From assembly GCF_056746865.1 (NCBI RefSeq), contig NZ_CM163382.1: a DNA stretch of 64,000 nt. The stretch is one strand, 5' to 3'. Shown piece by piece: positions 1 to 64,000 of this stretch; the first letter of the stretch is position 1; each line of letters starts with the position of its first letter. The notes below the pieces were generated by a model. It ran no database searches and was not told the origin of the DNA. It saw nothing but the letters and a program-made list of their open reading frames with translations. The position numbers were made by a program, and so were the translations under genes.

Positions 1-2927
1 GATTTTATGAATCTGAACGACGCAATTTTCTCGGAACATTATTCAGTGAAGGTGGTTTACCTTTCCGGCTACTCAAAGAATCAGACAGTCGCTTTCTGGC
101 TGTTTTCTCCAGGATCCTTGGACAATATGAGCAAGCAAAGCAGTCAGGTTTTTCTGCCCTTTCGCTGGCAAGAGCTGTCATAGAAAAATCAGCGCTGCCA
201 ACTGTTTTTAGCGAAGATACCTCTGTAGAACTTATCAGTCATATGGCTGATAACCTCAATTCCTTAGTACTTACTCACAACCTAATAAATCACAAAGAAC
301 CAGTACAACAGCTTGAGAAGGTTCACCCTACCTGGCGAAGCGAGTTTCCAATACCGTTAGATGATGAAACAGGAACGCATTTTTTGAATGGACTGCTATG
401 CGCAGCCTCTGTAGAGGCTAAGCCTCGACTACAAAAAAATAAGAGTACGCGTTGCCAATTCTATTGGTCAGAAAAGCATCCAGATGAGCTTAGGGTGATA
501 GTATCTCTTCCGGACGAAGTTTCCTTTCCTGTAACAAGCGAGCCGTCAACTACGCGCTTTGAACTTGCCATTTGTGAAGATGGTGAGGAAGTCTCTGGCC
601 TTGGGCCAGCCTATGCTTCTCTGGAAAACAGACAGGCAACAGTTCGATTACGTAAAAGCGAAGTGAGATTTGGCAGGCAAAATCCATCGGCAGGTTTGTC
701 GTTAGTGGCTCGTGCTGGAGGGATGATTGTTGGGAGCATTAAACTTGATGACAGTGAAATTGCCATTGGTGAGGTGCCGTTAACCTTCATCGTTGATGCA
801 GATCAATGGCTGTTACAGGGACAGGCTTCTTGCAGTGTGCGAAGCAGCGATGTTCTGATTGTGCTCCCTCGGGATAATAGCAATGTTGCTGGTTTTGATG
901 GCCAATCGAGGGCAGTAAACGTATTAGGACTAAAAGCACTACCTGTGAAGGGATGTCAGGACGTTACAGTTACAGCAAATGAAACTTATCGGATTCGCAC
1001 CGGAAGAGAACAAATCAGCATCGGAAGGTTTGCTCTAAATGGAAAGCGTGCAAGCTGGGTTTGTCATCCAGATGAAACATTTATTGGTGTACCAAAAGTC
1101 ATTTCTACACTACCGGATATTCAAAGCATTGATGTAACGCGTTACCTGAGCGGAATTTCAATTGAGCAATGTCATATACAAGAGATGCTGGGGGCTCAAT
1201 ATCTTTCTATCCGTAATAGTAAGAATGAAACGCTCTTGCGTCGCAAAATCGGTATTTTGCCTGCTGATTTCAGTATTGAGATAAAAGGTGGAATACACGC
1301 AAATGAAGGCACTATCGTAATCACCACACAGCATCCTTGTGTAGCAAAACTTAAAGATAAAACATTGGAGGCTACACGTAAGCGTACTGAGGGGCGAACA
1401 GAGATACAACTCAAAGCGGAAGGGGTACCTCCGGCATTTATTACATTACAAGTTCTGCCTAATTTGGCGGCTGACCCCATCGATATTGAGTTACCTTTTC
1501 CCGCTAAAGGCTGTCTCGCTCTTGATGTAAACGGACGTCCTCTGGATAAAAACATTACGCTGCATGATCTGCTGGGTTCCAGAGCGTTTCTGTTCTCCAG
1601 AAATGGCGAGCCGACAAGATATACATTGCAGTTGCATTTGCGCTCCGTTAGTGGATTACAGGCATGGCACGAATGGTGTTATACGGCGTTGAGCGATCGT
1701 CCTGTTGAATTGAATCTCTATAGTCTGCGCGAACATATTGAGAACCTGATTTCACTTGAGGCAGGTATTGACCAGGTTGTTGAGATGCGTATTACGGGGG
1801 CGGGTGTGGTCATGGCCTGGCAAATTCGTCGCTATAAATACAGTCTGCGCTATGATTATGAAAAAGAACTATTACTCAGCCAGTCAGTGAACCATCGTGC
1901 TGGACAGATTCCTTCCCCCGTTATCATGCTGTTAAGTGAACCCGAGAGGAAATCCATCCCCTTAGCATCAAGAATGAGCGAGGGAGTGCCTGTCGGTGAA
2001 TATGAGTTGAGCTCAATCGTTAACAAAAATGGACCGTGGTTGGTTGTCCCTAAACCGGGTGAAGAGATGGCTTTTCGTCCCTGCTTCATTCGTGGCGAAT
2101 CTTCGTTACCGGTAGAAGAAAGCAACATCCGCTCATTGCAGAAAGCGACCCAGCTTTTTAATCCACAGGCAGAAGTTAATACCATCACACTGGTTCTCGG
2201 ACAGATGGCTAACGATCCTGCCCATTCCGGCTGGCAATTTATGCGTAGCCTGTACGATCAATTTGGTTATTTACCACTGGCAACCTTTGAAGTATGGCGT
2301 GCACTGGTGCAGCATCCGCAGGCATTGGCAATGTCGCTCTTCAAATTTGAAATGTCAGCAGAGTACCTGAGTCGTATTGAGAATGAGTTCCCTATTCTAT
2401 GGGAGTTTTTCCCCATCTTTGAGATCAAAGCGGCATCTGAGCGTTTCAAATTGTTCCTGAGCCAAAAAGGTGCACCGGAGGAAACCCAGAAATTACTGGT
2501 TACTAATATGTTTCAACGGCTGGGGCTCGTGTTCCCGACATATGCCGATGAAATTGAGAAATGGTTAAGTAACGGACATCTCCCCCCGTCTATTCCTGAG
2601 TCTTTTGTCCACGTGTGGTATCAGGAGCTTTTACGTGAGCATAGTGAAGCTCAATGGCCAGAGTACGGCAGCAAGCGGCTGCATAGCTGGATGGCATCAC
2701 AAAAAAATCCAGTGATTGGTATTAATCCTGACGCAAATCACCGCTATTCCGTGGCCTTGTTACCCGTCTTCGCTGCAGCTGTGGCAAGCGGAAATGCTTC
2801 TTTTGAATCTGTATTTGACCGTAAACCCGGTGCCGTATTTTTCCTGAGGCAAGTCAGGGATTTCGATTCCCGCTGGTTTAAGGCCATCTTCCAGTGCAGC
2901 CTGTTGCGTTATGTTGCTAAAAAATAA
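1..2927 (+). CDS. Large protein of unknown function, 5-prime partial (continues upstream of the window); first gene of candidate two-gene defense operon
   Basis: Reading frame is open from position 3 through the ORF-track ATG at 243 with no stop, and the upstream translation (FYESERRNFLGTLFSEGGLPFRLL...) looks protein-like; stop at 2925-2927; no catalytic motif I can name. Confidence 0.7.
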   Translation, partial: FYESERRNFLGTLFSEGGLPFRLLKESDSRFLAVFSRILGQYEQAKQSGFSALSLARAVIEKSALPTVFSEDTSVELISHMADNLNSLVLTHNLINHKEPVQQLEKVHPTWRSEFPIPLDDETGTHFLNGLLCAASVEAKPRLQKNKSTRCQFYWSEKHPDELRVIVSLPDEVSFPVTSEPSTTRFELAICEDGEEVSGLGPAYASLENRQATVRLRKSEVRFGRQNPSAGLSLVARAGGMIVGSIKLDDSEIAIGEVPLTFIVDADQWLLQGQASCSVRSSDVLIVLPRDNSNVAGFDGQSRAVNVLGLKALPVKGCQDVTVTANETYRIRTGREQISIGRFALNGKRASWVCHPDETFIGVPKVISTLPDIQSIDVTRYLSGISIEQCHIQEMLGAQYLSIRNSKNETLLRRKIGILPADFSIEIKGGIHANEGTIVITTQHPCVAKLKDKTLEATRKRTEGRTEIQLKAEGVPPAFITLQVLPNLAADPIDIELPFPAKGCLALDVNGRPLDKNITLHDLLGSRAFLFSRNGEPTRYTLQLHLRSVSGLQAWHEWCYTALSDRPVELNLYSLREHIENLISLEAGIDQVVEMRITGAGVVMAWQIRRYKYSLRYDYEKELLLSQSVNHRAGQIPSPVIMLLSEPERKSIPLASRMSEGVPVGEYELSSIVNKNGPWLVVPKPGEEMAFRPCFIRGESSLPVEESNIRSLQKATQLFNPQAEVNTITLVLGQMANDPAHSGWQFMRSLYDQFGYLPLATFEVWRALVQHPQALAMSLFKFEMSAEYLSRIENEFPILWEFFPIFEIKAASERFKLFLSQKGAPEETQKLLVTNMFQRLGLVFPTYADEIEKWLSNGHLPPSIPESFVHVWYQELLREHSEAQWPEYGSKRLHSWMASQKNPVIGINPDANHRYSVALLPVFAAAVASGNASFESVFDRKPGAVFFLRQVRDFDSRWFKAIFQCSLLRYVAKK

Positions 2928-2939
2928 AAAGGAATAAGG

Positions 2940-5900
2940 ATGACTACACGCTATTTTTCGTCACTTATTGAACAATCGTTGTCTCGTTCAACTGAAGCAA
3001 CGCTCAGTATCATGGGCGTTACCAACCCGCAGCTGCGTGAACATCTCGCGCAACAAATGGGGGCTGATTGTGGGAAACCGGGCTCATTCCTTGCTTCTCC
3101 GGTATTCCAGCAAATGTTTGGCTGGAAGGAGTCAAACCACACGATGCGCAGCCTGACGGAAGGCAACGCATTGTTGAGCAAAGCAGTGGTTGATTCACTG
3201 GATGATCAGAATAATGGCCGGTACCGGTTTGGTGCTGACTGGAGGCCTTTTACGCACCAGTTAGCCAGTTGGAAAGCTTTGCTGGAAAAGAAACATTCAG
3301 TGGTGGTAACCAGTGGTACGGGTTCAGGTAAAACGGAATGTTTTATGGTACCGGTGCTGGAAGATCTTTACCGGGAACTGCATGAAAATGGCAACAATCC
3401 GTTGGTCGGTGTCCGAGCCCTTTTTCTCTATCCATTGAACGCCCTGATTAATTCACAGCGCGAGCGTCTGGATGCCTGGACGCGTGGTTTTGGTACAGGG
3501 ATCCGCTACTGCCTTTACAACGGCAACACCGAAAACCTACACGCTTCGGTAAAAAGCGAACAGGCAAAAAGGCCGAATGAGGTGCTCTCGCGCGAAAAAA
3601 TGCGTGAAGAACCTGCGCCGATTCTGGTGACCAACGGCACGATGCTGGAATATATGATGGTTCGCCAGGTCGACGCCCCGATTATCCAGCAATCTAAAGC
3701 ACAAAAATCACTACGCTGGATTGTACTGGATGAAGCGCATACCTATGTAGGGTCGCAGGCCGCTGAACTGGCGCTCCAGCTGCGTCGTGTGATGACCGCG
3801 TTTGGCGTGACACCAGATGACGTGCGCTTTGTCGCGACCTCTGCGACCATTGCCGGCAGCGACGCTGAAAAGCAGCTGAAAAAATTTCTCTCTGAATTAT
3901 CCGGTATCCCGCAGGAGCGCATCGATGTTCTGGACGGAAGTCGGGTGATTCCTGAACTGGAACCATCCAAAAACGTTTCTGTTCCGTTAGACGAGATAGA
4001 GCAAATACCTGATCTGGATCTAAGAGATAAAAATGATAATAAAATTAAAGGGATAAGTCCTGAGCGCTTTTATGCGCTTACGCATTCCCCCGAAGCGCGT
4101 TACATACGTGAGATGTTGGTCAAACAGCCCAATCCGATGAAGCTGGATGAGATAACAGAGCGGTTACACGTGCTGACAAAACAGCATTACAGCCAGCAGG
4201 AAGTACTGCGTTGGATCGATGTCTGTTCAGGGACTCAACCTAATGCAAAGGATCCCGCATTTCTTAAAGTCAGGGCGCATATCTTCCAGCGTAATACCCA
4301 GGGAATATGGGCTTGTGTTGATAAAGATTGCAGATTAAAGCACGGTACACCGCTCGACAAAGGCTGGCCCTTTGGCTATGTGTATGTGAACCAGCGACAA
4401 AATTGTGACTGTGGAAGCCCTGTATACGAAGTTGCATTCTGTAATGATTGTAATGAGCCTCATCTTCTGGCACGGGACAAAAAGGGCAAACTAGTCCAGT
4501 GGGAAAATAAAGGTGGCGATGAATTCTCTTTGCAGGATGAAGTACCTGTTGAACATGACGCTACAGAAGAAAAAGTCGAAAAAGAGAACAGTTTTCAGCC
4601 TCCGTTGATTATTGCCGCAGGAGAGACCAGCGAGGCAGGTTATACCCTACAACGCCTCGACCGTCAGACGCGCCGTATTGGCGTTATTAACAATGACAGC
4701 ATTCCGCTGATTATTAATGATATTGAACAGGTTTGTAGTGCCAGTGGCTGTGGCTACAGAGGCATGAGTGGGAAACAGCCCTTCCGGCGTGCACTATTAG
4801 GTGGGCCATTTTACGTTACTAATATCGTGCCCACCGTTCTAGAGTATTGTCAGGACTTTACCAGTGATGAAGGCAAAGAGGGCGTCGGACCAGATTCGTT
4901 GCCAGGACGAGGTCGTCGACTCATCACCTTTACAGACAGTCGACAAGGGACAGCCCGAATGGCGGTGCGTATGCAGCAAGAAGCAGAACGCAGTCGCTTA
5001 CGCGGAAGCGTAGTCGAAATTCTCAGCTGGCATCAAAGGACGCAAACGTCTACAGCGCCGAATGCCAATGCCGATCTGGAAAAATTAGCGGCCAGGGCGA
5101 AGCAAGCCCGTGAGCAGGCAGAAGAATATCGAAGCTGGGGAATGCCAGACCAGGCGAAATTGTCACAAGCACAGGCTGAACAGCTTGAACAGGCTTATCA
5201 GGCTGCAACCGGTGGGAAAGCTGCGACTATCCTGGTATCCCGAACCTGGACGGAGATGGTTAACGAGCTTAAAGAGAGAGCCGATATCCGCGGGCCGGTT
5301 CTGCAATATAACCATTATCTTAAGCCTGAAGTGTTTAATGAAAACGGCGGCCCCCTTAAGCTTTCTGAAATGTTGTTGTTCCGGGAATTCATGCGTCGCC
5401 CTAAACGGACTAACAGCCTGGAAACACAGGGGCTGGTTCAGGTTGGTTACCAGGGGCTGGAGAAAATACATAAGAGCCCCTTGCACTGGCAGGAAAAAGG
5501 ATTAACGCTGGATGACTGGCGCGATTTTCTCAAGGTTACGTTGGATCATTACGTTCGCGAGAGCAACTTCACACAGCTGGATGATGAGCTGAAAAACTGG
5601 ATTGGTAGCCGTTTTTCATCAAAATTCGTCCGTAACCCGGAATCAAAAGATCCTGAAGATAATCAGAACAGACGCTGGCCTCAAATTCGTAATGGCAACG
5701 TATCCCATCGTTTAGCGAAGTTGCTGATGCTGGGGGCTGGATTCAAAACCGTCAATGCGGCAACTATTGATATTATCAATACATGGCTGAAAGAAGCATG
5801 GGCCCAACTTACCGGACCGCTTGCAGTACTGAAACCCGATGGCAACCGTTTTTATTTACCGAAAGAGCATATGACTTTTTCTTTAATCACGGATGCCTGG

Positions 5901-8900
5901 ATTTGCCCGGTAACCAATAAAATCCTGGATACGGCTTTTAAAGGCTTAACCCCTTATCTGCCTACCCATATTTCGTTCGAGCATCTTACCCTGGCGCAAT
6001 ATGACACTTTTGTCGCGCAGAAAGTCACAATGCCGGAAATCTGGAAGCTGGATCGTTCACAGGAAGACTACGCAGAGGGTCTGGCAAAAGCACGCGACTG
6101 GGTCAGCCATGATCCGCTGATCGCACAATTGCGGTCGGAAAACGTCTGGACAGACATTAACGATCGTGTCGTGGAAGGCGGCTTCTACTATCGTACTGCC
6201 GAGCACTCTGCCCAGCAGTCGTCAGAACGTCTGCAAAGCTATGAAAAGATGTTCAAGAATGGGCAACTAAATGTTCTCAACTGTTCCACCACCATGGAAA
6301 TGGGGGTTGATATCGGGGGTATTACTGCGGTGGTAATGAACAACGTACCGCCACATCCGGCCAACTATTTACAGCGCGCCGGGCGAGCCGGGCGTAGTAA
6401 AGAATCACGCGCGATCTCTTACACCCTATGTAAAGGTAACCCACACGACCAGCAGGTTTTTGCCAACCCGCTCTGGCCATTTGAAACCATGATCCCGGCA
6501 CCCATGGTCGCGATGAACTCCGCCCGACTGGTGCAACGTCACGTCAATGCATTATTACTGTCCGACTTTTTATGTAACGTTATTGGCGAAACCGATAAAG
6601 AAAAAACCAGCCTCGATAGCCTCTGGTTTTTCGGTGAAGATGACGGGCAGTCAAAATGCGAACGCTTTAAAATCTGGCTGGAACGTCCGGTTCTTGATAT
6701 CGACACGGCGCTGGAACGGCTGGTGAAAGGTACGGCGTTGCATGGTGCAAGAGCCGAATATCTGCGGGATAAAACAATCAACGCGATCACCTTCCTGCAA
6801 CAGCGGTGGCTCTCCGTTTATCGCGATCTCGTGACACAGGAGCGTGAGTCGCAGCCGCAAACGCCTTATCGTAAGCGCATAGAGCTGGAGAAGAAACGGC
6901 ACTGTGGCGAGTATCTGCTGCGCGATCTGGCTGCCAGAACCTTCCTGCCGGGATACGGTTTCCCGACAGATGTAGTGACGTTTGATAACTTCACGATGGA
7001 AGATTATATCCGCGAAAAATCGCAGAAAAGTCGTGATAAAAAGGACCGTGAAGATAACGTTTCCCGTTATAAAGGATTACCTTCCCGTAACCTCGGTGTT
7101 GCCATTCGTGAATATGCACCGGGAGCAGAGATCATCCTTGATGGCCGTGTCTTCCGCTCTGCCGGTGTCTCACTGCACTGGCACAACATTAATGCTGATA
7201 CCAATGAAGCCCAGCGTCTGGATTGCGCCTGGCGCTGTCACAAATGCGGGACCATTGGCTATGAAGAGGGGATGAGCAGTTCCGGGATGCTCTTTTGCTC
7301 CAATAGCGCCTGCGGCGAAAAAATAATCATGGATAATCGCCGTCAGGTGCTGCAGCCTGCCGGGTTTGTCACCGATGCACACGCTCCGGTAACGAACAAT
7401 ATTGAAACCATGAAATTCGTCCCGGTTGTCCCCGCGTGGGTCTTTGTTAAAGCAGAGCCCGTACCGTTGCCTAACCCGCTAATGGGTTATATGGCTTCTG
7501 GGGCTGATGGGCATGTTTTCCAGCAAAGTTTGGGGGAAGGTGGACACGGTTATGCATTGTGTCTGAGCTGTGGCCGTGCTGAGTCGATGCTGAATGAAAA
7601 TGATGCGCCGAAAAGTATGGAAGCTCACTATCCACCGCGTCCGGGTAAAGCGGATCGCGACAGCCAGAATCATCGTCTGATTTGCCCCGGTTCGACGGCA
7701 CTCATGAAGAATGTCACCCTGGGCGCACTGGCGCGTACCGATGTCTTTGAAATGGTTCTGCGCAAACCGCAAAACGGCGAGTATCTGCCAGATAACACAG
7801 AGGAGGGGCGGATTGTTGCCATGACTCTGGCGGTTGCTCTGCGTCAGGCGCTGGCGGGCGTTCTGGGTATCTCCGCCGCAGAACTCGGCTATTCTGTACG
7901 TCCGGTCAGACTGGAGGATGGGCAATCGGTATTAGCCGTACAGCTTTATGATGTGATCAGCGGTGGTGCAGGTTTTGCCTCCAGCGCACCGGTACACATT
8001 GAAGCTATATTGCAGGGAATGGTGAAACAGTTAGGCTGCCGCCATTGTGAGACTGCATGTAGTGAATGCCTGCTTGATTCCCAGACTCGCCACGATCACG
8101 ATTTGCTGGATCGCAAAGCGGCGCTGGCCTGGCTTGGCGATGACTTCACGTATTACATCGGTTTACCGGATGAAGAGACATTCTCGCTGCCGGATGCCCG
8201 CTACTGCCCTGGCGCCATTGGCGATACGATTCGCCGGGCGATTAACGAAGGCGCTGAAAAGCTCACCCTGTGGATGACCGGCGCGCCCAATGAGTGGGAT
8301 TTATACGCACGTCAGTTCCGCGCGGCGGTTCAGAACTATCGGCTAAAAGACAACGTCGAGGTCGATCTTGTTATTCCTACGGGAGTGGATGACCCGGACC
8401 TGTTGCATGAACTATCGCAATTTACTGCGCTGGGTGTGCGGCTGTGCCATGTTGAACAGGATCTGCAATTACCGATCGTTGCCCAGGTCACCTTTACCGA
8501 TCGCGTGATGACGCTGGCCTCTCGCAGCCAGCAGGCAACGATTCCGGGGCCGGAGTGGCACCTGAATGACGAACTGGTGGTGCGTAGTCTCGGTTATAAA
8601 ACGGTAGAACTGAACGAGTTTATTCTGCCGGCTAAAGCCACCAACGCTGTCGAGCGGGTCAAAGACATTCAGATCCACAAACAGTTGAATGGACCACTGT
8701 CGCAGTTTGGGCAACGCTTCTGGGACGTGCTGTTTAACGACCATGAAGAAGCGCAGTCACTGATGAATAACACGCGAATTACCGGCGTTCACTATACCGA
8801 TCGCTATCTGCAAAACCCGGTTGCGCTGGCGTTGTTGGGATCAATTCTGAGACCGCTAAAAACAAAGCTGACCGATGGCGCTGAAGTGACGCTGGATACG

Positions 8901-9284
8901 CTATTTAAAGATAAAGATCGCCCCGGTAACCGGCCTTTCCATGACTGGATGAGCATAGCGGATTTTCAGGATTTCGCTGATCAGTGGTTTGCTGCTGCGC
9001 TGGGCAGGCCGGTAGAACTGACGGTGTTCGACTCGCCGCGCGATATCCCTCACCATCGTAAACTGACGGTGACTTTTGAGGATGGTCAGGTATTGAAGAT
9101 CCGCTTCGATCAGGGGATGGGCTACTGGCGCATCAACTTTTCATCGCAATGGCATTACTTTGATTTCCGCGATGACGTTTCTTTCCAGTTAGTCAAAATG
9201 GCTCAGGCCTGCAAGGAAGGGAATGTCGCCAACAGCGAAGAGAGTTGGGCAACGGATGTGCTGGTGGAGGTGATCGCCTCCTGA
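2940..9284 (+). CDS. Giant (2114 aa) DEAH-box superfamily-2 helicase with C-terminal Cys-rich Zn-ribbon (DUF1998/MrfA-like) region; candidate DruE-like defense helicase
   Basis: Walker A GTGSGKT (aa 126-132, nt 3315-3335), DEAH box VLDEAH (aa 264-267, nt 3729-3740), SAT motif, helicase C-domain motif QRAGRAGR (nt ~6372-6395), Cys clusters [31 protein letters not shown] (nt ~7220-8075); starts 13 nt after gene 1 stop behind aaggaataagg RBS. Confidence 0.85.
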
Positions 9285-9290
9285 TGATGA

Positions 9291-9325
9291 GCCGCTCCCG
9301 ATGTGGTGTCGGGAGCGGTATTTTC
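9291..9325. terminator. Bidirectional rho-independent terminator between the convergent helicase gene and mcrC
   Basis: Stem ccgctcccg / cgggagcgg with 9-nt loop followed by T-run, in the 56-bp gap between two convergent stops. Confidence 0.6.
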
Positions 9326-9340
9326 TATAAAACTTACCGC

Positions 9341-10387
9341 TTATTTGAGATATTCATCGAAAATGTCGAGTAATTCTTGATGTATACACGGCCATTCCTG
9401 ACCTAAATTGACGGTACACAAGCCAATATCGAAGCCATTAATTTTATAACGATGTTTCACTGCGGTATCTACGTGGGGATATATTAATAATCCCCCTATG
9501 TTTTCGCCATTTTCAGGCTTTAACGACCATAAGTAATTCATCAGTTGATAAAGATTTTGCGAATGAAATTTTTCTGTTCCCATTCGTCGTGAAAAAATGC
9601 TCTTATAGTATTTGGCGTCAACGATAAGTATTTTTTCTGATGAGCGAATGGTGATGTCAGTTTCCATTCGAGGTAACAAATTAAGTGACTGATCCGATAT
9701 ACTCGATGCATCCCATTTTAAATAAGAGCGGGTTGTGTTTGCAGACGTTAATTCACGACGGCAAAATTCATAAAGAAACTTTTGATAAAGTAATGACATC
9801 TCTTTTTCGTTTCTTTCAAAATCATAGAAACGGTAGTGTCCTTTGTTTTGACCTGGAATAGAATTATTGACGATGAATTTGCAGACACTGATAACGAATT
9901 TATAATAACGCGTATTTTTTCCGCCATTCAGATAGCTGAAATGCTGCGGAGTTAAATGAAGAGTGCTAATGCCCGGTAATTTTCTATAAAGTGAACGAGC
10001 TTCATCTCTGATAGTTGAATTTAACTTTTCATGCTTAATTAATATGGCTAATGTGCTTTTTATAATTCGGTTAGCCAGCGTGTCTTCATTAAGCATATCA
10101 AAAGTACTGACGGTTTTCCCATGATTAAGATGGAAGCCGCGTATTGTTTTAGCAAACTCTATTCGCCCTTTGATGCCAGGAATGATCTCGGTATTAGGAT
10201 TGTAATCAAGCTCAAGCCCTCGGCGTGAAAGCTGTAAAACCCCTTTATTTAATACATACCCCAGGATATCAAGAAGATTGTTACCGGGTATGGCTTCAAG
10301 GTTTGCCTGCTTAATTTCCTGTAAATAACCCCATGCATAGGTAAGCATGTAATAGATATTACGGACAGGTATCACGGGCTGTTCCAC
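9341..10387 (-). CDS. mcrC: McrC, specificity/nuclease subunit of the McrBC modification-dependent (type IV) restriction system
   Basis: Translation matches McrC as I recall it (..EQPVIPVRNIYYMLTYAWGYLQEIK..); start taken as GTG at 10387, overlapping the mcrB stop by 1 nt; AT-rich gene. Confidence 0.9.
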   Translation of the reverse strand: MEQPVIPVRNIYYMLTYAWGYLQEIKQANLEAIPGNNLLDILGYVLNKGVLQLSRRGLELDYNPNTEIIPGIKGRIEFAKTIRGFHLNHGKTVSTFDMLNEDTLANRIIKSTLAILIKHEKLNSTIRDEARSLYRKLPGISTLHLTPQHFSYLNGGKNTRYYKFVISVCKFIVNNSIPGQNKGHYRFYDFERNEKEMSLLYQKFLYEFCRRELTSANTTRSYLKWDASSISDQSLNLLPRMETDITIRSSEKILIVDAKYYKSIFSRRMGTEKFHSQNLYQLMNYLWSLKPENGENIGGLLIYPHVDTAVKHRYKINGFDIGLCTVNLGQEWPCIHQELLDIFDEYLK

Positions 10388-11766
10388 TATGAGTCCCCTA
10401 ATAATTTGTTGGTCCATTTCTGTTGTTTATAGGGGTCATCAAAGAAATATTCTTCGAGTAAAGGGGCGATATCCGTCATCACAATTTCATTAAGCCATTG
10501 CGTATCCGGAGAGGTGCCATCTTCCAACCCACAGCAGAAGTAACTATGCCCAATGCGGAATCCTTTCCCAAGGATAGTGGCCTCTTTGCTGATTTCCTGG
10601 TTCAACTCGTTCATTTTTTGGCATAAAGACTCAACAAATGAAGGTTCTGCTTTTTTATTCAGTAAAAAATTCCGGAACTGTGGTGTATCAAAACCTGGCT
10701 CAATATCTATGAAAGAAAATCGTCTGCGTAGGGCATAGTCAACAACGGCCAGAGAGCGATCGGCAGTATTCATTAAACCGATGATATAAACATTCTCCGG
10801 GACATAGAATCGTTCTTCATCGTTTTCGGAGTAGGTTAGGGGAACAGACCAGTTTTCACCTCGTTTATCATGTTCCATTAACATCATCACTTCGCCAAAT
10901 ACTTTACTGAGATTGGCACGATTGATTTCATCTATAATAAAAATATACTTTTTCTCTGGCTGCTCTTTAGCTTGCTGACAAAAATTGTAAAATATGCCGT
11001 CTTTACGTCGGAAGCCGACGCCATTCGGACGATAGCCCTGTATAAAATCCTCATAGCTATAGGATTGATGGAACTGAACCATATTGACGCGTTGCGGAGC
11101 CTTTTCTCCTGTCAGCAAGTAAGCCAGACGGCGTGCAACAAAGGTTTTTCCAACGCCGGGCGGCCCCTGGAGGATAATATTTTTTTTGATGGTTAATCGT
11201 TTGAGTATCGTCTCTATTGTGGTTTCAGGGATAAACAAATCATTTAACGCATCTTCCAGACAGTATGATTCAGTTTTTGACATAGGTGGAATAACACTCT
11301 TGCCAGAATTAAATATTAATTTATAGTCGTTGATTATGTTGTCCAGCATAGAGGCAAATCGGGTGTAATCAATACCCTGTGAGACTTTTTGGGAACAGGC
11401 GTAATAGGACTGTCCGTATTTTTTAGGATATACACCCGAAGTTGCCTGAAAATACTCTGCGATTGTTTTAGGTATGTCTGAAGAGAACTGCCATTGGGCA
11501 TGTGGTTCATTCGTGTCGCTTATACCATAAGCCAAAACCAACTCATCAAAATCTTTATAATAGAGAATAACGGGATATATACCGTTAGAAGCTTCCTGAC
11601 CTTCTCCAAGAAATGCAAACCAGGGAATAGACGTAAAATTACCATAACCGAAACTCAATTTTACTCGCAGGTTACGGTAAGACGTTGGATAATCTTTAGT
11701 GGATTGCGAACGTTGTTGCTGTGCTTGCTTAATAAATTTTTCAATCCAGGGTTGAATAGATTCCAT
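10387..11766 (-). CDS. mcrB: McrB, GTP-binding 5-methylcytosine-DNA recognition subunit (AAA+)
   Basis: Translation MESIQPWIEKFIKQAQQQRS.. with Walker A GPPGVGKT; start at the 7th codon of the track ORF (459 aa). Confidence 0.9.
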   Translation of the reverse strand: MESIQPWIEKFIKQAQQQRSQSTKDYPTSYRNLRVKLSFGYGNFTSIPWFAFLGEGQEASNGIYPVILYYKDFDELVLAYGISDTNEPHAQWQFSSDIPKTIAEYFQATSGVYPKKYGQSYYACSQKVSQGIDYTRFASMLDNIINDYKLIFNSGKSVIPPMSKTESYCLEDALNDLFIPETTIETILKRLTIKKNIILQGPPGVGKTFVARRLAYLLTGEKAPQRVNMVQFHQSYSYEDFIQGYRPNGVGFRRKDGIFYNFCQQAKEQPEKKYIFIIDEINRANLSKVFGEVMMLMEHDKRGENWSVPLTYSENDEERFYVPENVYIIGLMNTADRSLAVVDYALRRRFSFIDIEPGFDTPQFRNFLLNKKAEPSFVESLCQKMNELNQEISKEATILGKGFRIGHSYFCCGLEDGTSPDTQWLNEIVMTDIAPLLEEYFFDDPYKQQKWTNKLLGDS

Positions 11767-11927
11767 AAGATATGCCTTCCTCATTGCTAAGCCTCTATTA
11801 TCGCTTTCGCAACGTACTGAAACAATAGATTTTTACTGCAAAATCAGACTGGTAAATATTTACTGAGGGGGAAAGTTTCTATTGAGTCAGTGGAAGGCTC
11901 CCGGTGGTTAACCGGGAGTAAACGCTG

Positions 11928-12269
11928 TTACGCGACTTTCTGTTTACCGGCAATCACTCCAATAAACGCCTGCACCTGCTTTTGTTTACGCGCCGACAGT
12001 TTGCACACCTGGCGTAGCGACTGCATCAGTTCGCTCTCCTCGGCGGCGGGTGGTTGGGCGGTGAGGACAATACAGCCTTCCATCACTTTGACATCTACCG
12101 CCGTGCCAGTGGCAAAACCGGCGGCTTCCAGCCACTGACCTTTCAGGGTGATGGCGGGAATACGGCTGTAATCCGGGTAGCGACTCGCATAACCGACGGT
12201 GACATGACGGTTATTTGCCGGGGAGACTTCTGCTTCGAACGGTTGTGCAATAGAATGCGTGTCAGTCAT
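11928..12269 (-). CDS. symE: SymE, SOS-induced type I toxin (AbrB-fold RNA endonuclease-like)
   Basis: Translation [34 protein letters not shown].. (113 aa) inside the 132-aa track ORF. Confidence 0.85.
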
Positions 12270-12340
12270 AACTGCTATTCTCCAGGAATAGTGATTGTGA
12301 TTAGCGATGCGGGTGTGTTGGCGCACATCCGCACCGCGCT
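12255..12340 (+). ncRNA. symR: SymR antisense sRNA (antitoxin of symE), approximate position
   Basis: Established knowledge: SymR is encoded antisense to the symE 5-prime UTR and start codon; ends not determinable from sequence alone. Confidence 0.4.
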
Positions 12341-12342
12341 AA

Positions 12343-12362
12343 ATACCTGTATATATCATCAG
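12343..12362 (-). promoter_or_regulatory. Putative LexA operator (SOS box) in the symE promoter
   Basis: tacCTGTatatatcaTCAGta on + strand, CTGA-N8-ACAG on the symE strand, 7/8 match to the CTGT-N8-ACAG core. Confidence 0.45.
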
Positions 12363-12496
12363 TAAATATGGGGAAAGTCCAGCTAAAAATAGAATAAAAT
12401 GGGCAATTTCTGGAATGATTTAAATATATTTATGTGGGTTATGATTGGCGTGAAATAATAAAAAGCGCACCGGAAAGGTGCGCCAGAAAATAATGT

Positions 12497-13891
12497 TCAG
12501 GATTTTTTACGTGAGGCTTTTTTACCCCCGCTAGCTGCGCGTTCAGCTTTGATTTTTTCCAGCAACGCGGCGGCGCTGTTTTCTCCGCTGATCAAATCCG
12601 GGTTTTCGGCCCGCCACTGGGCGGTAAGTTCACCACGGAACGCTTTTGCCAGGATGGATTGCGTCAGGTTGTTGACGCGGGCTAAGGCGTTGTTGACCTG
12701 TTTTTCTATGGTGTCGGCGTAGGCGAAGAGTTGCTCGACGCGGCGAACGATTTCGGCTTGTTCTTTTACTGGAGGTAATAAAACAACTTGGGATTTGATA
12801 TCTTTTCCTGAAATACCTTTTTGACCAGAAGTTGTTTTCACGCAGTTCATCATTGCATTTCGTGCTGAGGGGGATGAAAAAAATATTTCGATATATTCTG
12901 GTAAAGCATCTTTGGTTAATCGAGCTCGAATAAGTTTATCAGGATATAGCAAATTTTGATGTTGTAATTTTTTCAATAACCCACAAACACCAACAAATTC
13001 TAAACTTCCGTTATAGCGAGTAAATAAAAGATCTCCATCTTGTAATTTGTGGCGGTTTAGTTCACTTTCTGAACATTCTAGAAACCGAATATCGTTTTGA
13101 TCTACATGGCCAGCACGTACAGAACTAATGCGTAGTATTGGATGACCAACACCACTTTCATTTGGCTTTGATGAAAGACCATTACGTAATTCAGTTAAGA
13201 TAGATTCAAAATTTAACTTCTTAAATACAGAATGTTGCGGCTCAAAATTACGCCATTTTTCTGTCAATTTTCCATTAACTGCGCCCCCCAATACCGCTTG
13301 ACGAAAACGTTTCAGGATTTGTGGGATTTGCTCAAAACGTGCTTTGGTGCTGTCTACCTGCGCCAGCAGCGTATCGAGTTTTTCAGCGATGATTTTTTGT
13401 TCGGCAAGTGGTGGGATTGGTATATTTATCAAATCAAAGCTTGCCGGCTTAATATTATTAATATTTGCACCAGCAGAAAGTGATGAAATTTTGTTTCGAT
13501 AAAGAGAAGATTTTGTGAAATGAGCAATAAAACCAGAAAATATAAGTTTTTCAGGACGTAATACACCGCAAAATGCGCCGAAACTACATTCAAATGGTAG
13601 ATGCTGATGTGCGGATTTACCAACTACGGATTTGCTCCCTGATGACATTGCAATAACAATATCTTCAGGAGATATTTTTTGATTTTCTTTAACAAGATTT
13701 TTAGGAACAAAAACCAAGTCCGTAGTATCAAACTTGCCATTCTGAATATTGTTCGCACGGATAAGAGGCAAATAATCATCTTTTAGATAATTTATTGCCT
13801 GCTCTTTTTTATACGTTACTCCTCGGATTAGAGTTGTGACCGTAGATACTGGGGCGATAACCCACCCCTCCGGCAATTTCCCCGCACTCAT
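12497..13891 (-). CDS. hsdS: HsdS, type I restriction-modification specificity subunit (EcoKI family)
   Basis: 464-aa translation MSAGKLPEGWVIAPVSTVTTLIRG..; AT-rich target-recognition regions; stop overlaps hsdM. Confidence 0.9.
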   Translation of the reverse strand: MSAGKLPEGWVIAPVSTVTTLIRGVTYKKEQAINYLKDDYLPLIRANNIQNGKFDTTDLVFVPKNLVKENQKISPEDIVIAMSSGSKSVVGKSAHQHLPFECSFGAFCGVLRPEKLIFSGFIAHFTKSSLYRNKISSLSAGANINNIKPASFDLINIPIPPLAEQKIIAEKLDTLLAQVDSTKARFEQIPQILKRFRQAVLGGAVNGKLTEKWRNFEPQHSVFKKLNFESILTELRNGLSSKPNESGVGHPILRISSVRAGHVDQNDIRFLECSESELNRHKLQDGDLLFTRYNGSLEFVGVCGLLKKLQHQNLLYPDKLIRARLTKDALPEYIEIFFSSPSARNAMMNCVKTTSGQKGISGKDIKSQVVLLPPVKEQAEIVRRVEQLFAYADTIEKQVNNALARVNNLTQSILAKAFRGELTAQWRAENPDLISGENSAAALLEKIKAERAASGGKKASRKKS

Positions 13892-15477
13892 TCCTTCACC
13901 CCACCAAACGCTTCTTCCAGCAACTGACGCTGCAAATCGGCCTCATCGCTCGCCCCCAGTTCACGCATCAGCGCATCCAGTTCAGACAGCGCCTGTACCA
14001 GTTCGCCCATCGCTTCTGCCGCTAATACATCCGGCTCCGGCAGGCTGTCGGCATCAATACTGTCTTTATCTTTCAGCCAGGAGATATCCAGCGAATCGGA
14101 TTTTGCGGTGCGGATCCACTCACGGCTGAACTTGCGCCAGCGGCTGGTAGCAAGATGCTGGTCGGTGTTTTTGTTCTCTTCGCTGTCGGCAACTTCCGTC
14201 TCTTCGGCGTTAAAACTCCATTCACCTTCAGTGCGCGGGCTTAAACCGTGCGGGTCTTCGCCATACACGCGCTCAAACGGCTGCAAATGCTCGTCGGTAA
14301 ACGGTGTGCGCTTGCCGAAACTCGGCATATTGGTACGCAGGTCATACACCCACACGTCGTCGGTGCAGTTCTTATCCTGATGCGGGTTCGCCACTGTGCC
14401 TTTGGTAAAGAACAGCACGTTGGTCTTCACGCCCTGCGCGTAAAAAATACCGGTCGGCAGACGCAGAATGGTGTGCAGATGACACTTATCCATCAGGTCA
14501 CGACGGATGTCGGTGCCTTTGCCGCCTTCAAACAACACGTTATCTGGCACCACCACCGCCGCACGACCGCCGGGATGCAGCGTTTCGATAATATGCTGCA
14601 TAAAGCACAGCTGTTTGTTGCTGGTCGGGTGAACAAAGGTGCGGGTAATGTTGGTGCCTGCGGCGCTGCCAAACGGCGGGTTAGTGGCGACAATATGCGC
14701 CTTCGGCAGGTTTTCACCGTCGCTGCCCAGGGTGTTGCCCAGACGGATTGCGCCGCCGTGGTCGAGGTTGCCTTCAATATCGTGCAGCAGGCAGTTCATC
14801 AGTGCCAGACGACGGGTGCCGGGCACCAGTTCGAGGCCGATAAACGCGCGGTGGATCTGGAAATCCTGCGTGTCGCCATCAAGGTCGTCCAGATCATTGG
14901 TTTGCGACTTAACATAGCGGTCGGCTTCAATCAAAAAGCCCGCCGTACCTGCCGCCGGGTCCTGCACCACTTCACGCGGCTGCGGTTTCAGCAGATGAAT
15001 AATGGTTTTAATCAGCGGACGCGGGGTGAAGTACTGGCCTGCACCAGACTTGGTTTCATTCGCGTTCTTCTGCAACAGCCCTTCGTACATATCGCCGAAG
15101 TCATCGCGCGACTTACCGTGCGCGCCGTTGTACCAGTCCAGCGAATCCATATTGCTGACCAGTGCGGTTATTTGTTTCGGCTCGGTGATGGTGGTACTAA
15201 CATTATGAAAAACTGCCTGTACCAGCTTTTTGTCATCTTCGCCTAAATGCACGAGCATTTTTCGGTAGAACTGCAACTGCTCCTGGCCGATGCGGGATTT
15301 CAGGTCATCCCAGCGGTAACCTTCCGGCAGGTATTCCGCTTCCTGACCGGTCTCTTTACACATTTTCAAAAACAGCAGCGAGGCGAGTTCATTGACGTAG
15401 TTTTGATAGGAAACGCCGCCATCGCGCAGGTTGTCGCACAGCTTCCACAGCTTCGCGACCAGATCGTTATTGTTCAT
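13888..15477 (-). CDS. hsdM: HsdM, type I R-M N6-adenine DNA methyltransferase
   Basis: 529-aa translation with NPPF catalytic motif (..HIVATNPPFGSAAG..) and AdoMet-binding region; 4-nt overlap with hsdS. Confidence 0.92.
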   Translation of the reverse strand: MNNNDLVAKLWKLCDNLRDGGVSYQNYVNELASLLFLKMCKETGQEAEYLPEGYRWDDLKSRIGQEQLQFYRKMLVHLGEDDKKLVQAVFHNVSTTITEPKQITALVSNMDSLDWYNGAHGKSRDDFGDMYEGLLQKNANETKSGAGQYFTPRPLIKTIIHLLKPQPREVVQDPAAGTAGFLIEADRYVKSQTNDLDDLDGDTQDFQIHRAFIGLELVPGTRRLALMNCLLHDIEGNLDHGGAIRLGNTLGSDGENLPKAHIVATNPPFGSAAGTNITRTFVHPTSNKQLCFMQHIIETLHPGGRAAVVVPDNVLFEGGKGTDIRRDLMDKCHLHTILRLPTGIFYAQGVKTNVLFFTKGTVANPHQDKNCTDDVWVYDLRTNMPSFGKRTPFTDEHLQPFERVYGEDPHGLSPRTEGEWSFNAEETEVADSEENKNTDQHLATSRWRKFSREWIRTAKSDSLDISWLKDKDSIDADSLPEPDVLAAEAMGELVQALSELDALMRELGASDEADLQRQLLEEAFGGVKE

Positions 15478-15567
15478 TGTGAGTTCCGTAAATTAAGCAG
15501 CGGCCCAAATTCATCGAGCCGCAGAAGAAGAAATTGCCGAGGGTAATATACACAAAATCATTCAGGT

Positions 15568-15662
15568 TGCATCAAGGCGGCAAGTGAGTGAATCCCCGGG
15601 AGCGTACAGAAGTACGTGACCGGGGTGAACGAGCGCAGCCAACGCAGAGGCAGCCTGAAGGA
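15568..15662. repeat. ERIC (IRU)-like intergenic repeat between hsdM and hsdR
   Basis: Contains AAGTGAGTGAATCCCCGGGAGCGTACAGAAGTACGTGACCGGGGTGAACGAGCG, close to the ERIC core GTGAATCCCCAGGAGCTTACAT..GGGGTGAGCG. Confidence 0.65.
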
Positions 15663-15677
15663 TGAAGTGTATACGTG

Positions 15678-18600
15678 TCAGGCCAGCTCGTCCCAGATAT
15701 AATCGCTGAATTTGCCCAGCAGGGTATCGAGATTATCGTCAAAGGTTCTTTGCAGCATCGCCTTCCCGCCGCGACGGTGGAAGTTGCCGGTTTTGAAGAC
15801 ATCGTCGTCGAGCACCACTTTCTCTTTCAGCGCCTGCGCTAAACGATCGAGCCAGCTTAATTGCTCGCTGCTCCAGTCGTTTTCGCCCTTAATGCGCGTC
15901 AGCGCGTGATCGACACGTTCCTCAAACGGTTTCAGCGCATCGCCCACCGCAGCGCGGCGAATATGACCAATCAGCCGGGCGGCGATATCTTCATTGCGCG
16001 TCTCTTTCCATGCTTTGCGCAGGGAAGATTCCTCAAAGTGCTGGCGGTCAAACCACTCCTGTAGCTCGACCAGCCCTTTACGGGTGAGATCGCGCGGGCG
16101 ATTAATAACTGCCTGCAATGCCGGTTGCGCGTTCGGGGAACGTTGCACCAGCGAGTCAAAGGCTTCGAGGAAATCCTGCGGCGTGTCGTAATCACCGTAC
16201 AGCGATTTTACACTCACCACTTCATCGTCGATATCGAGGAAGATCGGCGCATCATTCAGGTTGTTGATGTCCGTTTTCAGCTTTTCCAGACGGGCGATAA
16301 AGCCAGGCAGTTTGTTAAAGACTTCGGCGCTCCAGTGCGGCCCTTTTTCCCGCAGGCGCGAGGCGAAGCCGTTAAAGCCCACCCCCGCCGCGTCCTGGCA
16401 TAGCTCATCCAGACGACGCACCTGTTTATCTATCGTTTCGCTGCGGTCACGGTTAAACGTGGCCAGGCCGATGATGCGCTGGAGCTTCGCCACCAGTTGT
16501 TCATGGCTGTGCTCGGCAAAACTGCGGCCATCCGCTTCGGTGATTTTATAGGTTTCTGAATCGGTAATTTCGTTGACCAGCGTTTGCAGCTCCACCTTAG
16601 GACGCACCACCACCGGACGCATGGTGTCGACGCTCTCCAGCGTGCTGTATATATCGACGCAGTCGAAAATCTTAAAGCTGGTTTTATTCACGTCCGGGCA
16701 CAAGCGCGTGGCGCGGCCTTTCATCTGCTCGTACAGAATACGGCTGCGTACTTTACGCAGGAACACGATGTTACAGATCGACGGAATATCGACGCCGGTC
16801 GTCAGCAGGTCGACGGTTACCACAATATTGGGCAGCCGCTCTTTATTGAAGCGGGTGATCATGGTCTGCACTTTGCGCGCGTCTTTATCGGCATCACCGG
16901 TGATCTTGATTATCGCGTCGTGCTCCAGTTGCGGATACTTTTTCTTGAACGCGGTACGCAACTCTTCCACCACCATATCGGCATGGGCATTGGTGACGCA
17001 GAAGACCAGCGTTTTTTGCGACCCGGTCGGGTCAAGGTAGTTGGTGAGTTCGTTACAGACGGCGCGGTTAAACGCCGGGATCACCAGGCCACGGTTAAAG
17101 TCGGCGACCTCAAAATCCTGATCGTCTTCCAGGGTGTCGTTGATTACTTCCCCCTGCGGGCTGATGCGCTCTACCTGTTCGCCTTTGGAGAGATAAACAC
17201 CCTCCTGTGCGTTGCGGGTGGTGATCTGAATTGGTGGATCCTGGTCGATCAGAAAACCGTCGATAACCGCGGTACGGTAGGTATAACGGTAAACCGGCTC
17301 GCCGAAAATCTGCACCGTATGCAACGCCGGGGTGGCGGTGAGGGCGATTTTTATCGCATCGAAGTGATCGAGAATGCGACGGTAGGCAGAGACATAATCC
17401 AGCTGGCTGCGGAACTGTAGTTCGCCTTCGGTCTGCTCTTTATCGAGAATATAGCCGCGATGCGCTTCATCGACGACGATACAGTCGTAACGGGCCACCG
17501 GCATCGGTTCATCTGATTGCAGGGTGCGTTTCACCAGCGACTGTACGGTGGCAACGTGAATTTTGGTGCTGTCTTCCGGGAATTTATCCGTCAGCCCTTT
17601 AATGTCGAAAATGCTGTTGAAGGTGTCGCCGTTAATACGCGTATCTTCAAACGCCCCCAGCGCCTGCTCGCCAAGAGAACGGCGATCCACAAGGAAGAGA
17701 ATGCGTTTAAAACGCTGGGACTGGATCAGGCGGAACATCATGGCAATTGCGGTGCGGGTTTTACCGGTACCGGTCGCCATCGCCAGCAGGATCTCTTGTT
17801 GACCCTTGACGATTGCCTTTTCCACCGCGCGGACGGCATCTTCCTGATAATAACGCAGGCCCAGCTCGCTCATGCCGGGATTATCGGCAAACCACTGATT
17901 CTGTTTTTGCGGTTCGCTGCCGAGCATTTCCAGCAGCTCTTCCGGGCGATGCCACTCGGGTAAGGCTTTCGACATATTGCGGGTATCACGCACGTCGCGA
18001 TACCAGATGCCACTTTTAGTCTTCATTGCTGCGCGGTATTCGCGCCCGTTGGTGGAGTAGCAGAAGGGGATTTTAAACCGTTGTTGGCCGCTGGAGTCCT
18101 GCCAGCTAGTTTCATACTCCGGCACCGCTTCATGCACTTCATCCGGTGAGTAGTGCTCAAGCAAGGTTTCCCGCAGGAAGCCATTATCGAAGCATTTACT
18201 GTAGCGATACGACTCATTGAGCTTGCCGGGAACGTCGATATTTTTACGTTTCGCCTCTACCACCGCGATGGGTTTGAGGCCGACAAACAGCACATAATCC
18301 GCAAAGCCCTGTTTACCCGTTTCATCTTTCCCGGTCGGCCATTCGGCAATGGCTTTATTGACGCCGGGTTCCGGGCGCGCGCCTTTGGAGAAGCGCAGGG
18401 TTTTGCTATCGGCCTGCCAGCCTGCTTTACGCAGTTGCGCATCAATCAGGAAGCGGCTCTCTTCTTCGCTAAGGTTGAGTGTGCGCTTGATGGCCTGATC
18501 GGTAATTTCTTTGTGGTAAGCCTTACGTTCCTGTTCAGTCTGTTTGGCCAGTTCCGCGTTCTTCTCGGCGAGCTGTGCTTCCAGCGCCGCAAGGCGAGCC

Positions 18601-19190
18601 TGGGTTTGCGCTTCTGTTTCCTGCTGTTTGCCTTCCAGAATAGCGATATAGCCGTTCAGGGCAACCAGCTTCTGCTGTTGCGCTTCGACTTCTGCCTGAG
18701 TCTGCGCTTTTTCTCGCACCTGCTGTTCAAGCTGTTGTTTTAGCGTCAGCACTTCCTGGTGATAGAGGTTCTCGCCACGTTCTGGTAACACAAACACCGG
18801 CACCGGGAAGTCATAATCTTTAGTGACCAGACGGTAGTACCAGACAGCCAGGCGGAACCCGAGTCGCAGGCACATCTGGGCATCGTCGAGATCGTTGTGA
18901 TATTCGTGCACCGCCTGGTTACCAATGCGGCGTAATTTGTGAAATACAGAGAGAATGTTGTCATCAACGAAGGCGATTTTGCCGAGTTCGCGCAGGAGAT
19001 CGTGTTGATTCTCACAAGGGGGGATGTTGAGTAACAGACCAAGATGTTTCGCTGTGGCTTCGCCAAACATACGCATTTTAATTAGCGTCGTGTTGGGATC
19101 ATCCGGGTAGTTATTTTCCGCCGCACAGGCGATGGCATAAGTGAAGTCGTTGACGCCCTTCAGGAATTCGAAGTTGGATTTATTCATCAT
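15678..19190 (-). CDS. hsdR: HsdR, type I R-M restriction endonuclease/translocase subunit
   Basis: 1170-aa translation with DEAD-like helicase motifs (AMATGTGKT, VVDEAH) and N-terminal nuclease region. Confidence 0.92.
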   Translation of the reverse strand: MMNKSNFEFLKGVNDFTYAIACAAENNYPDDPNTTLIKMRMFGEATAKHLGLLLNIPPCENQHDLLRELGKIAFVDDNILSVFHKLRRIGNQAVHEYHNDLDDAQMCLRLGFRLAVWYYRLVTKDYDFPVPVFVLPERGENLYHQEVLTLKQQLEQQVREKAQTQAEVEAQQQKLVALNGYIAILEGKQQETEAQTQARLAALEAQLAEKNAELAKQTEQERKAYHKEITDQAIKRTLNLSEEESRFLIDAQLRKAGWQADSKTLRFSKGARPEPGVNKAIAEWPTGKDETGKQGFADYVLFVGLKPIAVVEAKRKNIDVPGKLNESYRYSKCFDNGFLRETLLEHYSPDEVHEAVPEYETSWQDSSGQQRFKIPFCYSTNGREYRAAMKTKSGIWYRDVRDTRNMSKALPEWHRPEELLEMLGSEPQKQNQWFADNPGMSELGLRYYQEDAVRAVEKAIVKGQQEILLAMATGTGKTRTAIAMMFRLIQSQRFKRILFLVDRRSLGEQALGAFEDTRINGDTFNSIFDIKGLTDKFPEDSTKIHVATVQSLVKRTLQSDEPMPVARYDCIVVDEAHRGYILDKEQTEGELQFRSQLDYVSAYRRILDHFDAIKIALTATPALHTVQIFGEPVYRYTYRTAVIDGFLIDQDPPIQITTRNAQEGVYLSKGEQVERISPQGEVINDTLEDDQDFEVADFNRGLVIPAFNRAVCNELTNYLDPTGSQKTLVFCVTNAHADMVVEELRTAFKKKYPQLEHDAIIKITGDADKDARKVQTMITRFNKERLPNIVVTVDLLTTGVDIPSICNIVFLRKVRSRILYEQMKGRATRLCPDVNKTSFKIFDCVDIYSTLESVDTMRPVVVRPKVELQTLVNEITDSETYKITEADGRSFAEHSHEQLVAKLQRIIGLATFNRDRSETIDKQVRRLDELCQDAAGVGFNGFASRLREKGPHWSAEVFNKLPGFIARLEKLKTDINNLNDAPIFLDIDDEVVSVKSLYGDYDTPQDFLEAFDSLVQRSPNAQPALQAVINRPRDLTRKGLVELQEWFDRQHFEESSLRKAWKETRNEDIAARLIGHIRRAAVGDALKPFEERVDHALTRIKGENDWSSEQLSWLDRLAQALKEKVVLDDDVFKTGNFHRRGGKAMLQRTFDDNLDTLLGKFSDYIWDELA

Positions 19191-19377
19191 TGTTATTAAT
19201 CCATTGCTGTGTGGGCCTGTCCAAATATTTAAGGCCCATAACGTCTTATCTTAGCTTTCTGTACCTTTCCGGACAATGACCGGAGTCACAGCAACTGACT
19301 CATTTCTAACGTGTTCGTCTATTTTGGTAGTGTTATAGTAGCCGAAAAACATCTACCTGATTCTGCAAGGATGTACT

Positions 19378-20292
19378 ATGACGGTTCCTACCTATGACAA
19401 ATTTATTGAACCTGTTCTGCGTTATCTGGCGACAAAACCGGAAGGTGCAGCCGCGCGTGATGTTCATGAGGCTGCCGCGGATGCATTAGGACTGGATGAC
19501 AGCCAGCGAGCGAAAGTCATTACCAGCGGACAACTTGTTTATAAAAATCGTGCAGGCTGGGCACATGACCGTTTAAAACGTGCCGGGTTGTCGCAAAGTT
19601 TGTCGCGTGGCAAATGGTGCCTGACTCCTGCGGGTTTTGACTGGGTTGCGTCTCATCCCCAGCCAATGACGGAGCAGGAGACGAACCATCTGGCCTTCGA
19701 TTTTGTGAATGTCAAACTTAAGTCACGGCCGGATGCCGTCGATTTAGATCCGAAAGCCGACTCTCCCGATCATGAAGAACTAGCAAAGAGCAGCCCGGAC
19801 GATCGGTTAGATCAGGCGCTAAAAGAGCTTCGTGATGCGGTGGCTGATGAGGTTCTGGAAAACTTATTGCAGGTTTCTCCTTCGCGCTTTGAAGTCATTG
19901 TTCTGGATGTTTTGCATCGCCTGGGGTATGGCGGCCACCGTGATGATTTGCAGCGTGTTGGCGGTACTGGAGATGGTGGCATCGATGGTGTGATATCGCT
20001 TGATAAACTTGGCCTGGAGAAAGTTTATGTTCAGGCAAAACGTTGGCAGAACACTGTAGGCAGGCCAGAATTACAGGCATTTTACGGCGCACTGGCTGGG
20101 CAAAAGGCGAAACGTGGGGTGTTTATTACCACTTCTGGATTTACGTCTCAGGCGCGTGACTTTGCTCAATCCGTCGAGGGTATGGTGTTGGTTGATGGGG
20201 AACGCCTGGTGCACTTAATGATCGAAAACGAAGTAGGGGTTTCTTCACGTTTGTTGAAGGTGCCGAAACTGGATATGGACTATTTTGAGTGA
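19378..20292 (+). CDS. mrr: Mrr, modified-DNA (methyladenine/methylcytosine) restriction endonuclease (type IV)
   Basis: 304-aa translation MTVPTYDKFIEPVLRYLATKPEGAAARDV..; divergent from hsdR. Confidence 0.9.
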   Translation: MTVPTYDKFIEPVLRYLATKPEGAAARDVHEAAADALGLDDSQRAKVITSGQLVYKNRAGWAHDRLKRAGLSQSLSRGKWCLTPAGFDWVASHPQPMTEQETNHLAFDFVNVKLKSRPDAVDLDPKADSPDHEELAKSSPDDRLDQALKELRDAVADEVLENLLQVSPSRFEVIVLDVLHRLGYGGHRDDLQRVGGTGDGGIDGVISLDKLGLEKVYVQAKRWQNTVGRPELQAFYGALAGQKAKRGVFITTSGFTSQARDFAQSVEGMVLVDGERLVHLMIENEVGVSSRLLKVPKLDMDYFE

Positions 20293-20295
20293 AAT

Positions 20296-20335
20296 ATCAG
20301 GCCGGATGCGGCTGCGCCTTATCCGGCCCATAACC
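20296..20335. repeat. REP element between convergent mrr and yjiA
   Basis: gccggatgcggctgcgccttatccggcc palindromic REP consensus. Confidence 0.7.
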
Positions 20336-20337
20336 CC

Positions 20338-21294
20338 TTACTTCCTCAACCCCGCAAACGCCGCCCGAATCTCATCCTCCGGCAACTGAATCCCGATAAA
20401 CACCATCGTGCTATGCGGTTTTTCATCGCCCCACGGTCTGTCCCAGTCGGCGCTGTAGAGGCGCTGGACGCCCTGGAACAGCAGGCGGTTAGCTTCGCCG
20501 TCAATCCACAGCATCCCTTTGTAACGCAGCAGTTTATCCGCCGATTCCAGCAGCAGGTTTTCCATCACGCGGGAAACTTCGCTGATATCTACCGGGTAAT
20601 CCAGTTCCACCACAATCGACGAAATATCGTTTTGTTTATCCGCGATAAAGTGGAAACGCGGTTTGGTGCTGACGACGTTCTCTTCCAGCATAAAACCGTT
20701 GGTGTTGAACAGCAGGCCCAGGTCGATGTCGCCGTGGGTAACGGTGTAGACCGGTGCACGGGCGTTGATGCGCGCCAGGCGTTCGCGCAGTTTTTCTGCT
20801 TCGCCTGCGACGTCGGTTTTAGTCAGCAGAATACGGTCGGCGTAGCCAACCTGTGACTGGGCGATGGTGAACTGGTTCATCTGCTCATCGGCATGTACCG
20901 CATCCACCAGCGCAATCACGCCGTCCAGCAGGTAACGCTGGCATAAAATCTCATGGGAGAAAAAGGTCTGAATAATCGGGCCGGGATCGGCCATGCCGGT
21001 GCATTCAATGACCAGACGGTCGAACTGAATATTGCCCTTGTCGAGATTATCCAGCAGGTCGAGTAGCGCGTCCTCCAGCTCGTTGGAGCGCGAACAGCAG
21101 ATGCAGCCGTTGGTCAGCGTTTTGATCTGCGTGGCGCGGTCACCAATCAGTTGATCATCAACGGAGACTTCGCCGAATTCGTTTTCAATCACGGCAATCT
21201 TGTAGCCGTGTTGTTCGTTAAGAATATGGCGCAGCAGGGTGGTTTTGCCCGCGCCTAAAAAACCGGTGAGTAGGGTAACTGCAATCGGGTTCAT
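20338..21294 (-). CDS. yjiA: YjiA, COG0523-family P-loop GTPase (metal chaperone-like)
   Basis: Translation MNPIAVTLLTGFLGAGKTTLLRHILNEQHGYKIAVIENEFGE.. (318 aa from the internal Met of the 346-aa track ORF). Confidence 0.85.
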   Translation of the reverse strand: MNPIAVTLLTGFLGAGKTTLLRHILNEQHGYKIAVIENEFGEVSVDDQLIGDRATQIKTLTNGCICCSRSNELEDALLDLLDNLDKGNIQFDRLVIECTGMADPGPIIQTFFSHEILCQRYLLDGVIALVDAVHADEQMNQFTIAQSQVGYADRILLTKTDVAGEAEKLRERLARINARAPVYTVTHGDIDLGLLFNTNGFMLEENVVSTKPRFHFIADKQNDISSIVVELDYPVDISEVSRVMENLLLESADKLLRYKGMLWIDGEANRLLFQGVQRLYSADWDRPWGDEKPHSTMVFIGIQLPEDEIRAAFAGLRK

Positions 21295-21304
21295 GCTCTC
21301 TCCA

Positions 21305-21508
21305 TTAACAACAGCGCATACCGCCTTTACCATCGCCGCCGTAGCGCGCGTTCTGGCGTTCGCGGAAGAATTCTTCATAGCTCATGTACGGCTTGTCGGG
21401 ATGGTTGGTCTTCATATGCTCGACGTAGTTGTCGTAGTCTGGAATGCCAATCAACATCTTCGCCGCCTGGCCGAGATATTTTTTTGCCTGTCCTAAGTTA
21501 CCAAACAT
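21305..21508 (-). CDS. yjiX: YjiX, small conserved protein (67 aa) co-transcribed with yjiA
   Basis: 67-aa [51 protein letters not shown].. immediately upstream of yjiA. Confidence 0.8.
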
Positions 21509-21557
21509 AGTTCACTCTGATAAGAACAAAGCCCCGCCGAAGCGGGGCTAAACACGG

Positions 21558-23708
21558 TTAGTGGTGCGAAGAGATCTTCACGCCGCCTTCCGGGATTGGA
21601 ACGTACGGTGTTTCTTTGTCAGTACGTTTGTCGCTGTTACGCACCTTCAGCCAGGTTTTGAAACCGTAGAAGATGATGCTGTACACCACAATCAGGAACA
21701 GAATACTCAGGCCCGCGTTGGTGTAGTTGTTCACAACAATGTGGTTCATGTTGGCAATCTGCTGCGCCGTCAGGTCAGTACCGTTAGCAATCTTCTCTTT
21801 GTACTGGCTTGCCATGTAGAAGAAGCCTTCCATCTGTGGGTTGGTGCTGAACAGTTTCAGACCCAGTGCCCAGGTGGTGCAGATAAGCAGCCATACAGCC
21901 GGAACAACGGTAACCCAGATGTATTGGGTGCGCTTCATCTTAATCAGCACAACGGTGCCCAGTACCAGCGCCACGGCTGCCAGCATCTGGTTGGAGATAC
22001 CGAACAGCGGCCACAGGCTCTTAACGCCGCCCAGCGGATCGACCACGCCCTGATACAGCAGGTAGCCCCACAGACCCACACAGCCCGCAGTACCGATGAT
22101 ACCGGCAACCAGAGAGTCGGTTTTTTTCAGGAACGGGATGAAGTTACCCAGCAGGTCTTGCAGCATAAAGCGGCCAGAACGGGTACCCGCATCCAGCGCG
22201 GTCAGGATGAACAGGGCTTCGAACAGAATACCGAAGTGATACCAGAAGCCCATGTCAGCCATCGGCAGCACTTTGTGGAACACATGAGCGATACCTACCG
22301 CCAGCGTCGGCGCACCACCTGCACGGTTCAGGACAGAAGGCTCACCAATGTCTTTCGCGGTTTGCAGGATCTGCTCTGGCGAAATCACGAAGCCCCAGGA
22401 GCTGACGGTTGCCGCCGCGTGTGCGGTAACGTCTTTCAGCTGCGCCATGATGATCGGCGCGTTCTCGCCACCCATTTCATGCAGGTTAGGCATGGTGATG
22501 CCAAGGCCAGCAGGCGGGGTATTCATCGCGAAGTAAAGACCCGGTTCGATGATGGACGCAGCAACCAGCGCCATAATCGCCACGAAGGACTCCATCAGCA
22601 TTGCGCCGTAGCCAATGAAACGCGCGTCGGTTTCATTAGCCAGCAGTTTCGGCGTCGTACCGGAAGAGATCAGCGCGTGGAAGCCAGATACCGCACCACA
22701 GGCGATGGTGATGAACAGGAACGGGAACAGAGCGCCTTTCCACAGCGGGCCAGTACCGTCAATGTACTGGGTCATCGCAGGCATTTTCAGTTCCGGGTTC
22801 AGCACCACGATACCCAGCGCCAGGCCGACGATAACGCCGATTTTCAGGAAGGTTGCCAGATAGTCGCGCGGTGCGAGGATCAGCCACACCGGCAGCAGTG
22901 CGGAAACAAACGCATAGCCAATCAGCGCGAAGGTAATGGTGGTGTCTTTAAAGGTCAGTGCCGGACCCCAGTACGGATCGTGAGCAATCACGCCACCGAA
23001 GTAGATAGAGGCAACCAGCAGCACGATACCAATGACAGAGACTTCACCCACACGCCCCGGACGGATAAAGCGCATGTAGATACCCATAAACAGCGCAATC
23101 GGTACGGTTGAGCAAACGGTGAAAACACCCCACGGGCTTTCGGCCAGGGCTTTAACCACAATCAGCGCCAGGACGGCAAGGATGATGATCATGATTAAGA
23201 AACAGCCAAACAGCGCGATAGTCCCCGGTACTGGTCCCATCTCTTCTTTGATCATCTCACCGAGAGATGCGCCGTTACGGCGAGAGGAGATAAACAGCAC
23301 CATAAAGTCCTGTACCGCACCGGCCAGTACTACCCCCGCCAGCAGCCACAGCGTGCCAGGTAGGTAGCCCATCTGCGCGGCGAGAACCGGACCAACCAGC
23401 GGACCAGCACCGGCGATAGCGGCGAAGTGGTGACCAAACAACACGTAACGGTTGGTCGGAACGTAGTTCAGACCGTCGTTGTTAATAACCGCAGGCGTCG
23501 CGCGCGTGGGGTCGAGTTTCATCACCTTCTGGGCGATGTACAAACTGTAGTAGCGATACGCCACCAGATACACCGACACAGAGGCGACCACGATCCACAG
23601 GGCGCTGACGTGCTCCCCCCGACGTAATGCAACTACCGCGAGGCAGAATGCACCGATGATTCCGAGAATCACCCAGGGTATGTGCTTGAATAGTTTTTTC
23701 GTATCCAT
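21558..23708 (-). CDS. btsT: BtsT (YjiY), CstA-family pyruvate/H+ symporter
   Basis: 716-aa polytopic membrane protein starting MDTKKLFKHIPWVILGIIG.. Confidence 0.9.
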   Translation of the reverse strand: MDTKKLFKHIPWVILGIIGAFCLAVVALRRGEHVSALWIVVASVSVYLVAYRYYSLYIAQKVMKLDPTRATPAVINNDGLNYVPTNRYVLFGHHFAAIAGAGPLVGPVLAAQMGYLPGTLWLLAGVVLAGAVQDFMVLFISSRRNGASLGEMIKEEMGPVPGTIALFGCFLIMIIILAVLALIVVKALAESPWGVFTVCSTVPIALFMGIYMRFIRPGRVGEVSVIGIVLLVASIYFGGVIAHDPYWGPALTFKDTTITFALIGYAFVSALLPVWLILAPRDYLATFLKIGVIVGLALGIVVLNPELKMPAMTQYIDGTGPLWKGALFPFLFITIACGAVSGFHALISSGTTPKLLANETDARFIGYGAMLMESFVAIMALVAASIIEPGLYFAMNTPPAGLGITMPNLHEMGGENAPIIMAQLKDVTAHAAATVSSWGFVISPEQILQTAKDIGEPSVLNRAGGAPTLAVGIAHVFHKVLPMADMGFWYHFGILFEALFILTALDAGTRSGRFMLQDLLGNFIPFLKKTDSLVAGIIGTAGCVGLWGYLLYQGVVDPLGGVKSLWPLFGISNQMLAAVALVLGTVVLIKMKRTQYIWVTVVPAVWLLICTTWALGLKLFSTNPQMEGFFYMASQYKEKIANGTDLTAQQIANMNHIVVNNYTNAGLSILFLIVVYSIIFYGFKTWLKVRNSDKRTDKETPYVPIPEGGVKISSHH

Positions 23709-23743
23709 AGTAAAACCTGGCATTTTACTCGTCGTCTTTTGGC

Positions 23744-23830
23744 TTACAGGTGCGGCAGCTGCGTTCGTTCACCTCTGACACTTACTGTTGTAAGCTCCCG
23801 GGGATTCACTCACTTGCTGCCTTCCTGCAA
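23744..23830. repeat. ERIC (IRU)-like repeat in the btsT leader, inverted relative to the copy at 15568-15662
   Basis: GCTCCCGGGGATTCACTCACTTGC is the exact reverse complement of the core at 15574-15597; about 85 percent identity over ~80 bp. Confidence 0.65.
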
Positions 23831-23966
23831 ACCAAAATCCATAGAGTAATTTGTTAATCATAGGCCGAAGCCGTTCTAGGTTTGCGTTGCGTTTGAGGAG
23901 GTAAATTGACCGCTATCCTGCAGTGATGTTGCCAGAGATACGCGCGCGTAAAGTAAGGTAAATAAC

Positions 23967-24015
23967 TGAGTGGTTATTTTAGGGATGTAAGCGGTCAGGA
24001 ATGGCGGTGAGCGGT
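23967..24015 (-). promoter_or_regulatory. Putative BtsR (YehT) operator: three direct repeats ACC(G/A)CT(C/T)A spaced 12-13 bp, upstream of btsT
   Basis: On the btsT strand: ACCGCTCA (24015-24008), ACCGCTTA (23995-23988), ACCACTCA (23974-23967); matches the published YehT/BtsR half-site as I recall it. Confidence 0.5.
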
Positions 24016-24043
24016 TGGGCAAGAATTATTCATCGGGTGGATA

Positions 24044-24059
24044 TGTGATTGAGATCACA
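24044..24059. promoter_or_regulatory. Consensus CRP site TGTGA-N6-TCACA
   Basis: tgtgattgagatcaca, perfect palindromic CRP half-sites; lies upstream of btsT and just downstream of the hpaC terminator. Confidence 0.55.
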
Positions 24060-24065
24060 ATAAAA

Positions 24066-24096
24066 ATGCCCCTTCGACGAATGCGTGAAGGGGCTG
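24066..24096 (-). terminator. Rho-independent terminator after hpaC
   Basis: gccccttc..gaaggggc stem-loop directly 3-prime of the hpaC stop. Confidence 0.55.
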
Positions 24097-24100
24097 GAGC

Positions 24101-24613
24101 TTAAATCGCAGCTTCCATTTCCAGCATCACCGGATGGAAACGGCGTTTAAAGTAGATAAGTCCGTGACCTTCTGCACTGAGGATGATGTTTTTAATCTCC
24201 ACCAGATACACCAGATGTGTGCCAATTGCCTGCACATCGCGGATCTCACCTTCAAGACTGGCCAGCGAACCTTTTAGCACCGGCTGCGCCAGCGGACCTT
24301 TTTGCCAGCATGAGAGGCTAAAACGCTCTTCCATCGCCATGCCTGTCATGCCCGCGAAGTGGCGTGCCATCAGTTCCTGCTCATGGTTGAGGACGTTGAC
24401 GCACAACTTGCCGTTGCCCTGAAAAACCGGGTTCATCGCACTGTTGGCGTTAATGCACACCATCAGCGACGGTGGTGTATCCGTGACCGAGCAGACAGCC
24501 GTTGCCGTAATCCCGCATTGTCCGGTGTCGCCCTCGGTGGTGATAATATTTACCGCTGCCGACAGGCTGGCCATCGCGTCACGAAAGCGCAGGCGTTGTT
24601 CATCTAATTGCAT
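24101..24613 (-). CDS. hpaC: HpaC, NAD(P)H-flavin oxidoreductase component of 4-hydroxyphenylacetate 3-monooxygenase
   Basis: 170-aa translation; position immediately after hpaB; flavin reductase family. Confidence 0.85.
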   Translation of the reverse strand: MQLDEQRLRFRDAMASLSAAVNIITTEGDTGQCGITATAVCSVTDTPPSLMVCINANSAMNPVFQGNGKLCVNVLNHEQELMARHFAGMTGMAMEERFSLSCWQKGPLAQPVLKGSLASLEGEIRDVQAIGTHLVYLVEIKNIILSAEGHGLIYFKRRFHPVMLEMEAAI

Positions 24614-24630
24614 CTTAACCTCCTGCTGCG

Positions 24631-26193
24631 TTATTTCAGCAGCTTATCCAGCATGTTGATATCGTCGTTGTTGTGCAGGTGCGGCACAGTCCAGCCGTTC
24701 TGGTCGTATTCCGACAGGCAGCGATCAACCATCGCCATCATCTTGTCCATATTGCCGGAGCTTTGTGCCTGGCGCAGACACTGCAGGCGAATCTCATCCT
24801 GGCTACCGGAGTAGTTGATTTCATACAGTTCGTGGCGACCACCAAACTCGCTGCCAATGGCGTCCCACATCAGTTTGAGGATCTTGATGCGCTGGACGTG
24901 ATCCATACCATTCGAACCGCGCACATACTTCGCCAGATACTGGTCGATCTGCGGATTGTTCAGGTCACGGGCACTGGAAGGGAGGTAGATCAGGCCACTG
25001 GTAACGTTGCGTTCGATAATGTTTTTGATCTTCGCGTAGGCCATTGGTGCCAGTACGCGATAGGTTTGCAGTGCGGCATGATCCGGTAAATAAGCCCCGT
25101 TGACCCACGGCGTCGCTTCAGAACACATCGAGTCACTCAATGCCCAGAAGGTGTTGCGCCACGCCACCACTTCACCGAGATCGGCCTGCACACCACGGAA
25201 CTCCAGGGTGCCGGTACATTCGAGTGATTTTTTCAGCAGTGCCGTAATGAAGTCGAGTTTCACTGCCAGGCGCACACAGGCTTGCAGCGGATACATACGG
25301 GCAAAACCGCCTTCCATCGTCCAGCGACGGCAGCGATCAAAATCGCGGTAGATCAGCACGTTTTCCCATGGGATCAGCACGTTATCCATCACCAGAATCG
25401 CATCATTCTCATCGAAGCGGCTGGAGAGCGGGTAGTCATACGGTGAGCCGGTAGCACCCGCGACCATCTCATAAGAGGCGCGGGAGATTAATTTCACGCC
25501 ATCAGCATCCATTGGCGCAACGAACATCAGCGCGAAGTCCGGGTTTTCGCCCATTACTTGTGCCGAGCCGAAGCCAACCATGTTGTAGTGAGTCAGCGCC
25601 GAGTTGGTGGCAACCACTTTCGCACCGCTAACGATAATCCCGGCGTCAGTCTCTTTTTCCAGCTTGATGTAAACGTCTTTCACTTTATCGGTCGGCAAAT
25701 GACGATCGATCGGTGGGTTAACAATCGCGTGGTTAAAGTAGAGGCCAGTTTCCTGAATACGGGTATACCAGTTACGGGCGTTCTGCTCGAACTGACCGTA
25801 AAAGCCCGGATTCGCGCCCAGTGCGCAACCGAAAGCAGCTTTGTAGTCTGGGGTACGGCCCATCCAGCCATAGCTCAGGCGTGACCACTCAGCGATGGCG
25901 TCGCGTTGCTGGCGCAGGTCGTCGGCACTTTTCGCCACGCGGAAGAATTTATGGGTATAGCCGCCGCTGCCGGTGTCGGTGTTCCAACACAGAGAGTCCT
26001 GCATCTCCGGTTTGTGCAGCGCGTCGTACAGTTGGGCAACAGACGCTGCCGCATTACGAAATGCCGGATGAGTAGTGACGTCTTTCACTCGCTCGCCATA
26101 GATATAGATCTCGCGACCATCCTGCAGGCTTTTCAGATACTCTTCCCCGGTGAACGGACGTTGGGTACTGGCGCGGAAATCTTCTGGTTTCAT
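24631..26193 (-). CDS. hpaB: HpaB, 4-hydroxyphenylacetate 3-monooxygenase oxygenase component
   Basis: 520-aa translation MKPEDFRASTQRPFTGEEYLKSLQDGREIYIYGERVKDVTTHPAFRNAAASV.. Confidence 0.9.
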   Translation of the reverse strand: MKPEDFRASTQRPFTGEEYLKSLQDGREIYIYGERVKDVTTHPAFRNAAASVAQLYDALHKPEMQDSLCWNTDTGSGGYTHKFFRVAKSADDLRQQRDAIAEWSRLSYGWMGRTPDYKAAFGCALGANPGFYGQFEQNARNWYTRIQETGLYFNHAIVNPPIDRHLPTDKVKDVYIKLEKETDAGIIVSGAKVVATNSALTHYNMVGFGSAQVMGENPDFALMFVAPMDADGVKLISRASYEMVAGATGSPYDYPLSSRFDENDAILVMDNVLIPWENVLIYRDFDRCRRWTMEGGFARMYPLQACVRLAVKLDFITALLKKSLECTGTLEFRGVQADLGEVVAWRNTFWALSDSMCSEATPWVNGAYLPDHAALQTYRVLAPMAYAKIKNIIERNVTSGLIYLPSSARDLNNPQIDQYLAKYVRGSNGMDHVQRIKILKLMWDAIGSEFGGRHELYEINYSGSQDEIRLQCLRQAQSSGNMDKMMAMVDRCLSEYDQNGWTVPHLHNNDDINMLDKLLK

Positions 26194-26443
26194 GTCGACC
26201 TCTACAGTATTAATCGGAATACGATTGTTAATTTTGTGTGTTGTTTTTGTTATTCAATTGAAGCTTGCAGGGGCGATTACGGGAAGAGACTTTTGGGACA
26301 ATGGCTGGTACTTTTCAGGTCGGGTACGGTTTTGTGATCGAGGTCGCTTTTAGCGATTTTTGACGTTACTAAATCCCCTTGCTCCAGGCGGAGAAAGGGG
26401 AATAGCAGGTGGTGCCTGGTTTCCCGTTAAGGCTAAGGGATTT

Positions 26444-27334
26444 TCACGTCACAGGTACTTTTTTGGCACGATAAGCACTGGGCGAGCAACCGACTAAGCG
26501 ATAAAAAAAGCGCGCAAAATAAGCCGGATCCTTAAAACCGAGTTGCCAGGCAATATTGTTCACGGCGTTATCAGAAAACAGCAGCAGCCGCTTGGCTTCT
26601 CGCAGCTGCCTGTCGAAAATCAACCGTTTTGGCGGACGGTTGGCAAAGCGACGGCAGATGTCCGTGAGTCGTGATTCGGTGATATGCAGTTCGTTAGCGT
26701 AATCCGGTACTGTCCAGTGCTGATGAAAATGGCTTTCAATCAGCATATGAAAACGCTGGAACAGTTTTAATTCTCCGCGCATCCCGCTGGCGGCATGGTC
26801 GTCGAGTTTTGCGTTACGCAGCAGTAGGGTGAACACTGCCTGTGCCAGGAGCGTCAGGGTGTGTTCCCGTCCAGGCAGTTGTTCCACCGATTCCCGCTCT
26901 ATCAGTTGCCAATAGTGTTCCAGCGCCGCCAGTTCGTCGGGTTTATCTGCCAGTGACAGGCAAATCCCCGGCAGGCCGAAGGTTTCCCGAGTGCCCGGAT
27001 ACAGAACTTCCAGCAGGGGCCAGATCAGATCTTCCCGTACCGTCAACACATGACCGTCGGCGTCAGACTCCGTAATAAACGCATGAGGTACTGACGGCGG
27101 CGTCAGGACAAACAGGGGCGCTTCCACCGAGTAGCGATGATCGTCAAGCTGTAGCTCAATCTGTCCGCTATTGAGGAAATGCATCTGAAAGTACTGTTCG
27201 TGGCGATGTGGCAGCATATGGCGGCCAAAAAATGCCGCCATGCGGGCGAACGACTGATAATGCACATCGTCCGTACCCAGGCTTTCATCGTACTCTTTGC
27301 TGATATCAATATTGGCAATCTGACGGTCACGCAT
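26444..27334 (-). CDS. hpaA: HpaA, AraC/XylS-family activator of hpaBC
   Basis: 296 aa with C-terminal AraC-type HTH (..AWQLGFKDPAYFARFFYRLVGCSPSAYR..). Confidence 0.85.
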   Translation of the reverse strand: MRDRQIANIDISKEYDESLGTDDVHYQSFARMAAFFGRHMLPHRHEQYFQMHFLNSGQIELQLDDHRYSVEAPLFVLTPPSVPHAFITESDADGHVLTVREDLIWPLLEVLYPGTRETFGLPGICLSLADKPDELAALEHYWQLIERESVEQLPGREHTLTLLAQAVFTLLLRNAKLDDHAASGMRGELKLFQRFHMLIESHFHQHWTVPDYANELHITESRLTDICRRFANRPPKRLIFDRQLREAKRLLLFSDNAVNNIAWQLGFKDPAYFARFFYRLVGCSPSAYRAKKVPVT

Positions 27335-27343
27335 CGTCGTTCC

Positions 27344-28720
27344 TTACGGGGTCGCTCGCGGACGGGAGGACTGCATTGGAATCGCCCAGATAATCCCCGC
27401 ACCAATCACCAGCAGCGCGGCAACAAACCACAATCCACTGTTAAAGCTGCCGGTCAGATCTTTCAACCAGCCGATCATAAACGGACTTAATGCTGAACCA
27501 ATGTTGCCAGTGGCGTTGATCACCGCAATACCGATCGCTCGTGCCCGCAGGCTGATGGACTGATCCGGTGTTGTCCAGAAAATCGCCATTGCGCTGAATG
27601 ATCCGGTCGAAGCCATAATGATCCCCAGCATCTGGATCATGTTGTGATCAGTTGCCGAAGCCAGTAACCAACCAGCGGCAGCGAACAAATAAGGAAGGGC
27701 GGTGTGATGCCTTCGTTCCTGGCGGTGATCTGAGTGACGGCTCCAGTAAATCATCCCGAGAATGGTACAAATCTGCGGTACGGCGGCCAGCAGGCCGATG
27801 GTGATATTACTGCTGCCCTGATTAAAGCTTTGCAGGATCTGCGGTGTCCAGATGCTGATCGCACTAAGTGTGTTGGTCAGGCAGAAATACGCCAGGGTAT
27901 ACATCATCACCACCGGAGTGAAGATCTCCCGCCACATGCTGCGTTGTTGCATGGCGTGGTGGCTGATGGCTCCCTCTGGCTGAACCAGCGTCAGACGATC
28001 GTTATCCATCATCTCTTGCAGGCATTTTTTGTCTTCTTTCGTCAGCCACTTAGCTTTGTCCGGTGAGTCATCAAGCCAGAACCACACCATGATGCCGAGT
28101 AATACCGACGGGAAGCCTTCCAGCAAAAACAGCCACTGCCAGCCTTTTAATGCCATTACGCCATCCAGCGACAAAATGTAGCCGGAAACGATCGATCCCA
28201 ACGCTGTCGTTACCGGCATTGCCACCATAAACAAGGCGTTGGCACGGGCGCGGAAATAGGCCGGAAACCAGAAGGTTAAATACAGCAGAATGCCAGGCAG
28301 AAAGCCGGCTTCGGTAATGCCAACCAGTATACGCAGTACGTACAAGCTGGTGGGGCCAGTGGCAAACATGGTGGCAGTAGAGGCGATGCCCCAAAGCACC
28401 ATGATGGTGGCGATCCAGCGCCGCGCACCGACAATACTCAGCATAATGTTGCTGGGAATGCCGAAGATGACATAAGCGGCGTAGAACAGGGTGGTGGCGA
28501 GGCCAAACATGGTGGCGCTCAGACCGAGGTCGCGTCCCATCGTGAGTCCGGCAAAGCCGATGTTGATGCGATCAAGGAACGAGAAGATAAACAGCACGAA
28601 CAGAAAGACGATCAGGCGGCGAAACAGCTTCTTAATAACCGCCTGTTGTCCGGCAGTCAGCGCTTTATGCTGATTCGCCGGATCGATACTCTCCGGTATG
28701 GCAGGTGAGGTGTCGCTCAT
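27344..28720 (-). CDS. hpaX: HpaX, MFS 4-hydroxyphenylacetate transporter
   Basis: Polytopic MFS protein; start taken at MSDTSPAIPES.. inside the 478-aa track ORF. Confidence 0.8.
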   Translation of the reverse strand: MSDTSPAIPESIDPANQHKALTAGQQAVIKKLFRRLIVFLFVLFIFSFLDRINIGFAGLTMGRDLGLSATMFGLATTLFYAAYVIFGIPSNIMLSIVGARRWIATIMVLWGIASTATMFATGPTSLYVLRILVGITEAGFLPGILLYLTFWFPAYFRARANALFMVAMPVTTALGSIVSGYILSLDGVMALKGWQWLFLLEGFPSVLLGIMVWFWLDDSPDKAKWLTKEDKKCLQEMMDNDRLTLVQPEGAISHHAMQQRSMWREIFTPVVMMYTLAYFCLTNTLSAISIWTPQILQSFNQGSSNITIGLLAAVPQICTILGMIYWSRHSDHRQERRHHTALPYLFAAAGWLLASATDHNMIQMLGIIMASTGSFSAMAIFWTTPDQSISLRARAIGIAVINATGNIGSALSPFMIGWLKDLTGSFNSGLWFVAALLVIGAGIIWAIPMQSSRPRATP

Positions 28721-28744
28721 TTTTCTTCCTCTAATGGGATTTTT

Positions 28745-28894
<150 letters not shown>

Positions 28895-28900
<6 letters not shown>

Positions 28901-29683
28901 CACGTCGGGCTTAATCGCTGTAGCCTGCGCACCAAACCGTGCTGCCAGCGCTTCGGCGGCGCGGGCGAGCAGGGTGGTGTCAACGCCGACGGCGACAAAC
29001 AGCGCGCCCAGTTCCAGATAGCGTTTTGCCAGTTGCTCATTGGCGATCAGGATCCCCGGCGCTTTGCCCGCTTCGCGGATCTGCACGATCGCCTGCTCAA
29101 TCGCGGCCTGTACTTCCGGGTGCTGAGGATTACCGGCATAACCCATATCGGCGCTCAGATCCGCCGGGCCGATAAACACGCCGTCGACCCCTTCCACGTC
29201 CAGAATCTGCGGTAAGTTCTTCATTGCCTCACGCGTTTCGATCTGCACCAGCACGCACATTTGATCGTTGGCTTTTTGCAGGTAATCAGGAATACGATTC
29301 CAGCGCGAGGCTCGGGCCAGCGCACTGCCCACACCGCGAATACCGGCGGGGGGATAACGGGTGGCGCGTACCGCTTCACGGGCTTCGTCAGCGTTTTGAA
29401 CCATCGGCACCAGTAAGGTTTGTGTGCCGACATCCAGCAGTTGTTTGATTTGCACCGGATCGTTCCACGACGGACGTACCACCGGCTGGCTGGGGTAGGG
29501 CGCAATCGCCTGTAGCTGGGTGAGCACGGTTTGCACGTTATTCGGCGCGTGCTCACCGTCGATCAATAACCAGTCGAATCCTGCTCCGGCCAGTAACTCT
29601 GCGCTGTAGCTGCTACTTAGCCCCAGCCATAATCCGATCTGCGGGCGGCCTGCTTTCAGCGCCGCTTTAAAACTGTTTTCCAT
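28895..29683 (-). CDS. hpaI: HpaI, 2,4-dihydroxyhept-2-ene-1,7-dioate aldolase (HpcH family)
   Basis: Translation from [48 protein letters not shown]..; the N-terminal extension in the track ORF overlaps hpaH and is discarded. Confidence 0.85.
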
Positions 29684-29693
29684 CGTTCTCTCC

Positions 29694-30497
29694 TTAAACA
29701 AAGCGGCAGCTAATGGAGCCCATGTTGCCGTAATCGACGTGGAAGGTATCGCCCTTACGCGCCGGAACCGGGCGGGTGAACGAACCGCCGAGAATGATTT
29801 GCCCGGCTTCCAGTTGTACGTCATACGGTGCGAGTTTGTTCGCCAGCCAGGCCACGCCGTTTGCCGGATGATTTAGCACACCAGCGGCGACGCCAGTTTC
29901 TTCAATCACGCCATTGCGATACATCAGGGCGGAGATCCAACGCAGATCCAGTTCGTCTGGTTTGATCGGACGACCGCCGAGGATCACTCCGGCGTTGGCG
30001 GCGTTATCAGAAATGGTGTCGAACACTTTGCGCGGGCGCTGGGTTTCCGGATCGATGTTGTGGCAGCGGGCGTCGATCAGCTCCAGCGCCGGGATCACGT
30101 AGTCCGTGGCGTTGTAGACGTCGAACAGCGTGCAGTTTGGCCCACGCAGCGGTTTTGCCAGCACAAAAGCCAGCTCCACTTCAATGCGCGGCACGATAAA
30201 GCGATCGGTCGGGATATCGCTGCCATCGTGGAAGAACATGTCGTCCAGCAATGCACCGTAATCTGGCTCGCTGATTTGTGAGCTGGCCTGCATCGCTTTC
30301 GAGGTCAGGCCGATTTTGTGGCCTTTCAGCGTGCGGCCTTCGGCGATTTTCAGTCGGACCCATTCGCGCTGTACGGCGTAGGCGTCTTCAATGGTGATCT
30401 CCGGGTAATCCAGCGAGATCGCGCGGATCTGTTCACGCTGTTTTTCTGCCTGATCCAGACGCTGGGCGATCAGGGTGTGGGTGTGTTTATCGAACAT
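29694..30497 (-). CDS. hpaH: HpaH, 2-oxo-hept-4-ene-1,7-dioate hydratase
   Basis: 267-aa translation [43 protein letters not shown].. Confidence 0.85.
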
Positions 30498-30516
30498 AGC
30501 GATATCCTGTGGCATT

Positions 30517-30548
30517 GCCGGATGCGGCTGCGCCTTATCATCCAGCCT
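30517..30548. repeat. Single REP element between hpaH and hpaF
   Basis: gccggatgcggctgcgccttatcatcc. Confidence 0.55.
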
Positions 30549-30564
30549 GGAAGCTGGTGCAAAT

Positions 30565-30945
30565 TTATTTAAACAACGCGTGTACGTTGTTCTGTTTGAA
30601 ATTCAACGTCGGGTGCAGCTCTGCAATCTCAAATGAAAGCGCCAGGTAACGGCTCTCCATCAGTGAGGCGAAGTGCGTTTTAATCAGATCAAACAGCATT
30701 TCGCCTACTTCCTGACGGCTTTCCAGACTGCGCCCGCTGCCGATTTTTAGCGTCATATGCACAAAGGCGTAATCGTGCTTGCCATCAGCCATTTGCCAGG
30801 TATCGATCCAGTGTGCCCGGCTACGTATTCCCCCAAGCGGAAAAATCCCCGTCGCCGCCAGTGCGGTGTTAACACTGGCAAACAGCTCAGGTAAGCGGGC
30901 TTCTTGACGAATATTTTCAGTACATTCCACGATAAAGTGCGGCAT
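30565..30945 (-). CDS. hpaF: HpaF, 5-carboxymethyl-2-hydroxymuconate isomerase
   Basis: 126-aa translation [26 protein letters not shown].. Confidence 0.85.
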
Positions 30946-30954
30946 GGTTTTTCC

Positions 30955-31806
30955 TTACGCGGGAAGCGGGAAAACAGCGTTAACCTGACCAGTGCCAGAG
31001 CTTGGGAACAGCTCGGTAATAAACTCCACCTTGCCGTCGTATTTATCCCAGCCGAGCATCCCCAGCAGCATCACCGTGTCGTGCATATTGCCTTCGCCGT
31101 AGCAGTAGTCGGCGTACTCCGGCAGCATATTGCAGAACTCTTTGAACTGGCCTTCGCGCCACAACTTCACCACGCGCTCGTCCATCTGGCGGTCGAACTC
31201 GCGGGTGTAGCTGTTCATCCCTTCTTCCGCACGCTGATCGTCAATAAAGCGGTGCGATAACGAACCGCTGGCAAGGACCGCCACGGTGCCGTCGTACTGT
31301 TCGATCGCTTTCAGAATCGCTTCGCCCAGCTTGCGGCTGTCGGCAAAATCATGAACGGTACAGAATGCGGAGATGGAGACCACTTTGAAGTGCTTGTCTT
31401 CATTCATGTAGCGCATCGGCACCAGCGTGCCGTATTCCAGTTTCAGGCTGGGAATATTGTGCGCTTTTGCCCGCACGCCGAGCTTTAAGGCTTCATCGGC
31501 AATAAGCTGCCCCAACTCCGGGTTGCCCTCGTAGTTGTAGGTCATGTCACGAATAAAATGCGGCAGCTCGTTACTGGTGTAGACGCCTTCAAAATGGTCT
31601 GCACAGTTGATGTGATAAGCACTGTTGACCAGCCAGTGGGTATCGAAAACGATAATGGTATCGACGCCCATTTCCCGGCAACGCTTGCTGATCTCTTTAT
31701 GCCCGTCGATCGCGCCCTGGCGGCAACCGTGGTTTTTCCCTGGCAGTTCAGAGAGATACATCGACGGTACGTGCGTGATCTTGGCGGCTAACGCTAACTT
31801 ACCCAT
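30955..31806 (-). CDS. hpaD: HpaD, 3,4-dihydroxyphenylacetate (homoprotocatechuate) 2,3-dioxygenase
   Basis: 283-aa extradiol dioxygenase-like translation; operon position. Confidence 0.85.
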   Translation of the reverse strand: MGKLALAAKITHVPSMYLSELPGKNHGCRQGAIDGHKEISKRCREMGVDTIIVFDTHWLVNSAYHINCADHFEGVYTSNELPHFIRDMTYNYEGNPELGQLIADEALKLGVRAKAHNIPSLKLEYGTLVPMRYMNEDKHFKVVSISAFCTVHDFADSRKLGEAILKAIEQYDGTVAVLASGSLSHRFIDDQRAEEGMNSYTREFDRQMDERVVKLWREGQFKEFCNMLPEYADYCYGEGNMHDTVMLLGMLGWDKYDGKVEFITELFPSSGTGQVNAVFPLPA

Positions 31807-31807
31807 A

Positions 31808-43192: not shown

Positions 43193-43445
43193 CGGGCGAT
43201 CCTCACTAAACCGGGCCGTTTAGCCAACGTTTAAGCTTTTTGAGAAGCACAATGTAATGGCGTGGCCATATTGCTGCAATTCTAGTGTCAAAAAAATGCG
43301 ATGTTGTTAGGAATTAGTTTATAAACAGACTTTTTTGATTACGGTCGCTTCCCGTGTAACAGGGGGAAAACCGTCCAGGAGCAGGGAAAAGGGCAGGAGA
43401 GAGCCGCGTCAGCCGGGTAACAGCTAAAACGCGGCGTTTCGCGGT

Positions 43446-43943
43446 TCAGGAAATGAAGTTCAGCCCCTGCTTTAACACCAGATCGCAGGCTTTGGTTTTC
43501 ACCTTTTCTGCCAGCGGAGTCGTTCCGATATTATCCAGATTGAGTTGCTGACCATCTTTAGTTTTCAGCAAACCCTGAATGCCATCCAGATAGTTGGTGT
43601 CTTCTTTTTGCTCTTCACTGTTCAGGCCCAGTTTTTCCAGTACCTGATTCTTGATGTTTTCGGCATCGGTTACCGAAGCCAGCTTTTGCTTCGCGCAGTA
43701 TTGCAGAATGCCTGCGGCATTGTTCATGTTATCTGCGCTTAAGGCCTGGTTCCCGCTGCTAAGCAAGTTAGTTAATGACGCGAGCGACCAACCGCCTTCC
43801 TGTGTCGTGTTGTTTTGGTTGCCAAGTTCGCTGGCGGCGCTGGAGAGCGCATCTTTCCATGACGCAGCATGTGCCCCGGTGGAAATTAATGCGCTGGCGG
43901 CAATGGCACAGCACAGAAGATGTTTAACAGTTTTCATCATCAT
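43446..43943 (-). CDS. yjjA: YjjA, small secreted protein of unknown function
   Basis: ~165 aa with N-terminal signal peptide (MMKTVKHLLCCAIAASALISTGAHA). Confidence 0.75.
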   Translation of the reverse strand: MMMKTVKHLLCCAIAASALISTGAHAASWKDALSSAASELGNQNNTTQEGGWSLASLTNLLSSGNQALSADNMNNAAGILQYCAKQKLASVTDAENIKNQVLEKLGLNSEEQKEDTNYLDGIQGLLKTKDGQQLNLDNIGTTPLAEKVKTKACDLVLKQGLNFIS

Positions 43944-43988
43944 TACTCAAGGTGGAATTGTGTCGCAGTATACCGCCAGAAACGGGGA

Positions 43989-44726
43989 TTAATACTCTTT
44001 ACCCGTTACCCGGCTACGGTAGCTATCCCAGTTGAAGATCACCCACAAACTGTTACCCAGGCGCATACGGTCCATCACGCGTTCGCCCAGCAACTTGGTC
44101 ATCTCTTCCATATTACTGTTGGTCAGCATCCCGGTTGGGCGTTTGGAAGAAGAGCGGCGATCGACGATCTGGTTGATGATCACTTTTTCGTATTTCGATT
44201 CGGTTTGCACGCCGATCTCATCGATCACCAGCAGATCAACATTGCTCAGATCGTTAAGCAGTTGTTCTTCGCTGGTACCGCTATTCCTGAAGGTATCTTT
44301 CATCGCCGACATAATATCGGCCACGGTGATGATCAATACGGATTTACCGCGTAGCAGCAGCTCGTTGCAGATTGCCGCCGCCAGATGGTTTTTGCCGGTT
44401 CCTGGCTTACCAGAAAAGATGAAGCTGGCGATGTTGCCGTCAAACTCTTCGACATACTGGCGCGCTTTGCTTAACGCATTCATCTGCCCTTCACACTCAA
44501 CGCGATAGTTCTCAAAGGAGCAGTTCTGATGCAGTGGACGAATACCGGAGCGGTTAAAGGTGCGCTGCATTTTCATCGCCCGATTTTCACGTTCGAGAGC
44601 GGCGGAGCGGATCGCCCCTTGTTCTTTCTGCCAGGCCAGTAGTTCTTCACCCGTTTTGAAAGCAGGTTTGATATGGGCAGGCATCATTTTTTGCAGGCGT
44701 TGCATCAGGTCGCCAACGTTTTTCAT
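43989..44726 (-). CDS. dnaC: DnaC, helicase loader (AAA+)
   Basis: 245 aa, Walker A GKPGTGKNHLAAA, Walker B LLVIDEIG. Confidence 0.92.
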   Translation of the reverse strand: MKNVGDLMQRLQKMMPAHIKPAFKTGEELLAWQKEQGAIRSAALERENRAMKMQRTFNRSGIRPLHQNCSFENYRVECEGQMNALSKARQYVEEFDGNIASFIFSGKPGTGKNHLAAAICNELLLRGKSVLIITVADIMSAMKDTFRNSGTSEEQLLNDLSNVDLLVIDEIGVQTESKYEKVIINQIVDRRSSSKRPTGMLTNSNMEEMTKLLGERVMDRMRLGNSLWVIFNWDSYRSRVTGKEY

Positions 44727-44728
44727 CG

Positions 44729-45268
44729 TTACCCTCTGAATCCTGGTGGAATTTGGCTGTCAGGTTCACTGACCGTATTCACATCTCGTTTAGGCAGTCC
44801 GCCGTTGCTGGCACGACCGATTTGCAGGCTGCGCGCCAGTTTTTGTTGCCACTGCACATGGTGAAAGACTTTACCTTCCGCCTGCCAGTAGGCAATGAAT
44901 GAGGCCAGTTCTTCGGTGGTCACCGGCGCTCTTAGTGCCACGCCCCATAGCGCCGCCAGGCGGATAAAGTCGGCATCGGGTTGCCAGTCCGGATACATGG
45001 CGAATTTCCCCATGGGTACAGCAACGGGAGCAGCTTGCGGTTCCTGATAGAGTTGATCGTCCAGAGCGACATCGCTTCCCGGACGCGCCAGCTTTTCTTC
45101 CAGCGCTAGCAGTTCAGCCAGGCGTGCAGGCGTGACGGCATAAAACGCCGGGGCATTGTTAGCAAATACGGCAACCACACCGCCTTCAGCTTTTGCCAGA
45201 ACGGTTTGGTGATCGTGTACCAGGGCGTCAATACCAACGACGTCCGGGGTCAAAACTCTGGAAGACAT
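44729..45268 (-). CDS. dnaT: DnaT, primosomal protein I
   Basis: 179 aa [35 protein letters not shown]..; immediately upstream of dnaC. Confidence 0.9.
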
Positions 45269-45374
45269 ACTGTTTCTCAAATATGGAACGATGAACGAGA
45301 AGGGAGATAACTTTTATAGTAACACACGGAGGAGAGGAGGCTGTCTCTCATCCGTGTGCTTAAGCGAGGCAATT

Positions 45375-45848
45375 TTATACGCGAGGGCGCTTGCGGTACA
45401 ACCATAATCCAGGAATGGAAAGACCGATGGATAACGCACCAACAATTGATGAAGCTGTAAGAAAGTTGGTTAACAGGGTAATCATCAACGGTTCGCTGTA
45501 ACCTAGCTGGCTGATTTTTACCGCCGAAATCATTGCGGTATAAGCCGATATGCCAGGGAACATAGGAATAACAGCCGCCACGGTAAACACTTTCGGATGC
45601 GCCAGATACCAGCGCGACCATTGAATACCAATGGTGCCGACCAGCATAGAAGCCATAAAAGTTGACCACTCAATATTCAGCCCGCTGGTCATTAAGATCA
45701 TTCGGGAACCATGACCTATCGAGCCAAGCAGCGCACACCAGCGTAACGCCCGCACGGGAACGTTGAACACCATCGCAAAGCCGACCGCAGGAATGGCGGC
45801 GAGGATCATATCCTGCGCCAACGCTAACAGAAATTCGATCACACCCAT
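45375..45848 (-). CDS. yjjB: YjjB, ThrE-family inner membrane protein (small subunit; proposed succinate exporter with YjjP)
   Basis: 157-aa hydrophobic protein [31 protein letters not shown].. Confidence 0.8.
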
Positions 45849-46609
45849 CCGCGTAGCCCCCAAATCGTCAGTGCCATTACTACGCCGACGCAGGTAGCCA
45901 GTGTCAGCAGACTGGCGATCGCCCAGCGTGCCAGTCCGGTATTGATGTGGCCTTTAAACATATCGGCGACGGCATTAATCAACGGAAAACCCGGCACCAG
46001 CAGCAGAACGCTGGCGGCCATCGCGATAGTGGGTGTATTGCTGAAAGTGGGAAGTTGCAAAAGCAAACCGGAAATGGTGGTGGCGGCGAAAGCGGTGAGG
46101 CAAAAGTTGATCTGTGGATGAAGATGACGTTGTGCCAGCAGCTGGCGGATATACATCGCGACCGTACTGGCAAAGAAGGTGATGACGGCACCATCCCAGC
46201 CACCTTTATTGAGTTTACAGAAACAGGCGCAAGAAAGGCCGACCATTAAGGCTACCAGCCATCTCGGGTAACGTAATGGCTGAATTTGGCTAAATCGTTT
46301 CTCTACACCTTTGTAATCCAGCAGATGATGCTCCGCCAGAATCACAATGTGCTGGACTTCAGTCACCACATGCATATTAATGCCGCGATCTTGATTTTTT
46401 CGTGTCGATGTCAGGCATTGCCCATCTTTAATAGTTGTCAGCACTATGGCGTTCGAAGAGATAGAACTTTCGACGCTGTCCATTCCCAGCGCCCGACCCA
46501 GTCGTGAGGAAAGCTCATCAACCAACGCGCTTTCCGCACCATGTTGCAAAAGAAATAATCCACACTGGATACAAAGCCGTGTTACGGCTCGCTGTTGCTC
46601 AGTTTGCAT
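45839..46609 (-). CDS. yjjP: YjjP, ThrE-family inner membrane protein (large subunit)
   Basis: ~256-aa membrane protein; overlaps yjjB start by 10 nt. Confidence 0.8.
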
Positions 46610-46672
46610 AACTCGCCCTTTGTCATAGACGTGCTGCGTATTGTTCAGATAATGAGAATCCATTTGTATCAT

Positions 46673-47227
46673 GAAGCACGGTTGTTTTGCGGTAGGTTAA
46701 GATCAAAATTGCGCTGATTAATCCTGGTTATCGGGAGAAGCTCGGTGATAAAAAGCGAATTATCTCTCGTCGCAAATAAATTATCACATGAATATTATCA
46801 CTATAATGAATTTATTGTTTAGCCTTTACGAATCAGGATAAAAGATAACTGGGCGCGTTTTTTAATTTTTACAAGTTAAAACTATCAGATTTTATTGAAT
46901 AAATATTGATTGTGTGATTTTGCATTCTACTGGAAGGGATATCAGTTAATTATAAATTAAATGAATGAGAATTCTGTTTTTCATTAAGTATTTCTAACAA
47001 CTTAATGTAGATATTTTAAATGTCTCCAGGCTATTTCACCAGGTTATCATTTGATGCTAACCTTCTGACACATGCAGTGGAGTTGTTGTGCAGCAGGAGT
47101 ATGCTGATATGAAAGTGAATGCTAAGGATAATTTATTCGCTTAATCTATTAATTTGCTGGAAACATTTAAGGAATGAATATCCTGAATAAACCATCATAA
47201 TTTTTAGACAGTGGATGTGGAGGAAAT
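46673..47227. promoter_or_regulatory. AT-rich divergent control region of yjjP and yjjQ-bglJ (H-NS-silenced, LeuO-activated per established knowledge)
   Basis: ~550 bp visibly AT-rich with many A/T tracts between divergent genes. Confidence 0.6.
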
Positions 47228-47953
47228 ATGTTGCCAGGATGCTGCAAAAATGGAATTGTTATCAGTAAAATACCTGTTATGCAAGCAGGGTTAAAAGAGG
47301 TCATGAGGACTCACTTCCCTGAATATGAAATAATATCCAGCGCCTCTGCGGAGGACCTTACCTTATTACAATTACGTCGTTCCGGATTAGTCATTGCTGA
47401 TTTAGCCGGTGAAAGTGAAGATCCACGTTCTGTTTGTGAACATTATTATTCTTTAATCTCACAATATCGGGAAATTCACTGGGTTTTCATGGTGTCACGC
47501 TCCTGGTATTCCCAGGCAGTAGAACTGCTTATGTGCCCTACGGCGACGTTATTGTCTGATGTTGAACCCATTGAGAATCTGGTCAAGACCGTACGTTCCG
47601 GCAATACGCACGCAGAGCGTATCAGCGCCATGCTGACCTCTCCGGCAATGACTGAAACTCATGATTTTAGCTATCGCTCCGTCATTCTCACTCTTTCAGA
47701 GCGCAAGGTACTGCGGCTATTAGGTAAAGGATGGGGCATCAACCAGATAGCTTCATTGCTTAAGAAAAGTAATAAAACTATCAGCGCCCAAAAAAACAGT
47801 GCGATGCGTCGACTGGCAATTCACAGCAACGCTGAAATGTATGCATGGATAAATAGCGCACAGGGTGCAAGAGAACTTAACTTGCCTTCTGTTTATGGAG
47901 ATGCCGCAGAATGGAACACAGCCGAATTAAGAAGAGAAATGTCGCACTCATAG
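47228..47953 (+). CDS. yjjQ: YjjQ, LuxR/FixJ-type transcriptional regulator
   Basis: 241 aa with C-terminal LuxR HTH (..[41 protein letters not shown]..). Confidence 0.85.
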
Positions 47954-48588
47954 AAAAATGCGTCATGAGTAGTATCGGTATTGAGAGTTTATTCAGAAAG
48001 TTTGCGGGTAACCCTTATAAGCTCCATACCTATACCAGTCAGGAGTCATTTCAGGATGCCATGTCGCGGATCTCGTTTGCGGCGGTCATTTTTTCTTTTT
48101 CTGCCATGAGAGGTGAGCGTAGAGAGGGATTATCTTGCCTGACTGAACTGGCGATTAAGTTTCCGCGTACCCGGCGTTTAGTTATTGCGGATGATGATAT
48201 TGAAGCTCGGCTGATCGGCTCATTGTCGCCATCACCGCTGGACGGTGTATTAAGTAAAGCGTCAACGCTGGAGATTTTTCATCAGGAACTCTTTTTGTCA
48301 TTAAATGGTGTACGTCAGGCGACCGACCGACTGAACAATCAGTGGTACATTAATCAAAGCCGAACGCTAAGCCCGACGGAGAGAGAAATATTGCGCTTTA
48401 TGTCGCGTGGCTACTCAATGACACAAATTGCCGAGCAGCTTAAACGCAATATCAAAACGATCCGTGCACATAAATTTAATGTGATGTCGAAACTGGGCGT
48501 AAGTTCTGATGCAGGGTTGTTGGAGGCCGCAGATATTCTGTTATGTATGCGGCATTGCGAAGCAAGTAATGTGTTGCATCCCTATTAA
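47911..48588 (+). CDS. bglJ: BglJ, LuxR-type regulator (RcsB partner, bgl activation)
   Basis: 225 aa with C-terminal LuxR HTH (..[43 protein letters not shown]..); overlaps yjjQ by 43 nt in another frame. Confidence 0.85.
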
Positions 48589-48625
48589 TCCGCATGATGC
48601 CGGGTTTACTTCCCCGGCAGTGCTT

Positions 48626-49414
48626 TCATTTCAGCATACAATCGCCACATTGCTGCACATCCGGTAAGCGATAACGCTGGCAGCAAGTGCGGCGCACCAG
48701 CAGGCCGTCGCGCAGTACCACGGTACGCCAGAGTGGATTATCTTCACCGTTCGTGAGCATTTTCTCAAAAAAGAGGGCATGGCGCAGCGATTCAACCGTC
48801 GCCTCGCCAAGCAGCTGTTTCATCTCAGTCAGATACCAGTTGATCAAATAACCGGTATTGCTCCAGATAAGTTTGCCGTTGATCTCTCCCGTTGCTTCTA
48901 ATGCCTGCACTACCGGAACCAGCGCCTGACTGATTAACGTTTCCATTCGCTGCTGCGGCGAATGTAGTGTTGCGTTTTTATCTTCACACACATCGACCCA
49001 GAAACAGGCGGCGCGTCCGGTTTCGTGAAACTCAACGTGGAAATGTTCCGGCGACACATCTAATGCTTTTTCCTGCGTCAGCAGCGCCAACATTAATGGT
49101 GGCACCATCAGGCCGATATACCATTGCGCCCATAGTGAGATCAGCGGTTTGTTCTCGCGGATCATCGTTGGTTGGTTGCGATAGATATGATCGGAATAGA
49201 CCACCAGTAGAGAACTTAGCGCATTCGTTGATGACCATTGCGCCAGCGTCATGGCGTTAAGCGGAGCGGGTTCATCCAGGCGGATAAACTCGAGCAAATG
49301 TTCACGATGTTCGGCGATCGTCGCCCGTATGGCTTGTGCAAGCCCAGCATCCTGCGGCTGGAGATGCGTTCGCCAGATAACATCTTCATAGAGCGGTGCG
49401 GAACGATAGGCCAT
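48626..49414 (-). CDS. fhuF: FhuF, ferric-siderophore reductase (2Fe-2S)
   Basis: 262 aa with C-terminal C-C-x10-C-x2-C cluster (..RRTCCQRYRLPDVQQCGDCMLK). Confidence 0.9.
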   Translation of the reverse strand: MAYRSAPLYEDVIWRTHLQPQDAGLAQAIRATIAEHREHLLEFIRLDEPAPLNAMTLAQWSSTNALSSLLVVYSDHIYRNQPTMIRENKPLISLWAQWYIGLMVPPLMLALLTQEKALDVSPEHFHVEFHETGRAACFWVDVCEDKNATLHSPQQRMETLISQALVPVVQALEATGEINGKLIWSNTGYLINWYLTEMKQLLGEATVESLRHALFFEKMLTNGEDNPLWRTVVLRDGLLVRRTCCQRYRLPDVQQCGDCMLK

Positions 49415-49429
49415 AATCGGGATAGTAAT

Positions 49430-49545
49430 CTAAATGATAATGATTGCTAATCCTAGCGATAGGTTTACCCGATAGCAAGGGATTTCTCTGGCTTGCAAAT
49501 GATAAAAATTATCATATGATATTAGTTATCATTATCAATGAAAGA
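49430..49545. promoter_or_regulatory. Fur boxes in the fhuF / yjjZ divergent promoter
   Basis: aaatgataatgattgctaatc (49432-49452) and gataaaaattatcatatgatattagttatcattatc (49501-49536) resemble the GATAATGATAATCATTATC Fur consensus. Confidence 0.6.
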
Positions 49546-49554
49546 GATGAAACC

Positions 49555-49791
49555 ATGTTGCAACGTACGCTGGGCAGTGGCTGGGGAGTGTTGCTGCCGG
49601 GATTGCTGATTGCAGGGCTGATGTATGCGGATTTATCGCCGGATCAGTGGCGGATTGTCATTCTGATGGGATTAATATTGACGCCGGTGATGCTGTATCA
49701 CAAACAGTTGCGGCATTACGTTTTGCTGCCATCGTGCCTGGCGCTTATTGCTGGCATCATGCTGATGATAATGAATTTGAATCAGGGATGA
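49555..49791 (+). CDS. yjjZ: YjjZ, small Fur-regulated membrane protein
   Basis: 78 aa MLQRTLGSGWGVLLPGLLIAGLMYADLSPDQWRIVILMGLIL.. Confidence 0.75.
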   Translation: MLQRTLGSGWGVLLPGLLIAGLMYADLSPDQWRIVILMGLILTPVMLYHKQLRHYVLLPSCLALIAGIMLMIMNLNQG

Positions 49792-49829
49792 AAAATCAGG
49801 GAAGAAACAAGAAAGGAAGTAAAGATAAT

Positions 49830-49916
49830 TGGTGCGAGGGGGGGGACTTGAACCCCCACGTCCGTAAGGACACTAACACCTGAAGCTAGCGCGTCTACCA
49901 ATTCCGCCACCTTCGC
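49830..49916 (-). tRNA. leuV: tRNA-Leu(CAG)
   Basis: 87-nt reverse complement of GCGAAGGTGGCGGAATTGGTAGACGCGCTAGCTTCAGGTGTTAGTGTCCTTACGGACGTGGGGGTTCAAGTCCCCCCCCTCGCACCA; symbol assigned by operon order. Confidence 0.9.
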
Positions 49917-49950
49917 ACAGTCATCTTACTTTTTTTGATATCGCCTCGTT

Positions 49951-50037
49951 TGGTGCGAGGGGGGGGACTTGAACCCCCACGTCCGTAAGAACACTAACAC
50001 CTGAAGCTAGCGCGTCTACCAATTCCGCCACCTTCGC
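49951..50037 (-). tRNA. leuP: tRNA-Leu(CAG), variable-arm variant (one substitution relative to its neighbours)
   Basis: Same 87-nt gene with taagaacact instead of taaggacact (plus strand). Confidence 0.88.
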
Positions 50038-50065
50038 CCAGTGCGAGCAATATCAACGTGGTTTT

Positions 50066-50152
50066 TGGTGCGAGGGGGGGGACTTGAACCCCCACGTCCG
50101 TAAGGACACTAACACCTGAAGCTAGCGCGTCTACCAATTCCGCCACCTTCGC
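50066..50152 (-). tRNA. leuQ: tRNA-Leu(CAG)
   Basis: Third identical-length copy; first gene of the leuQPV operon on the minus strand. Confidence 0.9.
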
Positions 50153-50269
50153 ATACCATCAATTCTTAAAAAGAATTGCTACCACGGAGGCGCATTCTAG
50201 TGGTTTTCAGCTTTTCGTCAATAGTTAATTATCGCCGGAGGTGTAATTGCTGGAAAAATGGCCATCAGG

Positions 50270-50530
<261 letters not shown>

Positions 50531-51562
50531 TTAACCTTTCTTCGCCTGGCGGGTCATAATGGCGCGATACACCTTGAAGCGCCCGGTTTGCGCGATCACT
50601 TCGTGGAAGCCAAATGTCTCATCCAGCACGTCCGGGTAAGGCAGGAAGGCGTTCGCTACAATTCGCAGCTCGCCGCCGCTATTAAGATGACGCACCGCGC
50701 CGCGAATCAGCGTTTGCGCCGCATCGAGGCTGGTTTGCATCCCATCGTGGAACGGCGGGTTGGAGATGATCATATCAAAACGACCTTTCACCTCGGAAAA
50801 GACGTTACTGGCAAAGACTTCACCTTCAACACCGTTGGCCGCAAGTGTTGCGCGGCTGGCTTCTACCGCTGGCGCAGAGACATCGCACAGAGTGAGACGA
50901 ATTTTCGGTGAATGGCGCGCAAAGGCAACAGAAAGCACGCCCGCGCCACAGCCGACATCCAGTACTTTACCTTTCGTGTGCGGAGTTAACGTCGAGAGCA
51001 GTAACTGGCTACCGACATCCAGACCGTCGCGGCTAAACACGCCAGGCAGCGTTTTGACTGTCAGGCCATCGACGCTGTATTCGCCCCAGAATTTATCGGC
51101 ATCAAATTCCGGCTGTTTTTCCAGACGACCAAAATAGAGGCCACAGCGACGGGCGCTGTCGACTTTATTCAACGGCGCATAATCTGCCAGCATCTGTTCG
51201 GCGCTGCGCACGCCGCTGCGGTTCTCGCCAACGACAAAAATATCCGTGCCCACCGGCAGTAGAGAAAGTAAATTCATCAACTGGAACTGGGCTTCCGGTT
51301 TGTTCTTCGGCCAGTAGTAAATCAGCGTATTGCAATCTGCGACATCATCCGCCGTGGCGACCAGACTGAAACGGGCGTTATCCCCCATCTGGCGGCTTAA
51401 CACCTGCCAATGGTGGAATTGCTGGGTATGAGCACGGCTGGCCGCGGTATCTAAACGCGCGGGCAGGTCATCCTGTAAGTCTCCGGCAAAAAGAATACGG
51501 CTTTGTTCGAAATCATCACTGTGACGCAGCAAGACTTCACTTGCCGGGGTAAATGCAGACAT
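50531..51562 (-). CDS. rsmC: RsmC, 16S rRNA m2G1207 methyltransferase
   Basis: 343 aa, AdoMet motif VLDVGCGAG and NPPFH catalytic motif. Confidence 0.9.
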
Positions 51563-51664
51563 GGAATGCTCCTCAATTGATACTGGCGGCGATTATAGCC
51601 ATATGTTGGCGCGGTATCGACGAATTTGCTATATTTGCGCCCCTGACAACAGGAGCGATTCGCT

Positions 51665-52078
51665 ATGACATCCCGACGAGACTGGCAGTTACAGCAACTG
51701 GGCATTACCCAGTGGTCGCTGCGTCGCCCTGGCGCGTTGCAGGGGGAGATTGCGATTGCGATCCCGGCACACGTCCGTCTGGTGATGGTGGCAAACGATC
51801 TTCCCGCCCTGACCGATCCTCTGGTGAGCGATGTTCTGCGCGCATTAACCGTCAGCCCCGATCAAGTGCTGCAACTGACGCCAGAAAAAATCGCGATGCT
51901 GCCGCAAGGCAGTCGCTGCAACAGCTGGCGGTTGGGTACTGACGAACCGCTATCACTGGAAGGCGCTCAGGTGGCATCACCGGCGCTCACCGAATTACGG
52001 GCAAACCCAACGGCACGCGCCGCGTTATGGCAACAAATTTGCACATATGAACACGATTTCTTCCCTCGAAACGACTGA
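51665..52078 (+). CDS. holD: HolD, DNA polymerase III psi subunit
   Basis: 137 aa MTSRRDWQLQQLGITQWSLRRPGALQGEIAI.. Confidence 0.88.
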   Translation: MTSRRDWQLQQLGITQWSLRRPGALQGEIAIAIPAHVRLVMVANDLPALTDPLVSDVLRALTVSPDQVLQLTPEKIAMLPQGSRCNSWRLGTDEPLSLEGAQVASPALTELRANPTARAALWQQICTYEHDFFPRND

Positions 52079-52493
52079 TTTACCAGCGGCTTACCACATT
52101 GAACAACGCGCCCACGCCTTTCCGTGGAGTGAAAAAACCTTTGCCAGCAACCAGGGCGAGCGTTATCTCAACTTTCAGTTAACGCAAAACGGCAAAATGG
52201 CGGCGTTTGCGATTACGCAAGTGGTGCTGGATGAAGCTACATTGTTCAATATTGCGGTCGATCCTGACTATCAGCGTCAGGGATTGGGAAGGGCGCTGCT
52301 GGAACATCTGATCGACGAACTGGAAAAACGCGGCGTGGCGACGCTATGGCTGGAAGTCCGTGCCTCAAACGCTGCCGCCATTGCACTGTACGAAAGTTTA
52401 GGCTTTAACGAGGCGACGATTCGCCGCAATTACTACCCCACCACGGACGGTCGCGAAGACGCCATCATCATGGCGTTGCCAATCAGTATGTAA
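52047..52493 (+). CDS. rimI: RimI, ribosomal protein S18 alanine N-acetyltransferase (GNAT)
   Basis: 148 aa GNAT fold ([13 protein letters not shown]); overlaps the holD 3-prime end. Confidence 0.88.
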
Positions 52494-52507
52494 GACAAGG
52501 TGGAATA

Positions 52508-53185
52508 ATGAAGTGGGACTGGATTTTCTTTGATGCCGATGAAACGCTGTTTACCTTTGACTCATTCACCGGCCTGCAGCGGATGTTTCTTGATTACAGC
52601 GTCACCTTTACCGCTGAAGATTTTCAGGACTATCAGGCCGTTAACAAGCCACTGTGGGTGGATTATCAAAACGGCGCGATCACTTCATTACAGCTTCAGC
52701 ACGGGCGGTTTGAGAGCTGGGCCGAACGACTGAACGTCGAGCCGGGTAAACTCAACGAAGCCTTTATTAATGCGATGGCGGAAATCTGTACGCCGCTGCC
52801 GGGCGCGGTTTCTCTGCTTAACGCCATTCGTGGCAACGCCAAAATCGGCATCATCACCAACGGCTTTAGCGCCTTGCAGCAAGTGCGTCTGGAACGCACG
52901 GGCCTGCGTGATTATTTCGATTTGTTGGTGATTTCCGAAGAAGTTGGCGTAGCCAAACCGAATAAGAAAATTTTCGATTATGCGCTGGAACAGGCGGGCA
53001 ATCCTGACCGTTCACGCGTGCTGATGGTTGGCGACACTGCCGAGTCCGATATTCTCGGTGGCATCAACGCCGGGCTTGCGACCTGCTGGCTGAATGCGCA
53101 CAATCGCGAGCAACCAGAAGGCATCGCGCCTACCTGGACCGTTTCTTCGTTGCACGAACTGGAGCAGCTCCTGTGTAAACACTGA
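52508..53185 (+). CDS. yjjG: YjjG, HAD-family pyrimidine 5-prime-nucleotidase
   Basis: 225 aa with HAD motif I FDADETLF and motif [12 protein letters not shown]. Confidence 0.88.
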
Positions 53186-53275
53186 TTGCCTCCCCCCCGT
53201 TGATGGGTAAAATAGCCGCAATTTTTCGTTTTCAACAAGCGCGGCGCGATGCCGCTTACTCAAGAAGAAAGAATT

Positions 53276-54865
53276 ATGACGTTGTCTCCTTATTTGCAAG
53301 AGGTGGCGAAGCGCCGCACTTTTGCCATTATTTCTCACCCGGACGCCGGTAAGACTACCATCACCGAGAAGGTGCTGCTGTTCGGACAGGCCATTCAGAC
53401 CGCCGGTACAGTAAAAGGCCGTGGTTCCAACCAGCACGCTAAGTCGGACTGGATGGAGATGGAAAAGCAGCGTGGGATCTCCATTACTACTTCTGTGATG
53501 CAGTTTCCGTATCACGATTGCCTGGTTAACCTGCTCGACACCCCGGGGCACGAAGACTTCTCGGAAGATACCTATCGTACCCTGACGGCGGTGGACTGCT
53601 GCCTGATGGTTATCGACGCTGCAAAAGGTGTTGAAGATCGTACCCGTAAGCTGATGGAAGTTACCCGTCTGCGCGACACGCCGATCCTCACCTTTATGAA
53701 CAAACTTGACCGTGATATCCGCGACCCGATGGAGCTGCTCGATGAAGTTGAGAACGAGCTGAAAATCGGCTGCGCACCGATCACCTGGCCGATTGGCTGC
53801 GGCAAGCTGTTTAAAGGCGTTTACCACCTTTATAAAGATGAAACCTATCTCTATCAGAGCGGTAAAGGCCACACGATTCAGGAAGTCCGCATTGTTAAAG
53901 GGCTGAATAACCCGGATCTCGACGCTGCGGTTGGTGAAGATCTGGCACAGCAGCTACGTGACGAACTGGAACTGGTGAAAGGCGCGTCTAACGAGTTCGA
54001 CAAAGAGCTGTTCCTTGCGGGCGAAATCACTCCGGTATTCTTCGGTACTGCGCTGGGTAACTTTGGCGTTGATCATATGCTGGATGGCCTGGTGGAGTGG
54101 GCCCCTGCGCCGATGCCGCGTCAGACTGATACCCGTACCGTAGAGGCGAGCGAAGACAAATTTACAGGCTTCGTATTTAAAATTCAGGCCAACATGGACC
54201 CGAAACACCGCGACCGCGTGGCGTTTATGCGTGTGGTGTCCGGTAAATATGAAAAAGGCATGAAGCTGCGCCAGGTGCGTACTGCGAAAGATGTGGTGAT
54301 CTCCGACGCGCTGACCTTTATGGCGGGTGACCGTTCGCACGTTGAAGAAGCGTATCCGGGCGATATCCTCGGCCTGCATAACCACGGCACTATTCAGATC
54401 GGCGACACCTTTACCCAGGGTGAGATGATGAAGTTCACCGGTATTCCGAACTTCGCGCCGGAACTGTTCCGTCGTATCCGCCTGAAAGATCCGCTGAAGC
54501 AAAAACAGCTGCTTAAAGGGCTGGTACAGCTTTCCGAAGAGGGCGCAGTGCAGGTGTTCCGTCCGATCTCCAACAACGATCTGATCGTTGGTGCGGTTGG
54601 TGTGCTGCAGTTTGATGTGGTGGTAGCGCGTCTGAAGAGCGAATACAACGTTGAAGCAGTGTATGAGTCAGTCAACGTTGCCACTGCCCGCTGGGTAGAA
54701 TGTGCGGACGCGAAGAAATTCGAAGAGTTCAAGCGTAAGAACGAAAGCCAACTGGCGCTTGATGGCGGCGATAACCTCGCTTACATCGCTACCAGCATGG
54801 TCAACCTGCGCCTGGCGCAGGAACGTTATCCGGACGTTCAGTTCCACCAGACCCGCGAGCATTAA
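53276..54865 (+). CDS. prfC: PrfC, peptide chain release factor 3 (GTPase)
   Basis: [41 protein letters not shown].. with G1 AHPDAGKT, DTPGH and NKLD GTPase motifs. Confidence 0.92.

Positions 54866-64000: not shown

Follow-up and report, generated by a model that had tools for sequence, protein, structure and literature searches.

The 43-nt Out-of-Frame Overlap of yjjQ and bglJ: a Very Likely Upstream BglJ Start Within a Variable YjjQ Tail

The yjjQ–bglJ Locus

The window analyzed here is a 64,000-nt stretch of DNA (NCBI RefSeq assembly GCF_056746865.1, contig NZ_CM163382.1), and all coordinates given below are positions within it. The E. coli yjjP / yjjQ–bglJ / fhuF region forms the surroundings of a pair of overlapping genes on the plus strand. 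The upstream gene, yjjQ (47228–47953), encodes 241 aa and ends at a TAG stop codon (47951–47953), as seen both in the list of open reading frames (ORFs) and in the RefSeq annotation. Pfam GerE and NCBIfam NarL-like matches describe YjjQ as a receiver-like N-terminal domain followed by a GerE/LuxR helix-turn-helix (residues 153–206). The downstream gene, bglJ (47911–48588), is recognized by the ORF list, RefSeq and the NCBIfam model NF008548, and encodes 225 aa from an ATG at 47911–47913 (M1). BglJ scores 381 bits against NF008548, for which the cut-off is 176, and carries a GerE match of its own (residues 152–203). This score, a receiver-like (βα)5 fold and the GerE domain place it in the BglJ family of RcsB-like FixJ/NarL-type regulators.

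The two coding sequences share 43 nt of the plus strand (47911–47953), comprising bglJ codons 1–14 plus one nucleotide and yjjQ codons 228–241 plus the stop codon, with yjjQ read in a frame offset by +1 from that of bglJ. The out-of-frame overlap proposed by the first-pass annotation is borne out by the ORF list and by an identical RefSeq annotation; the yjjQ and bglJ boundaries and the 43-nt overlap recur unchanged in a RefSeq E. coli chromosome with 100% identity across 1.6 kb. Of 5426 complete E. coli genomes, 5414 contain the 96-nt junction, and annotation places both genes over it. Both genes have family matches and share a strand, as expected of a genuine co-directional out-of-frame overlap. 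It is already present in public annotation and is ordinary: locus, boundaries and overlap are those of the E. coli K-12 yjjQ–bglJ operon as annotated by RefSeq/PGAP, and the sequence is no different. What is added here is cross-species evidence for the bglJ start, and evidence that the YjjQ tail rather than BglJ bears the cost of the overlap. The K-12 operon is reportedly the subject of work by Stratmann et al. in 2008 (J Bacteriol 190:926).

According to the literature, H-NS represses the yjjQ–bglJ operon, LeuO activates it, and its product BglJ acts together with RcsB. Upstream of it, the yjjP–yjjQ intergenic region (46673–47227), which contains the operon promoter region, is AT-rich, with a GC content of 0.30–0.32 compared with approximately 0.50 in the flanks and approximately 0.45 in yjjQ–bglJ. 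This composition fits the published silencing by H-NS. Within yjjQ, no sigma-70-like site was found on the plus strand between 47233 and 47911.

Other sequence features were also catalogued. Rfam returned no match in 47000–48600; elsewhere in the window, matches at the gathering score (58122–58602, 50292–50485, 62105–62181, 12264–12340 and 49833–50152) include a five-unit tandem REP-like naRNA4 array, three more naRNA4 copies and the SymR antitoxin RNA. Three minus-strand tRNA genes, which RefSeq annotates as tRNA-Leu, are also among these matches. Inside the bglJ coding sequence, a terminator-like hairpin of 10 pairs is followed by a T-run (48062–48094, plus strand). The region holds 4 terminator-like sites against 1.9 ± 1.4 in shuffles, which is not clearly above expectation, and the bglJ-internal hairpin is probably a chance occurrence.

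The Position of the BglJ Start

The yjjQ stop codon is unambiguous, and the overlap therefore depends wholly on where BglJ starts. A rival start is offered by the internal ATG of Met19 (47965–47967, plus strand), which lies 11 nt past the yjjQ stop. Within one genome, chance alone would leave a frame open for 18 codons upstream of a true start in approximately 40% of cases, so that the extension from Met19 back to M1 could easily be fortuitous and a comparative test of the start was needed. To this end, one genome per species was scanned, and the yjjQ–bglJ tandem was found in approximately 75 species of Enterobacteriaceae, from genera including Escherichia, Citrobacter, Salmonella, Enterobacter, Kosakonia, Lelliottia, Leclercia, Phytobacter, Trabulsiella, Yokenella, Atlantibacter and Franconibacter. 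A 93% identity filter left 61 non-redundant junctions.

An ATG equivalent to M1 is present in all 61 loci, followed by Glu, or by Gly/Asp in a few. Moreover, 16 of 76 loci feature an in-frame stop 0–1 codon 5′ of this ATG, such that the ORF cannot start any earlier in those loci. Codon 19 is ATG in 53 of the 61, and is replaced by TTA, CTG, TTG or GTG (Leu/Val) in the other 8, which include Trabulsiella, Yokenella and Atlantibacter. M1 is preceded by a Shine-Dalgarno (SD) region, TATGGAGA (47894–47901, plus strand), which sits within the Tyr-Gly-Asp codons of yjjQ and was located by low entropy at 47896–47901 and by the energy of its duplex with the anti-SD. Its GGAG core (47897–47900) lies 9–10 nt 5′ of the ATG, near the upper limit of usual spacings. 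The motif is conserved across the orthologous loci (UAUGGAGA, at −17 to −10 of M1). The anti-SD duplex averages −6.5 kcal/mol for M1 versus −0.6 kcal/mol for Met19, and M1 has the stronger duplex in every one of the 61 loci; in E. coli, Met19 is without an SD (+0.2 kcal/mol).

The phase of sequence conservation switches between the two genes well upstream of Met19. From 47686 to 47901 the yjjQ wobble position is the most variable, with mean entropies of 1.29, 0.41 and 0.20 at bglJ codon positions 1, 2 and 3, and the 9-nt spacer that follows (47902–47910) is mostly variable. Across bglJ codons 10–18, which begin at 47938, 27 nt before Met19, the corresponding values are 0.79, 0.27 and 1.32, i.e. 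the bglJ phase, with the second position less variable than the third in 9 of 9 codons. In the portion of these codons that lies within the overlap (47938–47952), the entropies are 1.01, 0.02 and 1.28, and it is the second codon position of yjjQ that varies most. At the protein level, even orthologues that share as little as 48% of their sequence with BglJ overall retain residues 2–18, and the same holds for residues 9–20.

Structural modeling suggests why these residues would be retained. The AlphaFold2 model of BglJ (mean pLDDT 80.8; 87 for residues 11–20) comprises a strand β1 (residues 9–14), a helix α1 (18–30), four more β-α units and the GerE helix-turn-helix, and its best fold matches in the PDB are RcsB structures (E = 4e-11). 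The predicted β1 of this receiver-like fold is encoded by bglJ codons 9–14 (47935–47952, plus strand), inside the overlap. When an orthologue profile of BglJ was compared with RcsB, a 5-residue offset placed BglJ N10–K16 on RcsB β1 (N5–D11), the reach of this alignment to the BglJ N-terminus being an extrapolation from the offset. A BglJ that began at Met19 would be missing the central receiver strand, and its folding is unlikely. Met19 itself is an internal residue of helix α1 in the model, which explains its conservation as an amino acid. BLASTP aligned BglJ and YjjQ over the helix-turn-helix only, and the N-terminal likeness of these paralogues that is apparent by eye is therefore not counted as evidence.

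If BglJ instead started at Met19 (47965), it would be a protein of 207 aa and the overlap would be an annotation artefact. The frequency of ATG at codon 19 agrees with this reading, as does the disagreement of public resources over the start: NF008548 has 207 positions that align to BglJ residues 19–225 only (47965–48585) and misses the conserved first 18 residues, including β1, while older BglJ records from S. bongori and Citrobacter likewise give shorter proteins, of 207 or 193 aa. Overlaps of more than 30 nt are also a minority among overlapping gene pairs (PMC12548453). The bglJ case thus resembles long overlaps that arise from start misprediction in its length, in the downstream ATG just past the upstream stop, and in the conflict between records and family model. 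Unlike such overlaps, however, the bglJ extension is conserved as protein and encodes a core strand, and the SD belongs to M1. Purifying selection in the bglJ phase that begins upstream of Met19, the Leu/Val codons found at position 19 where the M1 ATG is universal, the lack of an SD for Met19 and the loss of β1 from its product all count against the later start. We accordingly rejected start-site misannotation, which we regard as extremely improbable.

These comparative and structural data indicate that the upstream start M1 is very likely correct. The first-pass annotation had placed the bglJ start within the 3′-terminal part of yjjQ, in a different frame, which the universal ATG, the SD, the phase switch and β1 strongly support; it had named a BglJ start at a downstream Met after the yjjQ stop as grounds for abandoning this claim, and on that question the cross-species comparison points clearly to M1. 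A literature search found neither an N-terminal sequence of BglJ nor ribosome profiling data for its initiation site, and the operon is silenced by H-NS under laboratory conditions. In the papers on the yjjQ–bglJ operon that the search returned, a set outside the primary operon papers, the overlap and the bglJ start are not mentioned.

The survey also encountered variant and misplaced bglJ sequences. A 215-aa BglJ allele without residues 110–119, which include the predicted β5, recurs in many E. coli assemblies, among them P0003 and its relatives. The underlying 30-nt in-frame deletion lies exactly between 7-nt direct repeats, CGCTGGA (48236–48242 and 48266–48272), which suggests slippage; the 215-aa allele may be non-functional. 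Further bglJ sequences were found on a 436-nt contig assigned to Streptomyces sp. DH24 (100% identical to E. coli) and on a 966-nt contig assigned to Klebsiella pneumoniae (93% identical to E. coli), and both are almost certainly products of assembly contamination or mislabelling.

Lopsided Constraint Across the Overlap

The overlap is present in 58 of the 61 loci and ranges from 10 to 55 nt, with every length equal to 1 modulo 3: 10 nt (1 locus), 25 nt (5), 31 nt (2), 40 nt (25), 43 nt (3), 52 nt (8) and 55 nt (14). The overlap is ancient within Enterobacteriaceae. In the other 3 loci a premature yjjQ stop abolishes the overlap and bglJ is intact. These stops lie 169 nt before the bglJ ATG in Citrobacter amalonaticus, 14 nt before it in Kosakonia oryziphila and 95 nt before it in Kosakonia arachidis. 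The three yjjQ sequences could be pseudogenes or sequencing errors; the loci show that bglJ persists without the overlap.

According to the first-pass annotation, the overlap constrains both coding sequences. This holds for bglJ codons 10–18, for the SD and for the ATG, but the YjjQ tail varies, and entropy across the 61 loci revealed no conservation in the yjjQ phase within the overlap. The yjjQ Gly codon inside the bglJ SD is GGA in 52 of the 61 loci, and its wobble position has an entropy of 0.57 versus a yjjQ wobble mean of 1.29, with neighbors reaching approximately 1.9; the bglJ ribosome-binding site thus constrains yjjQ at the nucleotide level. Conservation of YjjQ extends as far as ...ELNLPSVYG(D/E), and beyond this point its tail varies in both length and sequence. 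Some tail residues are fixed by the bglJ start, where ATG-GAA read in the +1 frame yields Trp and Lys/Asn. The YjjQ tail is thus largely a passenger.

The point at which yjjQ terminates is set by synonymous codon choice in bglJ, and toggles within the segment corresponding to 47947–47970. Where Ile/Val14 of BglJ is encoded by ATA or GTA and followed by GAA, the yjjQ frame meets a TAG, giving overlaps of 40 or 43 nt (E. coli, Citrobacter). Where codon 14 is ATC, ATT or GTC, yjjQ continues as far as the TGA within ATG-AGY (Met19-Ser20), giving 55 nt; alternatively, it ends at a TGA or TAA across bglJ codons 18 and 19, giving 52 nt. The TGA at Met19-Ser20, seen in Enterobacter, Lelliottia and Kosakonia, forms a classic ATGA with an internal Met codon.

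One further position in the junction is conserved. The GA dinucleotide at −2/−1 of the bglJ ATG (47909–47910) is near-invariant across 60 species (entropies 0.33 and 0.0), amid a spacer that is otherwise highly variable, and is not forced by bglJ coding. It could reflect YjjQ Glu230 or the context of initiation.

Translational Coupling and Other Readings of the Overlap

The first-pass annotation took the overlap to imply translational coupling of the two regulators, an inference that the present data do not support. Coupling could operate by reinitiation, with ribosomes that finish yjjQ (47953) stepping back approximately 40 nt to the bglJ ATG, or elongating yjjQ ribosomes could hold the bglJ site open, making BglJ synthesis dependent on that of YjjQ. 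In favor of such mechanisms, 58 of 61 loci, drawn from many genera, retain the overlap and its frame relation, the genes form one operon with no plus-strand promoter-like site within yjjQ, and the coat–lysis gene pairs of phages fr and MS2 are coupled at −38 and −50 nt. It is also mildly suggestive that the variable spacer before the bglJ ATG has acquired no stop, given that a random spacer would, by a rough estimate, hold a stop in the yjjQ frame approximately 20% of the time; the lineages are not independent, however, and the stop-free spacer is therefore weak evidence for coupling. Against this, coupling is most efficient at spacings of −4/−1 and falls steeply with the distance between stop and start (PMC12548453), and here E. 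coli has a spacing of −43 nt, with relatives ranging from −10 to −55 nt. A scanning ribosome would take the nearest start, which is Met19 (+11 nt) rather than M1 (−43 nt), and the stop drifts over a 45-nt range (10–55 nt) with synonymous changes in bglJ codons. The bglJ start has a strong, conserved SD of its own and no inhibitory structure to unfold: its predicted RNA fold (MFE −21 kcal/mol) is no better than those of shuffles (z = 0.48), RNAalifold returned no consensus structure for the 61 junction sequences (energy 0.0), and the SD and the AUG are unpaired with mean probabilities of 0.62 and 0.51, respectively. Coupling through RNA unfolding was rejected on the grounds of these folds. Furthermore, the three species with a premature yjjQ stop keep an intact bglJ, and active BglJ is produced both from bglJ-only plasmids and from the yjjQ/bglJ-Y6::mTn10 allele, in which a mini-Tn10 insertion upstream of bglJ yields constitutive BglJ; the plasmids and the allele argue indirectly against an obligatory dependence on yjjQ translation. 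On balance, we consider it unlikely that the overlap serves coupling. A programmed −1 frameshift that would fuse YjjQ to BglJ was likewise rejected, as the yjjQ frame contains no slippery X XXY YYZ heptamer in 47894–47953, and the high variability of 47917–47934 among species also counts against such a fusion.

The short ATGA/TGATG overlaps of E. coli trp and other operons, in which the genes are coupled by termination-reinitiation (PMC12548453, PMC6728339), are also co-directional with overlapping frames, but their starts lie 1 or 4 nt upstream of the stop, whereas that of bglJ lies 43 nt upstream (10–55 nt in relatives) and has its own SD. The yjjQ stop of Enterobacter-type orthologues is part of an ATGA/TGATG, but with the internal Met19 codon. 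In the fr and MS2 coat–lysis pairs, as here, the downstream start lies tens of nucleotides before the upstream stop in another frame. Initiation at the lysis genes requires termination of coat translation, and in MS2 it depends on RNA structure as well; bglJ, by contrast, has a conserved SD, no conserved structure, and evidence of independent BglJ production.

Two related readings assign a role to ribosomes that translate yjjQ. The near-universal overlap with its fixed frame relation (58 of 61 loci), the stop-free spacer and the near-invariance of GA at −2/−1, which bglJ coding does not demand, could mean that read-through of yjjQ over the bglJ start is selected, whether for coupling or otherwise. 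Ribosome traffic on yjjQ would then set BglJ output by back-scanning reinitiation over −43 nt, by occlusion of the bglJ SD, or by reinitiation at Met19 to give a β1-less isoform, and the YjjQ:BglJ ratio would be hard-wired at translation. We regard such selection as quite improbable. The other reading holds that the locus yields two products, a full-length BglJ initiated de novo at M1 and a 207-aa form without β1, made by reinitiation at Met19, which might titrate RcsB or DNA. In most species the yjjQ stop does fall next to or on codon 19 (14 loci have ATGA, 8 have TGATG/TAATG, and in 28 the stop is 11 nt upstream), and reinitiating ribosomes favor the nearest start and can work without an SD. 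Yet the ATGA arises automatically from a conserved Met-Ser dipeptide coded ATG-AGY, Met19 gives way to Leu/Val in 8 of 61 loci, and folding of a receiver domain that lacks its central strand is improbable. The literature offered no experimental hint of a second product, and we consider the two-product reading very improbable.

A Model for the Overlap

Our preferred reading is that BglJ initiates at M1 from its own SD, mainly independently of yjjQ translation. The two genes are co-transcribed in one operon with frames that overlap by 43 nt, and in this model translation of BglJ from the ATG at 47911 would be directed by the GGAG (47897–47900) embedded in the yjjQ Tyr-Gly-Asp codons. The first 18 residues of BglJ would be needed because residues 9–14 form the central β1 of the RcsB-like receiver fold, and the overlap would exist because the YjjQ C-terminal tail is loosely constrained. 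The tail would read through the bglJ initiation region until the bglJ codons chance upon a stop in the +1 frame, such as the TAG of ATA-GAA in E. coli or the TGA of ATG-AGY in Enterobacter. Initiation of bglJ is most likely independent and SD-driven, with coupling to yjjQ translation having a modulating effect at most. Taken as a whole, this account of a real overlap, an M1 start with its own SD, a lopsided constraint and mainly independent initiation is one that we hold to be probable.

The practical value of these observations is small: they support the start of the 225-aa BglJ as the right one, and the late start found in the NCBIfam model and in older records matters for anyone cloning or modeling BglJ, which partners RcsB in relieving the silencing of bgl and leuO by H-NS. 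Translational coupling, if it occurs, would add an extra layer to the LeuO / H-NS / BglJ–RcsB circuit, although the present results do not require it. The locus also provides an example of how a long overlap may be tolerated, with a dispensable tail on the upstream protein and a stop codon that moves as the downstream gene changes synonymously.

Follow-up and report, generated by a model that had tools for sequence, protein, structure and literature searches.

Fur-bound promoter regions between the divergent fhuF and yjjZ genes of Escherichia coli

The window analysed here is a 64,000-nucleotide stretch of contig NZ_CM163382.1 (RefSeq assembly GCF_056746865.1), and the DNA around the intergenic spacer under study belongs to the E. 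coli chromosome. A 401-bp stretch (49300–49700) is matched in 5424 of 5426 complete E. coli genomes, with 100% identity to strain 300709 and 95.5% identity to K-12 MG1655, and the matched regions are annotated as fhuF and yjjZ. Two of the 5426 genomes are without the region, and 3 of the 5429 matching places lie on plasmid-labelled records. The fhuF coding sequence (48626–49414, minus strand) encodes a ferric-siderophore reductase of 262 aa, as identified by the list of open reading frames, the Pfam domains FhuF and FhuF_C and the RefSeq annotation. The divergent yjjZ coding sequence (49555–49791, plus strand) encodes 78 aa and is identified by Pfam DUF1435 (E = 1e-36) and the RefSeq annotation. 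An earlier note, made from the sequence of this DNA, had named the divergent genes fhuF and yjjZ, and the Pfam domains together with the RefSeq annotation of the matching genomes bear these names out.

The spacer comprises exactly 140 bp (49415–49554) and is bounded by the fhuF start codon (49414–49412, minus strand) and the yjjZ ATG at 49555. In K-12, the gene order is yjjQ, bglJ, fhuF, yjjZ, three tRNA-Leu genes and rsmC, with which the open reading frames of the window agree. The three tandem tRNA genes (49833–49916, 49954–50037 and 50069–50152, minus strand) lie 3' of yjjZ and converge on it; they are annotated as tRNA-Leu (leuV and its neighbours) in K-12, and about 40 bp separate the yjjZ stop codon from the first of them. 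A search with Rfam at a permissive threshold detected no known RNA inside the spacer, its matches being these three downstream tRNAs only. The FhuF protein of the window shares 95% identity with K-12 FhuF and differs by 14 substitutions. One of them, Thr260Met (codon 48635–48637), falls immediately behind the final cysteine of a Cys-Cys-x10-Cys-x2-Cys cluster at the C-terminus, which accordingly reads CGDCMLK in the window as compared with CGDCTLK in K-12, Salmonella and Klebsiella.

The 19-bp Fur consensus GATAATGATWATCATTATC and the 7-1-7 motif TGATAATNATTATCA were used to score both strands of the whole 64-kb window. Scores are counts of consensus matches and not values from a position-weight matrix built on curated sites; the matrix scores quoted below are taken from a published information-theory scan. 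The best and second-best 19-bp matches in the 64 kb are located in the spacer at 49518–49536 (16/19) and 49495–49513 (15/19), as are the best and second-best 7-1-7 matches, at 49500–49514 (13/14) and 49517–49531 (12/14). Two further 7-1-7 matches of 11/14 are found in the spacer at 49523–49537 and 49435–49449. Across the 64 kb, nine 7-1-7 matches reach at least 11, and seven of them score exactly 11/14. Another 11/14 match to this motif, TGATAATGAATTTGA at 49766–49780, is situated in the 3' end of yjjZ and may be due to chance. A Fur operator can be recognised by the 19-bp consensus GATAATGATAATCATTATC, by overlapping 7-1-7 motifs or by at least three GATAAT-like hexamers in an array, and the spacer qualifies through its 19-bp and 7-1-7 matches. 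The Fur-like strings quoted in the earlier note are likewise present, GATAATGATTGCTAATC at 49436–49452, GATAAAAATTATCA at 49501–49514 and GTTATCATTATC at 49525–49536.

Because the spacer is AT-rich (32% GC compared to 51% for the window), the null model consisted of 5000 dinucleotide-preserving shuffles made from the spacer itself. At most 0.08% of these shuffles equalled the observed maximum score, and at most 0.06% equalled the observed number of sites. Shuffles of the whole window gave 0.12–0.15 sites at thresholds where two were observed. The claim that the spacer holds at least two Fur-like sites therefore stands, as the top two matches of each consensus in the 64 kb fall within it and fewer than 0.1% of shuffles equal them. 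The low GC content, together with the resemblance of Fur boxes to −10 elements, might suggest that the matches are accidental products of an AT-rich promoter region with no role for Fur. We regard this explanation as practically negligible, given that composition-matched shuffles almost never equal the observed scores and that the boxes are deeply conserved. A chance origin is, moreover, refuted by published footprints, ChIP-exo and Δfur expression data (PMC2189734, PMC10164565, PMC10301672).

The corresponding fhuF–yjjZ region of K-12, which shares the locus, the 140-bp length, the gene order and the boxes with the window, was studied by Chen et al. in 2007 under the site names fhuF1 and fhuF2 (PMC2189734). 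These authors predicted two Fur clusters, one with three strong sites (16.1, 20.8 and 22.3 bits) and one with two weaker sites (14.6 and 9.3 bits), and confirmed two separate protected regions by DNase I footprinting of a 240-bp K-12 fragment, complemented by a gel shift. The fhuF1 region was protected at 50 nM Fur, and the fhuF2 region was protected weakly. Both clusters were named “the fhuF promoter region” in that work. Since the alignment of the two spacers contains no indels, K-12 coordinates convert to window positions by subtracting one fixed number, which is 4554272 for NC_000913.2, as derived from the fhuF and yjjZ start codons in PMC2189734, and 4556249 for NC_000913.3, as verified on that sequence itself.

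The left, low-affinity operator occupies 49408–49461 and corresponds to the K-12 footprint fhuF2 (4603680–4603733 of NC_000913.2; PMC2189734, Table 3 and Fig. 5). Its core (49427–49454, minus strand) consists of TGATAATGATTGCTA at 49435–49449, the 11/14 match, with flanking hexamers, and includes the first of the quoted strings. In our alignment of the fhuF side from 16 genera (alignment A2), nearly every base of 49427–49445 is invariant or close to it. The fhuF transcription starts published for K-12 (4603716/4603717; PMC2189734, Fig. 5 legend) map to 49444–49445 on the minus strand, inside the left operator. From these starts and from conservation, we assign a putative −10 hexamer, TAGGAT, to 49450–49455 (minus strand), 4–5 nt upstream of the published start and with T, A, A and T invariant in A2. 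A putative −35 hexamer, TTGCTA, lies at 49473–49478 (minus strand), separated from the −10 by a 17-bp spacer; its TTGC is invariant in the 16 genera of A2, and its position fits the published start. The left box covers this −10 and the fhuF start (49444–49455) as well as the leader.

The right, high-affinity operator spans 49491–49543 and corresponds to the K-12 footprint fhuF1 (4603763–4603815; PMC2189734). It contains overlapping Fur boxes at 49495–49537, made up of three 7-1-7 matches and two 19-mers, and the cluster as a whole forms a 46-bp imperfect palindrome (49493–49538). A promoter scan places a sigma-70 promoter for yjjZ, TTGCAA-16-TATGAT, within it on the plus strand, with the −35 at 49493–49498 and the −10 at 49515–49520. 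Identical hexamers were predicted from an RpoD genomic SELEX peak (PMC3946193) and are named in the ROSE paper (PMC10301672). The yjjZ transcription start reported in the latter (NC_000913.3 position 4,605,777) maps to 49528 on the plus strand, a mapping checked on NC_000913.3. It falls inside the 16/19 Fur box, 7 nt past the yjjZ −10 and within the right footprint. The right cluster extends from just before the yjjZ −35 to about +16 and covers the −35, the −10 and the start (49493–49528). Fur boxes therefore overlap the core promoter or start of both genes, the starts being those of the K-12 papers. Bases 49499–49536 are largely invariant across the 16 genera in the alignment of the yjjZ side (alignment A3).

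The two transcription starts are about 83 bp apart, and relative to that of fhuF the right cluster occupies −46 to −98. The two −35 hexamers are separated by a 14-bp junction (49479–49492), at which homology to other genera stops from both sides. According to the earlier note, the Fur-like sites fill the spacer. This holds for most of its length, as the K-12 footprints mapped on it cover about 100 of the 140 bp, but about 29 bp (49462–49490) are left unprotected.

Because the right cluster is palindromic, it also contains a promoter-like match on the minus strand, TTGATA-16-TATGAT (49538–49511), with a predicted start at about 49504. This element might act as a second Fur-occluded promoter of fhuF, which would then be read from two promoters under iron starvation. 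Its promoter-scan score of 10/12 is above that of either mapped promoter, Shimada et al. predicted a fhuF promoter from the same TTGATA hexamer (PMC3946193), and the published fhuF starts may stem from iron-replete cultures, in which such a promoter would be silent. However, the element mirrors the yjjZ promoter in the 46-bp palindrome, so that a match of this kind should arise even if it served no purpose. The −35 hexamer of the element, TTGATA, is unconserved even in E. albertii or Citrobacter (A3). Furthermore, 49444/49445 are the only fhuF starts reported (PMC2189734), and the text of the ROSE paper contains no start of this kind (PMC10301672). We consider a second fhuF promoter in the right cluster very unlikely. 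A search of the Cappable-seq supplement text for further starts in the spacer found no entries for the region.

Published binding and expression data, obtained with K-12 and other strains and not with the strain of the window, place both genes under Fur. Gao et al. (2023) reported a Fur ChIP-exo peak in MG1655 at 4603779–4603794, corresponding to 49507–49522 of the window, which appears under iron-replete conditions only and is assigned to yjjZ (PMC10164565). In W3110, a single Fur ChIP-exo peak is assigned to both fhuF and yjjZ (PMC10164565). Both genes belong to the core Fur regulon and are derepressed in the Δfur mutants of nine E. coli strains (PMC10164565). The log2 ratios of Δfur to wild type range from 5.5 to 11.3 for yjjZ and from 2.0 to 8.5 for fhuF, which is less repressed than yjjZ in all nine strains (PMC10164565). 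The list of the core regulon is headed by yjjZ, and in most of the nine strains no other gene of this regulon is derepressed as strongly. The value of 8.5 for fhuF was observed in W3110, indicating that fhuF is not always weakly regulated (PMC10164565). In addition, the yjjZ start at 4,605,777 is undetectable in the wild type, present in Δfur, and strong in vitro with Eσ70 alone (PMC10301672). A fhuF::lacZ fusion is Fur-repressed and titratable, and the classic Fur titration assay uses it as reporter. In Salmonella, where yjjZ and fhuF are not adjacent, yjjZ is in the Fur regulon and a PyjjZ reporter is iron-repressed (PMC8432900).

Consistent with these data, the iron-repressed expression of both genes proposed in the earlier note agrees with the published K-12 footprints, the ChIP-exo peak confined to iron-replete conditions and the derepression in nine Δfur strains. 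In view of these published experiments, the interpretation as Fur control is correct and also already known; the spacer is among the best-documented Fur targets. PMC10301672 states that EcoCyc assigns the fhuF1 and fhuF2 sites to yjjZ as well. Our literature search found no mutational dissection assigning each cluster to its gene, and no paper naming STM4551 together with fhuF. One side observation concerns the published record. The MG1655 sheet of supplementary file 3 of PMC10164565 gives a fhuF-labelled peak, P135, at 4593337–4593349, about 10 kb away from fhuF, and the peak in the spacer, P137, is assigned to yjjZ alone; the labelling of P135 and P137 is possibly a table error, or else the weak fhuF box yielded no resolved peak of its own. 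A review-level statement holds that OxyR may also repress fhuF.

To place the spacer in a wider context, species-representative genomes were scanned with FhuF, which gave 52 loci across the Enterobacteriaceae; gene gaps were measured, a GGDEF gene was located by tblastn, and the fhuF side (A2) and the yjjZ side (A3) were aligned for 16 genera. The fhuF–yjjZ distance is 140 bp in Escherichia (five loci and the window) and 155–166 bp in Leclercia and Silvania (five loci), which also lack an intervening gene. By comparison, a gene encoding a GGDEF protein lies directly upstream of fhuF in 41 of the 52 other Enterobacteriaceae species, and the fhuF–yjjZ distance is 1396–1444 bp in those with a full yjjZ match (37 of the 41 GGDEF-bearing loci). 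This long-gap class includes Citrobacter, Salmonella, Klebsiella, Enterobacter, Kosakonia, Trabulsiella and Siccibacter. The intervening gene is about 1.05 kb long and encodes 348–354 aa of the diguanylate cyclase type (Pfam GGDEF, E = 4e-47; e.g., 1316–2380 of locus L009 and 1348–2394 of locus L040); it is oriented on the fhuF strand and is divergent from yjjZ. In the 41 species, about 1.3 kb including the GGDEF gene takes the place of the 14-bp junction of the window, and no homologue of this gene was found anywhere in the 64-kb window.

Despite these different arrangements, each box keeps to its own gene. The fhuF box, T(G/A)GCAATCATTATCA, is found about 32–44 nt from the fhuF ATG whatever the gene arrangement, and the yjjZ boxes, TGATATTGGTTATCATTATC and often also TGATAAAAATTATCA, are found some 31–55 nt ahead of the yjjZ ATG, again whatever the arrangement. 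On the fhuF side, 52 of 53 examined sequences carry a box of at least 11/14 at 11–60 nt ahead of the ATG. On the yjjZ side, such a box is present at 11–75 nt ahead of the ATG in every one of the 49 sequences that match yjjZ in full. Among random 50-bp windows of the same loci used as controls, some of which may overlap the sites themselves, 18 of 1060 reached at least 11/14. The boxes are thus conserved in the orthologous promoters. The 16 genera provide a textbook example of phylogenetic footprinting. Conservation is concentrated in the −35, the −10 and the box on the fhuF side (A2), and in the −35, the boxes together with the −10 contained in them, and the Shine-Dalgarno region on the yjjZ side (A3). 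In both alignments, similarity stops just upstream of the −35.

Genera with the GGDEF gene share a second block, CAATTTATCACCTTAA...TGTCATTA, about 90–140 nt upstream of yjjZ (A3 columns 20–60; L007–L014 and others). Read toward the GGDEF gene, this block resembles ATGACA-16-ATAAAT; it lies outside the Fur cluster and is probably the GGDEF gene's own promoter, to judge from its sequence. The wide distribution of the GGDEF gene, which includes Salmonella and Citrobacter, suggests that the gene was lost in Escherichia rather than gained elsewhere. In Leclercia and Silvania, a junction different from that of Escherichia suggests a separate loss.

Taken together, the E. coli spacer most probably contains two back-to-back sigma-70 promoters, each overlapped by its own Fur operator, with Fe2+-Fur blocking yjjZ strongly and fhuF weakly. 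Our comparison is best accommodated by a back-to-back fusion of two autonomous Fur-controlled promoters, whose −35 hexamers came to lie 14 bp apart, because each box keeps a fixed distance to its own gene also where the GGDEF gene intervenes. The iron repression of Salmonella yjjZ, which is not next to fhuF, agrees with such autonomy. When iron is sufficient, Fe2+-Fur dimers would bind the arrays of AT-rich hexamers and exclude RNA polymerase from both promoters. The right operator, with three overlapping strong boxes and high affinity, would shut off yjjZ almost completely, and the left operator, with one weak box of low affinity over the fhuF −10, start and leader, would repress fhuF less tightly. 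This difference in strength between the two operators would explain why derepression is greater for yjjZ than for fhuF in each of the strains. The two operators would be independent in ancestry and adjacent in Escherichia only because the GGDEF gene is missing. We infer that promoter occlusion is the mechanism, that the two operators of E. coli act independently, and that the GGDEF gene was lost and not gained.

The strong cluster named fhuF1 in the literature sits on the yjjZ promoter and not on the fhuF promoter, which in part explains why fhuF is held weakly and yjjZ tightly. Weak repression of fhuF is also a plausible reason for the easy titration of fhuF::lacZ in the Fur titration assay.

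The earlier note had described a Fur-box cluster shared by the two genes. The spacer does hold Fur sites for both of them, but two operators fit better than one shared cluster, with separate footprints and with each box beside its own gene in 41 species. A single bidirectional operator of the fepA–fes type is not what is observed: there are two footprints about 29 bp apart with unequal affinity, and each box stays with its own gene where the genes are about 1.4 kb apart. Because the strong cluster lies upstream of the fhuF start at −46 to −98 and Fur can spread, we also weighed one cooperative operator, on which Fur would nucleate at the right cluster and spread or loop to the left box, making fhuF repression dependent on the yjjZ-side cluster. 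At higher concentration, Fur does yield “secondary” footprints of greater extent, a subject of discussion in PMC2189734; the two footprints are near each other, the W3110 peak is single and assigned to both genes, and the exact 140 bp of the window is kept in the five other Escherichia loci. By contrast, the published footprint still shows a gap without protection (PMC2189734), and conservation of the left box, which presumably suffices there, extends to the 41 species whose strong cluster is some 1.4 kb away. Leclercia and Silvania, also without the intervening gene, differ in spacing, and the lower repression of fhuF in nine of nine strains (PMC10164565) likewise argues against one cooperative unit. 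We therefore judge a shared operator improbable.

Even with two operators of separate origin, full independence in E. coli is open to one objection, namely that the right cluster is so near that it could influence polymerase contacts upstream of fhuF or seed the spreading of Fur. In this regard, loss of the GGDEF gene, by putting the strong yjjZ operator 46–98 bp upstream of the fhuF start, might have created a new coupling, either through Fur spreading or looping or through blocked upstream polymerase contacts. We raise this tentatively and think it rather unlikely; if it were true, the iron threshold of fhuF would differ between Escherichia and the genera that keep the GGDEF gene.

The two-operator arrangement can be compared with other Fur-controlled systems. 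The enterobactin gene pairs fepA–fes, fepB–entC and fepD–entS resemble the spacer in having divergent iron-repressed genes, Fur-box arrays and a short spacer, and, as in our proposal, their repression is ascribed to promoter occlusion, both as cited in PMC2189734. For fepA–fes, one footprint (611868–611915) is listed in PMC2189734, whereas fhuF–yjjZ has two of unequal affinity; the title of a study cited there refers to coordinate Fur repression of both divergent fepA–fes promoters in vitro. Unlike fepA–fes, fhuF–yjjZ shows in the comparative data two operators of separate ancestry and not one bidirectional operator. The aerobactin promoter iucA is similar to fhuF–yjjZ in combining a strong nucleating site with a weaker adjoining region, and its footprints extend at higher Fur concentration, again as cited in PMC2189734. 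At iucA both sites serve one promoter, whereas at fhuF–yjjZ each site overlaps a different, oppositely facing promoter. As a discovery, the Fur control of this spacer carries little weight. What is new here is the comparative evidence for two operators, one per gene, which are direct neighbours in no more than Escherichia and a few relatives. The probable fusion of two autonomous promoters by gene loss offers a natural test case for the interaction of neighbouring Fur operators.

The spacer of the window is identical to that of K-12 at 136 of 140 bases and differs by four SNPs (window/K-12: 49453 C/A, 49486 C/A, 49524 A/G and 49553 C/T) without indels. The SNPs at 49486 and 49553 lie outside the boxes. 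The SNP at 49453, inside the left footprint, makes the putative fhuF −10 TAGGAT in the window and TATGAT in K-12. TAGGAT is the form seen in most other genera, and exact copies of the fhuF-side 71 bp in the 5426 E. coli genomes number 2832 for the window version and 366 for the K-12 version. The published fhuF promoter experiments thus all rest on a minority −10 allele of K-12, which is nearer to the consensus. The SNP at 49524 is inside the right footprint, where the A of the window lowers one of the overlapping boxes from 12/14 to 11/14; the same A is also present in Salmonella arizonae and several other species.

Follow-up and report, generated by a model that had tools for sequence, protein, structure and literature searches.

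Within the 64,000-nucleotide stretch of DNA analysed here (the window), three copies of a leucine tRNA gene stand in tandem, and the middle copy departs from its two neighbors by a single base in the variable arm. This raises the question of what the base represents: a recent mutation or an assembly error, a sign of decay of the middle gene, a form of the tRNA that is kept by selection, or the ordinary sequence of a known gene.

The tRNA array and its surroundings

In the entire 64-kb window ARAGORN predicted exactly three tRNA genes. All of them encode tRNA-Leu(CAG), lie on the minus strand and are 87 nucleotides in length. The tRNA-Leu(CAG) reads the codon CUG. Following the K-12 annotation, the genes are transcribed in the order leuQ (50066-50152), leuP (49951-50037) and leuV (49830-49916), the reading order on the plus strand being leuV, leuP, leuQ. 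The spacer between leuQ and leuP comprises 28 nucleotides (50038-50065) and that between leuP and leuV 34 nucleotides (49917-49950). The CCA end is encoded in each gene, and all three copies score 48.5 bits against the Rfam tRNA model RF00005, for which the gathering score is 29. The description given in the initial annotation, namely three tandem tRNA-Leu(CAG) genes of 87 nucleotides with spacers of 34 and 28 nucleotides, was thus confirmed by ARAGORN, Rfam and the sequence itself. Two mechanically called open reading frames of 50 and 78 codons, at 49994-50146 on the minus strand and 49647-49883 on the plus strand, respectively, overlap the tRNA genes and are almost certainly not genes.

The segment from 49799 to 50235, which takes in the entire array with its spacers as well as leader and promoter, is identical to E. 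coli K-12 MG1655 with zero differences, and the flanking genes differ by approximately 2%. The array hence corresponds to the K-12 leuQPV operon (leuQ b4370, leuP b4369, leuV b4368; NC_000913.3 4606079-4606401, minus strand) in its genes, spacers, promoter and leader. This identity extends to leuQ (NC_000913.3 4606315-4606401) and to leuP, including the T at base 48. A one-base difference in the variable arm between leuP and both leuQ and leuV has been stated before (PMC12472396), and in a tRNA sequencing preprint leuP forms a read class apart from that of leuQ, leuT and leuV (10.1101/2020.02.21.958157). Both the operon and the leuP base are already known, and the apparent variant is the reference allele. 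The neighborhood is likewise that of K-12, with rsmC upstream and yjjZ and fhuF downstream, and the same neighbors are annotated in FDAARGOS_497.

A consensus scan returned as its best match a sigma-70 promoter at 50194-50221 on the minus strand (TTGACG, 16 nucleotides, TAGAAT; 10 of 12 positions), in a region identical to K-12, which we take to be the published leuV/leuQPV promoter. Next comes the G+C-rich stretch GCGCCTCC (50186-50193, minus strand), presumably the stringent-control discriminator. With the start point placed by means of the -10 element, the predicted 5′ leader spans 50153-50185 on the minus strand, and leuQ begins about 33 nucleotides past this start. The leader harbors a perfect 8-bp inverted repeat, CAATTCTT-TTT-AAGAATTG (50160-50178, minus strand), that ends 7 nucleotides before leuQ.

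The single sigma-70 promoter would give rise to one transcript comprising all three tRNAs. Judging from published work, RNase P would then separate the tRNAs, exonucleases would trim their 3′-ends, and transcription would terminate in a Rho-dependent manner. The leuQ leuP leuV transcript has been reported to be cut apart by RNase P independently of RNase E, and its Rho-dependent terminator region to be removed by PNPase and RNase II (PMC2190699). Past leuV, no intrinsic terminator was found on the minus strand, in agreement with the published Rho-dependent end. With regard to gene names, Table 1 of PMC2190699 lists AACGAG as the post-CCA sequence of leuQ and AAAACC as that of leuP, which is the opposite of the assignment under RefSeq names. 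Under the latter, AAAACC (region 50057-50065) follows the first gene, leuQ, and AACGAG (region 49942-49950) the middle gene, leuP.

Between rsmC and the operon promoter lies a BIME/REP cluster (50270-50524, plus strand) of about 2.5 tandem units of 111 nucleotides, delimited by the repeat families D1/D2 and by inverted repeats. The units are direct repeats with inverted arms of 20-27 nucleotides and are intergenic, and the cluster thus resembles BIME/REP elements, in which tandem units carry inverted REP pairs. Moreover, the REP-derived Rfam family naRNA4 (RF02564) yields two full-length matches above the gathering score, at 50292-50374 (75.2 bits) and 50403-50485 (65.1 bits). Since the cluster, which is found at the 3′-end of rsmC, lies upstream of the operon promoter, it should fall outside the tRNA operon transcript. 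It had been described as following the array, which is true of the plus strand, whereas in terms of transcription it precedes the promoter. Its proposed role as a hotspot for rearrangement received modest support from K-12, where the gap between leuQ and rsmC measures 267 nucleotides as compared to 378 nucleotides in the window, that is, one 111-nucleotide unit fewer; the changes in copy number of the array itself, however, are attributed to recombination between the tRNA repeats and not to the BIMEs.

The leuP base in the cloverleaf

Alignment of the three copies revealed one variable column, tRNA base 48, which is C in leuQ, T in leuP and C in leuV. The sole differing base is located at position 49990 of the window, inside the leuP tRNA, where it reads A on the plus strand (taagAacact in leuP, taagGacact in the other copies) and U in the tRNA. 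The cloverleaf pairs base 48 with G55. Both the substitution reported in the initial annotation and its predicted consequence, the conversion of a C-G pair of the variable-arm stem to a U-G wobble, are therefore borne out to the base.

The three copies fold as class II tRNA-Leu. ARAGORN and Rfam recover acceptor, D, anticodon and T arms, the anticodon cag is found at position 35 within a 7-nucleotide loop in all three, and the variable region consists of 15 nucleotides with a stem-loop of its own. In linear numbering of the standard cloverleaf, the acceptor stem is formed by bases 1-7 with 77-83, the D stem by 10-12 with 24-26, the anticodon stem by 28-32 with 40-44, the 4-bp variable-arm stem by 46-49 with 54-57, and the T stem by 60-64 with 72-76. 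By our own count, which assumes one extra base in the D loop (20a) and places U59 (linear) at Sprinzl position 48, base 48 would correspond to the variable-arm position e12.

This structure was assessed on 20 distinct Enterobacterales Leu(CAG) sequences. The cells of the cloverleaf were paired in 98% of cases, compared to 46-65% in slid controls, and those of the variable-arm stem in 100%. The pair 48-55 occurs as CG in 13 and as UG in 7 of the 20 sequences and is broken in none. The adjacent pair 49-54 shows the same two states (CG in 16/20, UG in 4/20), and pair 47-56 displays one compensatory change from UA to CG. Nearest-neighbor energies of the variable-arm hairpin amount to -5.2 kcal/mol for the C form and -2.3 kcal/mol for the U form; the latter is thus weaker by about 2.9 kcal/mol and is still predicted to form. 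These values refer to a fixed cloverleaf; unconstrained minimum-free-energy folding of single tRNAs was discarded, as it returned a cloverleaf for neither allele.

A further peculiarity concerns the acceptor stem. In Enterobacteriaceae, tRNA bases 5 and 79 form an A5·C mismatch (window positions 50148/50074, 50033/49959 and 49912/49838), which has been described as unique to the CAG isoacceptor (PMC4105747). In Morganellaceae it is replaced by G5·U in both the C48 and the U48 form, so that the pair is non-Watson-Crick in both families.

Occurrence of the U allele in E. coli and other genera

For a census of the leuP base, three probes were compared with 5,426 complete E. coli genomes. The first, 80 nucleotides carrying the U allele together with 20 nucleotides of the leuP-leuV spacer, matched 4,970 genomes, 4,115 of them at 100%. 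Taken alone this probe cannot separate a C in leuP from a U accompanied by a spacer variant, given that low-complexity masking of a G-run limits seeding, and because of this ambiguity two C-allele probes anchored in different spacers were added. The same 80 nucleotides with C matched 5,425 genomes, with 3,847 covered to at least 80%; a probe of 86 nucleotides with C, anchored in the leuQ-leuP spacer, likewise matched 5,425 genomes, with 4,976 covered to at least 80% and 4,866 at 95-99% identity. The full-length matches at 100%, approximately 81 and 110 for the two C probes, respectively, were obtained by subtraction and presuppose an identity of 99% or more for every partial best match.

On this basis, U occupies the leuP slot in about 4,870-4,890 of the 5,426 genomes (~90%), arrays with C in all three copies (C-C-C) account for about 80-110 (1.5-2%), and in about 455 (~8%) the leuP junctions are absent and the array is reduced to one or two genes. 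The comparison with other E. coli leuP alleles that the initial annotation had proposed thus identifies U as the majority state and C as the rare one.

The C-C-C arrays are found in unrelated lineages of E. coli, including O55:H7, ETEC H10407 and dog, swine and other isolates; among the arrays sampled, those of O55:H7 RM12579 and strain 300709 are of this type. Of the reduced arrays, those of the O157:H7-type strain 272 and of Ec-050-T5-ESBL retain one gene with the 5′ flank of leuQ and the 3′ flank of leuV, and those of strain 2022E04-002 and O157:H7 TR01 retain two genes, the second being a leuP/leuV hybrid. Both sampled O157:H7-type strains carry collapsed arrays, in which one or two of the three genes of the leuQPV locus have been lost. 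C-C-C and collapsed arrays are the expected products of gene conversion and unequal recombination between the 87-nucleotide repeats, and the junctions of the collapsed arrays show such recombination. Some of the C-C-C calls may, in turn, be polishing artefacts, as in the MG1655 assembly CP025268 a C in leuP coincides with a run of nine C residues in leuV. Generally, the run of eight C residues that spans the T stem and the acceptor stem appears with 7, 9, 10 or more C residues in some public assemblies, including that of strain 300709. These off-length runs are probably homopolymer errors, and they alter the called length of the tRNA.

Beyond E. coli, a scan for an exact 22-mer with the U allele, using one genome per species (GTDB), returned at least 120 stretches, a figure that refers to U-bearing arrays only. 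Among the matches listed were Escherichia (coli, albertii, whittamii), Salmonella, Citrobacter, Klebsiella, Raoultella, Enterobacter, Kosakonia, Phytobacter, Pseudocitrobacter, Franconibacter, Xenorhabdus, Photorhabdus, Proteus, Morganella and others. An array of the order C-U-C downstream of rsmC is present in at least 14 genera of Enterobacteriaceae. Counting the three-gene rsmC-linked arrays among the matches listed, at least 33 are C-U-C, at least 7 bear U in the third copy only, and at least one is U-U-C. At the rsmC-linked locus Xenorhabdus has U-C pairs, Photorhabdus two copies with U in the first and a different variable arm in the second, and Proteus and Morganella C-U pairs, indicating that the U form also exists in Morganellaceae at this locus. 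Wherever flanks were present, rsmC was located upstream in the same direction, with RsmC identity down to 55%, and in Enterobacteriaceae yjjZ was located downstream. Between genera, spacers and leader are 74-100% identical, and the last 45 nucleotides upstream of leuQ, comprising the leader and part of the promoter, 80-100%.

The U form also occurs at a second, different locus outside the window, in the leuT slot of argX-hisR-leuT-proM, in many Enterobacterales, and the leuT of E. coli carries C. In K-12, leuT encodes the same isoacceptor with a sequence equal to that of leuQ and leuV, and processing of the leuT operon depends on RNase E (PMC2190699). U in the leuT slot was seen at about 40 loci among the matches listed, including those of Escherichia whittamii, Klebsiella pneumoniae, Enterobacter, Citrobacter, Pantoea and Morganella. 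For three near-complete records, those of E. cloacae DSM 26481, of E. hormaechei DSM 14563 and of K. pneumoniae ATCC 13883 (5.28-Mb scaffold), the only listed exact match is in the leuT slot, and their rsmC-linked arrays are probably devoid of the exact U 22-mer.

Function and maintenance of the U form

We then asked how the U form is likely to behave. The leuP gene would provide a second isodecoder, in which a U·G pair takes the place of C-G in the variable-arm stem. The variable arm does not serve as a leucine identity element in E. coli; leucylation shows no correlation with the sequence or folding of the arm, and a tRNA-Leu without variable arm is still charged (PMC9976931). The identity elements of E. 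coli LeuRS are instead the discriminator A73, the A15-U48 pair and G18G19 (PMC9976931). They are all present in the sequence, as A84 preceding CCA, A15, G18, G19 and U59 (linear), the latter corresponding to Sprinzl 48. Because LeuRS makes no use of the variable arm and pairing is kept, it is most likely that the U form is nearly neutral and does not differ from the C form in charging or use. Two observations speak against near-neutrality, however: in a stem of 4 bp a difference of 2.9 kcal/mol is not trivial, and U is kept in the same slot of the array across many genera, which could mean selection for U.

It is conceivable, though unlikely, that U at e12 is kept by selection, be it through stability or turnover of the tRNA, through its behavior under leucine starvation, through the pattern of fragments or through ordered processing of the middle gene. 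Such a view would account for the constancy of the C-U-C order, found in at least 33 arrays of many genera with few cases of U in the flanking copies, and for the rarity of C-C-C in E. coli even though it has arisen in unrelated lineages. In addition, the copies of Morganellaceae have co-evolved, exchanging A5·C for G5·U in both forms, yet they kept the C/U difference. Against this stands, above all, the slow evolution of the whole operon: with spacers and leader 74-100% identical between genera, one kept base needs no special selection. Moreover, the scan could find only arrays that still contain U; successful natural strains, such as the sampled O157:H7-type strains, lack U at the locus; the slot is not fixed, as U resides in the leuT slot in many genera and C in the leuT of E. 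coli; and charging does not require the variable arm (PMC9976931). We also considered the argument that retention of U proves selection on the grounds that neutral sites would be saturated. It was rejected, as the spacers and the leader are themselves conserved. For these reasons, that is, the slowly evolving spacers and leader, the restriction of the scan to U and the presence of U in the leuT slot alone in several near-complete records, we do not take the retention of U as proof of selection.

Ordered processing of the middle gene deserves separate consideration, as the spacers bracketing leuP are complementary. On the minus strand, 50044-50054 in the leuQ-leuP spacer and 49937-49948 in the leuP-leuV spacer can form the 5′ and 3′ arms of a leader-trailer helix of 11 pairs with one bulge. 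The helix is predicted by RNAfold from the window sequence, and RNAalifold recovers 9 pairs on 32 distinct arrays. Across these arrays, which stem from many genera, its cells are 95% paired, compared to 20-54% in slid controls. Covariation is modest: one pair appears as UG, CG and UA, a double change is seen at each of two pairs, and the covariation score is reached in 3 of 500 shuffles. A weaker leader-trailer pairing is predicted around the other copies as well. We examined whether the helix is tied to the U allele, and this was rejected: it follows the middle position, in C-C-U arrays too, and the first copy in Xenorhabdus-type arrays. If the U form is selectively maintained, the helix would serve as a processing signal governing the order or the rate of RNase P cleavage in this operon, whose processing is independent of RNase E. 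The combined reading, in which the U(e12) form is a selectively maintained Enterobacterales isodecoder with a function of its own and the helix around leuP an RNase P processing signal, appears to us slightly more doubtful still than selection as such.

Far less probable is the reading that leuP is in decay or little used and is turning into a pseudogene. Its variable-arm stem is indeed the weaker one, but outside this base the gene matches the neighboring copies at 100% and is conserved across genera, and its Rfam score equals theirs. Furthermore, leuP is counted as a read class of its own in tRNA sequencing of E. coli (10.1101/2020.02.21.958157), and precursors of the operon transcript that contain leuP (QP) have been detected by Northern blots (PMC2190699).

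A recent strain-private mutation or a sequencing or assembly error, the latter of which the initial annotation had named as a possible flaw, can practically be dismissed: although other assemblies show likely errors in the array, with C-runs of 7, 9 or more in place of the expected 8 (strain 300709, CP025268), leuP of K-12 MG1655 carries this base too, the leuP-specific 80-nucleotide probe is matched at 100% by more than 4,100 genomes (4,115), and the base recurs in at least 14 other genera.

Taken together, we hold it to be highly probable that the locus is the canonical E. coli leuQ-leuP-leuV operon, that U at base 48 is the normal, ancestral sequence of leuP and that the resulting tRNA is a near-neutral isodecoder, a judgment that applies to these three statements jointly.

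The one-base difference is accordingly accurate but ordinary, being the reference state of a textbook operon. It is nevertheless of practical relevance, as read mapping can tell leuP from leuQ, leuV and leuT by this single base, and arrays that lack the leuP U, being C-C-C or collapsed to one or two genes, can be either real recombination products or polishing artefacts. Finally, there is natural variation among E. coli lineages in how many gene copies encode the most-used leucine tRNA, which may bear on work on tRNA gene dosage.
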